Positions 1 through 51,038 of a stretch of 51,038 nt of DNA are shown piece after piece. The stretch is taken from assembly GCA_002428055.1 (NCBI GenBank), contig DIZY01000119.1, positions 1,855-52,892 on the forward strand, read 5' to 3'. This stretch comes from Helicobacteraceae bacterium UBA6016 (GTDB lineage Bacteria > Campylobacterota > Campylobacteria > Campylobacterales > UBA6016). Each line of letters opens with the position of its first letter. Within the stretch, counting starts at the first letter, position 1. A program made the position numbers and the translations under genes. Below the pieces are notes generated by a model. The model was given only the letters and a program-made list of their open reading frames with translations, was not told the origin of the DNA and made no database searches.

Positions 1-213
1 GTCATCAAAACTCTTAGAAATTGGGGCGTATATGTGGACGAAGCCTTTTTTCTAGGTGGAGTGGAGAAAAGCAAAGTGCTAAAAGCCTTCAAACCGCATA
101 TCTTCTTCGACGACCAAGACATTCATCTAGATACCGCCTCAAAGTCCGTACCCTCCGGAAAAGTGCCATATCCAAGTGATTCAAAAATGAATAGTAACGG
201 AGATTTAAAATGA
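1..213 (+). CDS. C-terminal fragment of a bacterial 5'-nucleotidase-family protein (5' end outside window)
   Basis: Frame 1 is open from base 1 to TGA 211-213. The translation VIKTLRNWGVYVDEAFFLGG...KPHIFFDDQDIHL resembles, from memory, the conserved C-terminus of the bacterial 5'-nucleotidase family. It is absent from the ORF track because no start codon lies in the window. Confidence 0.5.
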   Translation, partial: VIKTLRNWGVYVDEAFFLGGVEKSKVLKAFKPHIFFDDQDIHLDTASKSVPSGKVPYPSDSKMNSNGDLK

Positions 214-410
214 GTAAATTTATCTATCAATATTCCGCAGAGTTAGAGTTTAGCACGAAAAGAGCGGATGGGATATTGGAGTGGGGTGCTAAGATACTGG
301 GTACGGATGAGTATAGAAAAGCCAAAAGCGTAATCGCCAGAAATATGTTTGGGCTAGAAGACGGCACAAAAATATTTCTGATAAGCCTCAATTTTTTGGG
401 CGAAAAATAA
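210..410 (+). CDS. hypothetical small protein (66 aa)
   Basis: The ATG at 210 overlaps the upstream stop (ATGA at 210-213), which suggests translational coupling. No recognisable motif. Confidence 0.35.
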   Translation: MSKFIYQYSAELEFSTKRADGILEWGAKILGTDEYRKAKSVIARNMFGLEDGTKIFLISLNFLGEK

Positions 411-423
411 AAAAGGAGTTCAC

Positions 424-783
424 ATGACGCTACACAAACAGATAAACGATATAGAGGCCGTAAGTCAAAAAGCAGGGAAGGGCGTGAGTATGAAAATGCT
501 ACTCTCATCTGACGAGTCGCCGAATTTTGCGATGCGTAACTTTATTATAGAGGTCGGCGGATATATGCCTTTGCATACAAATACGGTGGAACATGAACAG
601 TATGTGCTTAGCGGCAAAGCCAAAGTTCAACTGGCAGATAAAACAGTGGAAGCAAAGGCTGGAGATATTTTGTTGATACCTGCCGGAGTTGCACATAGTT
701 ATGAGACGATAGGCGATGAGGCTTATAGCTTTTTATGTCTGGTTCCGAAGGCTGACGATAAGATAGAGATACTTTCTTGCTAA
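424..783 (+). CDS. cupin-domain protein
   Basis: 119 aa. Two cupin-like motifs are present: HTNTVEHEQYVLSG and GDILLIPAGVAHSYETIG. An AGGAG sits upstream of the ATG. Confidence 0.7.
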   Translation: MTLHKQINDIEAVSQKAGKGVSMKMLLSSDESPNFAMRNFIIEVGGYMPLHTNTVEHEQYVLSGKAKVQLADKTVEAKAGDILLIPAGVAHSYETIGDEAYSFLCLVPKADDKIEILSC

Positions 784-939
784 AAAACCAAGGTAGCCTT
801 GGCGGTTACCTTTGTATTTGTATTGGCGTGTATATATTTTCAAGAGAATATACATTATGTTAACCAAATAGTATTTATACTTTTACATACCTCATTGAGC
901 CGACTCACAGTTTTGCGAAATCGGCTCCAAGGACTACTA

Positions 940-2157
940 TTAAAACTTTGCGTGAGGCACCGGATAGTTTTCGATTACAAAATCAATATCTTTATCTCCT
1001 CGACCGCTTAGGTTTACAAGAATTGTTTTGTCTTTATCTAGTGTTTTTGCTAGCTTCATAGCAAACGCTACGGCGTGAGCTGATTCAAGTGCGGGGATTA
1101 TTCCCTCCAGCTGAGAGAGCTTATAGAATGCGTCTACGGCTTCGTTATCGTCGCACAAGCCCACTTTTGTTCTTCCGCTCTCTTTGAGATACGCATGCTC
1201 GGGCCCCACAGATGGATAGTCGATGCCTGAGCCGATGGAGTATACCGGAGCCGGTTCGCCGTTTTCGTCTTTTAACATTATGGAGTTAAATCCGTGCATG
1301 ATGCCCTCTTCCCCATATGTCAAGGTCGCCGCATGTTCTCCAAGCTTCTCCCCTCTTCCCAGAGGCTCTACGCCGTAAAGATTTACCTCTTTATCGTCAA
1401 TAAAGCCTGCGAAGATACCCATCGCATTTGAGCCGCCGCCTACACACGCCGCTATATTATCAGGAAGCCTTCCTTCCAGCTCCAAAAACTGCTCTTTTGC
1501 CTCAAAACCGATAACCGACTGAAAATCCCTAACCATCATAGGAAACGGATGTGGACCGACGACGGAGCCGATGCAGTAAATAGAGTTTTCAGGGTCTTTG
1601 ACATACGCCTCAAATGCCGAATCTACGGCTTCTTTGAGCGTTTTTAGCCCGTGTGTAGCGGGCACTACTTTTGCGCCGAGAATTTTCATTCTGACTACAT
1701 TTGGATGTTCTTTTGCGATGTCTACTTCGCCCATGTGTATCTCACACTCAAGCCCGAAATATGCCGCCGCAGTAGCTAGGGCGACACCGTGCTGCCCTGC
1801 CCCCGTCTCTGCGATAACTTTCTTTTTGCCAAGATGTTTTGCAAGGATAACTTCCGCCATGCAGTGATTTAGCTTGTGCGCGCCGGTATGATTGAGGTCT
1901 TCTCGTTTTAGATATATTTTTGCTCCACCGCAATACTCTGTTAGGTTTTTGGCGAAAGAAATCGGAGTTGGACGACCTTGATAATGCTTTCTGACATATT
2001 TGAGTTCATTGATAAATGCGGGAGAATTTTTGAGTTCTTGATACGCCTCGGCGATTTCGGCAAACGGCTTTTCCAAAACAGGAGGAATATATGCGCCTCC
2101 GAATTTACCGAAATATCCGTTTTTGTCAGGATGCGACTCTAGGTAGGTTGTTGCCAT
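940..2157 (-). CDS. trpB: tryptophan synthase beta chain
   Basis: 405 aa. Shows the hallmark TrpB sequence [10 protein letters not shown], the PLP-lysine context [18 protein letters not shown] and GGGSNAMG. Confidence 0.95.
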
Positions 2158-2274
2158 ATATTTTCTCCCAAACTGTGTAATTTGCGGTTATTATATAGAA
2201 AATACGAAATTTTTTTCTATATTTTTTTGTTATACTCCATAAATATCAGCCGATACATTACAGCGGAGGAAAGC

Positions 2275-3939
2275 GTGCCATATAAAGAAAATAGCTTCTC
2301 GGAAAACAAGGAAGTCAACGACTTTGTGCACCGCGTACTGGCAGAAGTGCACACATTTGCCCAAAAGCAAGCCGACCACATCCAAAGACTAAACGAGATA
2401 GGTGCGGCGCTCTCAGCAGAAAACAATCTAGCAAAACTCTTAGAAATGATACTTACAGAGGCAAAGAACTTCACAAATGCCGACGGTGGAACGCTGTATA
2501 TGATGACCGATGATGAACAGCATCTAAAGTTTACGGTCGTCGAAACCGACTCTTTGGGTATCAAAATGGGCGGAACTATGGGTGAGATTACATGGCCTCC
2601 CCTGCCGCTATACAAAGATGATGGCGCTCAAAATAGAGAGATGGTCGCCGCTCTTTGTGCATTAGAGGGCAAGCTTATCAATATTGAAGATGTATACACC
2701 GCCGCCGGATTTAACTTTGAGGGAACAAAAAAGTTCGACCAAGGCACGGGCTATCACTCAAAATCGATGCTTGTTATACCGATGAAAAACTACGAAAACG
2801 AAGTAATCGGAGTTTGTCAACTGCTGAATAGAAAAGACCCGCAAACAGGCGAGGTAACACACTTCTCAAAAGACGACGAAAAATCCACTACATCCCTCGC
2901 CTCTCAGGCTGCAGTCGCCATCACAAACGCAAAGCTGATTAACGACCTCAGAAACCTCCTCGAATCATTCATCAAAAGCATCGCTTCCGCAATCGATGCC
3001 AAATCGCCGTACACGGGCGGTCATGTTAGAAAAGTTGCGGAAATCACGATGATGGTGGCAGATGCTCTTAATAATGCAAATGACGGGGGTTATAAAGAGG
3101 TCAAATACGGATTTGATCAGCTAAATGAACTTCGTATTGCAGCCCTTATGCATGATGTGGGGAAAATTACTACTCCGGAGTATGTGGTCGATAAATCTAC
3201 AAAGCTTGAGACGGTATATGACCGTATAGGGGTTATTAAAACCCGTTTTGAGGTGCTTAAACGGGATTATAGGATAGAGTTTTTGGAGAAAAAACAGGCT
3301 TTGGAAAAAGAGGGTAAAAGTGACGAAATAGCCTTTTTGGAGGCTGAATATGAGAGTCAAATAGCGATACTAGATGATGACATAAGCTTTTTAGAGGTTG
3401 CCAACATCGGCGGCGAATTTATGGCGGATGAAAAAATAGCAAGAGTCCATTCGATAGCAGAAAAAAAATGGAACGAGTGTGGCATCGAAAAACCGCTTCT
3501 TAGCGAAGATGAGGTCATGAATATCACAATTCGAAAAGGCACACTAACCGAGGATGAGAGACAAAAGATAAACGACCACGCCAGAATGAGCAAAGAGATG
3601 CTAGATCAGCTGCCATTTCCAAAAAAACTTCGCCGTGTGCCGGAGATAGCCGGAAGTCACCACGAAAAGCTAAACGGCAAAGGCTACCCACAAGGACTTA
3701 CCGCAGAACAGTTAAGCCTAGAATCCAGAATACTAGCTCTTGCCGACATATTTGAAGCGCTTACCGCCTCAGACCGTCCATATAAAGACGCCAAAAAACT
3801 AAGCGAAGTAGCAAAAATAATTGGTTTCATGGTTAAGGATGGAGAGTTGGATGGAGAGTTGGTCAAATTCTTTTATGAGCAGAAGCTTCATATGGAGTAT
3901 GGAGAAAAAGAGCTAAAACCGGAACAAATCGACATCTAA
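2275..3939 (+). CDS. GAF-domain HD-GYP phosphohydrolase (putative c-di-GMP phosphodiesterase)
   Basis: HD motif ALMHDVGK and HHEKLNGKGYPQGL (HD-GYP), with a GAF-like N-terminal half. I moved the start to GTG 2275, preceded by GGAGGAAAGC. The ORF-track TTG at 2182 reads through the AT-rich promoter region. Confidence 0.85.
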   Translation: MPYKENSFSENKEVNDFVHRVLAEVHTFAQKQADHIQRLNEIGAALSAENNLAKLLEMILTEAKNFTNADGGTLYMMTDDEQHLKFTVVETDSLGIKMGGTMGEITWPPLPLYKDDGAQNREMVAALCALEGKLINIEDVYTAAGFNFEGTKKFDQGTGYHSKSMLVIPMKNYENEVIGVCQLLNRKDPQTGEVTHFSKDDEKSTTSLASQAAVAITNAKLINDLRNLLESFIKSIASAIDAKSPYTGGHVRKVAEITMMVADALNNANDGGYKEVKYGFDQLNELRIAALMHDVGKITTPEYVVDKSTKLETVYDRIGVIKTRFEVLKRDYRIEFLEKKQALEKEGKSDEIAFLEAEYESQIAILDDDISFLEVANIGGEFMADEKIARVHSIAEKKWNECGIEKPLLSEDEVMNITIRKGTLTEDERQKINDHARMSKEMLDQLPFPKKLRRVPEIAGSHHEKLNGKGYPQGLTAEQLSLESRILALADIFEALTASDRPYKDAKKLSEVAKIIGFMVKDGELDGELVKFFYEQKLHMEYGEKELKPEQIDI

Positions 3940-3986
3940 AAAGTACTTGTTTGCACAGGCCGACAAGACCCGTGCAAAAGGTTTTG

Positions 3987-5852
3987 CTACAGCGGTCTAA
4001 AGCCTATAAGTGTCATATCATCTCTTCTAGGCTCCCCTGCCCTATACTCCATCAGCGCTTCTTCTATTCGAGCCATTTGCTCATTCATATTTAGGCTTTG
4101 ATTTTGCAGAATAATATCTCCAAGCCTTTTGCGTCCGAGTAGTCTTTTTGGTGCGCCGCCCATATGGTCAGGAATACCGTCTGTAAGCATATAAAACGAC
4201 ATCCCCGCCTCTACTTTTATCGTATGGTTTTCAAACGGATTTTTCGGTCTTATGCTTCTATATCCTAGGCTTGCTCTAGTGGGTCTAATCTCTTCAAGCG
4301 AGCCGTTTTTGACATAGATAAGCGGTAGATTGGCGCCTGCGTATGTTAAGGTTTGCGTATCTGTTTCGTAGACGCAGATAGCACAGTCCAGTCCGTCGTC
4401 GGAGTCGGTATCCGGATAGTCTTGTCGAAGCTTTGTTCGCACTCTTTCATCAATAGCCGATAGAAGTTCGGACGGGTTGCTTATTTTTAGATCATGAATA
4501 GCCCTATGAAGCGCCGCAGAGGCAACCATAGTCATAAATGCGCCCGGTACCCCGTGCCCTGTGCAGTCTATAACTACTATAAAGCATTTATTATCTCGCC
4601 TTTCAATCCAAAAATAATCGCCGCCGACAACATGCAAAGGCTCCCAGCATACGAAAATATCTGCTATTGCACCGTCTAGCGCATGTTTGTCCGGCAAGGA
4701 GGCCTCTTGTATTTTTCTGGCATACCCTATACTCTCCATAACGAGAGAGTTTGCATGATCCAGTTTTGCGTGCGCTTCATCCAAAGCGGCCTTTTCTTTT
4801 TGAAGCTGTAACTGCTGCGCCCTCACCTGTCTTAACGAGCCTATTAGATGCGCCATAAATGCAAGAACTATTAGTATAACAAACCAATATTTTTTTAGCA
4901 CATCCGTTAAATTGAACTTTCCTAAATCCTTGTACGGTCCTATCTTTAAATCTCTGTAAAGCTCATGCACTGGATTGTAGTCTGCCGGAACAGACCACCC
5001 TTTTATTTTTGCCGCTTTTGCTGCTGTGCTGTCTTCCGGCATCTCAAGCAGGGCGATGGCTACAAACTGAGCCAGCTGCTCATCCGTGTCTTTTAACTTG
5101 CTAAATGGCCACTCCGGATAGAGTCTTGTGCTCCTCAAATACGGAAATTTTTTATCGGCGCCTTGCGAATTTAGAATTTTGATATTTTTGAGCTCTATCT
5201 TGCCCTCTTTCGCCATTCTCTCCAATATATCAGTTCTTATAGCCCCTGCGTCACCCTCGCCTTTTAATACTCCAAGCACCACTTTTTCATGGTCGCCCAG
5301 CGTTTTTACCGTCAAATCACTTTCTGCATCTATGCCTGCATCTTTCATCTCTCTAAGCTGCATTAGCCAGCCGCCGAATGATGTTTTATCTACGGACAAT
5401 AGTGTTTTGCCTTTCAGCTCTTCCAAGGTTTTTATTTTGCTGTCCGCTTTTGTCAAAAATACGCCGCCGAAACGATTGCATAAGCAGCCGTCTGGACCAT
5501 GGTTTGTTAGTGTGGCTATACGGCTGATACCGTACGATGCTTCAAGCTCTATATATTGCCCGGTGTTTACTACGACAAAATCAACTTCTTTTTTGCCGAC
5601 GGCATCGTATAGTTTTTTAAAATCAAGAGGTACAAGCTCAAATTTGTATCCGGCAATGCTTTCGCTTAGATAATTCATCGTCGGTTGCCACATTGTTTTG
5701 GCTACTGCCTCGCCCCTGTGTGCCAATACGCCTATCTTGACGGTCTTTACATCCGCAAAAAGCGTTGCCGTAAAAATAGAAAAAACAAAAATTGCGCTAA
5801 ATAACCTCTTTATAAACAATAACACTATTTCTTCCTCCTCTTTTTGCTTCAT
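3987..5852 (-). CDS. siaA: SiaA-like sensor protein phosphatase: PhnD-like periplasmic binding domain, TM helix, coiled coil, PP2C/SpoIIE domain
   Basis: The N-terminal half has the phosphonate-binding-like pattern VKIGVLAHRGEAVAKTMWQP...VDFVVVNTGQY. The C-terminal part has PP2C/SpoIIE motifs GGDYFW, DCTGHGVPGAFMTM and RRDDMTLIGF. An alternative start, GTG 5825, has a GAGGAGG Shine-Dalgarno sequence. Confidence 0.8.
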   Translation of the reverse strand: MKQKEEEEIVLLFIKRLFSAIFVFSIFTATLFADVKTVKIGVLAHRGEAVAKTMWQPTMNYLSESIAGYKFELVPLDFKKLYDAVGKKEVDFVVVNTGQYIELEASYGISRIATLTNHGPDGCLCNRFGGVFLTKADSKIKTLEELKGKTLLSVDKTSFGGWLMQLREMKDAGIDAESDLTVKTLGDHEKVVLGVLKGEGDAGAIRTDILERMAKEGKIELKNIKILNSQGADKKFPYLRSTRLYPEWPFSKLKDTDEQLAQFVAIALLEMPEDSTAAKAAKIKGWSVPADYNPVHELYRDLKIGPYKDLGKFNLTDVLKKYWFVILIVLAFMAHLIGSLRQVRAQQLQLQKEKAALDEAHAKLDHANSLVMESIGYARKIQEASLPDKHALDGAIADIFVCWEPLHVVGGDYFWIERRDNKCFIVVIDCTGHGVPGAFMTMVASAALHRAIHDLKISNPSELLSAIDERVRTKLRQDYPDTDSDDGLDCAICVYETDTQTLTYAGANLPLIYVKNGSLEEIRPTRASLGYRSIRPKNPFENHTIKVEAGMSFYMLTDGIPDHMGGAPKRLLGRKRLGDIILQNQSLNMNEQMARIEEALMEYRAGEPRRDDMTLIGFRPL

Positions 5853-6646
5853 AAAGAGCGTTATCCGCCTTTATCATGATTTGCTCAAACGAGCTGTCCG
5901 TATCAACGGCGCTATAAGCCCCTATGCTAACCGTAACCTTTAGAGATAAACCAAAATCCTCTATCAAAAACTCTTTGGCTTCTACATTTTTTCTGATTCT
6001 CTCTGCAACCTCAAAAGCTTCGTTACTCTGTGACTCAGGCATTATTACGACAAACTCCTCACCGCCTATGCGCCCCAAAATATCCGTCGTGCGGATGGAC
6101 TCTTGGCAGATTGTCGTAAAACATTTAAGAGCGGTGTCCCCTGCCGCATGTCCGTGCGTATCGTTGATATTTTTGAAATGGTCTATGTCAAGCATCAAAA
6201 TACACAGTGGGCGTTTGGTGCGTAAAAATCGTTTAATTTCATTTTCGCCAAACTCTATTAGTTGGCGTCTAGTATATACCCCTGTTAGGGCGTCGGTCGT
6301 AGCTATCGCTCTTAGCTCCGCCTCTAGTAGTTTTTTTTTGTTTTATCTCTTCTTCGAGGGCAGCGTTTAGTTCGGCAAGTCTCGTTGCTTGCTCTTCAAG
6401 TCTACTATTTGCCCCTTGCAGTTCGATAGTAATATTTCTAAGTTGTCCTTGTTGGCGGTCGCTTAGTCTGATTAGTCGTTGTTGCTCTCTAAAACTTCTG
6501 CGGTAGCCGATTGCTAAGCTTTGCATATTTTCGTGCACTAGCTTTGCATGTTCGTCAAAACTGCTTGCAAGCTCTTCGGCTTGTTTGATTACCCTCTCTT
6601 CATTGTCAAAGATACTAAAATCGTTAGATTTTGCATCATTAAGCAT
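5797..6646 (-). pseudogene. siaD: SiaD-like coiled-coil GGDEF diguanylate cyclase, frameshifted at an A9 run
   Basis: ORF 6269-6646 (coiled-coil stalk) and ORF 5797-6198 (DIDHFKNINDTHGH, RIGGEEF) are two halves of one gene. Removing one A from the run at 6331-6339 gives a continuous reading ...QKKLLEAELRAIATTDALTGVYTRRQLIEFGENEIKRFLRTKRPLCILMLDIDHFK. Confidence 0.8.
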
Positions 6647-6648
6647 GT

Positions 6649-7035
6649 TTAGCCTAGCAGACAGAGATTGAAAGTAGCGTGTTCCATATCGGAGGCAAAA
6701 TCTTCGCCAAACTCTAGCATCGTATCGTCATCCTCGTTGTAATGCCAATTGATAACCGTTTTTTTACCCATATTTTCGGCGGCGTCTTCTAGGAGCTGAA
6801 AAAGATTCATCAACACTTTTGCGCTGGAGCTATTAAAATAAGCAAACTCCACATCAAATACAACCAGAGCGTCAAATTCGCTTGCCAAAAACTCCTCTAG
6901 CGCTTGATGTAGCGGTCCAAAAAAGGCGGATGCATCTTCCGGATACGACTCCCCTTTCATACTAAACACACCGCTTTCAAAATCAAACAAAACAGCGGGC
7001 GTTCTATCGGTCGCTTCTCTTACGATTTTTTCCAT
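6649..7035 (-). CDS. siaC: SiaC-like DUF1987 partner-switch phosphoprotein
   Basis: 128 aa. Size and the YFNSSSAKVL pattern fit DUF1987/SiaC as I remember it. It lies between a SiaB-size gene and a GGDEF gene. Confidence 0.65.
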   Translation of the reverse strand: MEKIVREATDRTPAVLFDFESGVFSMKGESYPEDASAFFGPLHQALEEFLASEFDALVVFDVEFAYFNSSSAKVLMNLFQLLEDAAENMGKKTVINWHYNEDDDTMLEFGEDFASDMEHATFNLCLLG

Positions 7036-7050
7036 ATTCCCCCCCCCTCT

Positions 7051-7605
7051 TTAAATGTATGCTTTTAAGCAAAAAAATGTCGTATCGCCGTCTATCATCG
7101 GCTCAAAATCAAATTCAATAGGCTCACTCGCTCTTTTGGCTATCTCAATAATGCCGATAGTAGCGCCCTTACTTTGTTCCTCCGGCGGCTCTTTTAGTTT
7201 TTCTCTATAGTATGCTTTAAGTCCCTCTTTATCGAGGCCTCTTACAATTTCAAGCCTCTGTCTTAAGAGCTCCACATCGGAGTTATCTACCGTATTTGAG
7301 CAGACAACAAAAAATTTATCACCCTCATATCCGACCGTTATCGTACCGCTTCCAAGTTCCACTTTTGTAGGTATTTCGCCCTCCACTCTCTCGGCGGAGT
7401 AGCGGATAATGTTTTGAACCTGTTCTACGAATACGGAAAATACTTTTTTTGTCGTATTTGGATCCGTAGCGTCAAGCGTCATTTTTTGTTTTAATGATTC
7501 GCCTAGGGCAAATAGTATGCCATCAGATACGAAACCGCTAAAAGAAAACATAATTCCTTTTTCATCAAGCGATTTTTTAAAATTGTAATACTCTTTCGCA
7601 AGCAT
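7051..7605 (-). CDS. siaB: SiaB-like small protein kinase
   Basis: 184 aa and first gene of the four-gene minus-strand cluster. Assigned mainly on size and synteny with siaC/siaD/siaA. No strong motif read by eye. Confidence 0.5.
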   Translation of the reverse strand: MLAKEYYNFKKSLDEKGIMFSFSGFVSDGILFALGESLKQKMTLDATDPNTTKKVFSVFVEQVQNIIRYSAERVEGEIPTKVELGSGTITVGYEGDKFFVVCSNTVDNSDVELLRQRLEIVRGLDKEGLKAYYREKLKEPPEEQSKGATIGIIEIAKRASEPIEFDFEPMIDGDTTFFCLKAYI

Positions 7606-7766
7606 ATTTTTGACCTTTATATGGTTGTAATACGAGATTATATTAAAATCAAGTCACTTTATGCTCGCCGATATATCTATATTATCACCGTTATTTAGTG
7701 ACTTTGGTCACTTTTTGAGGTTTTTTTCGCTATATTTTGCAACTAAAAATAAAAAGAGTATCTAGG

Positions 7767-8447
7767 GTGATTCAATTTAAAAAATATACTATTCTTGTGG
7801 TGGAAGATGATGAGCTCATTAGGGAGTCGTTTGTTAGATGCTTGGGCATGCTTTTTAGGGAGGTTTATATAGCCTCAAGCGCCGAGGACGGACTAAAAGA
7901 GTGGAATAGACGGCTACCGGATATAATTATTACTGATATTTATCTCCCAAAAATGAGCGGGATAGAGCTGGTAAAACTGATTAGAGAACAGGATTTGAAA
8001 ATTCCTATTTTGTTTATGAGCGCCCATAGTGACCCACAGACATTTATGAAGACAATCCCTGTAAGCGCCGATGGATATATGATTAAGCCTTTTACATTTG
8101 AGGGTTGTTTGGATAGTTTGCAAAAATGCGTCCAAAAGTTAGAGCAAAAAACATCCGATGATATATTCCTAAAAGGCGGCGCAAAAGTAAATTTATCGAC
8201 AAAAATAGTTACGATAGAAAATAAAACGAGCAAGCTTACCCCGCAGGAGTCGAGACTGCTATCGCTGTTTCTCAAATCTCAAGATACGACGCTGCATCAA
8301 GAGAGTATAATAAACACCCTCTGGGGCGGTGAGCAGATAAGCCCGAGCGCCATAAAAAATTTACTTCTAAAGATGCGTAAAAAGCTTGGAACAGATGCCA
8401 TAGATACGCTAGTGGGGCATGGATATAAGCTTAATGTAATCCACTAA
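7767..8447 (+). CDS. OmpR/PhoB-type response regulator
   Basis: Receiver motifs ILVVEDDE, DIIITDIYLPKMSG and MSAHSD...GYMIKP, with a winged-helix C-terminus (KLTPQESRLLSLF...GHGYKL). Start placed at GTG 7767. The TTG at 7737 is possible. Confidence 0.85.
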   Translation: MIQFKKYTILVVEDDELIRESFVRCLGMLFREVYIASSAEDGLKEWNRRLPDIIITDIYLPKMSGIELVKLIREQDLKIPILFMSAHSDPQTFMKTIPVSADGYMIKPFTFEGCLDSLQKCVQKLEQKTSDDIFLKGGAKVNLSTKIVTIENKTSKLTPQESRLLSLFLKSQDTTLHQESIINTLWGGEQISPSAIKNLLLKMRKKLGTDAIDTLVGHGYKLNVIH

Positions 8448-10944
8448 ATACCATTTTAAAACAAACCCCGTTATTTGTATTATAAGCCTCTATTTTTCCG
8501 CCTAGTTTTTCGGTAACTATTAGTTTTACAAGGTGGAGTCCTACGCCTGTGCCGCCACTGTTTGCTTTTGTCGTAAAGCGGTAATCAAATATTTTGTCTA
8601 AATTTGCCGTATCTATCCCGCCGCCGTTATCTGTTATCGCAAGTATCGCCTTGCCGTTTTCTTTTGCTAACTCTATATCTATTTTTGGAGAGTCGGTATG
8701 GTTTTGTTGAAATACATCTTTGGAGTTGCTGATAATACTTAGTATGATGTTTTGGAATGAGTTTTTTGATCCTTCTAGCCAAATATCAGTATCTATTTTT
8801 GCGTTAATTTCTATGTTTAGTTCCTTGAAAACACACTGCAAAATACCAAGCATATCTTTTGTTGCTTCTCCTACATTAAACAGACTCTCTTTTTGATTTG
8901 GATTTAGAAAACCTCTCGTGTCGTCTAGCATTTTTACTAGAAAAGATATTCTATCGTTTACGCTTTTTTTGGAGCTCAAAAGAAGCTCATTTGTTAGCTC
9001 GTTATACTCATTTGCCATAGCTATTTCGCTCATTGTCAAAGAGATGGCAGTAAGCGGCTGCTTCCATTGGTGCGCCATCATGTCTAGCAGTTCGCCGATT
9101 TGCGCCATTTTTGAGCGCTCCGTTATCAGCTGTTCCCCTGCAAGCCGTTTTTTTGTCTCTTCATTAACTCTTTTCTCTAAAATTACATTTTTATAATAGA
9201 GCAAAAACACTACTATCAATATCGCAACAAGCCCTTTTAGGACGGTTTCATAACTTACCCCCTCTTCTACTACGACGCTAAACCATTTGTTTAAGATAGC
9301 ATCTTTTTCGGTTTGAGTTATGCTTTGCAACCCTTTTTCTACTATGCTTACCAATGGTTGATCATCATTTCGTACGGCAGCGCCAAGCTCAAATCGCTCG
9401 TCAAATCGAGCAGATACTTTAAGTCCATTCCACCCCTCTTTGCCCAAAGCGTAGCTGATAGCCGATAGAGCATCAATATAGCCGTATACAAAACCGTCAG
9501 CCACCTTTTTTAGTCCTTCATTGCGATTTTTTACCTCGACAAAATGAGCATTTGGGTATTTTTTCTTTAAAATATCGACAATGGCGTATTCTTTTACGAT
9601 AGCAAGTGGTTGTTCGAAGGCGTCCGAAGAGTTGCCGATGAACTGCTTATCATCTTTTGTGACCAAGGCTAGCGGAGATGAGAAATACGGCTTTGTAAAT
9701 GTAAAAAAGTTCTGTCTTTGTTGTGTCTCCATTGCCATAGACAACATATCACACTCTCTGTTTTTTGCTTTTTGCAAAGACTCTTCCCAATTTTTTGTCG
9801 GCACTACGCTAATTTTTATTTTTAGCCTTTCGGAAAGTATTTTTAGCATATCAGCGGCTATACCCTCGTGAGTACCGCTATTTGTTAGTCGCTCTAGCGG
9901 TAGCCAATCAGGGTCTACACATACTTTTATTTCGCCTTTTTCCGCTAAGTATGCCTTTTCTTTATCGGTTAGCGTAAGATGTTCGGAGCGTATTTTTTGA
10001 AGGTAGTTTTCTAGAATAAAGTCGTTTAACGGCTGTTTGCCGTCATGTTGAGCCATGCCGAGCTCCTCGTAAACGCCAAGTATCTGTGTGAGCCTCCAGG
10101 GATACAAGTATCCAAGTTCTACGGTGTCACTCTTAATAAGTTTTTGCATCTGCGAGGCTTCAAATAGGAGTTGTTCTTTTGTTTTGTTTTCCGTATTGTA
10201 GTGCCTTAAAATAATCTCGCTAATCTCATCCGGATGCGAAAGCGCATACTCCCAGCCTTTCATAGATGCTTTTTTGAAGTTTTCTACCAATTCGGGGTTG
10301 TTTTTTGCAAAACTTTGAGTCGTAAAAAGTATATCCCCGTAAAAATCTATCCCGACGCTTTTTGGATAAAAAAGACGATATTTCGCCTTTTGTTTGCCAA
10401 GATAATAAGGCTCATCGGTAACATATACGGACATAGCATCCACGCTTTTATCCAGTAGCGCTTTTGGGGTGTTTGTATGCTCTATGATATTTTTCTGGTT
10501 AAGCTTGATACCCTCTCTTTTGAAGTATGCTTCCAGTTCTGCCGAGCCGTGCTCTAGCATTATTTTTTTATCCCTCAGGCTTTGCATAGATGATAGATTG
10601 CTATTTTGCAGTGTCATTAAGGCGAATGGAGAGTGTTGGAATATAGCGCCTAAGGCTACTACCGGATCCCCTCTATGATAGCGCAGTAAAAGCTCGCTGG
10701 TATATATGCCAAACTCAGCCTTTCCATGCAAAACATCTCCGTAGCTATCTTTTGTCTCTTTGATTTGGCGAAAGCGGACATCTAGCCCTACATCTTTATA
10801 AAACCCTTTCTCCTTGGCGGCGTAGTATCCTGCAAATTGAAACTGGTGATTCCATTTGAGTTGTAAAGTGACGCTTTTTGGCGCTGTGGCTTGCGCTGCG
10901 AAAAGTGTTAATACCGATAGGAATATAAGGAGTATTTTCTTCAT
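8431..10944 (-). CDS. sensor histidine kinase with two periplasmic solute-binding-like domains
   Basis: 837 aa: signal peptide, an NMT1/ThiY-like domain, then an SBP_bac_3-like domain and a TM helix. H-box MAHQWKQPL and an HATPase_c region (DNGGGI, GGTGVGLHL). Confidence 0.85.
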   Translation of the reverse strand: MKKILLIFLSVLTLFAAQATAPKSVTLQLKWNHQFQFAGYYAAKEKGFYKDVGLDVRFRQIKETKDSYGDVLHGKAEFGIYTSELLLRYHRGDPVVALGAIFQHSPFALMTLQNSNLSSMQSLRDKKIMLEHGSAELEAYFKREGIKLNQKNIIEHTNTPKALLDKSVDAMSVYVTDEPYYLGKQKAKYRLFYPKSVGIDFYGDILFTTQSFAKNNPELVENFKKASMKGWEYALSHPDEISEIILRHYNTENKTKEQLLFEASQMQKLIKSDTVELGYLYPWRLTQILGVYEELGMAQHDGKQPLNDFILENYLQKIRSEHLTLTDKEKAYLAEKGEIKVCVDPDWLPLERLTNSGTHEGIAADMLKILSERLKIKISVVPTKNWEESLQKAKNRECDMLSMAMETQQRQNFFTFTKPYFSSPLALVTKDDKQFIGNSSDAFEQPLAIVKEYAIVDILKKKYPNAHFVEVKNRNEGLKKVADGFVYGYIDALSAISYALGKEGWNGLKVSARFDERFELGAAVRNDDQPLVSIVEKGLQSITQTEKDAILNKWFSVVVEEGVSYETVLKGLVAILIVVFLLYYKNVILEKRVNEETKKRLAGEQLITERSKMAQIGELLDMMAHQWKQPLTAISLTMSEIAMANEYNELTNELLLSSKKSVNDRISFLVKMLDDTRGFLNPNQKESLFNVGEATKDMLGILQCVFKELNIEINAKIDTDIWLEGSKNSFQNIILSIISNSKDVFQQNHTDSPKIDIELAKENGKAILAITDNGGGIDTANLDKIFDYRFTTKANSGGTGVGLHLVKLIVTEKLGGKIEAYNTNNGVCFKMVFSGLH

Positions 10945-11014
10945 TTTCTAATTATAGCAATTTAAAAACTTATAAGGAGTATTTGGTTGGATATATTTTG
11001 GAGTTAAGAAGAGA

Positions 11015-11030
11015 ACCCGCCGTAGCGGGT
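11015..11030 (-). terminator. candidate intrinsic terminator downstream of efp
   Basis: ACCCGC-cgta-GCGGGT hairpin 15 nt past the efp stop, followed on the minus strand by TCTCTTCTT. Confidence 0.45.
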
Positions 11031-11044
11031 GTGATTGCGGTGTT

Positions 11045-11608
11045 TTATTTTACTTTGTCTAGGTAGTCGCCTGTTTTTGTATCAACTCTTACTTTATCGC
11101 CCTCAAGAACATGGTAAGGAACTTGCACGGTAACACCTGTTTCAAGTTTTGCAGGTTTTCTGCTTCCGCTTGTAGTATCGCCTTTGAAGTTTGGCGGCGT
11201 CTCTACTACCAGTAGCTCAACTACGGCAGGTACATCAACCGTAATAGGCTTACCGTTATGGAAAAGTACTTCCACTTCCGTAGAGTCGATAATATAGTCT
11301 TTTGCGTCGCCTACTTGGTCATGCGTAAGCGGGTACATTTCAAATGTCTCTTGCTCGATAAAGTGCATATAATCATCATCGGAGTATGAGAAGTTCATTA
11401 CTCTTTGCTCCAGATTCGGCTCATCCGCTTTATCGCCTGCGTGGAATGTCTTTTCTAGTACTCTTCCGTCTATAAGAGATTTGATTTTTGCCCTTACAAA
11501 AGCTGCGCCCTTGCCAGGTTTTACATGTTGATACTCTACAACCCTATATGGGATGCCTTCGAGTTCTATTTTGAGACCTTTTTTAAGGTCACCCATTGAA
11601 TATGCCAT
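11045..11608 (-). CDS. efp: elongation factor P
   Basis: 187 aa. Canonical EF-P sequence: [39 protein letters not shown]. Confidence 0.95.
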
Positions 11609-11650
11609 GCAACTACCTTTTTTATTTAATTATTAATTATAAATTATAAC

Positions 11651-11682
11651 GAAGCTATCGTAAATTTTACGATTATAGCTTC
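11651..11682 (-). terminator. long hairpin overlapping the RND gene stop codon (terminator/attenuator candidate)
   Basis: GAAGCTATCGTAA...TTACGATTATAGCTTC forms an imperfect stem of about 13 bp with a 2-nt bulge. AT-rich sequence follows on the minus strand before efp. Confidence 0.35.
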
Positions 11683-14600
11683 GGTTCAAGATGCTCTAGT
11701 CCGACCTGGTCGGGATTTGTTCCTAATACTTTATGTAGCCCTTTTCTTCTAACAAATCTCCAGAATAGCAGAGGAATGACGACAAGCGTCAATACCGTAG
11801 AGACCAAAACGCCAAAGATCAAAGAGACCGCAAGACCTTGCCATACCGGATCTATGACGATGACGGTGGAGGCCAAAATAATAGCCAAAGCGGTCAATAA
11901 AATAGGCTTAAATCTAGTAGCGGCAGCCTCTATGACGGCATCTTCAAGCGACATTCCGGAGCGCAACAGATCAATGGTAAAGTCGATAAGCAGCAATGCA
12001 TTTCTTACGACGATACCGGCAAGCGCAATAAAGCCTATCATACTGGTAGCCGTAAAATAAGTAGGCATTGCAAAATTCATAATAAAATGCCCGAAAAGCA
12101 CACCGATAAATGTAAGCGGAATAGTCGACAAAACGATACCTGGAATTCCGAAGTTGCCGTAATATACGACCATCAAAAGGTAGATAAGGACTACGGCGAT
12201 ACCGAATGCGCCGCCAAGATCCCTAAATACATCAAATGTAATATCCCATTCGCCGCCCCATTTTATATCATATACTTCACCGGTCTTATTGTCTTTTGCT
12301 TTTAGCGCTAGTCGTGGATTGCCGTCGTAGCTGAAGGTATACCCCTCTAAAAACTTATTATTTTTTAGTTCAGACCAAGCGTCGGCAAGAGCGTATACGG
12401 AGCCTCTTTTGTTCATCTCGCCGGTTACCATCGTAATCTCTCTTAGGTCTTTACTGGTAACAACGCCCTCTCTTGGAATCATCGTCACTTTGGTCACCTC
12501 GGAGAGCGGCACCATTCTTCCGGTCGCCATAGACATAAGCTTGATATTTGCCAAATCCTCTGGAGAGTTTCTACTCTCTTTATCGAATCTTACAAAAATA
12601 CCTACCTGCTCTTTTTCATCAGGCAGATGCGCTACGCTCACAACGGCTCCGCCCATAGACATAGCCAAAGTTTGTGCTATCTGCTCTGTTGTAATTCCAC
12701 TTAGAGCCGCCTTTTGTCTATCCGGCACTATCGAGTATTTCATTACTGCATCGTCTGCGAATATATCTATATCAACGATACCATCTGTCTTATGGTAAAG
12801 CTTTTTGATACCCTCGGCAAGACGCATTCTGCCCTCATAATCGCCGCCGAATATCTCCGTTACCATCGTGGCTACGACCGGAGGCCCCGGAGGGTCTTCT
12901 ACGAGTTTTATCTTGGCGTCTGCGATAGATTGGCATTGCCCTTGAATAATCGGTCTCATGCGACCTACCATCGGTGCTGATTGCTCATTTCTATCGTTTT
13001 TATCTTTTAGATTTACCCTGATTTCAGCTACATTGTCCCCTTTTTTCATTCCCGTTCCGCGAAGAAGTCCGTTAAAGTCTATGACTCCGGTCATTCCGGT
13101 AAATGTCTCATAATCGGCGACTTCAACCTCTTTTGCCAAAATATTTTCAACGCATTGCGCCGTCTTTTTGGTCTGCTCTATAGAGGAACCTGTAGGCAAA
13201 TCTATCGTGATATTGAATGTATTGTTATTGCCGCTCGGTAGCATTTTGAATAACACCAAGTGAAAAACCGGCAAAGTAAGCGAAATAAAGAATAAAATAA
13301 TAATTCCGCCCATAAATGAGTATCGTTTTGAACGAACTTGAAGCATAGGTCTTACATATTGTTGATAAAAACCGTAGATTTTTGTCTTTTTCAGATCAAA
13401 CGGTTCGGCATGGCTATCGTGTTTTAAAAACTTAAGCGCCAACCACGGTGTAAACATATACGCTATAGCAAGCGAGGCTAGCATCGCAACGGGCACATTG
13501 AACGGAATCGGACGCATATAAGGACCCATCATTCCCGTAACAAACATCATCGGCAAGAATGCAAATATAACGGCAATTGTGGCAACATTTGTCGGATTGC
13601 CTATTTCGTTTGTTGCTCTGACTGCCGCCTCATCTCTCGGCTCTTTTGCCATCGCAAAGTGTCTGTGAATATTTTCGATAACGACGATAGCAGAGTCGAC
13701 CAATAGCCCAAGCGCCAAAATAAGCGCAAAGAGGGTGATTCTATTGATGGTCTGTCCGACAAGCATGCCTATAAAGAGCGTTATCGCCAAAATAAGCGGC
13801 ACGGTAAAGGCGACTATCAAAGCCTCTTTCCAACCCAATGTAAAAATGAGCAGAATGACTATAATCGCAATAGAGATAAAAATATGGAAAATTAGCTCAT
13901 TTACAGCCTCATCCGCCTTGTGTCCATCGTTTCTAGTCGTAATAATATCAACTCCGGCGGGAAGCGTAGATTTTAGCTCCTCTATTTTTTTCATTACATC
14001 TTCGGCTACAAATACCGCATTTGTGCTTCGTTTTTTTGCCAAATAGAGCGTTACCTGCCCTACTTTGTTTTTGCCAAAACTAGTCTCGCCTTTAAAGGCA
14101 AGTCCCGGCGTAATCGTTGTTTCCTGTTTTTCTTGAGCGTTTATACCGTCTTCTATTTCGGCTATATCTTTTAGATAGATAGGTCTGCCTTGGTAGTTTG
14201 CGACAAGAATATTTTTTAGATCATCAACGGAGTTTATAAAACCGGAAAATGAAGCAGAGAGAGAGAACTTATCCCCCTCGAAATTGCCTAGCGGGTAGCT
14301 TTTTGAAGCGCCGCCGAGCGCCATTGCTATTTGACCTGGAGCTATATTGTATCCGGCGAGTTGCGCTGAGTTCATTTTGATATTAAACTGCTTTTTGTGA
14401 CCGCCTTTGATGCCGAGCACTGATACATTTGGCACAACGGATAGAGGCTCAATCAGCCTTTGCGCCATTCTGTACAGATCCGTGTCGTTATATTTTGAGC
14501 TTGAAAGCGCAAGTGTTAGTATCGGCACCTCATCGATGTCTACAGGTTTTACCAGTGGAGACATAGCCTCTTTTGGCAAAATATCCATATTTTGCATAAC

Positions 14601-15023
14601 TCTATCGTAGAGCTTTACCAGAGATTTTTCTTTGTTTTCGCCCACTTTGAAAGCTACCGTGACGACTCCGAAGTTTTCAAAAGCCATACCGTAGATATGG
14701 TCAACCTCTGTCATTTCGTTGAGTTTTCTTTGAAGAGGGTTGACTATGATATTTTGCACCTCCTCCGGTGTGGCTCCCGGATATGCGACTATTACACTGC
14801 CGCTAGGTACATCTATCTGTGGATTTTCTTCTCTTGGCGTAAATGATACGGCAATTACGCCCACCAGAATGATAAACATAGCGATAATCGCCGTTATAGG
14901 ACTAAATAGAAACTTTCTAGCAAGTTTTCCGGCGCTATTTAACGATAGCTCTTCTTCGATTTTTGCTATTTCTTTTAGCGCAAGCGGATTTTCGCACTCT
15001 ATTTTTTCTTGTTTTTTATGCAT
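11673..15023 (-). CDS. RND efflux transporter permease (AcrB/CzcA superfamily)
   Basis: 1116 aa with a 12-TM, two-large-loop architecture. Third gene of a TolC-MFP-RND operon with 4-nt and 11-nt junctions. Confidence 0.9.
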   Translation of the reverse strand: MHKKQEKIECENPLALKEIAKIEEELSLNSAGKLARKFLFSPITAIIAMFIILVGVIAVSFTPREENPQIDVPSGSVIVAYPGATPEEVQNIIVNPLQRKLNEMTEVDHIYGMAFENFGVVTVAFKVGENKEKSLVKLYDRVMQNMDILPKEAMSPLVKPVDIDEVPILTLALSSSKYNDTDLYRMAQRLIEPLSVVPNVSVLGIKGGHKKQFNIKMNSAQLAGYNIAPGQIAMALGGASKSYPLGNFEGDKFSLSASFSGFINSVDDLKNILVANYQGRPIYLKDIAEIEDGINAQEKQETTITPGLAFKGETSFGKNKVGQVTLYLAKKRSTNAVFVAEDVMKKIEELKSTLPAGVDIITTRNDGHKADEAVNELIFHIFISIAIIVILLIFTLGWKEALIVAFTVPLILAITLFIGMLVGQTINRITLFALILALGLLVDSAIVVIENIHRHFAMAKEPRDEAAVRATNEIGNPTNVATIAVIFAFLPMMFVTGMMGPYMRPIPFNVPVAMLASLAIAYMFTPWLALKFLKHDSHAEPFDLKKTKIYGFYQQYVRPMLQVRSKRYSFMGGIIILFFISLTLPVFHLVLFKMLPSGNNNTFNITIDLPTGSSIEQTKKTAQCVENILAKEVEVADYETFTGMTGVIDFNGLLRGTGMKKGDNVAEIRVNLKDKNDRNEQSAPMVGRMRPIIQGQCQSIADAKIKLVEDPPGPPVVATMVTEIFGGDYEGRMRLAEGIKKLYHKTDGIVDIDIFADDAVMKYSIVPDRQKAALSGITTEQIAQTLAMSMGGAVVSVAHLPDEKEQVGIFVRFDKESRNSPEDLANIKLMSMATGRMVPLSEVTKVTMIPREGVVTSKDLREITMVTGEMNKRGSVYALADAWSELKNNKFLEGYTFSYDGNPRLALKAKDNKTGEVYDIKWGGEWDITFDVFRDLGGAFGIAVVLIYLLMVVYYGNFGIPGIVLSTIPLTFIGVLFGHFIMNFAMPTYFTATSMIGFIALAGIVVRNALLLIDFTIDLLRSGMSLEDAVIEAAATRFKPILLTALAIILASTVIVIDPVWQGLAVSLIFGVLVSTVLTLVVIPLLFWRFVRRKGLHKVLGTNPDQVGLEHLEPKL

Positions 15024-15033
15024 CTTGGCTTTC

Positions 15034-16047
15034 CTAATTTATCGCCTGGCCGTCAACTAGGTCAGCCTTTGGATACTCTATAACTTTTGCGCCTACTTTG
15101 ACGCCCTCGACTTGAACCTGATCGTTTAACGCTCTAACTACTCTAACCGGATAGAATTTTACTTTTCCAGCTTCCACCGCAAATACACCTTTTATCCCGC
15201 CTCTGCTTGTCAGCATACTTGGAAGTATTGATACGCCGCCGCTTTTGTCGCTTGAGGCTACCAAAAGTTTTGCGTACATACCCGGAATTAGCCCAGCTTG
15301 GTCTTTTATGCTTGCCCTAACGCTAAAAGAGTGCGTAGCCATATCGGCGGCAGGTGTTACGGATATTACGGTTGCATCGCTTTTTTTGTTGGCTGAAGGA
15401 ACGACTACCATGGCGGTTGCGCCTGGTTTTATTTTGCCTGCGTCTTGCTCCGGTAGCGTCACATTGATTCTAAGATTATCGGAACCTGACACTATTAAAA
15501 CAGGGTGACCGGGAAGCGCCATTTCCGATACATTTGCCATTTTTCGTACAACCACACCGTTTACCGTTGAGCGTACTGTTGTATATTTGTACTGCTCGCT
15601 AGCTTGATTTTGCCCCTCTTTTGCCATCTGCATACTCTGCTCTCGCATCTGCATATTGAGCTTCATTTTTTCCAAATCTCTAAGCGGTACCGCACCTTTT
15701 TCATAGAGGGTCTGAAATCTATCGTAGTCTCTTTTTGCGTCATCATACGCTAGTTTTGCCTGCATGGCGCCCGCATCCGCCATTCTTTTTCCGGCATCTA
15801 TATCGGCAGGGTCTACCTCAAAAAGCAGCTGCCCTTTTTTGATTTTGTCGCCCTCTTCGACCGCTATTCTTTTGATATATCCCATCATTCTAGTGGATAC
15901 CATCGTCTCGGTAGGAGAGTATAAAACGCCGACAAACTCTTTGCCGCCGCCGCCGTTGATAGCTTTTGCCTCTCCTATCTTATAATTAGAACCCGCCAAG
16001 GCGATAGAAGCCATGGCGCTCAAAAGCAATAAAACTGGTTTTTTCAT
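15034..16047 (-). CDS. efflux RND periplasmic adaptor (membrane fusion protein)
   Basis: 337 aa: signal peptide, a lipoyl/hairpin-like region (GQLLFEVDPADIDAG) and a beta-barrel C-terminus. Overlaps the upstream gene by 4 nt. Confidence 0.85.
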   Translation of the reverse strand: MKKPVLLLLSAMASIALAGSNYKIGEAKAINGGGGKEFVGVLYSPTETMVSTRMMGYIKRIAVEEGDKIKKGQLLFEVDPADIDAGKRMADAGAMQAKLAYDDAKRDYDRFQTLYEKGAVPLRDLEKMKLNMQMREQSMQMAKEGQNQASEQYKYTTVRSTVNGVVVRKMANVSEMALPGHPVLIVSGSDNLRINVTLPEQDAGKIKPGATAMVVVPSANKKSDATVISVTPAADMATHSFSVRASIKDQAGLIPGMYAKLLVASSDKSGGVSILPSMLTSRGGIKGVFAVEAGKVKFYPVRVVRALNDQVQVEGVKVGAKVIEYPKADLVDGQAIN

Positions 16048-17414
16048 TCTCCGTCCTTTTCTACAAATTTCATTCCTAGCGCCAATCTAAGCTCGGCCGC
16101 CGCCATCGCTTCATCATATTTTGCCTGTATTAGCTCTGCCCTTGCTTTTGCGGCATCAGCCTCTTTTAGTAGCAAGTTTGCCATCGGGGTTAGACCGTTT
16201 TTGTACATCTCTGTCGTATGTCCGACAACCTCTTCTGAGAACTCTTTGCTTTTTTGTTTTTCGATAATAACCGCTTTTTTGGCTTGATATGTCAGAAAAT
16301 TTTTCTCAACATCAAGGGCTATTCCGTCTCTCATATATTCATAGTAGTTTTTTGTCTGTAGATATTCGACTTTTGCTTTTTGTGCATCTGCTCTTGTTTT
16401 ACCGCCGTCAAATAGCGTATAGTTCAGACCCACGCCGACAAGATAGTAGCTTTTTTCGTTATTCGTAGTTATTCTATCGTCACTAAAACCGTATTTGGCT
16501 TGAAGCCCTATCATCGGCCACTGATCGGCGCTTTCAAAACCGACTTTATTGTGCATGGTTTTGAGATTGTAATCCATCCATTTGAAGTCTTCACGATTTA
16601 AAAGAGCGTCTTGTTTTAGTGTTTGTAGGCTCTCTTTTGTAAGAACTGTTACATTTTCAAAAGCGCCGACATCCGTGATAGTCTCATCTGAGCTTAAAAA
16701 TCTAAGGTACGCTAAGGCTAGTTGATATGCGTTGTTAGCCTCTATAAGTTTTGCATTGACTTGTGCATCATAACTCTCGGCCTGCAACTTATCTGATTTT
16801 ACCACCATTCCGGCATCTAGAAAATCACCCGCCAGCTTTACAAAGCTACTCGTTGTCTCCTTGCCTTTTTTTGCAGCCTCTATAAAGTATTTTGCAGCAA
16901 CCGCTCCATTGTAGGCGCTTAGAGTCTCTTTTGCAAGAAGCTTTTCATCTCTTTGGAACTTAATCTCGTTGGCTTTTACCTGAAGCGCCGCCATTTGTCT
17001 TGCGTGATATAGTTTAAAGCCTGTAAAGATAGGCAGTTCGTAGCTAATAGAAGTATCGAAATTCTCTATTGATTTTGGTTTATTCAAATCTTTTGGCACA
17101 ACATTTAGCAAATTTGGATTTGTCATATCAAACGCTGCAAAACCAAAATCGGCAAATGTTGCCTTTCTGCTTCCTAGTTTGGAGGCGAAAACATACATTG
17201 GATTGTTTGTATTCATATATGTCTCAGAGACTACCACTTTACCTAGGTTCATGCCTTGCGCCGCGTTTAGTTGTTCTTTTGCAATATCTATATTTAATCG
17301 CTTGGCTTGAATCTCTTTATTGCTCTGTAGAGTTTTTTGTAATATTTCTTTAAATTCGTATTGTTTTGCAAGCAACAAAGCAGGCAACGCAACAGCTAAA
17401 ACAAATCTAATCAA
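16044..17414 (-). CDS. TolC-family outer membrane efflux protein
   Basis: 456 aa with a signal peptide and duplicated OEP-type coiled-coil/beta repeats. First gene of the efflux operon. Confidence 0.85.
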   Translation of the reverse strand: MIRFVLAVALPALLLAKQYEFKEILQKTLQSNKEIQAKRLNIDIAKEQLNAAQGMNLGKVVVSETYMNTNNPMYVFASKLGSRKATFADFGFAAFDMTNPNLLNVVPKDLNKPKSIENFDTSISYELPIFTGFKLYHARQMAALQVKANEIKFQRDEKLLAKETLSAYNGAVAAKYFIEAAKKGKETTSSFVKLAGDFLDAGMVVKSDKLQAESYDAQVNAKLIEANNAYQLALAYLRFLSSDETITDVGAFENVTVLTKESLQTLKQDALLNREDFKWMDYNLKTMHNKVGFESADQWPMIGLQAKYGFSDDRITTNNEKSYYLVGVGLNYTLFDGGKTRADAQKAKVEYLQTKNYYEYMRDGIALDVEKNFLTYQAKKAVIIEKQKSKEFSEEVVGHTTEMYKNGLTPMANLLLKEADAAKARAELIQAKYDEAMAAAELRLALGMKFVEKDGE

Positions 17415-17553
17415 GCTTTTCTCCTTTAAAATAAAAAATAAAAAATCGTAATAATTACTACGAATAATAAATGTAATTATAAAATACGATAATTCTGAAG
17501 TCTAAATTGTAGCATAATTAGCCATATTCAAAGCAGTCGGTAGAAGACTTTTT

Positions 17554-18363
17554 TTACGGTTTCATCCAGATAAAAACTCCTACTAAGGCAACGATAAATT
17601 GCAACGCCAAAATAAACATCGAACCTATTATATTACCGACTTGACAACTTGTGCACTGTTTGTATTTTTTGGCCTCGTATTGCGCATAGAAAAAATAAAC
17701 TACGATTAAAATCGGAACCAGCCAAATTGCATATTTTTCGATTGCGTATATATATTCTTTTGAACCGTGAGAAAAAAACGGAATAATGAATGTTACGATA
17801 ATTCCCAATATTAGATATTTAGCTGTTTTTTTGATATATTCCCTGTAAAAAATAGTAGGACAAGAGCCGCTGCTACTATCTTTTACAAGCCCGAATTTTA
17901 GGTAGTCGTTGATTTGCTGTTTTACGCCATTATCTACTCTGTCCACAAAGGTGCTTCCAAAGCTATAATCAAGCTGATGCTGCAATACCCTCGCCGCTTC
18001 GCCCTCCAAATCTTTATGATGAGCTTCGCCTCGCATATCTTCGTATATAATTGTAATTCTCTCATACCTATCGACATCCACGCTTATGCCCTTATAGTAT
18101 AAGCTTCGCTCCGTTGCCGTAGCTTTGCCGCTATGTTTTATGATTCTTGCGTTTATATAGGGCGTATAAATGTTATTTTCTTTAATTACGATGATATTGT
18201 ATTGAACGCCTATGAGAATGGCGCTAAGAGCCTCGATGTCATGCGCTTTCATGGTGTCTATCATGTCGCTAATCCAGCCTTGAAGCTCGTCGTTAAAGAA
18301 ACGAACATTTGCGCTAATAAGCTTGACGGTTGGGTCTGGGTATTTGATTATATCTTTTTGCAT
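17554..18363 (-). CDS. peptide-deformylase-like domain fused to a C-terminal multi-TM domain (catalytic motifs degenerate)
   Basis: The N-terminus IIKYPDPTVKLISANV... aligns by eye with Def. However, motif 2 (EGCLS) reads ERSLY and motif 3 (HExxH) reads HQLDY. The C-terminal ~100 aa contain 3 hydrophobic helices. Confidence 0.6.
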   Translation of the reverse strand: MQKDIIKYPDPTVKLISANVRFFNDELQGWISDMIDTMKAHDIEALSAILIGVQYNIIVIKENNIYTPYINARIIKHSGKATATERSLYYKGISVDVDRYERITIIYEDMRGEAHHKDLEGEAARVLQHQLDYSFGSTFVDRVDNGVKQQINDYLKFGLVKDSSSGSCPTIFYREYIKKTAKYLILGIIVTFIIPFFSHGSKEYIYAIEKYAIWLVPILIVVYFFYAQYEAKKYKQCTSCQVGNIIGSMFILALQFIVALVGVFIWMKP

Positions 18364-18382
18364 TTATTGGGCTTTCGAAAGT

Positions 18383-18402
18383 TACCCGGCAAAAGCCGGG
18401 TA
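18383..18402 (-). terminator. 8-bp GC-rich hairpin between the small ORF and the def-like gene
   Basis: TACCCGGC-aaaa-GCCGGGTA. Only a weak T-run follows on the minus strand, so it may be a terminator or a stabiliser. Confidence 0.35.
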
Positions 18403-18409
18403 AAAAGTT

Positions 18410-18574
18410 TTAGTGGCTTTTGCTTACCACAACAAGCATTTTTAGATTTATCGCAACAAATCTAATAAGCTGCCAAATTTTGCAAGTTCTAAGAAATCTT
18501 GCCGTTTTGCCGGGAATCATAGCCGTGTTAAATTTTTCATTTTTACCGAAGTTTACTTCTTCTACTTTTGCCAT
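18410..18574 (-). CDS. uncalled 54-aa ORF immediately downstream of sqr
   Basis: ATG 18574 is preceded by AAGGAGAAA and lies 16 nt after the sqr stop. Translation: MAKVEEVNFGKNEKFNTAMIPGKTARFLRTCKIWQLIRFVAINLKMLVVVSKSH. It falls below the 60-aa ORF-track cutoff. Confidence 0.4.
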   Translation of the reverse strand: MAKVEEVNFGKNEKFNTAMIPGKTARFLRTCKIWQLIRFVAINLKMLVVVSKSH

Positions 18575-18590
18575 TTTTTTCTCCTTCTTT

Positions 18591-20060
18591 TTATTCTGGA
18601 ATTAGCGTCCAGCCTGGTTTGAGCTTCGCTTTGTAAAGAAACATATAATGTAAGATATGCTTAATCCAGTGACCAGCAAGACCTATTTCACCAAATGTGT
18701 AGTCCGTATCCCTACCCGTTCCCGGATATTTATCAAAGTTTGGAACAACCGGATATACCGTCATTGCCGCAGCTTGACCGTCAAGCCAGCCTTTTCCGGC
18801 AGAAGCCACACACGCCGCTCCCATTTCCGCCATAGAGGCCTCATGTAGATGAGCGTTTGCCCCTTTTGTGATTAGGTCGCATATACTGTGAGCTACCGCT
18901 TTTCCAATGATACCGCTTGGCATACCTGTTCTTGGAGGAGTCGGGTTGATTACGGTGCCGTTAGGCGACTTCATCGGTTTTGAGATGATATGCGGAGGCG
19001 CAAAAGCGATTCCGGCTGCAAATATATTTTTGTATGTCGGATTTTGGTATTTTCTAGGCCAATCGGACGCTTTCCACTCTGCGTACGGTTTTGGCGTATA
19101 GTCGGCATCCACTTTCATAAAGCCGTTCGGCGCAAATATCTGATCAGTAATATCCTCACCCGCTTTGTTGTAAGCTTTTAGTCCTTGTCCTGCAAATGGC
19201 GGAATAAGCATTGAAAAATCAAATGTCTCCTCGCTCATTGTGCCATCCAGCTGCTCATAGCTTACTTTTCCGGCTTCTACCTTATTTACATGAGCGCCAA
19301 GGATATAGTCCACATCTCTCTCCGCAAAAAGAGACTCCGTAAAGATTCTAGAGCTTACGACATAACCGCCGACTTTCATATGAAGTCCGCCCATGCCGAA
19401 ATCACCCAAAAACGATTCATTTGAAATCCATTTTATTTCGGCTTTGTCTCTAACGCCTGCTTTACGAATCTCATGGTCCACATTGAAAATATATTCAAAA
19501 GCGGCGCCCTGACAAGTACACATACCGTGCCCCGTGCCTATCAAAAACTTCTGTTTTTCGCCTTTTTTCATCTTCTCTATACATTTTTGAAGCTCATGCG
19601 CCGCATGCTCGGCGTGGTCTGCGGTACATACCGATACCGTATGGCTTCCGAGTTGTGACCCCTCTCCTAGTCCTGGAGTGGCGCCAAAGTTTAGTTTTGG
19701 TCCCGTGGCGTTAAGAAGATAATCGTATGTTATCTCTTCGCTTTGACCGTTTTTGCCTTGGCCTGTATACTCTACGGTCACAAAAGGCTTATCGCTTGAT
19801 GCGCCGCCTTCTGGATTGATACTTATCGCTTTAGCTTGTTTGTAGGTGATTCCGGCTTTTTCGTACACCGGCGCCAAATCAAATGTAACATCTTCTTTTG
19901 TCATTTGCCCTACGCCGACCCAGATATTGGAAGGTATCCAATTCCATTTTGCATTAGGCGTCACTACGACGACCTCATGCCCTTTTCCTAGCCATTTGGC
20001 TGCAAAAGTAGCAGCCGTATGCCCTGCGACTCCGGCACCCAAAACAACAACTCTTGCCAT
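18591..20060 (-). CDS. sqr: sulfide:quinone oxidoreductase-like FAD flavoprotein
   Basis: 489 aa. Has an FAD-binding VVVLGAGVAGHTAA motif, overall SQR-like sequence, and conserved Cys contexts GMCTCQGAAFEY and GAACVASAG. Confidence 0.75.
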   Translation of the reverse strand: MARVVVLGAGVAGHTAATFAAKWLGKGHEVVVVTPNAKWNWIPSNIWVGVGQMTKEDVTFDLAPVYEKAGITYKQAKAISINPEGGASSDKPFVTVEYTGQGKNGQSEEITYDYLLNATGPKLNFGATPGLGEGSQLGSHTVSVCTADHAEHAAHELQKCIEKMKKGEKQKFLIGTGHGMCTCQGAAFEYIFNVDHEIRKAGVRDKAEIKWISNESFLGDFGMGGLHMKVGGYVVSSRIFTESLFAERDVDYILGAHVNKVEAGKVSYEQLDGTMSEETFDFSMLIPPFAGQGLKAYNKAGEDITDQIFAPNGFMKVDADYTPKPYAEWKASDWPRKYQNPTYKNIFAAGIAFAPPHIISKPMKSPNGTVINPTPPRTGMPSGIIGKAVAHSICDLITKGANAHLHEASMAEMGAACVASAGKGWLDGQAAAMTVYPVVPNFDKYPGTGRDTDYTFGEIGLAGHWIKHILHYMFLYKAKLKPGWTLIPE

Positions 20061-20116
20061 TTCTATCCTTTTTGTTAAGCTTGTTTTACGAAATCAATAA
20101 AAAGCCAAATCAAAGC

Positions 20117-20157
20117 GAATAATAATCTTGGATTCATTTTGTTGAAGATTATTATTC
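20117..20157. promoter_or_regulatory. perfect 13-bp inverted repeat upstream of sqr
   Basis: GAATAATAATCTT-N15-AAGATTATTATTC, located 57-97 bp upstream of the sqr start codon. Confidence 0.4.
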
Positions 20158-20346
20158 AATATGACTATTATAATTTTTTACAATAATCAAGTTGGTTAAT
20201 AATTGTATAATTAAGCTTAAAATAAAATTACAAAATAGTGTCAAATATGTTGTTTTTTTAATAAATACTATGATTGTAGTATTATGTAAAAGATTGTTAT
20301 TGATTTATTATATGAGTTAGTTAAGAATTGGTGATTTAATGTTTAC

Positions 20347-20736
20347 TTACACATTCAAAAATTTTTCAAAAAGACGCCTAAGTATTAGCGCATCTTTCGG
20401 GCTTCCGTTGACTTTTGCCCTATCTTCCAATGAGAGTATCTCTTCTTTCGAGAGGTTAAAGTATATAACGCTTACTGCCGCATCAAACTCTTGCTCGGCA
20501 AGTTTTTTGGTTAGCACGGTTTTGCCTATATTTACGGATATAGGCTTCTCGTCCGGCGAGGGTTCGTTTTCTTCAAATATCCGCATAAGACTCATAAAGT
20601 TGGTATAAAAGTCAACAATAAAGGCTATCTGCTCGTCAGACGAATAGTGCGCTTTTTGGCGGAAAAAAGGTCCCGCCTCCTCTATGTAATCTTTGAGTTT
20701 GGCGTGCTTTTTTCTTATCTCTTCTATTTTTTGCAT
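20347..20736 (-). CDS. hypothetical protein (129 aa)
   Basis: The ORF follows the M3 peptidase gene with a 10-nt gap on the same strand. No motif recognised. Confidence 0.5.
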   Translation of the reverse strand: MQKIEEIRKKHAKLKDYIEEAGPFFRQKAHYSSDEQIAFIVDFYTNFMSLMRIFEENEPSPDEKPISVNIGKTVLTKKLAEQEFDAAVSVIYFNLSKEEILSLEDRAKVNGSPKDALILRRLFEKFLNV

Positions 20737-20746
20737 TTCGTTATGC

Positions 20747-22696
20747 CTATATTATGCCGTTTAGTCGTAAAAGCGCAGAGCTATCGGTGTCTCTTCCCAT
20801 AAACTCTCTAAAAATATCCCTCATATCCTCGGCTCCGCCTTTTGCAAAGACGCTCTCTCTTAGTTTTTCGCCCTTTGAATAATCGAGCGCACCGTTTGAG
20901 TCCGTGAAGGCATAAAATGCATCTGCACTCAGCACTTCCGCCCACTTGTAGCTATAGTATCCGGCCGCATACCCTCCGGCAAAAATATGTGAAAACGAGT
21001 TTTTAAACTTGTTATATTCCGGCGGATTCATTACTGCTACCTCTCTTCTGACCTCTTCAAGTATCTTTTCGGCGCCAGCTTCGTCGGTATGGCTTGCGTG
21101 CACTCTCATATCAAAAATCCCAAACTCAAGCTGTCTTAACATACCGAGCGCAGAGTGGAAGTTGCGAGCCGCTTTGAGCCGCTCTATATCATTATCGCTC
21201 ATTGGCTTTTTGGTTTTATAGTGAAAAGAAAAAAGTTTTAATACCTCTTTTTTGTAAGCAAAATTTTCCAAAAATTGAGACGGAAACTCAACTACATCCC
21301 ACATTACTCCGTTTACGCCGGATACCGAAGCAACGCTATTTTTAGCCAGCAAGTGGTGAAGTGCGTGCCCCATTTCATGAAATAGCGTCTCTATGTCGTA
21401 GTGTCTTAGAAGCGAGGGCTCTTTTTTGGTTGGTTTTGGAAAGTTGCAGACGACAAATGCGACAGGCAGGCTTTGTTTGCCTTTTGGGTCTATGTGTGCA
21501 TTTTCCCAATTATCCATCCATGCGCCGCCTTTTTTGTCTTTTCTTGCGCAAAGATCCATATACAGCCTGCCGATTAGCTCCCCTTTTTCGTACAAGTCAA
21601 ACGCCGATGCGTTTTTGTCCCACATCTTTGCCTTAACTTGGCGAAATTCCACGCCGAATAGATTGTTTAAAAACTCAAACATCCCTTTTAGAACCGAGCT
21701 TAACTCAAAGTATTGCTTGAAGTGCTCCTCATCTATCTCAAAAGCCTCTTTTCTAAGTTTTTCGGCAAAATATGCGCTATCATAGCTTTGCATATCACTA
21801 ACGCCGTGTTTTGCGGCAAATGCTTTCAAATCTTCTATCTCTTTTTCTCCGGCAGGCTTCGACTTTGCAGCTATTGAGCCGAGAAATTCTAAAACTTCCG
21901 CATGAGAACCAGCCATTTTTGTAGCAAGAGACAAAGATGCGAAAGAGTCAAAACCCAAAATTTTTGCTTTTTCGTCTCGCAGTGCCAAAATCTTTGTAAT
22001 AAGTTCACCGTTTTTTGAGCCTCTTGTCACATGGGCGCGGTAGAGCTCCTCTCTTTTTGCCCTGTCTGAGCCGTAAGTCATATAGGCGATAAAACTTGGA
22101 CCCTGTAGCGTAAACTTGTACCCTTTTTCTGTTTTTGCGGAGCTTTTCTCAAAATGCGGCATCTCGCGAACTGCCTCTTCATCCACTATCATTTCATAGG
22201 CGTTTGTATCGTCGAGGACATTTTGGCTAAAGTCGTTTTCGTAGCCGCTCAGCTCTTCGTTTATCTCCCCTATTCTCTTCTTGTCGGCTTTGTCTACTCC
22301 TACGCCCTCAAGTTCAAAACCTTGTATTTCAAGCTCAAGTGCGGTTTTTTGCTCTTTTGATAACGACTCTTTTTCGGATTCATATATCGCTTTTAGCGAC
22401 GCATAAACAGCTTCGTTTTGAGAGAGCTCGGTGTGGTATTCGCTAAGTAGCGGTAAAATCTCTTTGACTATTTTTTGTGTTTTTTTTGAGTTTTTTACGC
22501 CGTTGAGATGAAATATCGGCTGTGTGCAAAAGCTTAGCTTTTCGTCCAGTTCAATAAGCGGCAAGAAAAACGAGTTAAAAGTTTTATCCGGCTCTTTCAG
22601 TAGTTTTTTGATTTTTTTTCTGTTTTTTTCTATTCTCTCTACACTTTTTTGTTTCATAACACCTAGATAGGTCGGAAAGTTTGGGAAATAGCTCAT
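20747..22696 (-). CDS. M3-family oligopeptidase (oligopeptidase A-like)
   Basis: 649 aa. Zinc motif FHEMGHALHH and M3-type overall sequence. Confidence 0.9.
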   Translation of the reverse strand: MSYFPNFPTYLGVMKQKSVERIEKNRKKIKKLLKEPDKTFNSFFLPLIELDEKLSFCTQPIFHLNGVKNSKKTQKIVKEILPLLSEYHTELSQNEAVYASLKAIYESEKESLSKEQKTALELEIQGFELEGVGVDKADKKRIGEINEELSGYENDFSQNVLDDTNAYEMIVDEEAVREMPHFEKSSAKTEKGYKFTLQGPSFIAYMTYGSDRAKREELYRAHVTRGSKNGELITKILALRDEKAKILGFDSFASLSLATKMAGSHAEVLEFLGSIAAKSKPAGEKEIEDLKAFAAKHGVSDMQSYDSAYFAEKLRKEAFEIDEEHFKQYFELSSVLKGMFEFLNNLFGVEFRQVKAKMWDKNASAFDLYEKGELIGRLYMDLCARKDKKGGAWMDNWENAHIDPKGKQSLPVAFVVCNFPKPTKKEPSLLRHYDIETLFHEMGHALHHLLAKNSVASVSGVNGVMWDVVEFPSQFLENFAYKKEVLKLFSFHYKTKKPMSDNDIERLKAARNFHSALGMLRQLEFGIFDMRVHASHTDEAGAEKILEEVRREVAVMNPPEYNKFKNSFSHIFAGGYAAGYYSYKWAEVLSADAFYAFTDSNGALDYSKGEKLRESVFAKGGAEDMRDIFREFMGRDTDSSALLRLNGII

Positions 22697-22698
22697 AT

Positions 22699-23949
22699 TT
22701 AGAATGCTCCGTTTTTTATAAAATTAGCGCCTAGCGCCTGTGAAAAATCATCTGCAATGTCTTCAAAATCCTCTATTCCAAGAGATATTCTAAGCATTCC
22801 GGGGCTTATCCTCATCGCCGCTTTTTGCTCTTCGTTATACTCTGCGTAAATTGTTGAGTGGGGATGGATGACAAGTGTTTTATTATCGCAAAGATTTGTC
22901 GAACGCCTTGCGATTTTTAGAGAGTCCATAAAAGCGTAACACGCCTCTTTGCTTCCAAGATCAAAAGTGAGAGTAGAACCAGGATAGCGAAACTGCATAG
23001 ATGCCAGCTTATAAAACTTACTCTCCTCTAGACCTGGATAGTTTACGCTTTTAATATCTGTTTGGTTTTTGAGCCATTTGGCCAGCAAAAGCGCATTAAT
23101 GCAAGCTTTATCAGCCCTAAGCGCCATGGTTTCTAGACCTAGGCTTTGAAGATAAGCGTTGTGTGGGCTCATTGCCGCCCCAAAATTTCTAAACACCTCT
23201 TTTTTGAGGCGATTAAAAAAAGCTCCGGAGCCAAACTTATGCGCCCAATCTTTTAAAGCTGGATTTTTGCCCCACTCGTATACTCCGTAATCAAGCACGG
23301 CGCCGCCGATACTGGTGGCTCCGCCTGAGAAAAACTTTGTCGTAGATACAACCTCTATATCAAATCCTAGCGCCTCTCCGTCACTAAGATACGGCGGCGT
23401 CATCGTGCTATCTGCTATCAGTAGTATTCCGTGTCTATCTGCCATCTCTCGCAGGGCCGCTATATCTGCTACTTCAAGTTGTGGATTTGTAACGGTCTCA
23501 AAAAATAGGGCTCTAGTATTTTTGTCTATCAGCTTCTCGACCGATTCTAGGTCACAAAAATCCGCCGTTCTTGTCTCTACGCCAAATCCGGCAAGTGTTT
23601 TTGTGAAAAGAGAGTATGTGTGTCCAAACAGATACCTTGAGGATATAATATTGTCGCCTAAGGCGCATATCGTCATAACGGTGTTTGAAATAGCCGCCAT
23701 ACCGCTAGCAAAAGCCACGGCATACTTGGCTTTTGAGACGCTCTTTAATTTTCTCTCAAAAAAATCAACCGTCGGGTTACCCGCTCTTGTGTATGCAAAA
23801 CCGGCTTTTTGTCCGGAAAATACCGCTTCTATCTCCTCGGAATCTTCAAACTCAAAAGCGGCGCTATCGTAAACCGGAAAATTAAGAGAGCCGTACGGGT
23901 CTTTTTGGTTGTAGGCTACATGAATAGCTTTTGTATTAAAACCTTTCAA
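22699..23949 (-). CDS. PLP-dependent O-acetylhomoserine/O-acetylserine sulfhydrylase-family enzyme
   Basis: 416 aa of the Cys/Met-metabolism PLP family, with the PLP-lysine context VVSTTKFFSGG. Confidence 0.85.
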   Translation of the reverse strand: MKGFNTKAIHVAYNQKDPYGSLNFPVYDSAAFEFEDSEEIEAVFSGQKAGFAYTRAGNPTVDFFERKLKSVSKAKYAVAFASGMAAISNTVMTICALGDNIISSRYLFGHTYSLFTKTLAGFGVETRTADFCDLESVEKLIDKNTRALFFETVTNPQLEVADIAALREMADRHGILLIADSTMTPPYLSDGEALGFDIEVVSTTKFFSGGATSIGGAVLDYGVYEWGKNPALKDWAHKFGSGAFFNRLKKEVFRNFGAAMSPHNAYLQSLGLETMALRADKACINALLLAKWLKNQTDIKSVNYPGLEESKFYKLASMQFRYPGSTLTFDLGSKEACYAFMDSLKIARRSTNLCDNKTLVIHPHSTIYAEYNEEQKAAMRISPGMLRISLGIEDFEDIADDFSQALGANFIKNGAF

Positions 23950-23970
23950 AAAACAAATCCTAAAATAAAA

Positions 23971-24468
23971 TTACAGAGATAACGCAAACTCTTCATAGCT
24001 CATGCCAACCGAGCTTAGCGTTGCATCGATTAGTTTCATACTTTCGTTCATTCCGCCTGTTTTTTCGGCGTTTATAAGGGCTTGATAGACCGGATCGATT
24101 TTGTTTATCGCTTCACGAGATGGTTTTCGCCTAACGGAGTAGTACCCTATAATATTGCCTTTTAAGTCATAGCTAGGAGTAACATTGGCAAGCACCCAGT
24201 AGTAACTTCCGTCCTTTGACATATTTTTGACATACGCAAAGATCTCTTTGCCGGCTTGCACCGTATCCCATAGTAGTTTAAATACGATTTTTGGCATATC
24301 GGGATGCCTTATTATGTTGTGATTTGCACCGAGTAGCTCATCTTCAGTATAGCCGCTCATCTTGATAAATAGCTCATTGCCGTAAGTAATAATCCCTTTT
24401 GTGTCCGTCTTTGAGACTATTATCTCATCTTCTGCGAATGTTTTTTCCGTATTGTTTGGAGTTGACAC
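23971..24468 (-). CDS. stand-alone PAS-domain protein
   Basis: 165 aa. PAS pattern IIVSKTDTKGIITYGNELFIKMSGYTEDELLGANHNIIRHPDMP. Confidence 0.75.
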   Translation of the reverse strand: MSTPNNTEKTFAEDEIIVSKTDTKGIITYGNELFIKMSGYTEDELLGANHNIIRHPDMPKIVFKLLWDTVQAGKEIFAYVKNMSKDGSYYWVLANVTPSYDLKGNIIGYYSVRRKPSREAINKIDPVYQALINAEKTGGMNESMKLIDATLSSVGMSYEEFALSL

Positions 24469-24493
24469 TTTTTGTAGCCTCCCTCAAAATTTA

Positions 24494-26641
24494 TCAGCTT
24501 AATATATCTCTATTTCCCTTGTTGTTTGCCTGAGAAAGAACACCCATCGCTTCTAACTGCTCCACTATTCTTGCGGCTCTGTTATAGCCTATTTGAAGCC
24601 GTCTTTGAATATAGCTAATCGAAGACTTGCGTTCGGTTAGAACTATATTTTTTGCCTCATCGTACAGCTCGTCTAGTTCACCGCTATCATATTCGCCGCT
24701 ACCACCGTCGCCCTTTAGTGAAGCTTCCATCAAAAAGCTCTCGTCATAATCAGGCCCTCTTTGGTCTTTTAAAAACTCAACAACTTTTTCTATCTCAGCT
24801 TCAGAACTCCATGGGGCATGCAGACGCACAACGCCACTCATTCCCGGAGGGGTAAAGAGCATATCGCCCCTTCCAAGCAAACTTTCCGCTCCCATTTGAT
24901 CCAAAATGACCTTGCTATCTATCTTTTGCCCGACTTTGAAGCTCACACGGGATGGTAGATTTGCCTTGATAAGCCCCGTTACGACATCTACGCTTGGGCG
25001 TTGCGTGGCGACTATGAGATGTATCCCCGAAGCCCTCGCCATCTGCGCAAGACGGGCGATGCTTAGCTCCACTTCCTTGCCGCTAGTCATCATAAGGTCG
25101 GCAAGCTCGTCGATGATAACGACAATATAAGGCAGTTTCTCTTCGCCTACAGAGTGCGCTTTTTCATTGAAGTTTTCTATATTTTTGGTCTTTGTTTTAC
25201 TCATGAGCAAATATCTTCGCTCCATCTCAAGCACCATATTTGCCAGAGCGTTTATCGCCTGTTTTGGCTTTGTGATTACCGGTGTGAGTAGATGCGGAAT
25301 GCCGTCATACATCGAAAACTCAAGCATTTTCGGGTCTATCATTACAACCTTTAGCTCGTCTGGAGAGTTTTTGTACAGTAGTGAGAGTATCATCGCATTG
25401 ATACCCACAGATTTACCGCTTCCCGTCGTTCCCGCTATGAGCAGATGCGGAAGCTTTTTGAGGTCGGTGACAAAAGGATTGCCGACTATATCTTTGCCCA
25501 GAATGAGCGTCAGAGGTGACATCGATTTTTTAAATATATCGCTTTCGATGATTTCACGCATATAGATGGTTTCTATCTCTTTGTTGGGTATCTCTATGCC
25601 CACCACATCTTTACCGGGGATTGGAGCTTGTATCCTGATGGTTTGGGCTTTGAGAGCCATCGCTATATCGTCTTGAAGAGTCAGGATACGGGAGACTTTG
25701 ATATGTGCGGCTGGTTTGAACTCAAATGTCGTGACGACAGGCCCCGCATAAGTACGGATAACATCGCCTTCTATCTTAAATCTTCGTAGCTTTTCTATGA
25801 GCTCTTTGATTTTTTCGTCTATCTCATCTTCGTTTGCTTCATTTTTTTTCGGTGGGGATTTTGCGAAAAACTCAGAGAGAGGGAGTTTCCATCCCTTTGG
25901 TTTGCCTATCTCTCCTAGCTCTATCTCGTCCATCAATGCTTTGTTTTCTTCCAGTTCCGTTACTATCTCTACATCGCTTGAACTGTTTTTTTTGATTCTT
26001 TTTGGCTTTCTTGGCTCTTCTTCTACCGGCACAGCCTCTTCTTTTGTTGCTACTATTGGTTTTTCGTCTACTACAGCGGTCTCTACTGTATCGGGAGTAA
26101 AAGGCGGCTCATCGACCGATATTTGCACTTCCTGATTTTTATGTGCCTTTACGGCTTTTGGTTCTTCTTTGGTTTTGTTTGCAAAAGAGAGGGACGGTTT
26201 GAGCGTTTTAACAAAAAGCATAAATTTTTGAAATAGCCTATCTACGCCCTCTTCTGCCATTAAAGCAAGCGCCAAAACAAACGAACAGGCCCAAATTATC
26301 CAAAACCCGCCCCTTCCTATAATCGGCGTTACGCCGTCAACAAGACCTTTACCTATAATGCCTTTATACTCTGTGCCTTCAAATACGATAGATTGAAGCA
26401 TCAAAAAAAGTATAAAAAGCAAAGATACCGAAGCGGCAAAAGAGGCTCTTTTGAAATCCACCGTAGGATTTTTATAGAGCTTGTATGAGGCATAGATGAG
26501 AGCAAGCGGATAGATATACGCAAGCACTCCGAATAACTCGATATTTCTAGTTGCAAAAGAAGCTCCAAAACTTCCAACCAAAGCCTCGGAGCCTATCATG
26601 GTGGCAAACGCCAAAAATGCCAAGACGGCAAGTCCCGCCAA
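24494..26641 (-). CDS. ftsK: DNA translocase FtsK
   Basis: 715 aa: N-terminal TM helices, a Pro/Glu-rich linker, Walker A GTTGSGKS, Walker B VVIIDELADL and a C-terminal gamma wHTH domain. The TTG start is the only start codon in the open frame. Confidence 0.95.
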   Translation of the reverse strand: MAGLAVLAFLAFATMIGSEALVGSFGASFATRNIELFGVLAYIYPLALIYASYKLYKNPTVDFKRASFAASVSLLFILFLMLQSIVFEGTEYKGIIGKGLVDGVTPIIGRGGFWIIWACSFVLALALMAEEGVDRLFQKFMLFVKTLKPSLSFANKTKEEPKAVKAHKNQEVQISVDEPPFTPDTVETAVVDEKPIVATKEEAVPVEEEPRKPKRIKKNSSSDVEIVTELEENKALMDEIELGEIGKPKGWKLPLSEFFAKSPPKKNEANEDEIDEKIKELIEKLRRFKIEGDVIRTYAGPVVTTFEFKPAAHIKVSRILTLQDDIAMALKAQTIRIQAPIPGKDVVGIEIPNKEIETIYMREIIESDIFKKSMSPLTLILGKDIVGNPFVTDLKKLPHLLIAGTTGSGKSVGINAMILSLLYKNSPDELKVVMIDPKMLEFSMYDGIPHLLTPVITKPKQAINALANMVLEMERRYLLMSKTKTKNIENFNEKAHSVGEEKLPYIVVIIDELADLMMTSGKEVELSIARLAQMARASGIHLIVATQRPSVDVVTGLIKANLPSRVSFKVGQKIDSKVILDQMGAESLLGRGDMLFTPPGMSGVVRLHAPWSSEAEIEKVVEFLKDQRGPDYDESFLMEASLKGDGGSGEYDSGELDELYDEAKNIVLTERKSSISYIQRRLQIGYNRAARIVEQLEAMGVLSQANNKGNRDILS

Positions 26642-26709
26642 AAATGCTACATCTCGTAAAATAACGCCGTCCTTGAGTGTTTTTGACTCATTATAACAAA
26701 ACTACACTA

Positions 26710-29700
26710 TTACATATAATTTACAAGGCTTAGGCCGTTTATTTTATTTACGGTTGCTAACAGCGCTTGGTAGTTAATGCTTCTTTGATTTAGCTCTAGA
26801 TATGCGGAGCCTATGTCGGTATCAAGCACCTCCGAACGAACCGTTTTGACATTTATTTTTAGCGTCGTAGACCTATCTACGCTTAGCTGAAACGAGTTGC
26901 CCACAGCTCCAATATCTGTATGCTTTCTTACCACATGGTCAAATATATGGTCAATCGCCAAAATGGCGTTTTGCATACCTGTATTTCTAGGGTCATCACC
27001 GTTATCCGACGCTCTTGTTTTACCGGATATTACAGAGTCTATCGCCGCTTGTAACTGGTCAAATATGGAGACATACGGGTCGTCTAGCGTTAGAGCGTTG
27101 TTTGAGTTTAGCGTCAAACTATTAGTGCTTATCTGTGAGGACTTAGTGTATCCCATATTTGTACCGACGCCGGCAGTAGAATCATACATAGAGAGGTTGG
27201 CTCTAGTCGCAGAATGTGTCTTGTCTTCCACGACTATTTTACCGGTGTCATCTATACTTACCGTAGCTTTTCTAGAGGCAGCGTCTACCGCACTGTTATA
27301 ATCTTTTGCGCTCATAACAATAGCTCCGGTTGTAGCGGCTGCCGTTAGAGCCGGAGATAGCGTAAGAGTTGTACCTGCGATTGCACCAATCGTATATGAG
27401 CTTGTTCCGTTGCCTATTGTTATCTTATCCCCAACGCTATAACCGCTCACACTAGCCAAATCAATACTGGTAGCCCCGATGGCCGCTCCAGGAGCCGCAA
27501 CGGTAGTGGATGACGGTAGCGTATTGCCTATTACCATGCTCATAACATCTGTTAGCTGCCTATATGTTACATCATTTGGCATTGTTATCGTTTGAGGAGA
27601 GTCGGCATTTAGTATGCTATATTTATTTGCCCCTACTGTAAATGTCGCCCCTGTCGCCGCAAAATCAATAGTAACGGTTTGGTTGTTGCCGTCCACATTT
27701 GTCATCTCCATTGTTAGCTGTTTGCCGACCATTGTCGTGGAGCCAGAGGTGGAGAGTAGCGTGTCGGTAGGCTTGGCGTACGCATTTGTACTGCTAACAA
27801 CCTGCGAGACATTAGAGCTCAAAATTGCGCCGTCCTTTTTGAAGTATACCTTGTCGGACTCTACGCCGTTAATTGATGCAAATGTCTTTACGCCGACGGT
27901 AGTATCTCCGTTTAGCGTCATTGTTCTTAGCCGTGAAGACTGCGTATCGGTATACTTAGGGTCTATATTTTTATCTTTAACGACTATTTTTCCACTTACT
28001 AGTGTCGTAGAAAACTGGTTTGCGCCAAATTCCGAATCAAGAGCTCCTTGTATTTCGTCTACTAGATTTCGCATAGTAGAGCTTGTCGTTAGGCTAAAAG
28101 CGTGAGCTGTACCATTGAGCGTAATGCCGCTAGGTATGCCGCCCAAAACACTTGTGAGTAGCTCTTGAGGTTGTGCATTAGCGGCGCTTTGTCTGTTTTT
28201 AAACTCTACATTGAAGTTAAAAGTGGAATGATCCCACTGGTCATTCCAAGCCGGGGCATTTACGACGGTTAAGGGCGCCATTCCGCTTTTCATAAACTCT
28301 GTAACACTTTGTCCCGAAGAGGCTAGCGCTCCGACATCTGTTAGCGGCGTAACGATACTCACTGGATCTCCCGCTGCCACATTTGCTTTTAGCCCTGATG
28401 ATAGGTTGATTGTATCCGGTGGCCCGGCAGTCGTAGATGAAATCGTATATTTTTCACCGCCTATAATTATCTCGTCCCCTGCTGCCATACCTGTTGCGGA
28501 GGCCACATTGAGGCTTGTGGCTCCCGCCAAATATGGCGCTGCGCCCGCATCCGCCGTAGTGCTTGATGCGTTGACTTTTTTGATGCTAACTTCGGTTACT
28601 TCTGCTTTCGGTGATGCGCCAAGCGGCGGCTTATAGTTTATAATATCGCTTAGCGGTGTTGTAGCGGAAGCCGTTATCGATGCTACTTGCACCTGCCCCA
28701 ACCCTTCGATATTGAGCACATCACCGACGGCTATACCTGTCGAGCTTTGCACCGTCATGGCCGTAGATCCGGAGGTAAACCCGGTTGTTGCTTTCGTAAG
28801 AGCCCCGCTATTATCGCTTCCGACCATGTGAAATTGCAGCTTACTACTTCCCTTTTGCAGGTCTTTTACCTCTATTTCACCATAGTTATTGAGCGTAACA
28901 TCTACATTACCCTTATAGGTATCCTTGATTTTGTCTAGTAGGTCGCTTATCTTGGAGTCTGCGCTTACATCTATTCGTTGTTTAAAGCTTGTGCCGTCAG
29001 ATTGGGTACCCGTAACATAAAAATAGCTTTTTTCTCCGTCTCCGTTATTTCCGGTCATATCTTTTATTTTATCATCTACCGTAATATAGCGGTCAGTTGG
29101 CGGTTGGTCGTACAGTAGCGTTATATTTTTTTTCGGCACATTGGTAGATACGGTTCTAGCATAGTCATTGTCGGACCCAAGAAAAAGACTATTGCCGTCA
29201 ATATTAAAAGGCAGTTGTACCCCAGAGCTTATAAGAGATTTTACTTCATCGCTATTTCCTTGATAGTTTCCGCTAGCGTCTATCGGCTTTTGGGCAAAAG
29301 CGGAGCCGGAAAACAGATATTGCCCATTGATGGATGTATTCGCAAGATTCATCATATGTTGTCTTAGCCCGACAAGCTCTTGAGCTATTGCTCTTCTGTC
29401 GGTTGTGCTGTTGGATTCACTTGTTGCATTAATTAGTTTTGTTTTAAATTCGGTAAGCGTTTTTACCATTTGATTCATCGTATTGTCTGAGTTTGAAGCA
29501 AACTGTCTCGCCATATCTGCGCCAAGCGCATTCTGAGAAAGGGTATACTCCTCTTGATCTAGCCTAAGAGTGTTTACAAATGTGCTCGTATCTTGATAGC
29601 CGTACTCTATTTTTGTACCGCTATATATCTGTCTGTTTACATCATTTAAATATTTTATGCTTTTTTCTTGATTTCTAGTGAAATCATGATACATAGTGAA

Positions 29701-29715
29701 TGTGCCGACTCTCAT
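26710..29715 (-). CDS. flgL: flagellar hook-associated protein 3 (FlgL), very large variant
   Basis: Flagellin-type N-terminus MRVGTFTMYHDF...QIYSGTKI and C-terminus LNQRSINYQALLATVNKINGLSLVNYM. Start moved to ATG 29715, preceded by GGAGG. The central ~800 aa are Thr/Ser/Gly-rich. Confidence 0.8.
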   Translation of the reverse strand: MRVGTFTMYHDFTRNQEKSIKYLNDVNRQIYSGTKIEYGYQDTSTFVNTLRLDQEEYTLSQNALGADMARQFASNSDNTMNQMVKTLTEFKTKLINATSESNSTTDRRAIAQELVGLRQHMMNLANTSINGQYLFSGSAFAQKPIDASGNYQGNSDEVKSLISSGVQLPFNIDGNSLFLGSDNDYARTVSTNVPKKNITLLYDQPPTDRYITVDDKIKDMTGNNGDGEKSYFYVTGTQSDGTSFKQRIDVSADSKISDLLDKIKDTYKGNVDVTLNNYGEIEVKDLQKGSSKLQFHMVGSDNSGALTKATTGFTSGSTAMTVQSSTGIAVGDVLNIEGLGQVQVASITASATTPLSDIINYKPPLGASPKAEVTEVSIKKVNASSTTADAGAAPYLAGATSLNVASATGMAAGDEIIIGGEKYTISSTTAGPPDTINLSSGLKANVAAGDPVSIVTPLTDVGALASSGQSVTEFMKSGMAPLTVVNAPAWNDQWDHSTFNFNVEFKNRQSAANAQPQELLTSVLGGIPSGITLNGTAHAFSLTTSSTMRNLVDEIQGALDSEFGANQFSTTLVSGKIVVKDKNIDPKYTDTQSSRLRTMTLNGDTTVGVKTFASINGVESDKVYFKKDGAILSSNVSQVVSSTNAYAKPTDTLLSTSGSTTMVGKQLTMEMTNVDGNNQTVTIDFAATGATFTVGANKYSILNADSPQTITMPNDVTYRQLTDVMSMVIGNTLPSSTTVAAPGAAIGATSIDLASVSGYSVGDKITIGNGTSSYTIGAIAGTTLTLSPALTAAATTGAIVMSAKDYNSAVDAASRKATVSIDDTGKIVVEDKTHSATRANLSMYDSTAGVGTNMGYTKSSQISTNSLTLNSNNALTLDDPYVSIFDQLQAAIDSVISGKTRASDNGDDPRNTGMQNAILAIDHIFDHVVRKHTDIGAVGNSFQLSVDRSTTLKINVKTVRSEVLDTDIGSAYLELNQRSINYQALLATVNKINGLSLVNYM

Positions 29716-29840
29716 GAGAGGCCTCCAGATGCGTATTTTCAGACTAAGAAGCAAATAGAGTTCCAACGGATAATACCCCCACACAAGAGGAAGATTAAGG
29801 CTTTGGCGTGTAGAATTTCACTCTTACTTTACTACACAAT

Positions 29841-29924
29841 GCCGAAGTGGTGGAATGGTAGACGCGCTCGACTCAAAATCGAGTATCGAGAGATGTGGGG
29901 GTTCGAGTCCCCCCTTCGGCACCA
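29841..29924 (+). tRNA. tRNA-Leu (anticodon CAA)
   Basis: Folds by eye as acceptor GCCGAAG/CTTCGGC, anticodon stem CTCGA/TCGAG with loop CTCAAAA, a long variable arm, T-arm GGGGG-TTCGAGT-CCCCC and an encoded CCA. Confidence 0.9.
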
Positions 29925-30033
29925 TCTATAGTTTTCAAACAATCCCAAAAAGACCTTTCAACCCCTTATAAATCAAGCTTCTAGCAACTTTTTAGTTTCA
30001 CAGCGTTTCAAAATAATTTGCAAAAATCTAAGT

Positions 30034-30060
30034 TTTTTGGTACATTCTTTGGTACATATT
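30034..30060 (+). repeat. left arm-type repeat block (2 x TTGGTACAT); inverted copies at 30067-30073 and 30089-30100
   Basis: TTTTTGGTACATTCTTTGGTACATATT matches the block at 35674-35700 at 22 of 27 positions. ATGTACCAA at the integrase start is the exact reverse complement of TTGGTACAT. Confidence 0.6.
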
Positions 30061-30088
30061 TAAAAAGTACCAAAAAAATCCATCTAGG

Positions 30089-31143
30089 ATGTACCAAAAA
30101 ATGCCAAAACTTACTACACCTCTCACAGACACACAAATCAAAAATTTAAAACCAAAAGAAAAAGATTACACTTTGGCGGACGGTAATGGCTTGCAACTAC
30201 TCGTTAAGCAAAGCGGTTCAAAGCTTTGGGAGTTTAGATATACGATAGACGGTAAGCGAAAAAAAGCAAGTTTTGGTACATATCCGAATGTACCATTAGC
30301 CAAGGCTAGAGAAAAAGCTTCGATGTACCAAAAAATGTTAAAAGACGAAATAGACCCGATAGAAAACAAACGAGAGAAAAAACAATTAAAAAAAGATGAA
30401 GTCGAAAAACAAGTAAATACATTTGAGCTGGTTTTTAATAAATGGGTTGAAGTTAAACGAGGCAAAATCACAAAAGGTTCAGCCGATAAGCTACAAAGAA
30501 CATTTGAGCTTTACTTTTTACCGATTATCGGTCAAAAGCCAATCACGGAAATATCCAAACAGGAATACATAGACCTCATTTTGCGAATGAGGGATAAAGG
30601 CATACATTACTACGCCCATAAAACAAAAGGAATGTTGCAACAATTTCTAAATTACCTAGAAGAGACTAATATATTAGAAAATGCACCGCAATTAAGACTT
30701 GAAAACGCACTACCAAAACCAAAAGAAACCAACTACCCACATATTACGGATTTAAGAGAGCTAGGAGAGCTTTTAAGAGCGATTGACGGTTATCAGGGAG
30801 ATATATCTACAAAATACGCCCTTATGCTTGCACCGCTTGTTTTTGTGCGTCCAGCAAATATTCGTTTTATGGAGTGGAATGAGATAGATTTTGAAAAAGG
30901 TATTTGGAAAATATCAGCCGACAAAATGAAAGTGCGTTCTCCTCATATTGTGCCGCTAAGTAAGCAAGCTATCAAAATACTAAAAGAGATAAAAAAAGTT
31001 AACGGAGTTTATAAGTATGTGTTTGTAAGCCCCGTAAGCACATTAAAACCGCTTATAACCATGCGGAGTATCTCAAAGAGAGAAAAGAGCTTATGCAATG
31101 GTGGGCGGACTTTTTGGATAAAATCAAGCAAATTAACAACTAG
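30089..31143 (+). pseudogene. int: P4/CP4-57-type tyrosine integrase with internal out-of-frame deletion
   Basis: The N-terminus LTDTQIKNLKPKEKDYTLADGNGLQLLVKQSGSKLWEFRY is the typical arm-binding domain, and the box I Arg context VFVRPANIRFMEW is present. After ...FVSPVSTLKP the frame changes, and AYNHAEYLKERKELMQWWADFLDKIKQINN* is read in another frame. The HxxR box and second His are missing. Confidence 0.8.
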
Positions 31144-31145
31144 GT

Positions 31146-31958
31146 TTATAATAGTGTTTTGTCTGCTTTTTCTTTCATAAAGTGCAATATTTCATCGTAA
31201 TCGCTTGAATCAATAAGTCTTAAATCTTCTTTTGAAGCCTGCTCTTTGACGAATCTTATTTTATCAGTAAGTCCACTAGTATTGCCGATAATTGGCATAT
31301 ATATAATCTTGTCGGTAATGGTGCTATCATGTAAATGTCTAAGCAATAGTGCATTTTGAAATGTATCCCAAAAATCAACATGCAATGATATTAATTGCGT
31401 AGCAACAACTGGGGTATTTTTAGACATCGACACAAGACTAATTTCTTTATCCTCGCCGAACACTGTAGGCAGATGCTTCCGTGTCTTTAGTTCTTTGCTC
31501 CATTTTTTTTCTTTTATCACATTTTGTATGTTAGTAATTAATTTTGTTTTTGAAAATGGGTTTATGTTTCTTTTCTGCCCTGTTTTTTTAGATAAAGATA
31601 CTTTTGCGGCAAATAGAGCATTAAGCTCTTCTTCCATGCTTAGTGAAGTAATAATATGTTTTGACGGCTCTAAGACAGTTAAAGAGCGAGAAAGTTCACC
31701 AATACAAATTTCACCATTTTGAGATTGACGTTTTTGTAAAATCTCGATTGCATATTCAATATTGTCATGTTCCGATAATTGAAAGCAAGATTTGATGTTT
31801 TTAAAATTTTCAATAGTTTTTATTTTTACCTCACCAGTATCTTGATTTTTCAAAATAATACCAATATTTAATGTCTCTCCAGTATATGGCATACTTAGCC
31901 TTATTACAGACAATAGAGCTTTTGAATTTTTGTTAATATCTGCATAGTTAATAGGCAT
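31146..31958 (-). CDS. DUF3037-like protein (270 aa)
   Basis: The N-terminal pattern LLSVIRLSMPYTGETLNIGIILKNQDTGEV resembles the DUF3037 signature (E..N.G) from memory. Its start overlaps the upstream stop (TAATG). Confidence 0.5.
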   Translation of the reverse strand: MPINYADINKNSKALLSVIRLSMPYTGETLNIGIILKNQDTGEVKIKTIENFKNIKSCFQLSEHDNIEYAIEILQKRQSQNGEICIGELSRSLTVLEPSKHIITSLSMEEELNALFAAKVSLSKKTGQKRNINPFSKTKLITNIQNVIKEKKWSKELKTRKHLPTVFGEDKEISLVSMSKNTPVVATQLISLHVDFWDTFQNALLLRHLHDSTITDKIIYMPIIGNTSGLTDKIRFVKEQASKEDLRLIDSSDYDEILHFMKEKADKTLL

Positions 31959-32791
31959 TATTTGAATACCATCCTTCCAGATTTAAGATTTTTATAACAA
32001 GTAACATTCGTAACGCATGCGTTATAAATATTTTCTTTTCTTCCCTTTAAAAATATTTCTAAATTTTCAGCTTCTGTTTTATTCATATCGGATATATTTA
32101 CGCATATATCGACCATATCATCAATATCCATATCTTCTATTTTTCCTATGGCCATGGAATAATTAAAAATTTCATTAAATGAAAACTCTTCTATTATGTC
32201 ATATAAAATTTTGCCATGTGTTGCTGGATAATGGCAGTTATAATTCATATTTTCAAGTAAAATATCTTTGAATTCATAACCAGCAAAAATTCTATCCGCA
32301 TCTATAGAATTGTAAAAAGTTTTTTTATTTTTATTTTTTACTATTAAATGATTGTTTGCATGCCTATCATAATTTCTAAGATATTGGTCGTATGAATATA
32401 TTGACAGAAACTTTTCATAGTTAGAAACATCAAATAATTCACTTATAAATTCGTCATAGTTAAACCATTTTACAATATCGTCATACCATTCGACGCCAAA
32501 ATAATAGCCGCTTTTAAATGGCAATACACCTGTAATCTCGGTTTTAATATCATCAATTAGATATTTATCTATTTGTATAATTTTACCACTCGGGACAGGA
32601 ACGCCAATTATTGAGGCTACATAATGGGCTATAAATTCTTTGGGATTTGATATATTAAACTTTACTTGATAGTTTGTATTGTCTGCTCTTGCGATTGCAT
32701 AGTCAGATGTTCCACCGCGCTCTTTACGGTACTCCTTAAGCCATCCGGTAGCAACTGAAACATCATAACTTATCACGGTGTATATCCCCAA
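31958..32791 (-). CDS. HipA-like serine/threonine kinase (short form)
   Basis: Catalytic-loop-like YDRHANNHLI (D142, H144, N147) and downstream IDADRIF. The N-terminus has an ...YQVKF... lysine context and IIGVPVP. No ATG is available; the start is TTG 32791 or GTG 32776. Confidence 0.6.
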   Translation of the reverse strand: MGIYTVISYDVSVATGWLKEYRKERGGTSDYAIARADNTNYQVKFNISNPKEFIAHYVASIIGVPVPSGKIIQIDKYLIDDIKTEITGVLPFKSGYYFGVEWYDDIVKWFNYDEFISELFDVSNYEKFLSIYSYDQYLRNYDRHANNHLIVKNKNKKTFYNSIDADRIFAGYEFKDILLENMNYNCHYPATHGKILYDIIEEFSFNEIFNYSMAIGKIEDMDIDDMVDICVNISDMNKTEAENLEIFLKGRKENIYNACVTNVTCYKNLKSGRMVFK

Positions 32792-32838
32792 ATAGTAGCT
32801 TTTTTCATTATAGCAATTCTATACTAAGCAAAAGATGA

Positions 32839-33024
32839 CTAGTGCTCGCTACTAATCTTTTTTATGTATTCTTGAATCTCGCTAAGCTTCCACGCTATTG
32901 TTCTAACTGTTATTTTATAATGCTTTGGAAATTGACCTGTCTTTTCATAACGCCAAATAGTTGTTTTCGATAAACCTGTCATTTGGATAACAAGAGGAAG
33001 TCTTAAAAGTCTTTCATTCGTAAT
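32839..33024 (-). CDS. AlpA-family phage/island transcriptional regulator (no canonical start codon)
   Basis: The translation (I)TNERLLRLPLVIQMTGLSKTTIWRYEKTGQFPKHYKITVRTIAWKLSEIQEYIKK matches the AlpA HTH pattern. The frame contains no ATG, GTG or TTG before the HTH. An ATT at 33022-33024 with AAGG upstream is the only start candidate. Confidence 0.55.
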   Translation of the reverse strand: MTNERLLRLPLVIQMTGLSKTTIWRYEKTGQFPKHYKITVRTIAWKLSEIQEYIKKISSEH

Positions 33025-33032
33025 TTCAACCT

Positions 33033-34340
33033 TTATAAAATATGTTCACAAACTGGACTATCAGGGTAATACTCTTTCAAAAGTGACTTTATATAGCCAC
33101 CTCTTATCTCATACTCTGTTTTTTGATACGCAGGATTACAGCTAGTCGCTCTTTCATTTGTACTAGCTATAAAAATATTATGTATTAAATCAACCCGTTT
33201 AATTTGCGTGTTGTCTTTGGTTTTTATAACTCTAGTTTCGTACTCGCCGCTTTTAAACTCTCGCAATAGAAAAAACAGTTCTTTCCGCCTATCATCATCG
33301 CCTATTAAGTAATGCCGTATTTTTCGCCATACGGTAAGTTTTAGCGGTCTAAAGGTCTTTAGCGAGAAAGAGAAAGGACGAAGCCCTATGAGTGCAAAAA
33401 TATGTTGATAGCCTAAAGCATCATCGTTTAGCCTATCTCTTCAAGGTTTTGTTTTGTCGGAGCGAGTTTTAAAGATATATTTACAAATATAGCCCGTTAT
33501 TTTTTCATTTAGATTTTCGCTACTGTCGAAAAAGCGTATAAAAAATCCTGCGCCGTTTCTAAACTTTTTACAGTCGGCATCATCTCTTTTTAAATAATAC
33601 TCGTCACTATAGTAATGCGATTTTTTCTGATTTTTTGTTTTCTCTAGCTTTAAATGCCCTAAGACTATATTTTTATATTTCGGGTCTATTTTGATAACAG
33701 TGCGCCCTATTTCTGCATTATTCCATTTTCTAATAAGTAGGTCTACATAGGCGATTATATGCTCTTTTGTATCGGGCACAAATTCAAGAGAGTGCAAGTG
33801 CAGATTTAAGTTTTCGTGCAATTCATAAACTAACAGATAATTATAATCTAGACAATGCACCCAATCACTTTTATAGCCTAGTTGTTTTTTTCGCCTCTCC
33901 GTAGGCTCTTTGAAGAAATTATCATCTCTTATTGATTTTCTAAACTTTCTAAATGCTTTTTTCTGTTCTCTCATACATTCGTCAAATTCTGTTATCGTGT
34001 ATGTTTTTGGCAGTTTATATTCGCTGGTAAGTGTATATGTTACGTAAATAGGTGTCTGATTGTTTGTTTTTGTAGTTTTCAAAAAAGCGTCAAGCATATT
34101 TTGCAATTCCGCTTTTGCATTTTTAGCATTTTGTTCGTGCATAATTTGCAAATTACTAACCCATCCGCCAATTGAGTTAAACAAATCGACACCTACACGA
34201 TAGGTCTGATTTTTCAGCTCCTGTTCATATCTCTCATTTTTCATATATTCTAAAAGAGTTTTAGAATTAAAAATAAATTCATCTTTTGAATATTTTTCAC
34301 TAAGAGAAATGCGCTTTTTTGAAGATTGTATACTACACAT
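33033..34340 (-). pseudogene. HUH rolling-circle replication initiator-like gene split by one in-frame TGA
   Basis: HUH motif LHLHSLEF and double-Tyr motif GYICKYIFK (YxxKY, as in phiX174 A-type Reps). The stop at 33441-33443 is followed by 58 open codons in the same frame, which run into ORF 33033-33266. The likely real start is ATG 34340. Confidence 0.6.
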
Positions 34341-34411
34341 TTTTTCTATTTCCTTTTTATCTTTTTGCTTCCTACCGCTACTTAAATATAAGAACTCTAG
34401 GGAGCGGCTGC

Positions 34412-34453
34412 GCCGCACACTCTTCGTCGCACAGCTCCGAAAGAGAGTGCGGC
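34412..34453. promoter_or_regulatory. GC-rich imperfect hairpin in the Rep / RHH divergent intergenic region
   Basis: GCCGCACACTCTT-N16-AAGAGAGTGCGGC pairs at 12 of 13 positions. It is a conspicuous GC-rich patch in otherwise AT-rich DNA. Confidence 0.5.
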
Positions 34454-34566
34454 TTGCAAATGTAGTTTTAAATATTTGTAATGTAATTACATTAGCAATC
34501 TATCGTATTTATTTAGTAATGTCAAGACAAAATGTGCTAATGTAGTTGAAAAAGTAGGAGTTAGTA

Positions 34567-34833
34567 ATGGAAAAGCAAAAACGAAAAGAAGTTACTAGGG
34601 ATATTCTTATACAAATAAGAGTTAGTGAGGAAGAAAATCAAAAGATTGAAGAACTTGCGGAAAGGTTGAAAATGAATAAGTCAAAACTAATTAGAAACAT
34701 TGTGCTTGGTGAAATTGAAGATGGGCTTCTTGTAAATATAGGTGCGCTACCAATTATGCAAAAAGCTTTTGCGTTTTATCAAAAAAACTTTAAAGGTGTA
34801 GACTATTGGACAGAAGCTAGAAAAGATGGCTAA
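34567..34833 (+). CDS. ribbon-helix-helix (CopG/MobC-like) protein
   Basis: 88 aa. RHH pattern DILIQIRVSEEENQKIEELAERLKMNKSKLIRNIVLG. The stop overlaps the next gene's start by 8 nt. Confidence 0.6.
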   Translation: MEKQKRKEVTRDILIQIRVSEEENQKIEELAERLKMNKSKLIRNIVLGEIEDGLLVNIGALPIMQKAFAFYQKNFKGVDYWTEARKDG

Positions 34834-35587
34834 TAAAAATGATGATAAGTTTGTGCTTTTCTTGGATATTTTAGGATTTTCGGAACTGGTATTAAACAAC
34901 ACACCTGAACAATTACGCCAATTATATGATAGTGAACTACATCAAACACTCGGAGCGGTAAACTTTTTATCGGCTGCTTTTTTCAAAAAACCAACAAATG
35001 TTACCGTTGTTGCAAAAGAAAGTCACTCATTGACAGATGTGATTCAAGACGACTTGGGATTTCATGTCATGTCAGACAGCGTGCTTATTTGGAGCAAAGA
35101 TGTTAGTTTAAATTCACTCGAAAATATTACTAACTATGCAGCGATTCTATTAAGTATGTTGTTTGTGCTGGGTTTGCCATGCAGGGGTGGTTTATCCATA
35201 GGCAAAATTCAGTTTATAGAGCTACCATTAAACGGCAGACTTCAACCAAATGTTGTCGGAAGCGGAGTTGTAAATGCCCATAGACTTGAGGCGGGACAAG
35301 AATGGATGGGTTGTGCCGTTGGAAGTGAATGTTTTGATGGTTTTAAGGAGAAAGAGTTAAAGTCTTTAACTGATAAAAATAAGGCGATTGTTGGATATGA
35401 AATTCCATACAATGAAAATGCAAAATATAAAATGAAGCATGCTATAAACTGGACAATCTTCAATATGGTGATAGAAGATAATATTGAATTTTTCTATAAT
35501 AAATTTTCAAGACACAATAAAACAATAAGCGCTAGAACAGAATTAAAAATTTCAAATACATACAAGTTTTTAAAAGATATGCTTTAA
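34826..35587 (+). CDS. class III nucleotidyl-cyclase-like protein (253 aa)
   Basis: FLDILGFS (D14), HVMSDSVLIW (D84), CRGGLSIGKI (R120) and GSGVVNAHRLE (N150, R153) follow the order of the metal, substrate and transition-state motifs of adenylate/guanylate cyclase catalytic domains. Confidence 0.55.
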   Translation: MANKNDDKFVLFLDILGFSELVLNNTPEQLRQLYDSELHQTLGAVNFLSAAFFKKPTNVTVVAKESHSLTDVIQDDLGFHVMSDSVLIWSKDVSLNSLENITNYAAILLSMLFVLGLPCRGGLSIGKIQFIELPLNGRLQPNVVGSGVVNAHRLEAGQEWMGCAVGSECFDGFKEKELKSLTDKNKAIVGYEIPYNENAKYKMKHAINWTIFNMVIEDNIEFFYNKFSRHNKTISARTELKISNTYKFLKDML

Positions 35588-35673
35588 ATAAGAAAAACAC
35601 AAAAATTATGCGGCTATCCTTTTTATTACTTACGCCGCACCCTTCGGGCTTGTAATTTTTGTTATAGATTTTG

Positions 35674-35700
35674 TTTTTGGTACATTTTAAGGTACATTAT
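35674..35700 (+). repeat. right arm-type repeat block
   Basis: TTTTTGGTACATTTTAAGGTACATTAT, 57 nt upstream of the attR-like core. Confidence 0.6.
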
Positions 35701-35756
35701 AAAAAAATCAAATCGTATAAAAGCCTTTAAAACAGTGCTTTAAAGGCTAAAATATT

Positions 35757-35776
35757 AGTCTCCCCTTCGCACCATC
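35757..35776 (+). repeat. attR-like copy of the tRNA-Leu 3' end
   Basis: AGTCTCCCCTTCGCACCATC versus the tRNA's AGTCCCCCCTTCGGCACCATC: one mismatch and one 1-nt gap. Confidence 0.65.
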
Positions 35777-36094
35777 GAACAATCCGATATAGAACAATTG
35801 TCAAACGAACTGCTAAAATAGCCACCCTATAAATAATAAATCCTAATATCGCTAGAAACTTCAACTTTAAAGGGCGTAGACATTTTGTCTTTGCAACTTA
35901 TATATCTAGCGTTTTGTATCAAACCCAGAATATGCCCCCGATATATGCGATAATTCCAGCAAAAAAAAGATACGACCAAAGAAACCATTATTGTGCTGGA
36001 ACCACTAAAGAGATTTAACGACGGACAAAAGGTGTGTATCGAAAATCTGAACCCTTCTTATTGTTGCTAAATTATTTTTACAAAACTTATAAAG

Positions 36095-36613
36095 ATGAAA
36101 AGAACAGTTGAATCTATCCTGAAAATAGCCCTTGATACTTTTCCAGTGGTACTCATCAGCGGATCAAGGCAGGTTGGTAAGTCAACACTGGCGCTTGAAA
36201 ACTTCGCAAACTATCTTACATTTGACGATGGAGAGCTGAGGCTTTATGCAAAAGAAAACCCAAAGGCATTTTTGAAAAATATAGAGCTACCTATATGTCT
36301 TGATGAGATACAAAAAGTACCGACATTGCTAGAATATATCAAAATTCAAATAGACTCAAATAGAGCCAATGGCTTACAGGTAGCTCAAATGTGCTAGACA
36401 ACAAGGACAGTAAAGACACCCTTGCGGGCAGGCTTTGCGAGCTCAGGCTCCATTCGCTAAGCCTCAAAGAAAAAAACGACAAACCAGACGAGAATGTAAT
36501 AGAAAAACTGCACAAAAAACTCTAGGCGTGGTGTTTTATAACGGCGATATAGTGGTAGAGTTTGGCGATGATCTAGTAGCAGTTCCGTTCGCACTTTTTT
36601 ATAAGAGGCTTTG
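36095..36613 (+). pseudogene. remnant of an AAA+ ATPase (DUF4143/COG1373-type)
   Basis: The N-terminus carries Walker A, ISGSRQVGKST. After about 100 aa the frame shifts (..LTGSSNVLDNKDSKDTLAGRLCELRLHSLSLKE). A third frame then encodes the typical C-terminal end, GVVFYNGDIVVEFGDDLVAVPFALFY. Most of the middle is missing. Confidence 0.6.
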
Positions 36614-36717
36614 AGAGGGCTGAGTTATCAAGCAAATTGAATTATGAATACCAAAAATATCTCCATTAATCTATTAAATAATCTGGGGTTGACGAATCAG
36701 TTTGCACTGGCAATTTT

Positions 36718-44327: not shown

Positions 44328-46354
44328 TTACGGCGCCATACAACTTTGTACCGCTAAACAAAGAGGTCTTTTATCCAGAGTGGAGCGAACAGGTGAGCCA
44401 TGATACTCCGTTTGAGGATGGGGAGAGCGGGATGCTGGAGATAGAAATAGAAGCCGTATCACCAATCTTTATAAAGGATTCAAAAAATAAAGAAGAGTTT
44501 TGTAATCACGAAGGGGCATATTATATTCCAGGCAGTAGCGTTAAGGGTGTTATTCGAAATGTATTAGAAATTATGAGTTTTTCAAAAATGAATCCTAGTT
44601 TGGTGGATGATAAAACTTACGCCGTGAGAGATCTGAGAAACCAAAAATTATATATGAACAAGATGCGCCCACAGAATCTATTTTGCGGTTGGCTTAAAAA
44701 ATCCAGAGATGGTTATATAATAGAAGATTGCGGAGTGCCGGGGAGAATCAGTCAAGACGAGATAAGTAAAGAATTTGCTTCTAAATTTAAACATCAAAAT
44801 TTTAAAAATAAACCTGAGTTTAAAACTGCAAAGTACAAATATAGTCTGCTTGAGATGGTAAAGCTAACTCAAAAATTTGATTTTCAACGAGAAGATAAAG
44901 GGAGAAGAGTTTATATAAAAGGCGCTAAAGACGAGGGAACAATTGTGCTCACTGGTCAGGCAAGCGGCAGAAAAGACAATGGCAGGATCGGTGATGCAAA
45001 GATATATGAGTTTATATTTTTCAAATCAAAAAGTGAAATACATGTAGAAAAAGAAGTTGTAGACAACTTCAAGTTTGCCTATTTTGATGAAAGAAAAACA
45101 GAGCCAAAAGAGTCTCCGGATTGGGCGTATTGGAAAAATAAGCTAAAAAAAGGCGAAAAAATACCTGTGTTTTTTCAAAAAGAAAATAATCGGATAAAAC
45201 ATTTTGGATTGTCCTATCTGTACAAGCTGCCATACAGCGGTAGCGTTTACGACGGCATTTACGATATTCATTTTGATGATAGACTTGATTTGGCGCAAAC
45301 TGTTTTTGGGCATACAGAGAAAGAGAGTGCGCTCAAAGGCAGAGTTCAGTTTAGTCATTTTAAAGCCCTGAAAGGCACCACGCCATTGCCCCCTAGAACA
45401 GAGACATTGGGCACGCCAAGGGCTTCGTACTACCCATTTTATGTGCTTCAAGAAGACGGGAATACTTATTCGACCTTTATGGACGAAGATTTTGTGCTAG
45501 CCGGCAGAAAAAGATACCCAATACATAAAAATATGCCAAACGAAACTAAAATCACATACAATCCGCAAAGCTCTACAGGAACATCATTTAGACCACTTAA
45601 ACAAGGTGCAATATTTAAGGGTAAAATCATCTATCACAACCTTAAAAAAGCAGAACTTGGAGCGTTGATTTCAGCTTTTACTTTCCATAATACGCCAAAT
45701 TCATTTCATAATATCGGCATAGCAAAATCACTGGGATATGGTAAATGTAAAATCAAAATTATTTCAAATGTTCAGACTAAAGAATATATGTGCGTATTTG
45801 AGAAAGCAATGAGGACACAATGTTCAGATTGGCTACAATCACCGCAAATCACAGAGCTTTTAACAATGTCAAGCGAACAAAATAACCGCGGCTCTTCAGA
45901 GTTAAAATATATGGAGCTTCCAGACTTTGCAAATGCAAAAAGAGAGACAGAGTATCTAAAACAATATAGCAAGCTCGACGGGATAAACAAAATTATTGCC
46001 AAAAGTATAGTCTCGTCCGAAAGGACTACTGATTCAGACTCTCGCGCTGAAACAAAGTCGGCAGCTGCCCAGGTAGGTAACAAGCCGAACACACAACATC
46101 AAAAACCAAAACCAACAAACGAAACTTGGCAAGATAGAATGATAAGAATGGCAAAGACAAATGCCGCAAACCCAATCGCCGGTATTCTTGCTGATTTGCA
46201 GAACGGACCGCCTGCATACAAGGGTCATGAAAAAGATGTTGCGAATAAACTAAAAGAGCAGATGAAAAAAACAGGAAAATGGCAAGAGGAGCCGCCAAAA
46301 GAAGGCAAACACGATAACTACAAGCTAACGCAAAAAGTTATGAAATATTTATAG
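44324..46354 (+). CDS. cas7: Cas7-insertion RAMP protein (TIGR03986-like) with Lys-rich C-terminal tail
   Basis: N-terminus ITAPYNFVPLNKE and YIPGSSVKGVIRNVLE. A G-rich IGIAKSLGYGKCKI loop lies near aa 480. About 130 further residues are polar, Lys-rich and helical. Confidence 0.75.
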   Translation: MITAPYNFVPLNKEVFYPEWSEQVSHDTPFEDGESGMLEIEIEAVSPIFIKDSKNKEEFCNHEGAYYIPGSSVKGVIRNVLEIMSFSKMNPSLVDDKTYAVRDLRNQKLYMNKMRPQNLFCGWLKKSRDGYIIEDCGVPGRISQDEISKEFASKFKHQNFKNKPEFKTAKYKYSLLEMVKLTQKFDFQREDKGRRVYIKGAKDEGTIVLTGQASGRKDNGRIGDAKIYEFIFFKSKSEIHVEKEVVDNFKFAYFDERKTEPKESPDWAYWKNKLKKGEKIPVFFQKENNRIKHFGLSYLYKLPYSGSVYDGIYDIHFDDRLDLAQTVFGHTEKESALKGRVQFSHFKALKGTTPLPPRTETLGTPRASYYPFYVLQEDGNTYSTFMDEDFVLAGRKRYPIHKNMPNETKITYNPQSSTGTSFRPLKQGAIFKGKIIYHNLKKAELGALISAFTFHNTPNSFHNIGIAKSLGYGKCKIKIISNVQTKEYMCVFEKAMRTQCSDWLQSPQITELLTMSSEQNNRGSSELKYMELPDFANAKRETEYLKQYSKLDGINKIIAKSIVSSERTTDSDSRAETKSAAAQVGNKPNTQHQKPKPTNETWQDRMIRMAKTNAANPIAGILADLQNGPPAYKGHEKDVANKLKEQMKKTGKWQEEPPKEGKHDNYKLTQKVMKYL

Positions 46355-46366
46355 TGGGAATTTAAT

Positions 46367-46984
46367 ATGGAGCAGCTATTTTTACAATGGATAAATGATC
46401 CAACCGGTGCGGTCTATGAGATTTTTAATAAGATAGTTCCTTTTGCGCTTGTGGCTATTGGTGGTTATTTTTGGGCGAGATTTAAGTTTAGGGCTAGTCA
46501 TGTGTGGCACAAGATCAAAAATGCGAATATCAACTATGACGGAGGGGCTTACAACGGTCTCATCCTAAGCCTTGGCAGTTCAAATGAGCTTCAAAAAATG
46601 ATTATTGACCAAGTAAAGCCGGAATTTGTCGGCATTATCACTGGTAATTCAGAGGCCGTGAAGCTCAGCGCTAATGACCTAAAAGATTATTCGACTCATC
46701 TCAAAATTCAGTGTGATGAGCCTCATTTTTACGCAGAGTTAGACATTGAACGGATAGAAAAAGGGTTTGATGATGTTATAGAATGGATGCTTGGCAAGGG
46801 TATCGAAAAGAAAAATATCGTTATAGACCTAACCGGCGGCAAAACCCCATTTTCGCTAGCGGCATTCAATAGCGCTAAAAGAAACGGTGTTTTTGCGGTT
46901 TATACGGATAGCGAATACGAACTCAATAAACCAAAAGCCGGAAGCCAAAAATCTATTCTGTTGACAAGGGCCGCCAATGATTAG
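46367..46984 (+). CDS. membrane-anchored CARF-only protein (Cam1-like architecture)
   Basis: 205 aa. One TM helix, IVPFALVAIGGYFWARF (aa ~23-39), is followed by a Rossmann-like domain with GLILSLGSS and the CARF motif IVIDLTGGKTPFSLAAF. No other effector domain. Confidence 0.6.
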   Translation: MEQLFLQWINDPTGAVYEIFNKIVPFALVAIGGYFWARFKFRASHVWHKIKNANINYDGGAYNGLILSLGSSNELQKMIIDQVKPEFVGIITGNSEAVKLSANDLKDYSTHLKIQCDEPHFYAELDIERIEKGFDDVIEWMLGKGIEKKNIVIDLTGGKTPFSLAAFNSAKRNGVFAVYTDSEYELNKPKAGSQKSILLTRAAND

Positions 46985-47276
46985 CTTCTCAACCTCAAGC
47001 CTAGAGCAACACTCCGCCACCCTCATCACATTTGAAGTAGAAGGTGGCGTGACGACTCCGGAAGAAGCCTTTGGCGTAGAGCTAGCTCAAATTCCATTTG
47101 ACAAAGGGGTGATACTCTCCGGGCGTGGTCCCATCTGGCTCTTTGCTCGTCTCATCCACCACTACCACCCTGCCCGCTGGATAGCGGTGCATGACCCCCG
47201 TATCGGCTACATCGTGATACAAAGCCACTGCAAAGAGCGATATGAGGGGGAGGTATTGGTGGAAGTGTTGCTTTGA
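46977..47276 (+). CDS. csx3: Csx3 (cA4 ring nuclease family Crn3)
   Basis: 99 aa. LSGRGPIWLFARLIHHYHPARWIAVHDPRIGYIVIQSH matches the Csx3 signature as I remember it. Overlaps the upstream stop by 8 nt. Confidence 0.75.
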   Translation: MISFSTSSLEQHSATLITFEVEGGVTTPEEAFGVELAQIPFDKGVILSGRGPIWLFARLIHHYHPARWIAVHDPRIGYIVIQSHCKERYEGEVLVEVLL

Positions 47277-47455
47277 TGTGGGACTGTGATTATACCCCCG
47301 AGTTGTCGATATTGCAAAACACAGCCCACTCGTTTTACCTCACGGGCGGCACCGCTTTGGCTAGATTTTATTTCAATCATAGATTTAGCGACGATTTTTT
47401 CCTAGCAAAAGAAAACCCACTTGGTAAAACAAAAACAATAAGGCCAAACACATGA
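47276..47455 (+). pseudogene. N-terminal remnant of an AbiEii/DUF1814-type nucleotidyltransferase
   Basis: FYLTGGTALARFYFNHRFSDDFFL resembles the N-terminal LxGGTAL...HRxSxDxD motif of AbiEii-family nucleotidyltransferases. The ORF ends after ~59 aa. Confidence 0.4.
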
Positions 47456-48594
47456 GACTCCTAACAGTCCTCGGAGCCACAAAGATAGGCTCCAAACAAA
47501 AATACATTTACGACAAAGTGGAGTATGAAGAGTTTTTCTCGTTTTTGGCACTCCAAAAGGCTTTGGGGATTGAGAGCGAGGGTACTGTAGTCATTGGTAC
47601 GCAAAGCACAAGAGAGCTTTTAGAGGGGCATACGGCGGATAATGCAATACTAAAAAACTTTCGACAGGTAGATGACGGTATCGAAATAGACGATTTTTTC
47701 CGTCTCTGTCTGGAGTTAATAGATGCGGATACTTATCTGGATGTCACCCAAGGCTTTAGGCATATGCCGATGACCCTTCTGCTCTCATCCCTCACCGCCG
47801 CAAACTTTGAGCACAAAAACATCAAAGATATTCTCTATGCCAAGACGCTAGACTCATCTTGCCAGCCTTCAACCTCCGTTTGTTCATATGAGTTTTACTC
47901 CATGCTCTCATACCTTGATATGGCATCCATCGCCACCTCCATCGACTCTTTTTGCGCCTCCTACTCCACCCCTGCGCTTAAGGTGACATATCCCAAGTTT
48001 GTTGCATTGTACGCCTCCCTCGACCTGCTCTCAAGACATCTTATGGGCAACAATCTCACATACGCCGTAGAGCTCGCCAAAGCCATCAAGCCTAGACTTG
48101 AGCCGCTCCGTTCATCCCCTCTCTCGCCGCTCTTGCCAAAACTTGAGGGCGAAATTGATTTTTTAATCGGACTTGAGAAAATGAGAGAGCATGAGAGGTT
48201 TTTTGAGGGGGCAAAAAGATATGCCCAAAAAGAGCTACTGCTAAACTCCGTTACCACGCTTTTTGAGGCGGTAACCGCATTTTTGGATTATATCGTCACA
48301 AAAGAGGGGCTCTCTCTCGTCTCGTTTGACTACAAAAGCGGCAGACAAACTATCTGCAAAGAGCAAAAAGACAAATACAAAAGACGAAACTGCCAAAAAA
48401 AGTCCCTCAAAGCCTTTGTTGACAAAACCAAGACTCACACGATAGTAAACGGCGCATTCGTGACCCAGCTAAAAGAGCTAGACAAGATGCGAAACCTCTC
48501 CGCTCACGCCTTTATAGACGAAAAATCATCGATTGACTATGAAGCAAAACTGCGAGAAAAGCTATATTTTTTTGAGAAGTTGATAAATAAATAA
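47452..48594 (+). CDS. csx1: Csx1-type CARF (DxTHG class) - HEPN protein
   Basis: 380 aa. Begins MRLLTVLGAT, has the DxTHG-like motif LDVTQGFRHMPMTL, and a C-terminal HEPN RxxxxH motif, MRNLSAH. Confidence 0.8.
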   Translation: MRLLTVLGATKIGSKQKYIYDKVEYEEFFSFLALQKALGIESEGTVVIGTQSTRELLEGHTADNAILKNFRQVDDGIEIDDFFRLCLELIDADTYLDVTQGFRHMPMTLLLSSLTAANFEHKNIKDILYAKTLDSSCQPSTSVCSYEFYSMLSYLDMASIATSIDSFCASYSTPALKVTYPKFVALYASLDLLSRHLMGNNLTYAVELAKAIKPRLEPLRSSPLSPLLPKLEGEIDFLIGLEKMREHERFFEGAKRYAQKELLLNSVTTLFEAVTAFLDYIVTKEGLSLVSFDYKSGRQTICKEQKDKYKRRNCQKKSLKAFVDKTKTHTIVNGAFVTQLKELDKMRNLSAHAFIDEKSSIDYEAKLREKLYFFEKLINK

Positions 48595-48596
48595 GA

Positions 48597-48710
48597 CTAT
48601 AAATGGCTTTTTATGCGGCTAGACTTCTCCTTTGCTCTGTTGTAGCCCTTTTGCGTTCCATGCGCTCTCACAGTCGGACGAATAGCCCAAAGTATTCTAG
48701 GTTTTTTCAT
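48597..48710 (-). CDS. possible 37-aa basic ORF convergent with csx1
   Basis: ATG 48710 is preceded by GGAGACAATAAA. Translation: MKKPRILWAIRPTVRAHGTQKGYNRAKEKSSRIKSHL. The stop lies 3 nt from the csx1 stop. No homology verified. Confidence 0.25.
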   Translation of the reverse strand: MKKPRILWAIRPTVRAHGTQKGYNRAKEKSSRIKSHL

Positions 48711-48856
48711 TTTATTGTCTCCGTTTTTTTGCGCAATCTTACAAGAATAGATTGGCTTCGCCACTTTTAGGAATTTTTCTAAAAAGGACAAAGACGCTAA
48801 CAAACGACAAAGAGCCGTTTTTGCCGATAGATGCGCTGATAATATGAGCCCCAAAC

Positions 48857-49194
48857 GATTTACGAACTTTTTTGAAAACATGGATGCCTATAAACACGGT
48901 ATTTGTGATTTTCGCCCCGCTTTTAAAACTTCGCAAAAGATATGCTTTTTAGATTTTTCAAATCAATTTACGAACTTTTTATTTTTGTCCATCCCGCCAA
49001 CTCATATTTCATCGGCATCCGCAAAAACCAAAAAACCGCAAAAGTTCGCAAATCAAACCTTGTGCACAAAATCAAAATCAATTTACGAACTTTTTAAAAA
49101 GCAGACATATCGAGAAAATAAGCCCTCATCACCACTAGCCACCCATCAACTCTCAAAATCGGATACAAAAAAAGATATGATTTGCGAACTTTTG
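48857..49194. repeat. six dispersed copies of the motif TTT(A/G)CGAA(C/G)TTTT between csx1 and the CRISPR array
   Basis: Direct copies lie at 48857-48871, 48965-48979, 49079-49095 and 49178-49194. Inverted copies lie at 48925-48938 (1 mismatch) and 49040-49055. Two copies share a 22-nt identical block, AAATCAATTTACGAACTTTTTA. Confidence 0.7.
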
Positions 49195-49272
49195 GACAAA
49201 ACAACGATAAAAGCGGTATTTAAGAGAGTTTTGGTAAAAATAAAACTTCTTTGAAAGCCCATTGTCAAGGCT

Positions 49273-49596
49273 ATTCAACAACCAAGACCCGACTTTAGGG
49301 GATTGAGACTCTTCGGCACCCACGATTTCTGCCTCTTCGAACAATATTCAACAACCAAGACCCGACTTTAGGGGATTGAGACGTTTTGCATCGCATGTTG
49401 CGCACATAGTTTTGTCATTCAACAACCAAGACCCGACTTTAGGGGATTGAGACAACATTTTTTATCCTTTTTTGTTTTTATCTTTTATTCAACAACCAAG
49501 ACCCGACTTTAGGGGATTGAGACCATTTATCTTTTGTGAATGCTCCCATTAACATGTCATTCAACAACCAAGACCCGACTTTAAGGGGAGCGTAGA
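49273..49596 (+). CRISPR. CRISPR array: 5 repeats (37 nt) and 4 spacers (36, 34, 33, 35 nt)
   Basis: The repeat ATTCAACAACCAAGACCCGACTTTAGGGGATTGAGAC starts at 49273, 49346, 49417 and 49487. The copy at 49559 is degenerate in its 3' third. The 3' end ATTGAGAC matches the canonical 8-nt crRNA 5' tag, which sets the + orientation with the leader on the left. Confidence 0.92.
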
Positions 49597-49604
49597 GCGT
49601 TAAT

Positions 49605-49629
49605 AAAAAGCAAACTGCTTTGCTTTTTT
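49605..49629 (+). terminator. intrinsic terminator after the array
   Basis: AAAAAGCAAA-ctgc-TTTGCTTTTT followed by T. It is symmetric, so potentially bidirectional. Confidence 0.55.
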
Positions 49630-49800
49630 AGCTCGTAGCGGCTTGTCGATGTGCGTAGCGCCGACAAGACGAGACCAACCTATGAAGTATTTAGGGGATT
49701 TTGCCGCAATGGCGTTAGCGCCTTTTTTTAGATTTTGATTATGAGGTTTAATCGTTCTAAGCTATAACTTAACAGAACAAGCAGGTGGGGGGGGTATTAG

Positions 49801-50040
49801 ATGCATACTTTAAGACTAAATGTTCAAGATAGCGTATTTGATAAGATTATGAAGTGTTCTCACAAGCCTCTAAACTCAGAAAAAAATATTTGTTGTCATA
49901 TTGCGACAGTATCATCGTCTCCGCTTGACGATTTGGCTAGATGCGACAGAAAAGATAGAGACTTTATCGAACTCTACTTTCGCTTTGGCGCTCCTCCCAA
50001 AATTATTATTTTTAACTACGGTCATAAAAAACTCTTTTGA
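49801..50040 (+). CDS. hypothetical 79-aa ORF (possibly decayed) preceded by a G8 tract
   Basis: The start MHTLRLNVQDSVFDKIM resembles small antitoxin-like proteins of epsilonproteobacteria from memory. The rest is unconvincing. G8 at 49787-49794 lies 6 nt upstream of the ATG. Confidence 0.25.
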   Translation: MHTLRLNVQDSVFDKIMKCSHKPLNSEKNICCHIATVSSSPLDDLARCDRKDRDFIELYFRFGAPPKIIIFNYGHKKLF

Positions 50041-50107
50041 TCAAAGCTCACACTCTCTCATATCTTTGATAAATGGCTGTACATCATTTGTATTAAATAG
50101 TTGCTTT

Positions 50108-50626
50108 TCACTCCAACCACAAAAGAGCATTTGGGTCGTACCCCAAAGAGGGCATTTTGGAGAGTATCTCTTGTTTGTCTTTGGGTGAAATTTCCTTTGT
50201 TCTGGAGAGTATCCAGAAGTATTTTCGAGATGGCTCTCCGACTACGCTATATCTATAATCGTCCGCAAGCATTAAAATCCAATAATCACCGTAAAATGGC
50301 CAAAAAAAGCTAACTTTTAACTTGCTGTTGTCGTCACTAACTATTTTGGCTACACCTTTGGCATCTTTTAGTTTTTGTCCATTTTTATCAAAACAGCTAT
50401 TTAAAACATCTATCTTTTCATCTCTTAGCGTGTACTCAGCGGTTGCGCCCAAGCACCCCTTTTCAAACCAATTTTCATATCTAGCCACTTCATACCATTT
50501 GCCCAAATACTTATCTAGATCCACACCTTTTGCAGTTTCAAGACTAGAATAGTTTTTGTCGGCACAACCTGCGAATAAAAATAGAGAAGATAACAAAAAC
50601 AAAAAACCTCTACCTTTTAAAATCAT
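50108..50626 (-). CDS. blc: outer-membrane lipocalin (Blc family lipoprotein)
   Basis: 172 aa. Lipobox LFAGC, and lipocalin motifs DLDKYLGKWYEVARY and YWILMLADDYRYSVVGEPSRKYFWILSR. Confidence 0.85.
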   Translation of the reverse strand: MILKGRGFLFLLSSLFLFAGCADKNYSSLETAKGVDLDKYLGKWYEVARYENWFEKGCLGATAEYTLRDEKIDVLNSCFDKNGQKLKDAKGVAKIVSDDNSKLKVSFFWPFYGDYWILMLADDYRYSVVGEPSRKYFWILSRTKEISPKDKQEILSKMPSLGYDPNALLWLE

Positions 50627-50636
50627 ATAGCCACTC

Positions 50637-50798
50637 CTAAGCCTCTAAAATCTTTTTTGTCATCATTTGGCGATAGGTAAACATCTGTTTAATATCCCTT
50701 CTTACGAGAGGCAGCAGGCGCTTACCTAGTATTCCTGGTGGTGTCTCAAACTCTATTTTATCACACAGAAGAGTTCTTTTATCGTTTATTTTTTCAAA
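50637..50798 (-). pseudogene. C-terminal remnant of an SRPBCC/cyclase-dehydrase-like gene
   Basis: An open frame without a start codon encodes FEKINDKRTLLCDKIEFETPPGILGKRLLPLVRRDIKQMFTYRQMMTKKILEA. This resembles the C-terminal end of SRPBCC-family proteins. The upstream part is absent or frameshifted. Confidence 0.3.
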
Positions 50799-50851
50799 TT
50801 ATGGCAGTGGAAGTTGAAAAATTGTGCAAGTAATTTTGAGAGCGGTGAAAA

Positions 50852-51038
50852 TTACTGTTTTTTCAATGTCGCTTCCACTTCTATATCTATCTCTATCTCT
50901 ATTTTGCCGTTGTTGCTTTTGCTTGCAAAGTTCAACACCTCTACGCCTATAATCTTGCCACTGCCGTCAAAGTCAATAAGGGCGTTGCCAATCTCTATAG
51001 TCTTTGCGCTTTTTGCGTCGCTAAAGGCTAAATACAAA
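50852..51038 (-). CDS. DUF2283-like small protein (N-terminus may lie beyond the window end)
   Basis: YLAFSDAKSAKTIEIGNALIDFDGSGKIIGVEVLNFASK fits the DUF2283 pattern. The frame is open to the window edge. Confidence 0.55.
   Translation of the reverse strand, partial: LYLAFSDAKSAKTIEIGNALIDFDGSGKIIGVEVLNFASKSNNGKIEIEIDIEVEATLKKQ

What the first reader, a model, noticed from the sequence alone, without database searches (positions are those of the whole stretch)
34567..35587. Ribbon-helix-helix protein coupled to a class III nucleotidyl-cyclase-like protein with no effector gene
The 253-aa protein carries the cyclase catalytic-domain motifs in the right order. These are the two metal-binding Asp (FLDILGFS, MSDS), RGGLSIG and GxGVNxAxRLE. 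That is the fold used by Pycsar pyrimidine cyclases. Pycsar operons place a TIR or TM effector right after the cyclase. Here the next feature is the element's att site. The only partner is an upstream RHH protein whose stop overlaps the cyclase start by 8 nt. Options: (a) a toxin-antitoxin-like pair in which an RHH antitoxin restrains a cyclase toxin; (b) an orphan signal generator feeding an effector encoded elsewhere; (c) a cyclase-fold protein with another activity, using the ~70-aa C-terminal extension. None of these is a described system as far as I know.
Basis: partly seen in the sequence, partly recalled or inferred. Interest (0 to 1): 0.7.

Follow-up and report, generated by a model that had tools for sequence, protein, structure and literature searches.

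The report
Orphan cyclase-fold cargo gene on integrative element
A small mobile element inserted at a tRNA gene carries, as swappable cargo behind its own regulator gene, a member of a large uncharacterised protein family that has the fold of nucleotide cyclases but lacks part of their catalytic kit; the regulator is not its dedicated partner.

Summary
Both ORFs are real: the RHH gene (34567-34833) and the 253-aa gene (34826-35587) overlap by 8 nt, and an att repeat follows.

The AF2 model (pLDDT 87) matches only class III nucleotidyl cyclases among the top 50 PDB hits. No Pfam, NCBIfam or PADLOC model matches. The family is large (2,329 clusters at 50% identity). It keeps the two metal-binding Asp (152/152 sequences) and an Arg. 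It does not keep the cyclase transition-state Asn/Arg or the base-specifying residue.

The toxin-antitoxin reading fails:
- The RHH is a backbone gene of a family of roughly 4-6 kb tRNA-integrating elements (integrase, AlpA, rolling-circle Rep, divergent RHH). In five relatives it has no cyclase-like gene downstream.
- One relative is ~93% identical up to the last RHH codons and then carries different DNA.
- None of ~110 other loci encoding family members has this RHH, and none has a conserved neighbour or effector. It is therefore not a Pycsar remnant.

Family members sit in prophages, phage genomes, type I R-M operons, next to AbiE, and fused to DUF262, TPR or wHTH domains.

Best reading: a stand-alone, probably catalytic, cyclase-fold nucleotidyltransferase carried as conflict or accessory cargo and transcribed from the RHH promoter. 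Its activity is unknown.

The parts
29841..29924 (+). tRNA-Leu(CAA), the integration target. The attL core 29906-29926 overlaps its 3' end.
   Evidence: ARAGORN; local alignment to 35757-35776
30034..30066 (.). Left arm-type repeat (GGTACAT x2) upstream of the integrase gene
   Evidence: Direct repeat D1, 82% identical to 35674-35706
30089..31180 (+). Tyrosine integrase of the element
   Evidence: Pfam Arm-DNA-bind_3, Phage_int_M and Phage_integrase on the called gene; 71% identical to the integrase fragment of L098
31146..32791 (-). Cargo slot 1: a 270-aa ORF plus a HipA_2-like 277-aa ORF. Relatives L098 and L101 have nothing at this position.
   Evidence: Pfam HipA_2 E=1.5e-8; gene orders of the relatives
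32839..32982 (-). AlpA-like excisionase/regulator (backbone gene)
   Evidence: 45-47% identical to the AlpA (PF05930) genes of L098 and L101
33441..34418 (-). Rolling-circle Rep-like HUH protein (backbone gene), transcribed divergently from the RHH gene
   Evidence: Motifs IYVTYTL, HLHSL and GYICKYIFK align with the 433- and 439-aa proteins of L098 and L101; Pfam REP_ORF2-G2P is only E=0.04
34454..34547 (.). Four copies of an ~13-nt half-site, including the palindrome at 34474-34499. Probable RHH operator in the divergent promoter region.
   Evidence: Inverted repeats I2-I4; conserved in L127. RHH binding is inferred.
34567..34833 (+). Ribbon-helix-helix protein, 88 aa (backbone regulator, NikA/CopG-like)
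   Evidence: Pfam NikA-like, DUF6290 and RHH_1 above threshold; homologues stand alone in L098, L100, L101, L127 and one JGI contig
34826..35587 (+). Cargo slot 2: the 253-aa class III cyclase-fold protein. D14, D84 and R120 are conserved family-wide.
   Evidence: AF2 pLDDT 87; Foldseek; family of 2,329 clusters; conservation
35674..35706 (.). Right arm-type repeat (GGTACAT x2)
   Evidence: Direct repeat D1
35757..35776 (.). attR: an imperfect copy of the tRNA-Leu 3' end, marking the end of the ~5.9-kb element
   Evidence: 19 of 21 matches with one gap; score 31 against shuffle mean 17.6 (sd 2.4, max 29)

Best explanation
The 253-aa gene is cargo on a ~5.9-kb integrative element (29906-35776) inserted at tRNA-Leu.

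The element backbone is integrase, AlpA, a rolling-circle Rep-like protein and a divergently transcribed RHH regulator. The RHH probably binds the repeated half-sites between its own gene and rep. The slot just downstream of the RHH gene holds variable cargo. Here the cargo's ATG lies inside the last RHH codons, so it is transcribed, and probably translationally coupled, from the RHH promoter. The RHH is not a cognate antitoxin.

The cargo belongs to a large, uncharacterised, stand-alone family of ~250-aa proteins with a class III nucleotidyl-cyclase-like palm fold. The family retains the two-metal Asp dyad and a phosphate-binding-type Arg. It has replaced the cyclase transition-state Asn/Arg and the base-specifying residues with its own conserved residues, several of them in the region C-terminal to residue ~155 (conserved positions E155, Q158, W160, Y191, P194, W209, K232, N244, T245).

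Inferred function: a metal-dependent NTP-utilising enzyme that acts alone, without a dedicated receptor or effector. It most likely serves as a phage- or MGE-conflict (exclusion or abortive-infection-type) module. Its output would be either consumption of NTPs or a nucleotide product that is itself harmful or is read by ubiquitous cell components.

Shown: gene structure, element boundaries, backbone-versus-cargo status, fold, conservation pattern and absence of a conserved partner. Inferred: operator binding, catalysis and the conflict role.
For: Backbone versus cargo:
- RHH homologues (60-92% identical) in L098, L100, L101, L127 and one JGI contig sit in the same position: integrase, AlpA, small ORF, Rep-like gene, small ORF, divergent RHH. 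None has a cyclase-like gene after it.
- L127 DNA is ~93% identical to the window through the operator and the RHH gene. Similarity is lost within the last ~5 RHH codons, and a different ORF follows.
- Arm-type repeats and att flank the element.
- An RHH-family HMM scanned over six-frame ORFs of all 127 loci hits only the window's own copies and the RHH-only elements.

Fold:
- The AF2 model has pLDDT 87 and pTM 0.86, with the strand/helix order expected of a cyclase domain.
- The top 50 PDB Foldseek hits are all class III cyclases, probability 1.00.
- The only PDB sequence hits at E<10 are cyclases, aligned on the beta1-alpha1 motif.
- UniProt names the Legionella bozemanae member 'Guanylate cyclase domain-containing protein'.

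Family:
- 2,329 clusters at E<=1e-3, mostly ~250 aa and matched over full length.
- D14, G17 and D84 are invariant in 152 of 152 sequences; R120 is kept in 151 of 152.

Stand-alone status and conflict-type context:
- No recurrent neighbour in 80 GTDB loci.
- Neighbours include OLD/GajA/PtuA-like ATPases, HsdR, Schlafen-AlbA2 and integrases.
- The gene lies inside type I R-M operons in L032, L077 and L078.
- It lies directly after AbiEii in L094 and L096, and beside the lysis genes of a P2-like prophage.
- 25 IMG/VR contigs carry it among terminase, portal, HNH, integrase and holin genes. phrog_23933 matches 41 of 42 members.
- Fusions to DUF262, TPR and wHTH make this domain the only enzymatic module in those proteins.
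Against: - No biochemical or phenotypic data exist for any member. I found none in the literature searches.
- No PADLOC model matches.
- The defence-type neighbours are a minority of the 136 immediate neighbours (the largest family counts are 3 members each). This was not tested against a background rate.
- TM-scores to cyclases are modest (0.44-0.59 normalised to the target, rmsd ~6 A).
- Profile comparison with a canonical cyclase aligns only the first motif (hhalign probability 1.2%). Homology therefore rests on predicted structure.
- The 8-nt overlap and the RelB/DUF6290-type hits of the RHH would also fit a toxin-antitoxin pair.
- Loss of the Asn/Arg pair could mean a non-catalytic nucleotide binder, as in PDB 6yii.
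Confidence: 0.5

Rival explanations
1. Toxin-antitoxin-like pair: the RHH protein is an antitoxin that binds and restrains the cyclase-fold protein, which is toxic when freed.
For: - The gene order is antitoxin first, with an 8-nt overlap.
- The RHH hits DUF6290 above threshold. It also hits the RelB antitoxin model at E=5e-7, which is below that model's cut-off.
- The RHH has a ~40-residue C-terminal region beyond the DNA-binding fold.
Against: - The same RHH, at the same length and with the same C-terminal region, is conserved in five elements that lack the cyclase-like gene. One of them is ~93% identical in DNA up to the RHH stop.
- None of ~110 other family-member loci has this RHH.
- Genes upstream of family members are heterogeneous: PIN, YaaC-like, AbiEii or none.
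Confidence: 0.07
2. Orphan signal generator: the protein makes a cyclic or linear nucleotide messenger that is read by a receptor or effector encoded elsewhere in the host, or by a generic cNMP-binding protein. The mobile element uses it to manipulate host physiology or to exclude competitors.
For: - The fold is cyclase-like with an intact metal-binding dyad.
- There is no adjacent effector.
- The gene is carried by phages and integrative elements.
Against: - The family spans Bacteroidota, Bacillota, Legionella, Planctomycetota and archaea, with no conserved partner. It is hard to see a common distant receptor.
- The canonical residues for 3',5'-cyclisation and for base choice are not conserved.
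- In the fusion proteins this domain is the only enzymatic, output-like module rather than the input.
Confidence: 0.2
3. Non-catalytic or anti-defence protein: a cyclase-fold nucleotide binder that sequesters NTPs or immune second messengers, or senses them, for the benefit of the mobile element.
For: - The transition-state Asn/Arg are lost.
- A class III cyclase-like ATP-binding protein without cyclase activity (PDB 6yii) is among the structural hits.
- The gene is phage- and MGE-borne.
- A type III CRISPR-Cas locus lies 3 kb away in this window.
Against: - Absolute conservation of both Asp (152 of 152) and of Arg120 (151 of 152) is what catalysis predicts, not binding alone.
- The CRISPR locus lies outside the element boundary. 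Such adjacency was not seen in other loci.
Confidence: 0.12
4. Degenerate Pycsar remnant: a PycC cyclase whose TIR or TM effector has been deleted at this locus.
For: The Pycsar cyclases 8jsz and 8jsf are among the structural matches, at ranks 25-26.
Against: - No PADLOC PycC model or Pfam Guanylate_cyc model matches at E<=1.
- Homologues are not followed by any recurrent gene in 80 genome loci, 25 viral loci or about 10 metagenome contexts.
- The whole ~250-aa architecture is conserved as a stand-alone protein in 2,329 clusters.
Confidence: 0.02

Closest known systems
Class III adenylyl/guanylyl cyclase catalytic domain (e.g. CyaC 1wc0, Cya2 2w01, CyaB 3r5g, sGC 3uvj)
   Same: - The predicted fold and order of secondary-structure elements.
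- The beta1 motif F-x-D-I-x-G-F-[ST], with the first metal-binding Asp.
- A second Asp on the beta2-beta3 hairpin.
- An R-G-x-I-x-x-G strand.

   Different: - No significant sequence-profile match.
- The alpha4 Asn/Arg pair and the base-specifying residue are not conserved, and the spacing is off by one.
- The family has its own conserved residues and a two-helix C-terminal tail.
- It always occurs alone or fused to DUF262, TPR or wHTH, never to the usual signalling input domains.
Pycsar (PycC cyclase plus TIR/TM effector)
   Same: A cyclase-fold protein in a mobile or defence-type context. PycC structures are among the Foldseek hits.
   Different: - There is no effector gene here or in the homologues.
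- No PycC HMM matches.
- The catalytic Asn/Arg are absent, so production of cCMP or cUMP by the canonical mechanism is doubtful.
Panoptes mCpol / Cas10 palm / GGDEF (other cyclase-clan palm nucleotidyltransferases used in immunity; PMC12657218)
   Same: A small palm-domain enzyme with a two-Asp metal site, carried in conflict contexts. The loss of cyclase-specific Asn/Arg would be compatible with intermolecular, GGDEF/Cas10-like chemistry (inference).
   Different: - No Pfam GGDEF or Cas10 palm hit.
- None of these is among the top 50 structural hits.
- Panoptes has a dedicated effector; this family has none.
CopG-RepB control module of rolling-circle plasmids (pMV158) and NikA/MobA RHH accessory proteins
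   Same: A small RHH protein next to a rolling-circle HUH Rep-type gene, with repeated or palindromic sites in the promoter region.
   Different: - The genes are divergent, not in a copG-repB operon.
- The element is integrative, with an integrase and AlpA.
- Binding has not been tested.
- Whether the RHH serves replication control or mobilisation is unknown.
Cargo hotspots of P2-like prophages, P4-like satellites and small integrative elements (PMC9122126)
   Same: A fixed slot next to a backbone gene holds different accessory or defence genes in otherwise near-identical elements (window against L127). A close homologue sits beside the lysis genes of a P2-like prophage.
   Different: This is a different element family, and a defence function of this cargo has not been shown.

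Membership tests
Class III nucleotidyl cyclase (Pfam PF00211 Guanylate_cyc) | Significant match to the family's sequence profile | tested here: not met
   - No PF00211 hit at E<=1 for the protein, or at E<=0.01 for 42 relatives.
- hhalign of A2 against a canonical cyclase domain from L023 gives probability 1.2%, with only beta1-alpha1 aligned.
- PDB phmmer/hmmsearch best hits are E=1.5 and 1.8.
- One member carries UniProt's automatic name 'Guanylate cyclase domain-containing protein'.
Class III nucleotidyl cyclase (Pfam PF00211 Guanylate_cyc) | Cyclase-type palm fold (beta-alpha-alpha-beta-beta-alpha-beta core) | tested here: met
   AF2 model with pLDDT 87. All top 50 Foldseek PDB hits are class III cyclases, with E from 1e-5 to 1e-3 and TM 0.44-0.59 normalised to the target.
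Class III nucleotidyl cyclase (Pfam PF00211 Guanylate_cyc) | Two metal-binding Asp (beta1 and the beta2-beta3 hairpin) | tested here: met
   D14 and D84 are invariant in 152 of 152 sequences. D14 aligns with the cyclase Asp in the phmmer and hhalign alignments. The equivalence of D84 is inferred from its position in the predicted secondary structure.
Class III nucleotidyl cyclase (Pfam PF00211 Guanylate_cyc) | Transition-state Asn and Arg on alpha4 (N-x-x-x-R) and a base-specifying Lys/Glu before the second Asp | tested here: not met
   - Position 150 is N in 47 of 152 sequences, with K, D, E and R common.
- Position 153 is R in 12 of 152.
- Position 80 is variable (L, H, I).
- The spacing in the window protein is N+3.
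Class III nucleotidyl cyclase (Pfam PF00211 Guanylate_cyc) | NTP to 3',5'-cNMP plus PPi activity, working as a head-to-tail dimer | not testable with these tools
   Needs enzymology. No multimer prediction was available.
Pycsar | Cyclase recognised by PycC models | tested here: not met
   No PADLOC hit at E<=1 for the protein, and no PycC hit at E<=0.01 for 42 relatives.
Pycsar | Adjacent effector gene (TIR, TM or cNMP-binding) | tested here: not met
   - In the window, arm repeats and attR follow the gene.
- There is no recurrent neighbour in 80 genome loci, the viral loci or the metagenome contexts.
Type II toxin-antitoxin (RHH antitoxin plus toxin) | The two genes co-occur as a conserved pair | tested here: not met
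   The RHH occurs without the gene in five related elements. The gene occurs without this RHH in every other locus examined.
Type II toxin-antitoxin (RHH antitoxin plus toxin) | A small DNA-binding antitoxin gene upstream, overlapping or coupled to the toxin gene | tested here: met
   8-nt overlap; RHH domain above Pfam thresholds.
Type II toxin-antitoxin (RHH antitoxin plus toxin) | Toxicity of the downstream protein, neutralised by direct binding of the upstream one | not testable with these tools
   Needs expression and interaction assays.
Ribbon-helix-helix regulators (CopG/NikA/MobA-like) | RHH domain, plus repeated operator sites near its own promoter | tested here: met
   Pfam NikA-like 32.5 bits (cut-off 27) and RHH_1 22 bits (cut-off 20.5). 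Four half-sites including a palindrome lie at 34454-34547 and are conserved in L127. Binding itself was not tested.
GGDEF / Cas10 palm / mCpol | Match to GGDEF, Cas10-Cmr2_palm2 or mCpol profiles or structures | tested here: not met
   No such Pfam hit, and none among the top 50 PDB structural matches.

The most novel reading that the evidence does not exclude
The family is a previously unrecognised single-protein immune or exclusion system built on a cyclase fold. It would be an enzyme that is itself the effector: on sensing infection it burns NTPs or makes a toxic or decoy nucleotide. It would need no receptor protein, and its active site would be re-engineered, with the Asp dyad kept and Asn/Arg replaced by residues from its own C-terminal region. 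Phages, prophages and small integrative elements trade it as cargo.
Probability: 0.3. Interest if true: 0.7.

Novelty: new variant of a known kind. Interest (0 to 1): 0.5.

Why it matters
Immune cyclase-fold enzymes known so far (Pycsar, Pucsar, Cas10, mCpol/Panoptes) all work through a partner effector. This family differs in four ways:
- It is large (about 2,300 clusters at 50% identity).
- It spans many bacterial phyla and some archaea.
- It keeps the metal site but not the cyclisation residues.
- It never has a conserved partner.

If it is active in conflict, it would show a receptor-free way of using this fold, and probably a new nucleotide chemistry.

The locus also gives a clean example of a cargo slot behind a backbone regulator in a small Rep-encoding integrative element. 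It is a caution as well: a small RHH gene overlapping a downstream gene is not enough to call a toxin-antitoxin pair.

Tried and rejected
- **Sequence profiles for the 253-aa protein and 42 relatives.** Pfam, NCBIfam and PADLOC gave nothing. The only family-wide hits were PHROG families of unknown function: phrog_23933 (41 of 42 members) and phrog_21097 (12 of 42).
- **PDB sequence searches** with the protein, A1 and A2 gave only insignificant cyclase hits.
- **hhalign against a canonical cyclase** found by regex in L023 was not significant.
- **tblastn against the INPHARED phages** gave no hit. Against PLSDB plasmids it gave one hit, the DUF262 fusion.
- **Conserved-neighbour search** by all-against-all BLAST, and Pfam and PADLOC scans of 136 immediate neighbours, found no recurrent partner.
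- **Pfam scan of ten overlapping or abutting upstream ORFs** gave heterogeneous results.
- **Profile search of the 5.8-billion-protein set with A2** added no names or Pfam links.
- **Literature searches** for cyclase-like stand-alone defence proteins, DUF262-cyclase fusions, DefensePredictor, domain-centric discovery, metagenomic selections and Pucsar found no description of this family.
- **PDB sequence searches** for the Rep-like, 276-aa and RHH proteins were uninformative.
- **The terminator scan** found no canonical terminator after the gene.
- **Considered and dropped:** relaxase identity for the 253-aa protein, prompted by the NikA/MobA-type hit of the RHH (no HUH or His-triad motif; cyclase fold instead); any link to the neighbouring type III CRISPR-Cas locus (outside attR); a separate model of the C-terminal region (its strands probably belong to the core sheet, so a fragment search would be noise).
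Full report
**1. What is in the sequence**

Two + strand ORFs occupy the reported interval. An 88-aa ORF runs 34567-34833 and a 253-aa ORF runs 34826-35587. They overlap by 8 nt, ATGGCTAA.

The 88-aa protein is a ribbon-helix-helix protein. It passes the Pfam gathering thresholds for NikA-like (32.5 bits, cut-off 27), DUF6290 (30.2, cut-off 27) and RHH_1 (22, cut-off 20.5). Its NCBIfam RelB and MobA hits fall below their cut-offs.

The fourth motif reads GSGVVNAHRLE, so the Asn-to-Arg spacing is one residue shorter than in the canonical cyclase motif G-x-x-V-N-x-A-x-R-x-E.

Downstream there is no further gene inside the element.
- An arm-type repeat (GGTACAT x2) at 35674-35706 pairs with one at 30034-30066.
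- A 20-nt imperfect copy of the tRNA-Leu 3' end lies at 35757-35776 and matches 29906-29926. It has 19 of 21 matches with one gap, and none of 500 shuffles reached its score.

The element therefore spans about 29906-35776, roughly 5.9 kb.

**2. The fold**

No Pfam, NCBIfam or PADLOC model matches the 253-aa protein.

An AlphaFold2 model built on 15 homologues has mean pLDDT 87 and pTM 0.86. Its strand and helix order is that of a cyclase domain. In Foldseek against the PDB, all 50 best hits are class III adenylyl or guanylyl cyclases.
- E-values run from 1e-5 to 1e-3, with probability 1.00.
- TM-scores are 0.44-0.59 normalised to the target, over 215-247 aligned columns.
- The two Pycsar cyclases, 8jsz and 8jsf, rank 25-26. 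An inactive cyclase-like ATP-binding protein, 6yii, ranks 31.

At the sequence level the only PDB hits below E=10 are cyclases (sGC beta at E=1.5, CyaB at E=1.8), and they align only on the beta1-alpha1 motif. A profile comparison with a canonical cyclase domain that happens to lie in locus L023 is not significant, at probability 1.2%. UniProt automatically names the Legionella bozemanae member 'Guanylate cyclase domain-containing protein'.

The cyclase-like fold is therefore well supported by predicted structure. Membership in the cyclase sequence family is not.

**3. The family**

A word-indexed search found only 15 close relatives. A full HMM scan of 1.84 billion cluster representatives found far more: 2,329 proteins at E<=1e-3, 640 at E<=1e-10 and 58 at E<=1e-30. 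Nearly all are ~250 aa and match over the full length, including the C-terminal part. phrog_23933, a phage protein family of unknown function, matches 41 of 42 members.

Conservation in an alignment of 152 members:

| Residue | Sequences keeping it (of 152) |
|---|---|
| D14, G17, D84 | 152 |
| R120, G145, G162 | 151 |
| S83, P118 | 150 |
| W209, F227 | 149 |
| P194 | 148 |
| W160 | 146 |
| T245 | 145 |
| K232 | 142 |
| E155 | 140 |
| Y191, N244 | 139 |
| Q158 | 138 |

The positions that would carry the cyclase transition-state residues are not conserved. Position 150 is Asn in 47 of 152 and position 153 is Arg in 12 of 152. The position of the base-specifying residue, position 80, is also variable.

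The family thus keeps a two-metal site and an Arg, but not the residues that define 3',5'-cyclisation. That pattern argues for a catalytically active enzyme with altered chemistry. It does not fit a canonical cyclase, and it does not fit a dead binder.

**4. The RHH is a backbone gene, not a partner**

Homologues of the RHH (60-92% identical, same length) occur in L098, L100, L101, L127 and one JGI contig.

Three of these (L098, L101 and the JGI contig) show the same architecture as the window: integrase, AlpA, a small ORF, a 415-439-aa protein, a small ORF, and then the RHH, transcribed divergently. L100 has a variant of this order (integrase, a 98-aa ORF, 436-aa and 346-aa proteins), and L127 is a 715-nt contig that holds only the RHH and its flanks.

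The window's integrase, AlpA, 325-aa protein and RHH are homologous to the L098 and L101 counterparts. The 325-aa protein shares three motifs with them, which are the three rolling-circle Rep motifs: IYVTYTL, HLHSL (HUH) and GYICKYIFK (YxxKY).

In all five relatives the RHH is not followed by a cyclase-like gene. In L098 and L101 the order after the RHH is ~150 nt of conserved non-coding DNA, arm-type repeats and a tRNA-3'-like att site.

L127 is decisive. Its DNA is ~93% identical to the window through the intergenic repeats and the RHH gene. Similarity is lost within the last five or so RHH codons, and a different ORF begins 136 nt downstream.

Conversely, an HMM of the RHH family scanned over six-frame ORFs of all 127 fetched loci hits only the window's own copies and these RHH-only elements. 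It hits none of the ~110 other loci that encode family members.

The intergenic region between the Rep-like gene and the RHH gene holds four copies of a ~13-nt half-site, including a palindrome at 34474-34499. They are conserved in L127. I infer that this is the RHH operator. The pair is therefore a recent juxtaposition: the cyclase-fold gene occupies a cargo slot behind the RHH and uses its promoter. The HipA_2-like pair at 31146-32791 fills a second slot, between the integrase and AlpA.

**5. No effector and no conserved neighbour**

I examined 80 loci from GTDB representative genomes. They come from Bacteroidota, Bacillota, Legionella, Planctomycetota, Verrucomicrobiota and archaea. I also examined 25 IMG/VR contigs and about ten metagenome contexts.
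- All-against-all BLAST of the neighbours found no recurrent partner.
- Pfam and PADLOC scans of 136 immediate neighbours showed no dominant family.
- ORFs that overlap or abut the start of family members are heterogeneous: PIN, YaaC-like, GIY-YIG-like or no hit.

The context is that of variable or conflict regions:
- OLD/GajA/PtuA-type ATPases, HsdR, Schlafen-AlbA2, Hypoth_Ymh and integrases among the neighbours.
- Insertion within type I R-M operons in L032, L077 and L078.
- A position directly after AbiEii in two independent close homologues, and beside the lysis genes of a P2-like prophage.
- In viral contigs, a position among terminase, portal, HNH, integrase and holin genes.

Fusion proteins join the domain to DUF262/GmrSD_N (conserved in Bacillus cereus-group plasmids), to TPR and to wHTH domains. 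In those proteins this domain is the only enzymatic module.

**6. Interpretation**

Shown:
- the gene structure and the element boundaries;
- the backbone status of the RHH and the cargo status of the cyclase-fold gene;
- the cyclase-like fold;
- retention of the Asp dyad and Arg, with loss of the Asn/Arg pair and the specificity residue;
- the absence of any conserved partner.

Inferred:
- The protein is a metal-dependent NTP-utilising enzyme that acts alone.
- It most likely works as a phage- or MGE-conflict module, whose output is NTP consumption or a nucleotide product that needs no dedicated receptor.
- Its expression is piggy-backed on the autoregulated RHH promoter.

I put about 0.5 on this overall. 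That breaks down as about 0.85 for the cargo/backbone and fold parts, and about 0.4-0.5 for the conflict role.

Rival readings:

| Rival | Probability |
|---|---|
| Orphan signal generator read elsewhere | 0.2 |
| Non-catalytic binder or anti-defence protein | 0.12 |
| RHH/cyclase toxin-antitoxin pair | 0.07 |
| Pycsar remnant | 0.02 |

**7. Novelty**

I found no description of this family in the searchable literature. It is absent from Pfam, NCBIfam and PADLOC.

It is best filed as a new variant of a known kind: a cyclase-clan palm enzyme in a mobile or conflict context, but without the effector and without the cyclisation residues that define the known systems.

The specific claim of a new RHH-cyclase two-gene system is not supported. 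The underlying family is a reasonable experimental lead. Interest 0.5.

Noticed in passing
window 31146-32791 (- strand): A 270-aa ORF and a HipA_2-like 277-aa ORF (Pfam PF20613, E=1.5e-8; weak PADLOC PDC-M66A and PDC-M03A hits) overlap by 1 nt. They lie between the integrase and AlpA, where related elements have nothing. This is a second cargo slot, possibly holding a kinase-type toxin-antitoxin or defence pair.
   Followed up: partly
window 33441-34418 (- strand): The 325-aa backbone protein has the three rolling-circle Rep motifs (IYVTYTL, HLHSL, GYICKYIFK), aligned with the 433- and 439-aa proteins of L098 and L101. The integrative element probably replicates by a rolling circle after excision. 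The Pfam REP_ORF2-G2P hit is only E=0.04.
   Followed up: partly
window 34454-34547: Four copies of a ~13-nt half-site (TTGCAAATGTAGTT / AATTACATTAGCA), including a palindrome at 34474-34499, lie between the Rep-like and RHH genes. They are conserved in L127. This is a likely RHH operator.
   Followed up: partly
L127 1-715 compared with window 34394-35110: A near-identical element (~93% DNA identity through the operator and RHH gene) carries different DNA from the RHH stop codon onward. A different ORF starts 136 nt downstream, so the post-RHH position is a variable cargo slot.
   Followed up: yes
L098 3192-3470 and L101 3653-3925: In RHH-only relatives, ~150 nt of conserved non-coding sequence follows the RHH gene, then TTGATATAC x2 arm-type repeats and a tRNA-3'-like att site. 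The conserved stretch could be an oriT or a replication origin, or could encode a small RNA.
   Followed up: no
window 36095-36614: An AAA_14 ATPase gene just outside attR is broken into three overlapping ORF fragments (36095-36397, 36391-36525, 36435-36614). It is probably a pseudogene.
   Followed up: no
window 36718-47276: A type III CRISPR-Cas locus (Cas6, Cas10 palm, several RAMP genes, from 38543 onward) lies 3 kb from the element. It is preceded by a 276-aa ORF (36718-37548, - strand) with no Pfam or PDB sequence match. The ORF's N-terminus looks CARF-like by eye only.
   Followed up: no
L091 7434-8750 (Bacillus wiedmannii plasmid p536) and cluster P0123: A 438-aa protein fuses DUF262 (GmrSD N-terminal domain) to the cyclase-fold family domain. 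That domain sits where GmrSD enzymes carry their nuclease domain. The fusion is conserved across Bacillus cereus-group strains.
   Followed up: partly
L094 133-2437 and L096 1198-3821: In two independent close homologues, the family gene lies directly downstream of an AbiEii nucleotidyltransferase toxin gene. In L094 an unannotated 162-aa ORF lies between them, overlapping the start of the family gene and abutting the AbiEii stop. In L096 a DUF6088 AbiEi-like gene lies upstream of AbiEii.
   Followed up: no
L100 8368-13804: In one RHH-only relative, the RHH is followed on the opposite strand by AAA_35/TPR, Mrr_cat-like and KwaA (Kiwa) genes. This is either further defence cargo or a flanking defence island.
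   Followed up: no
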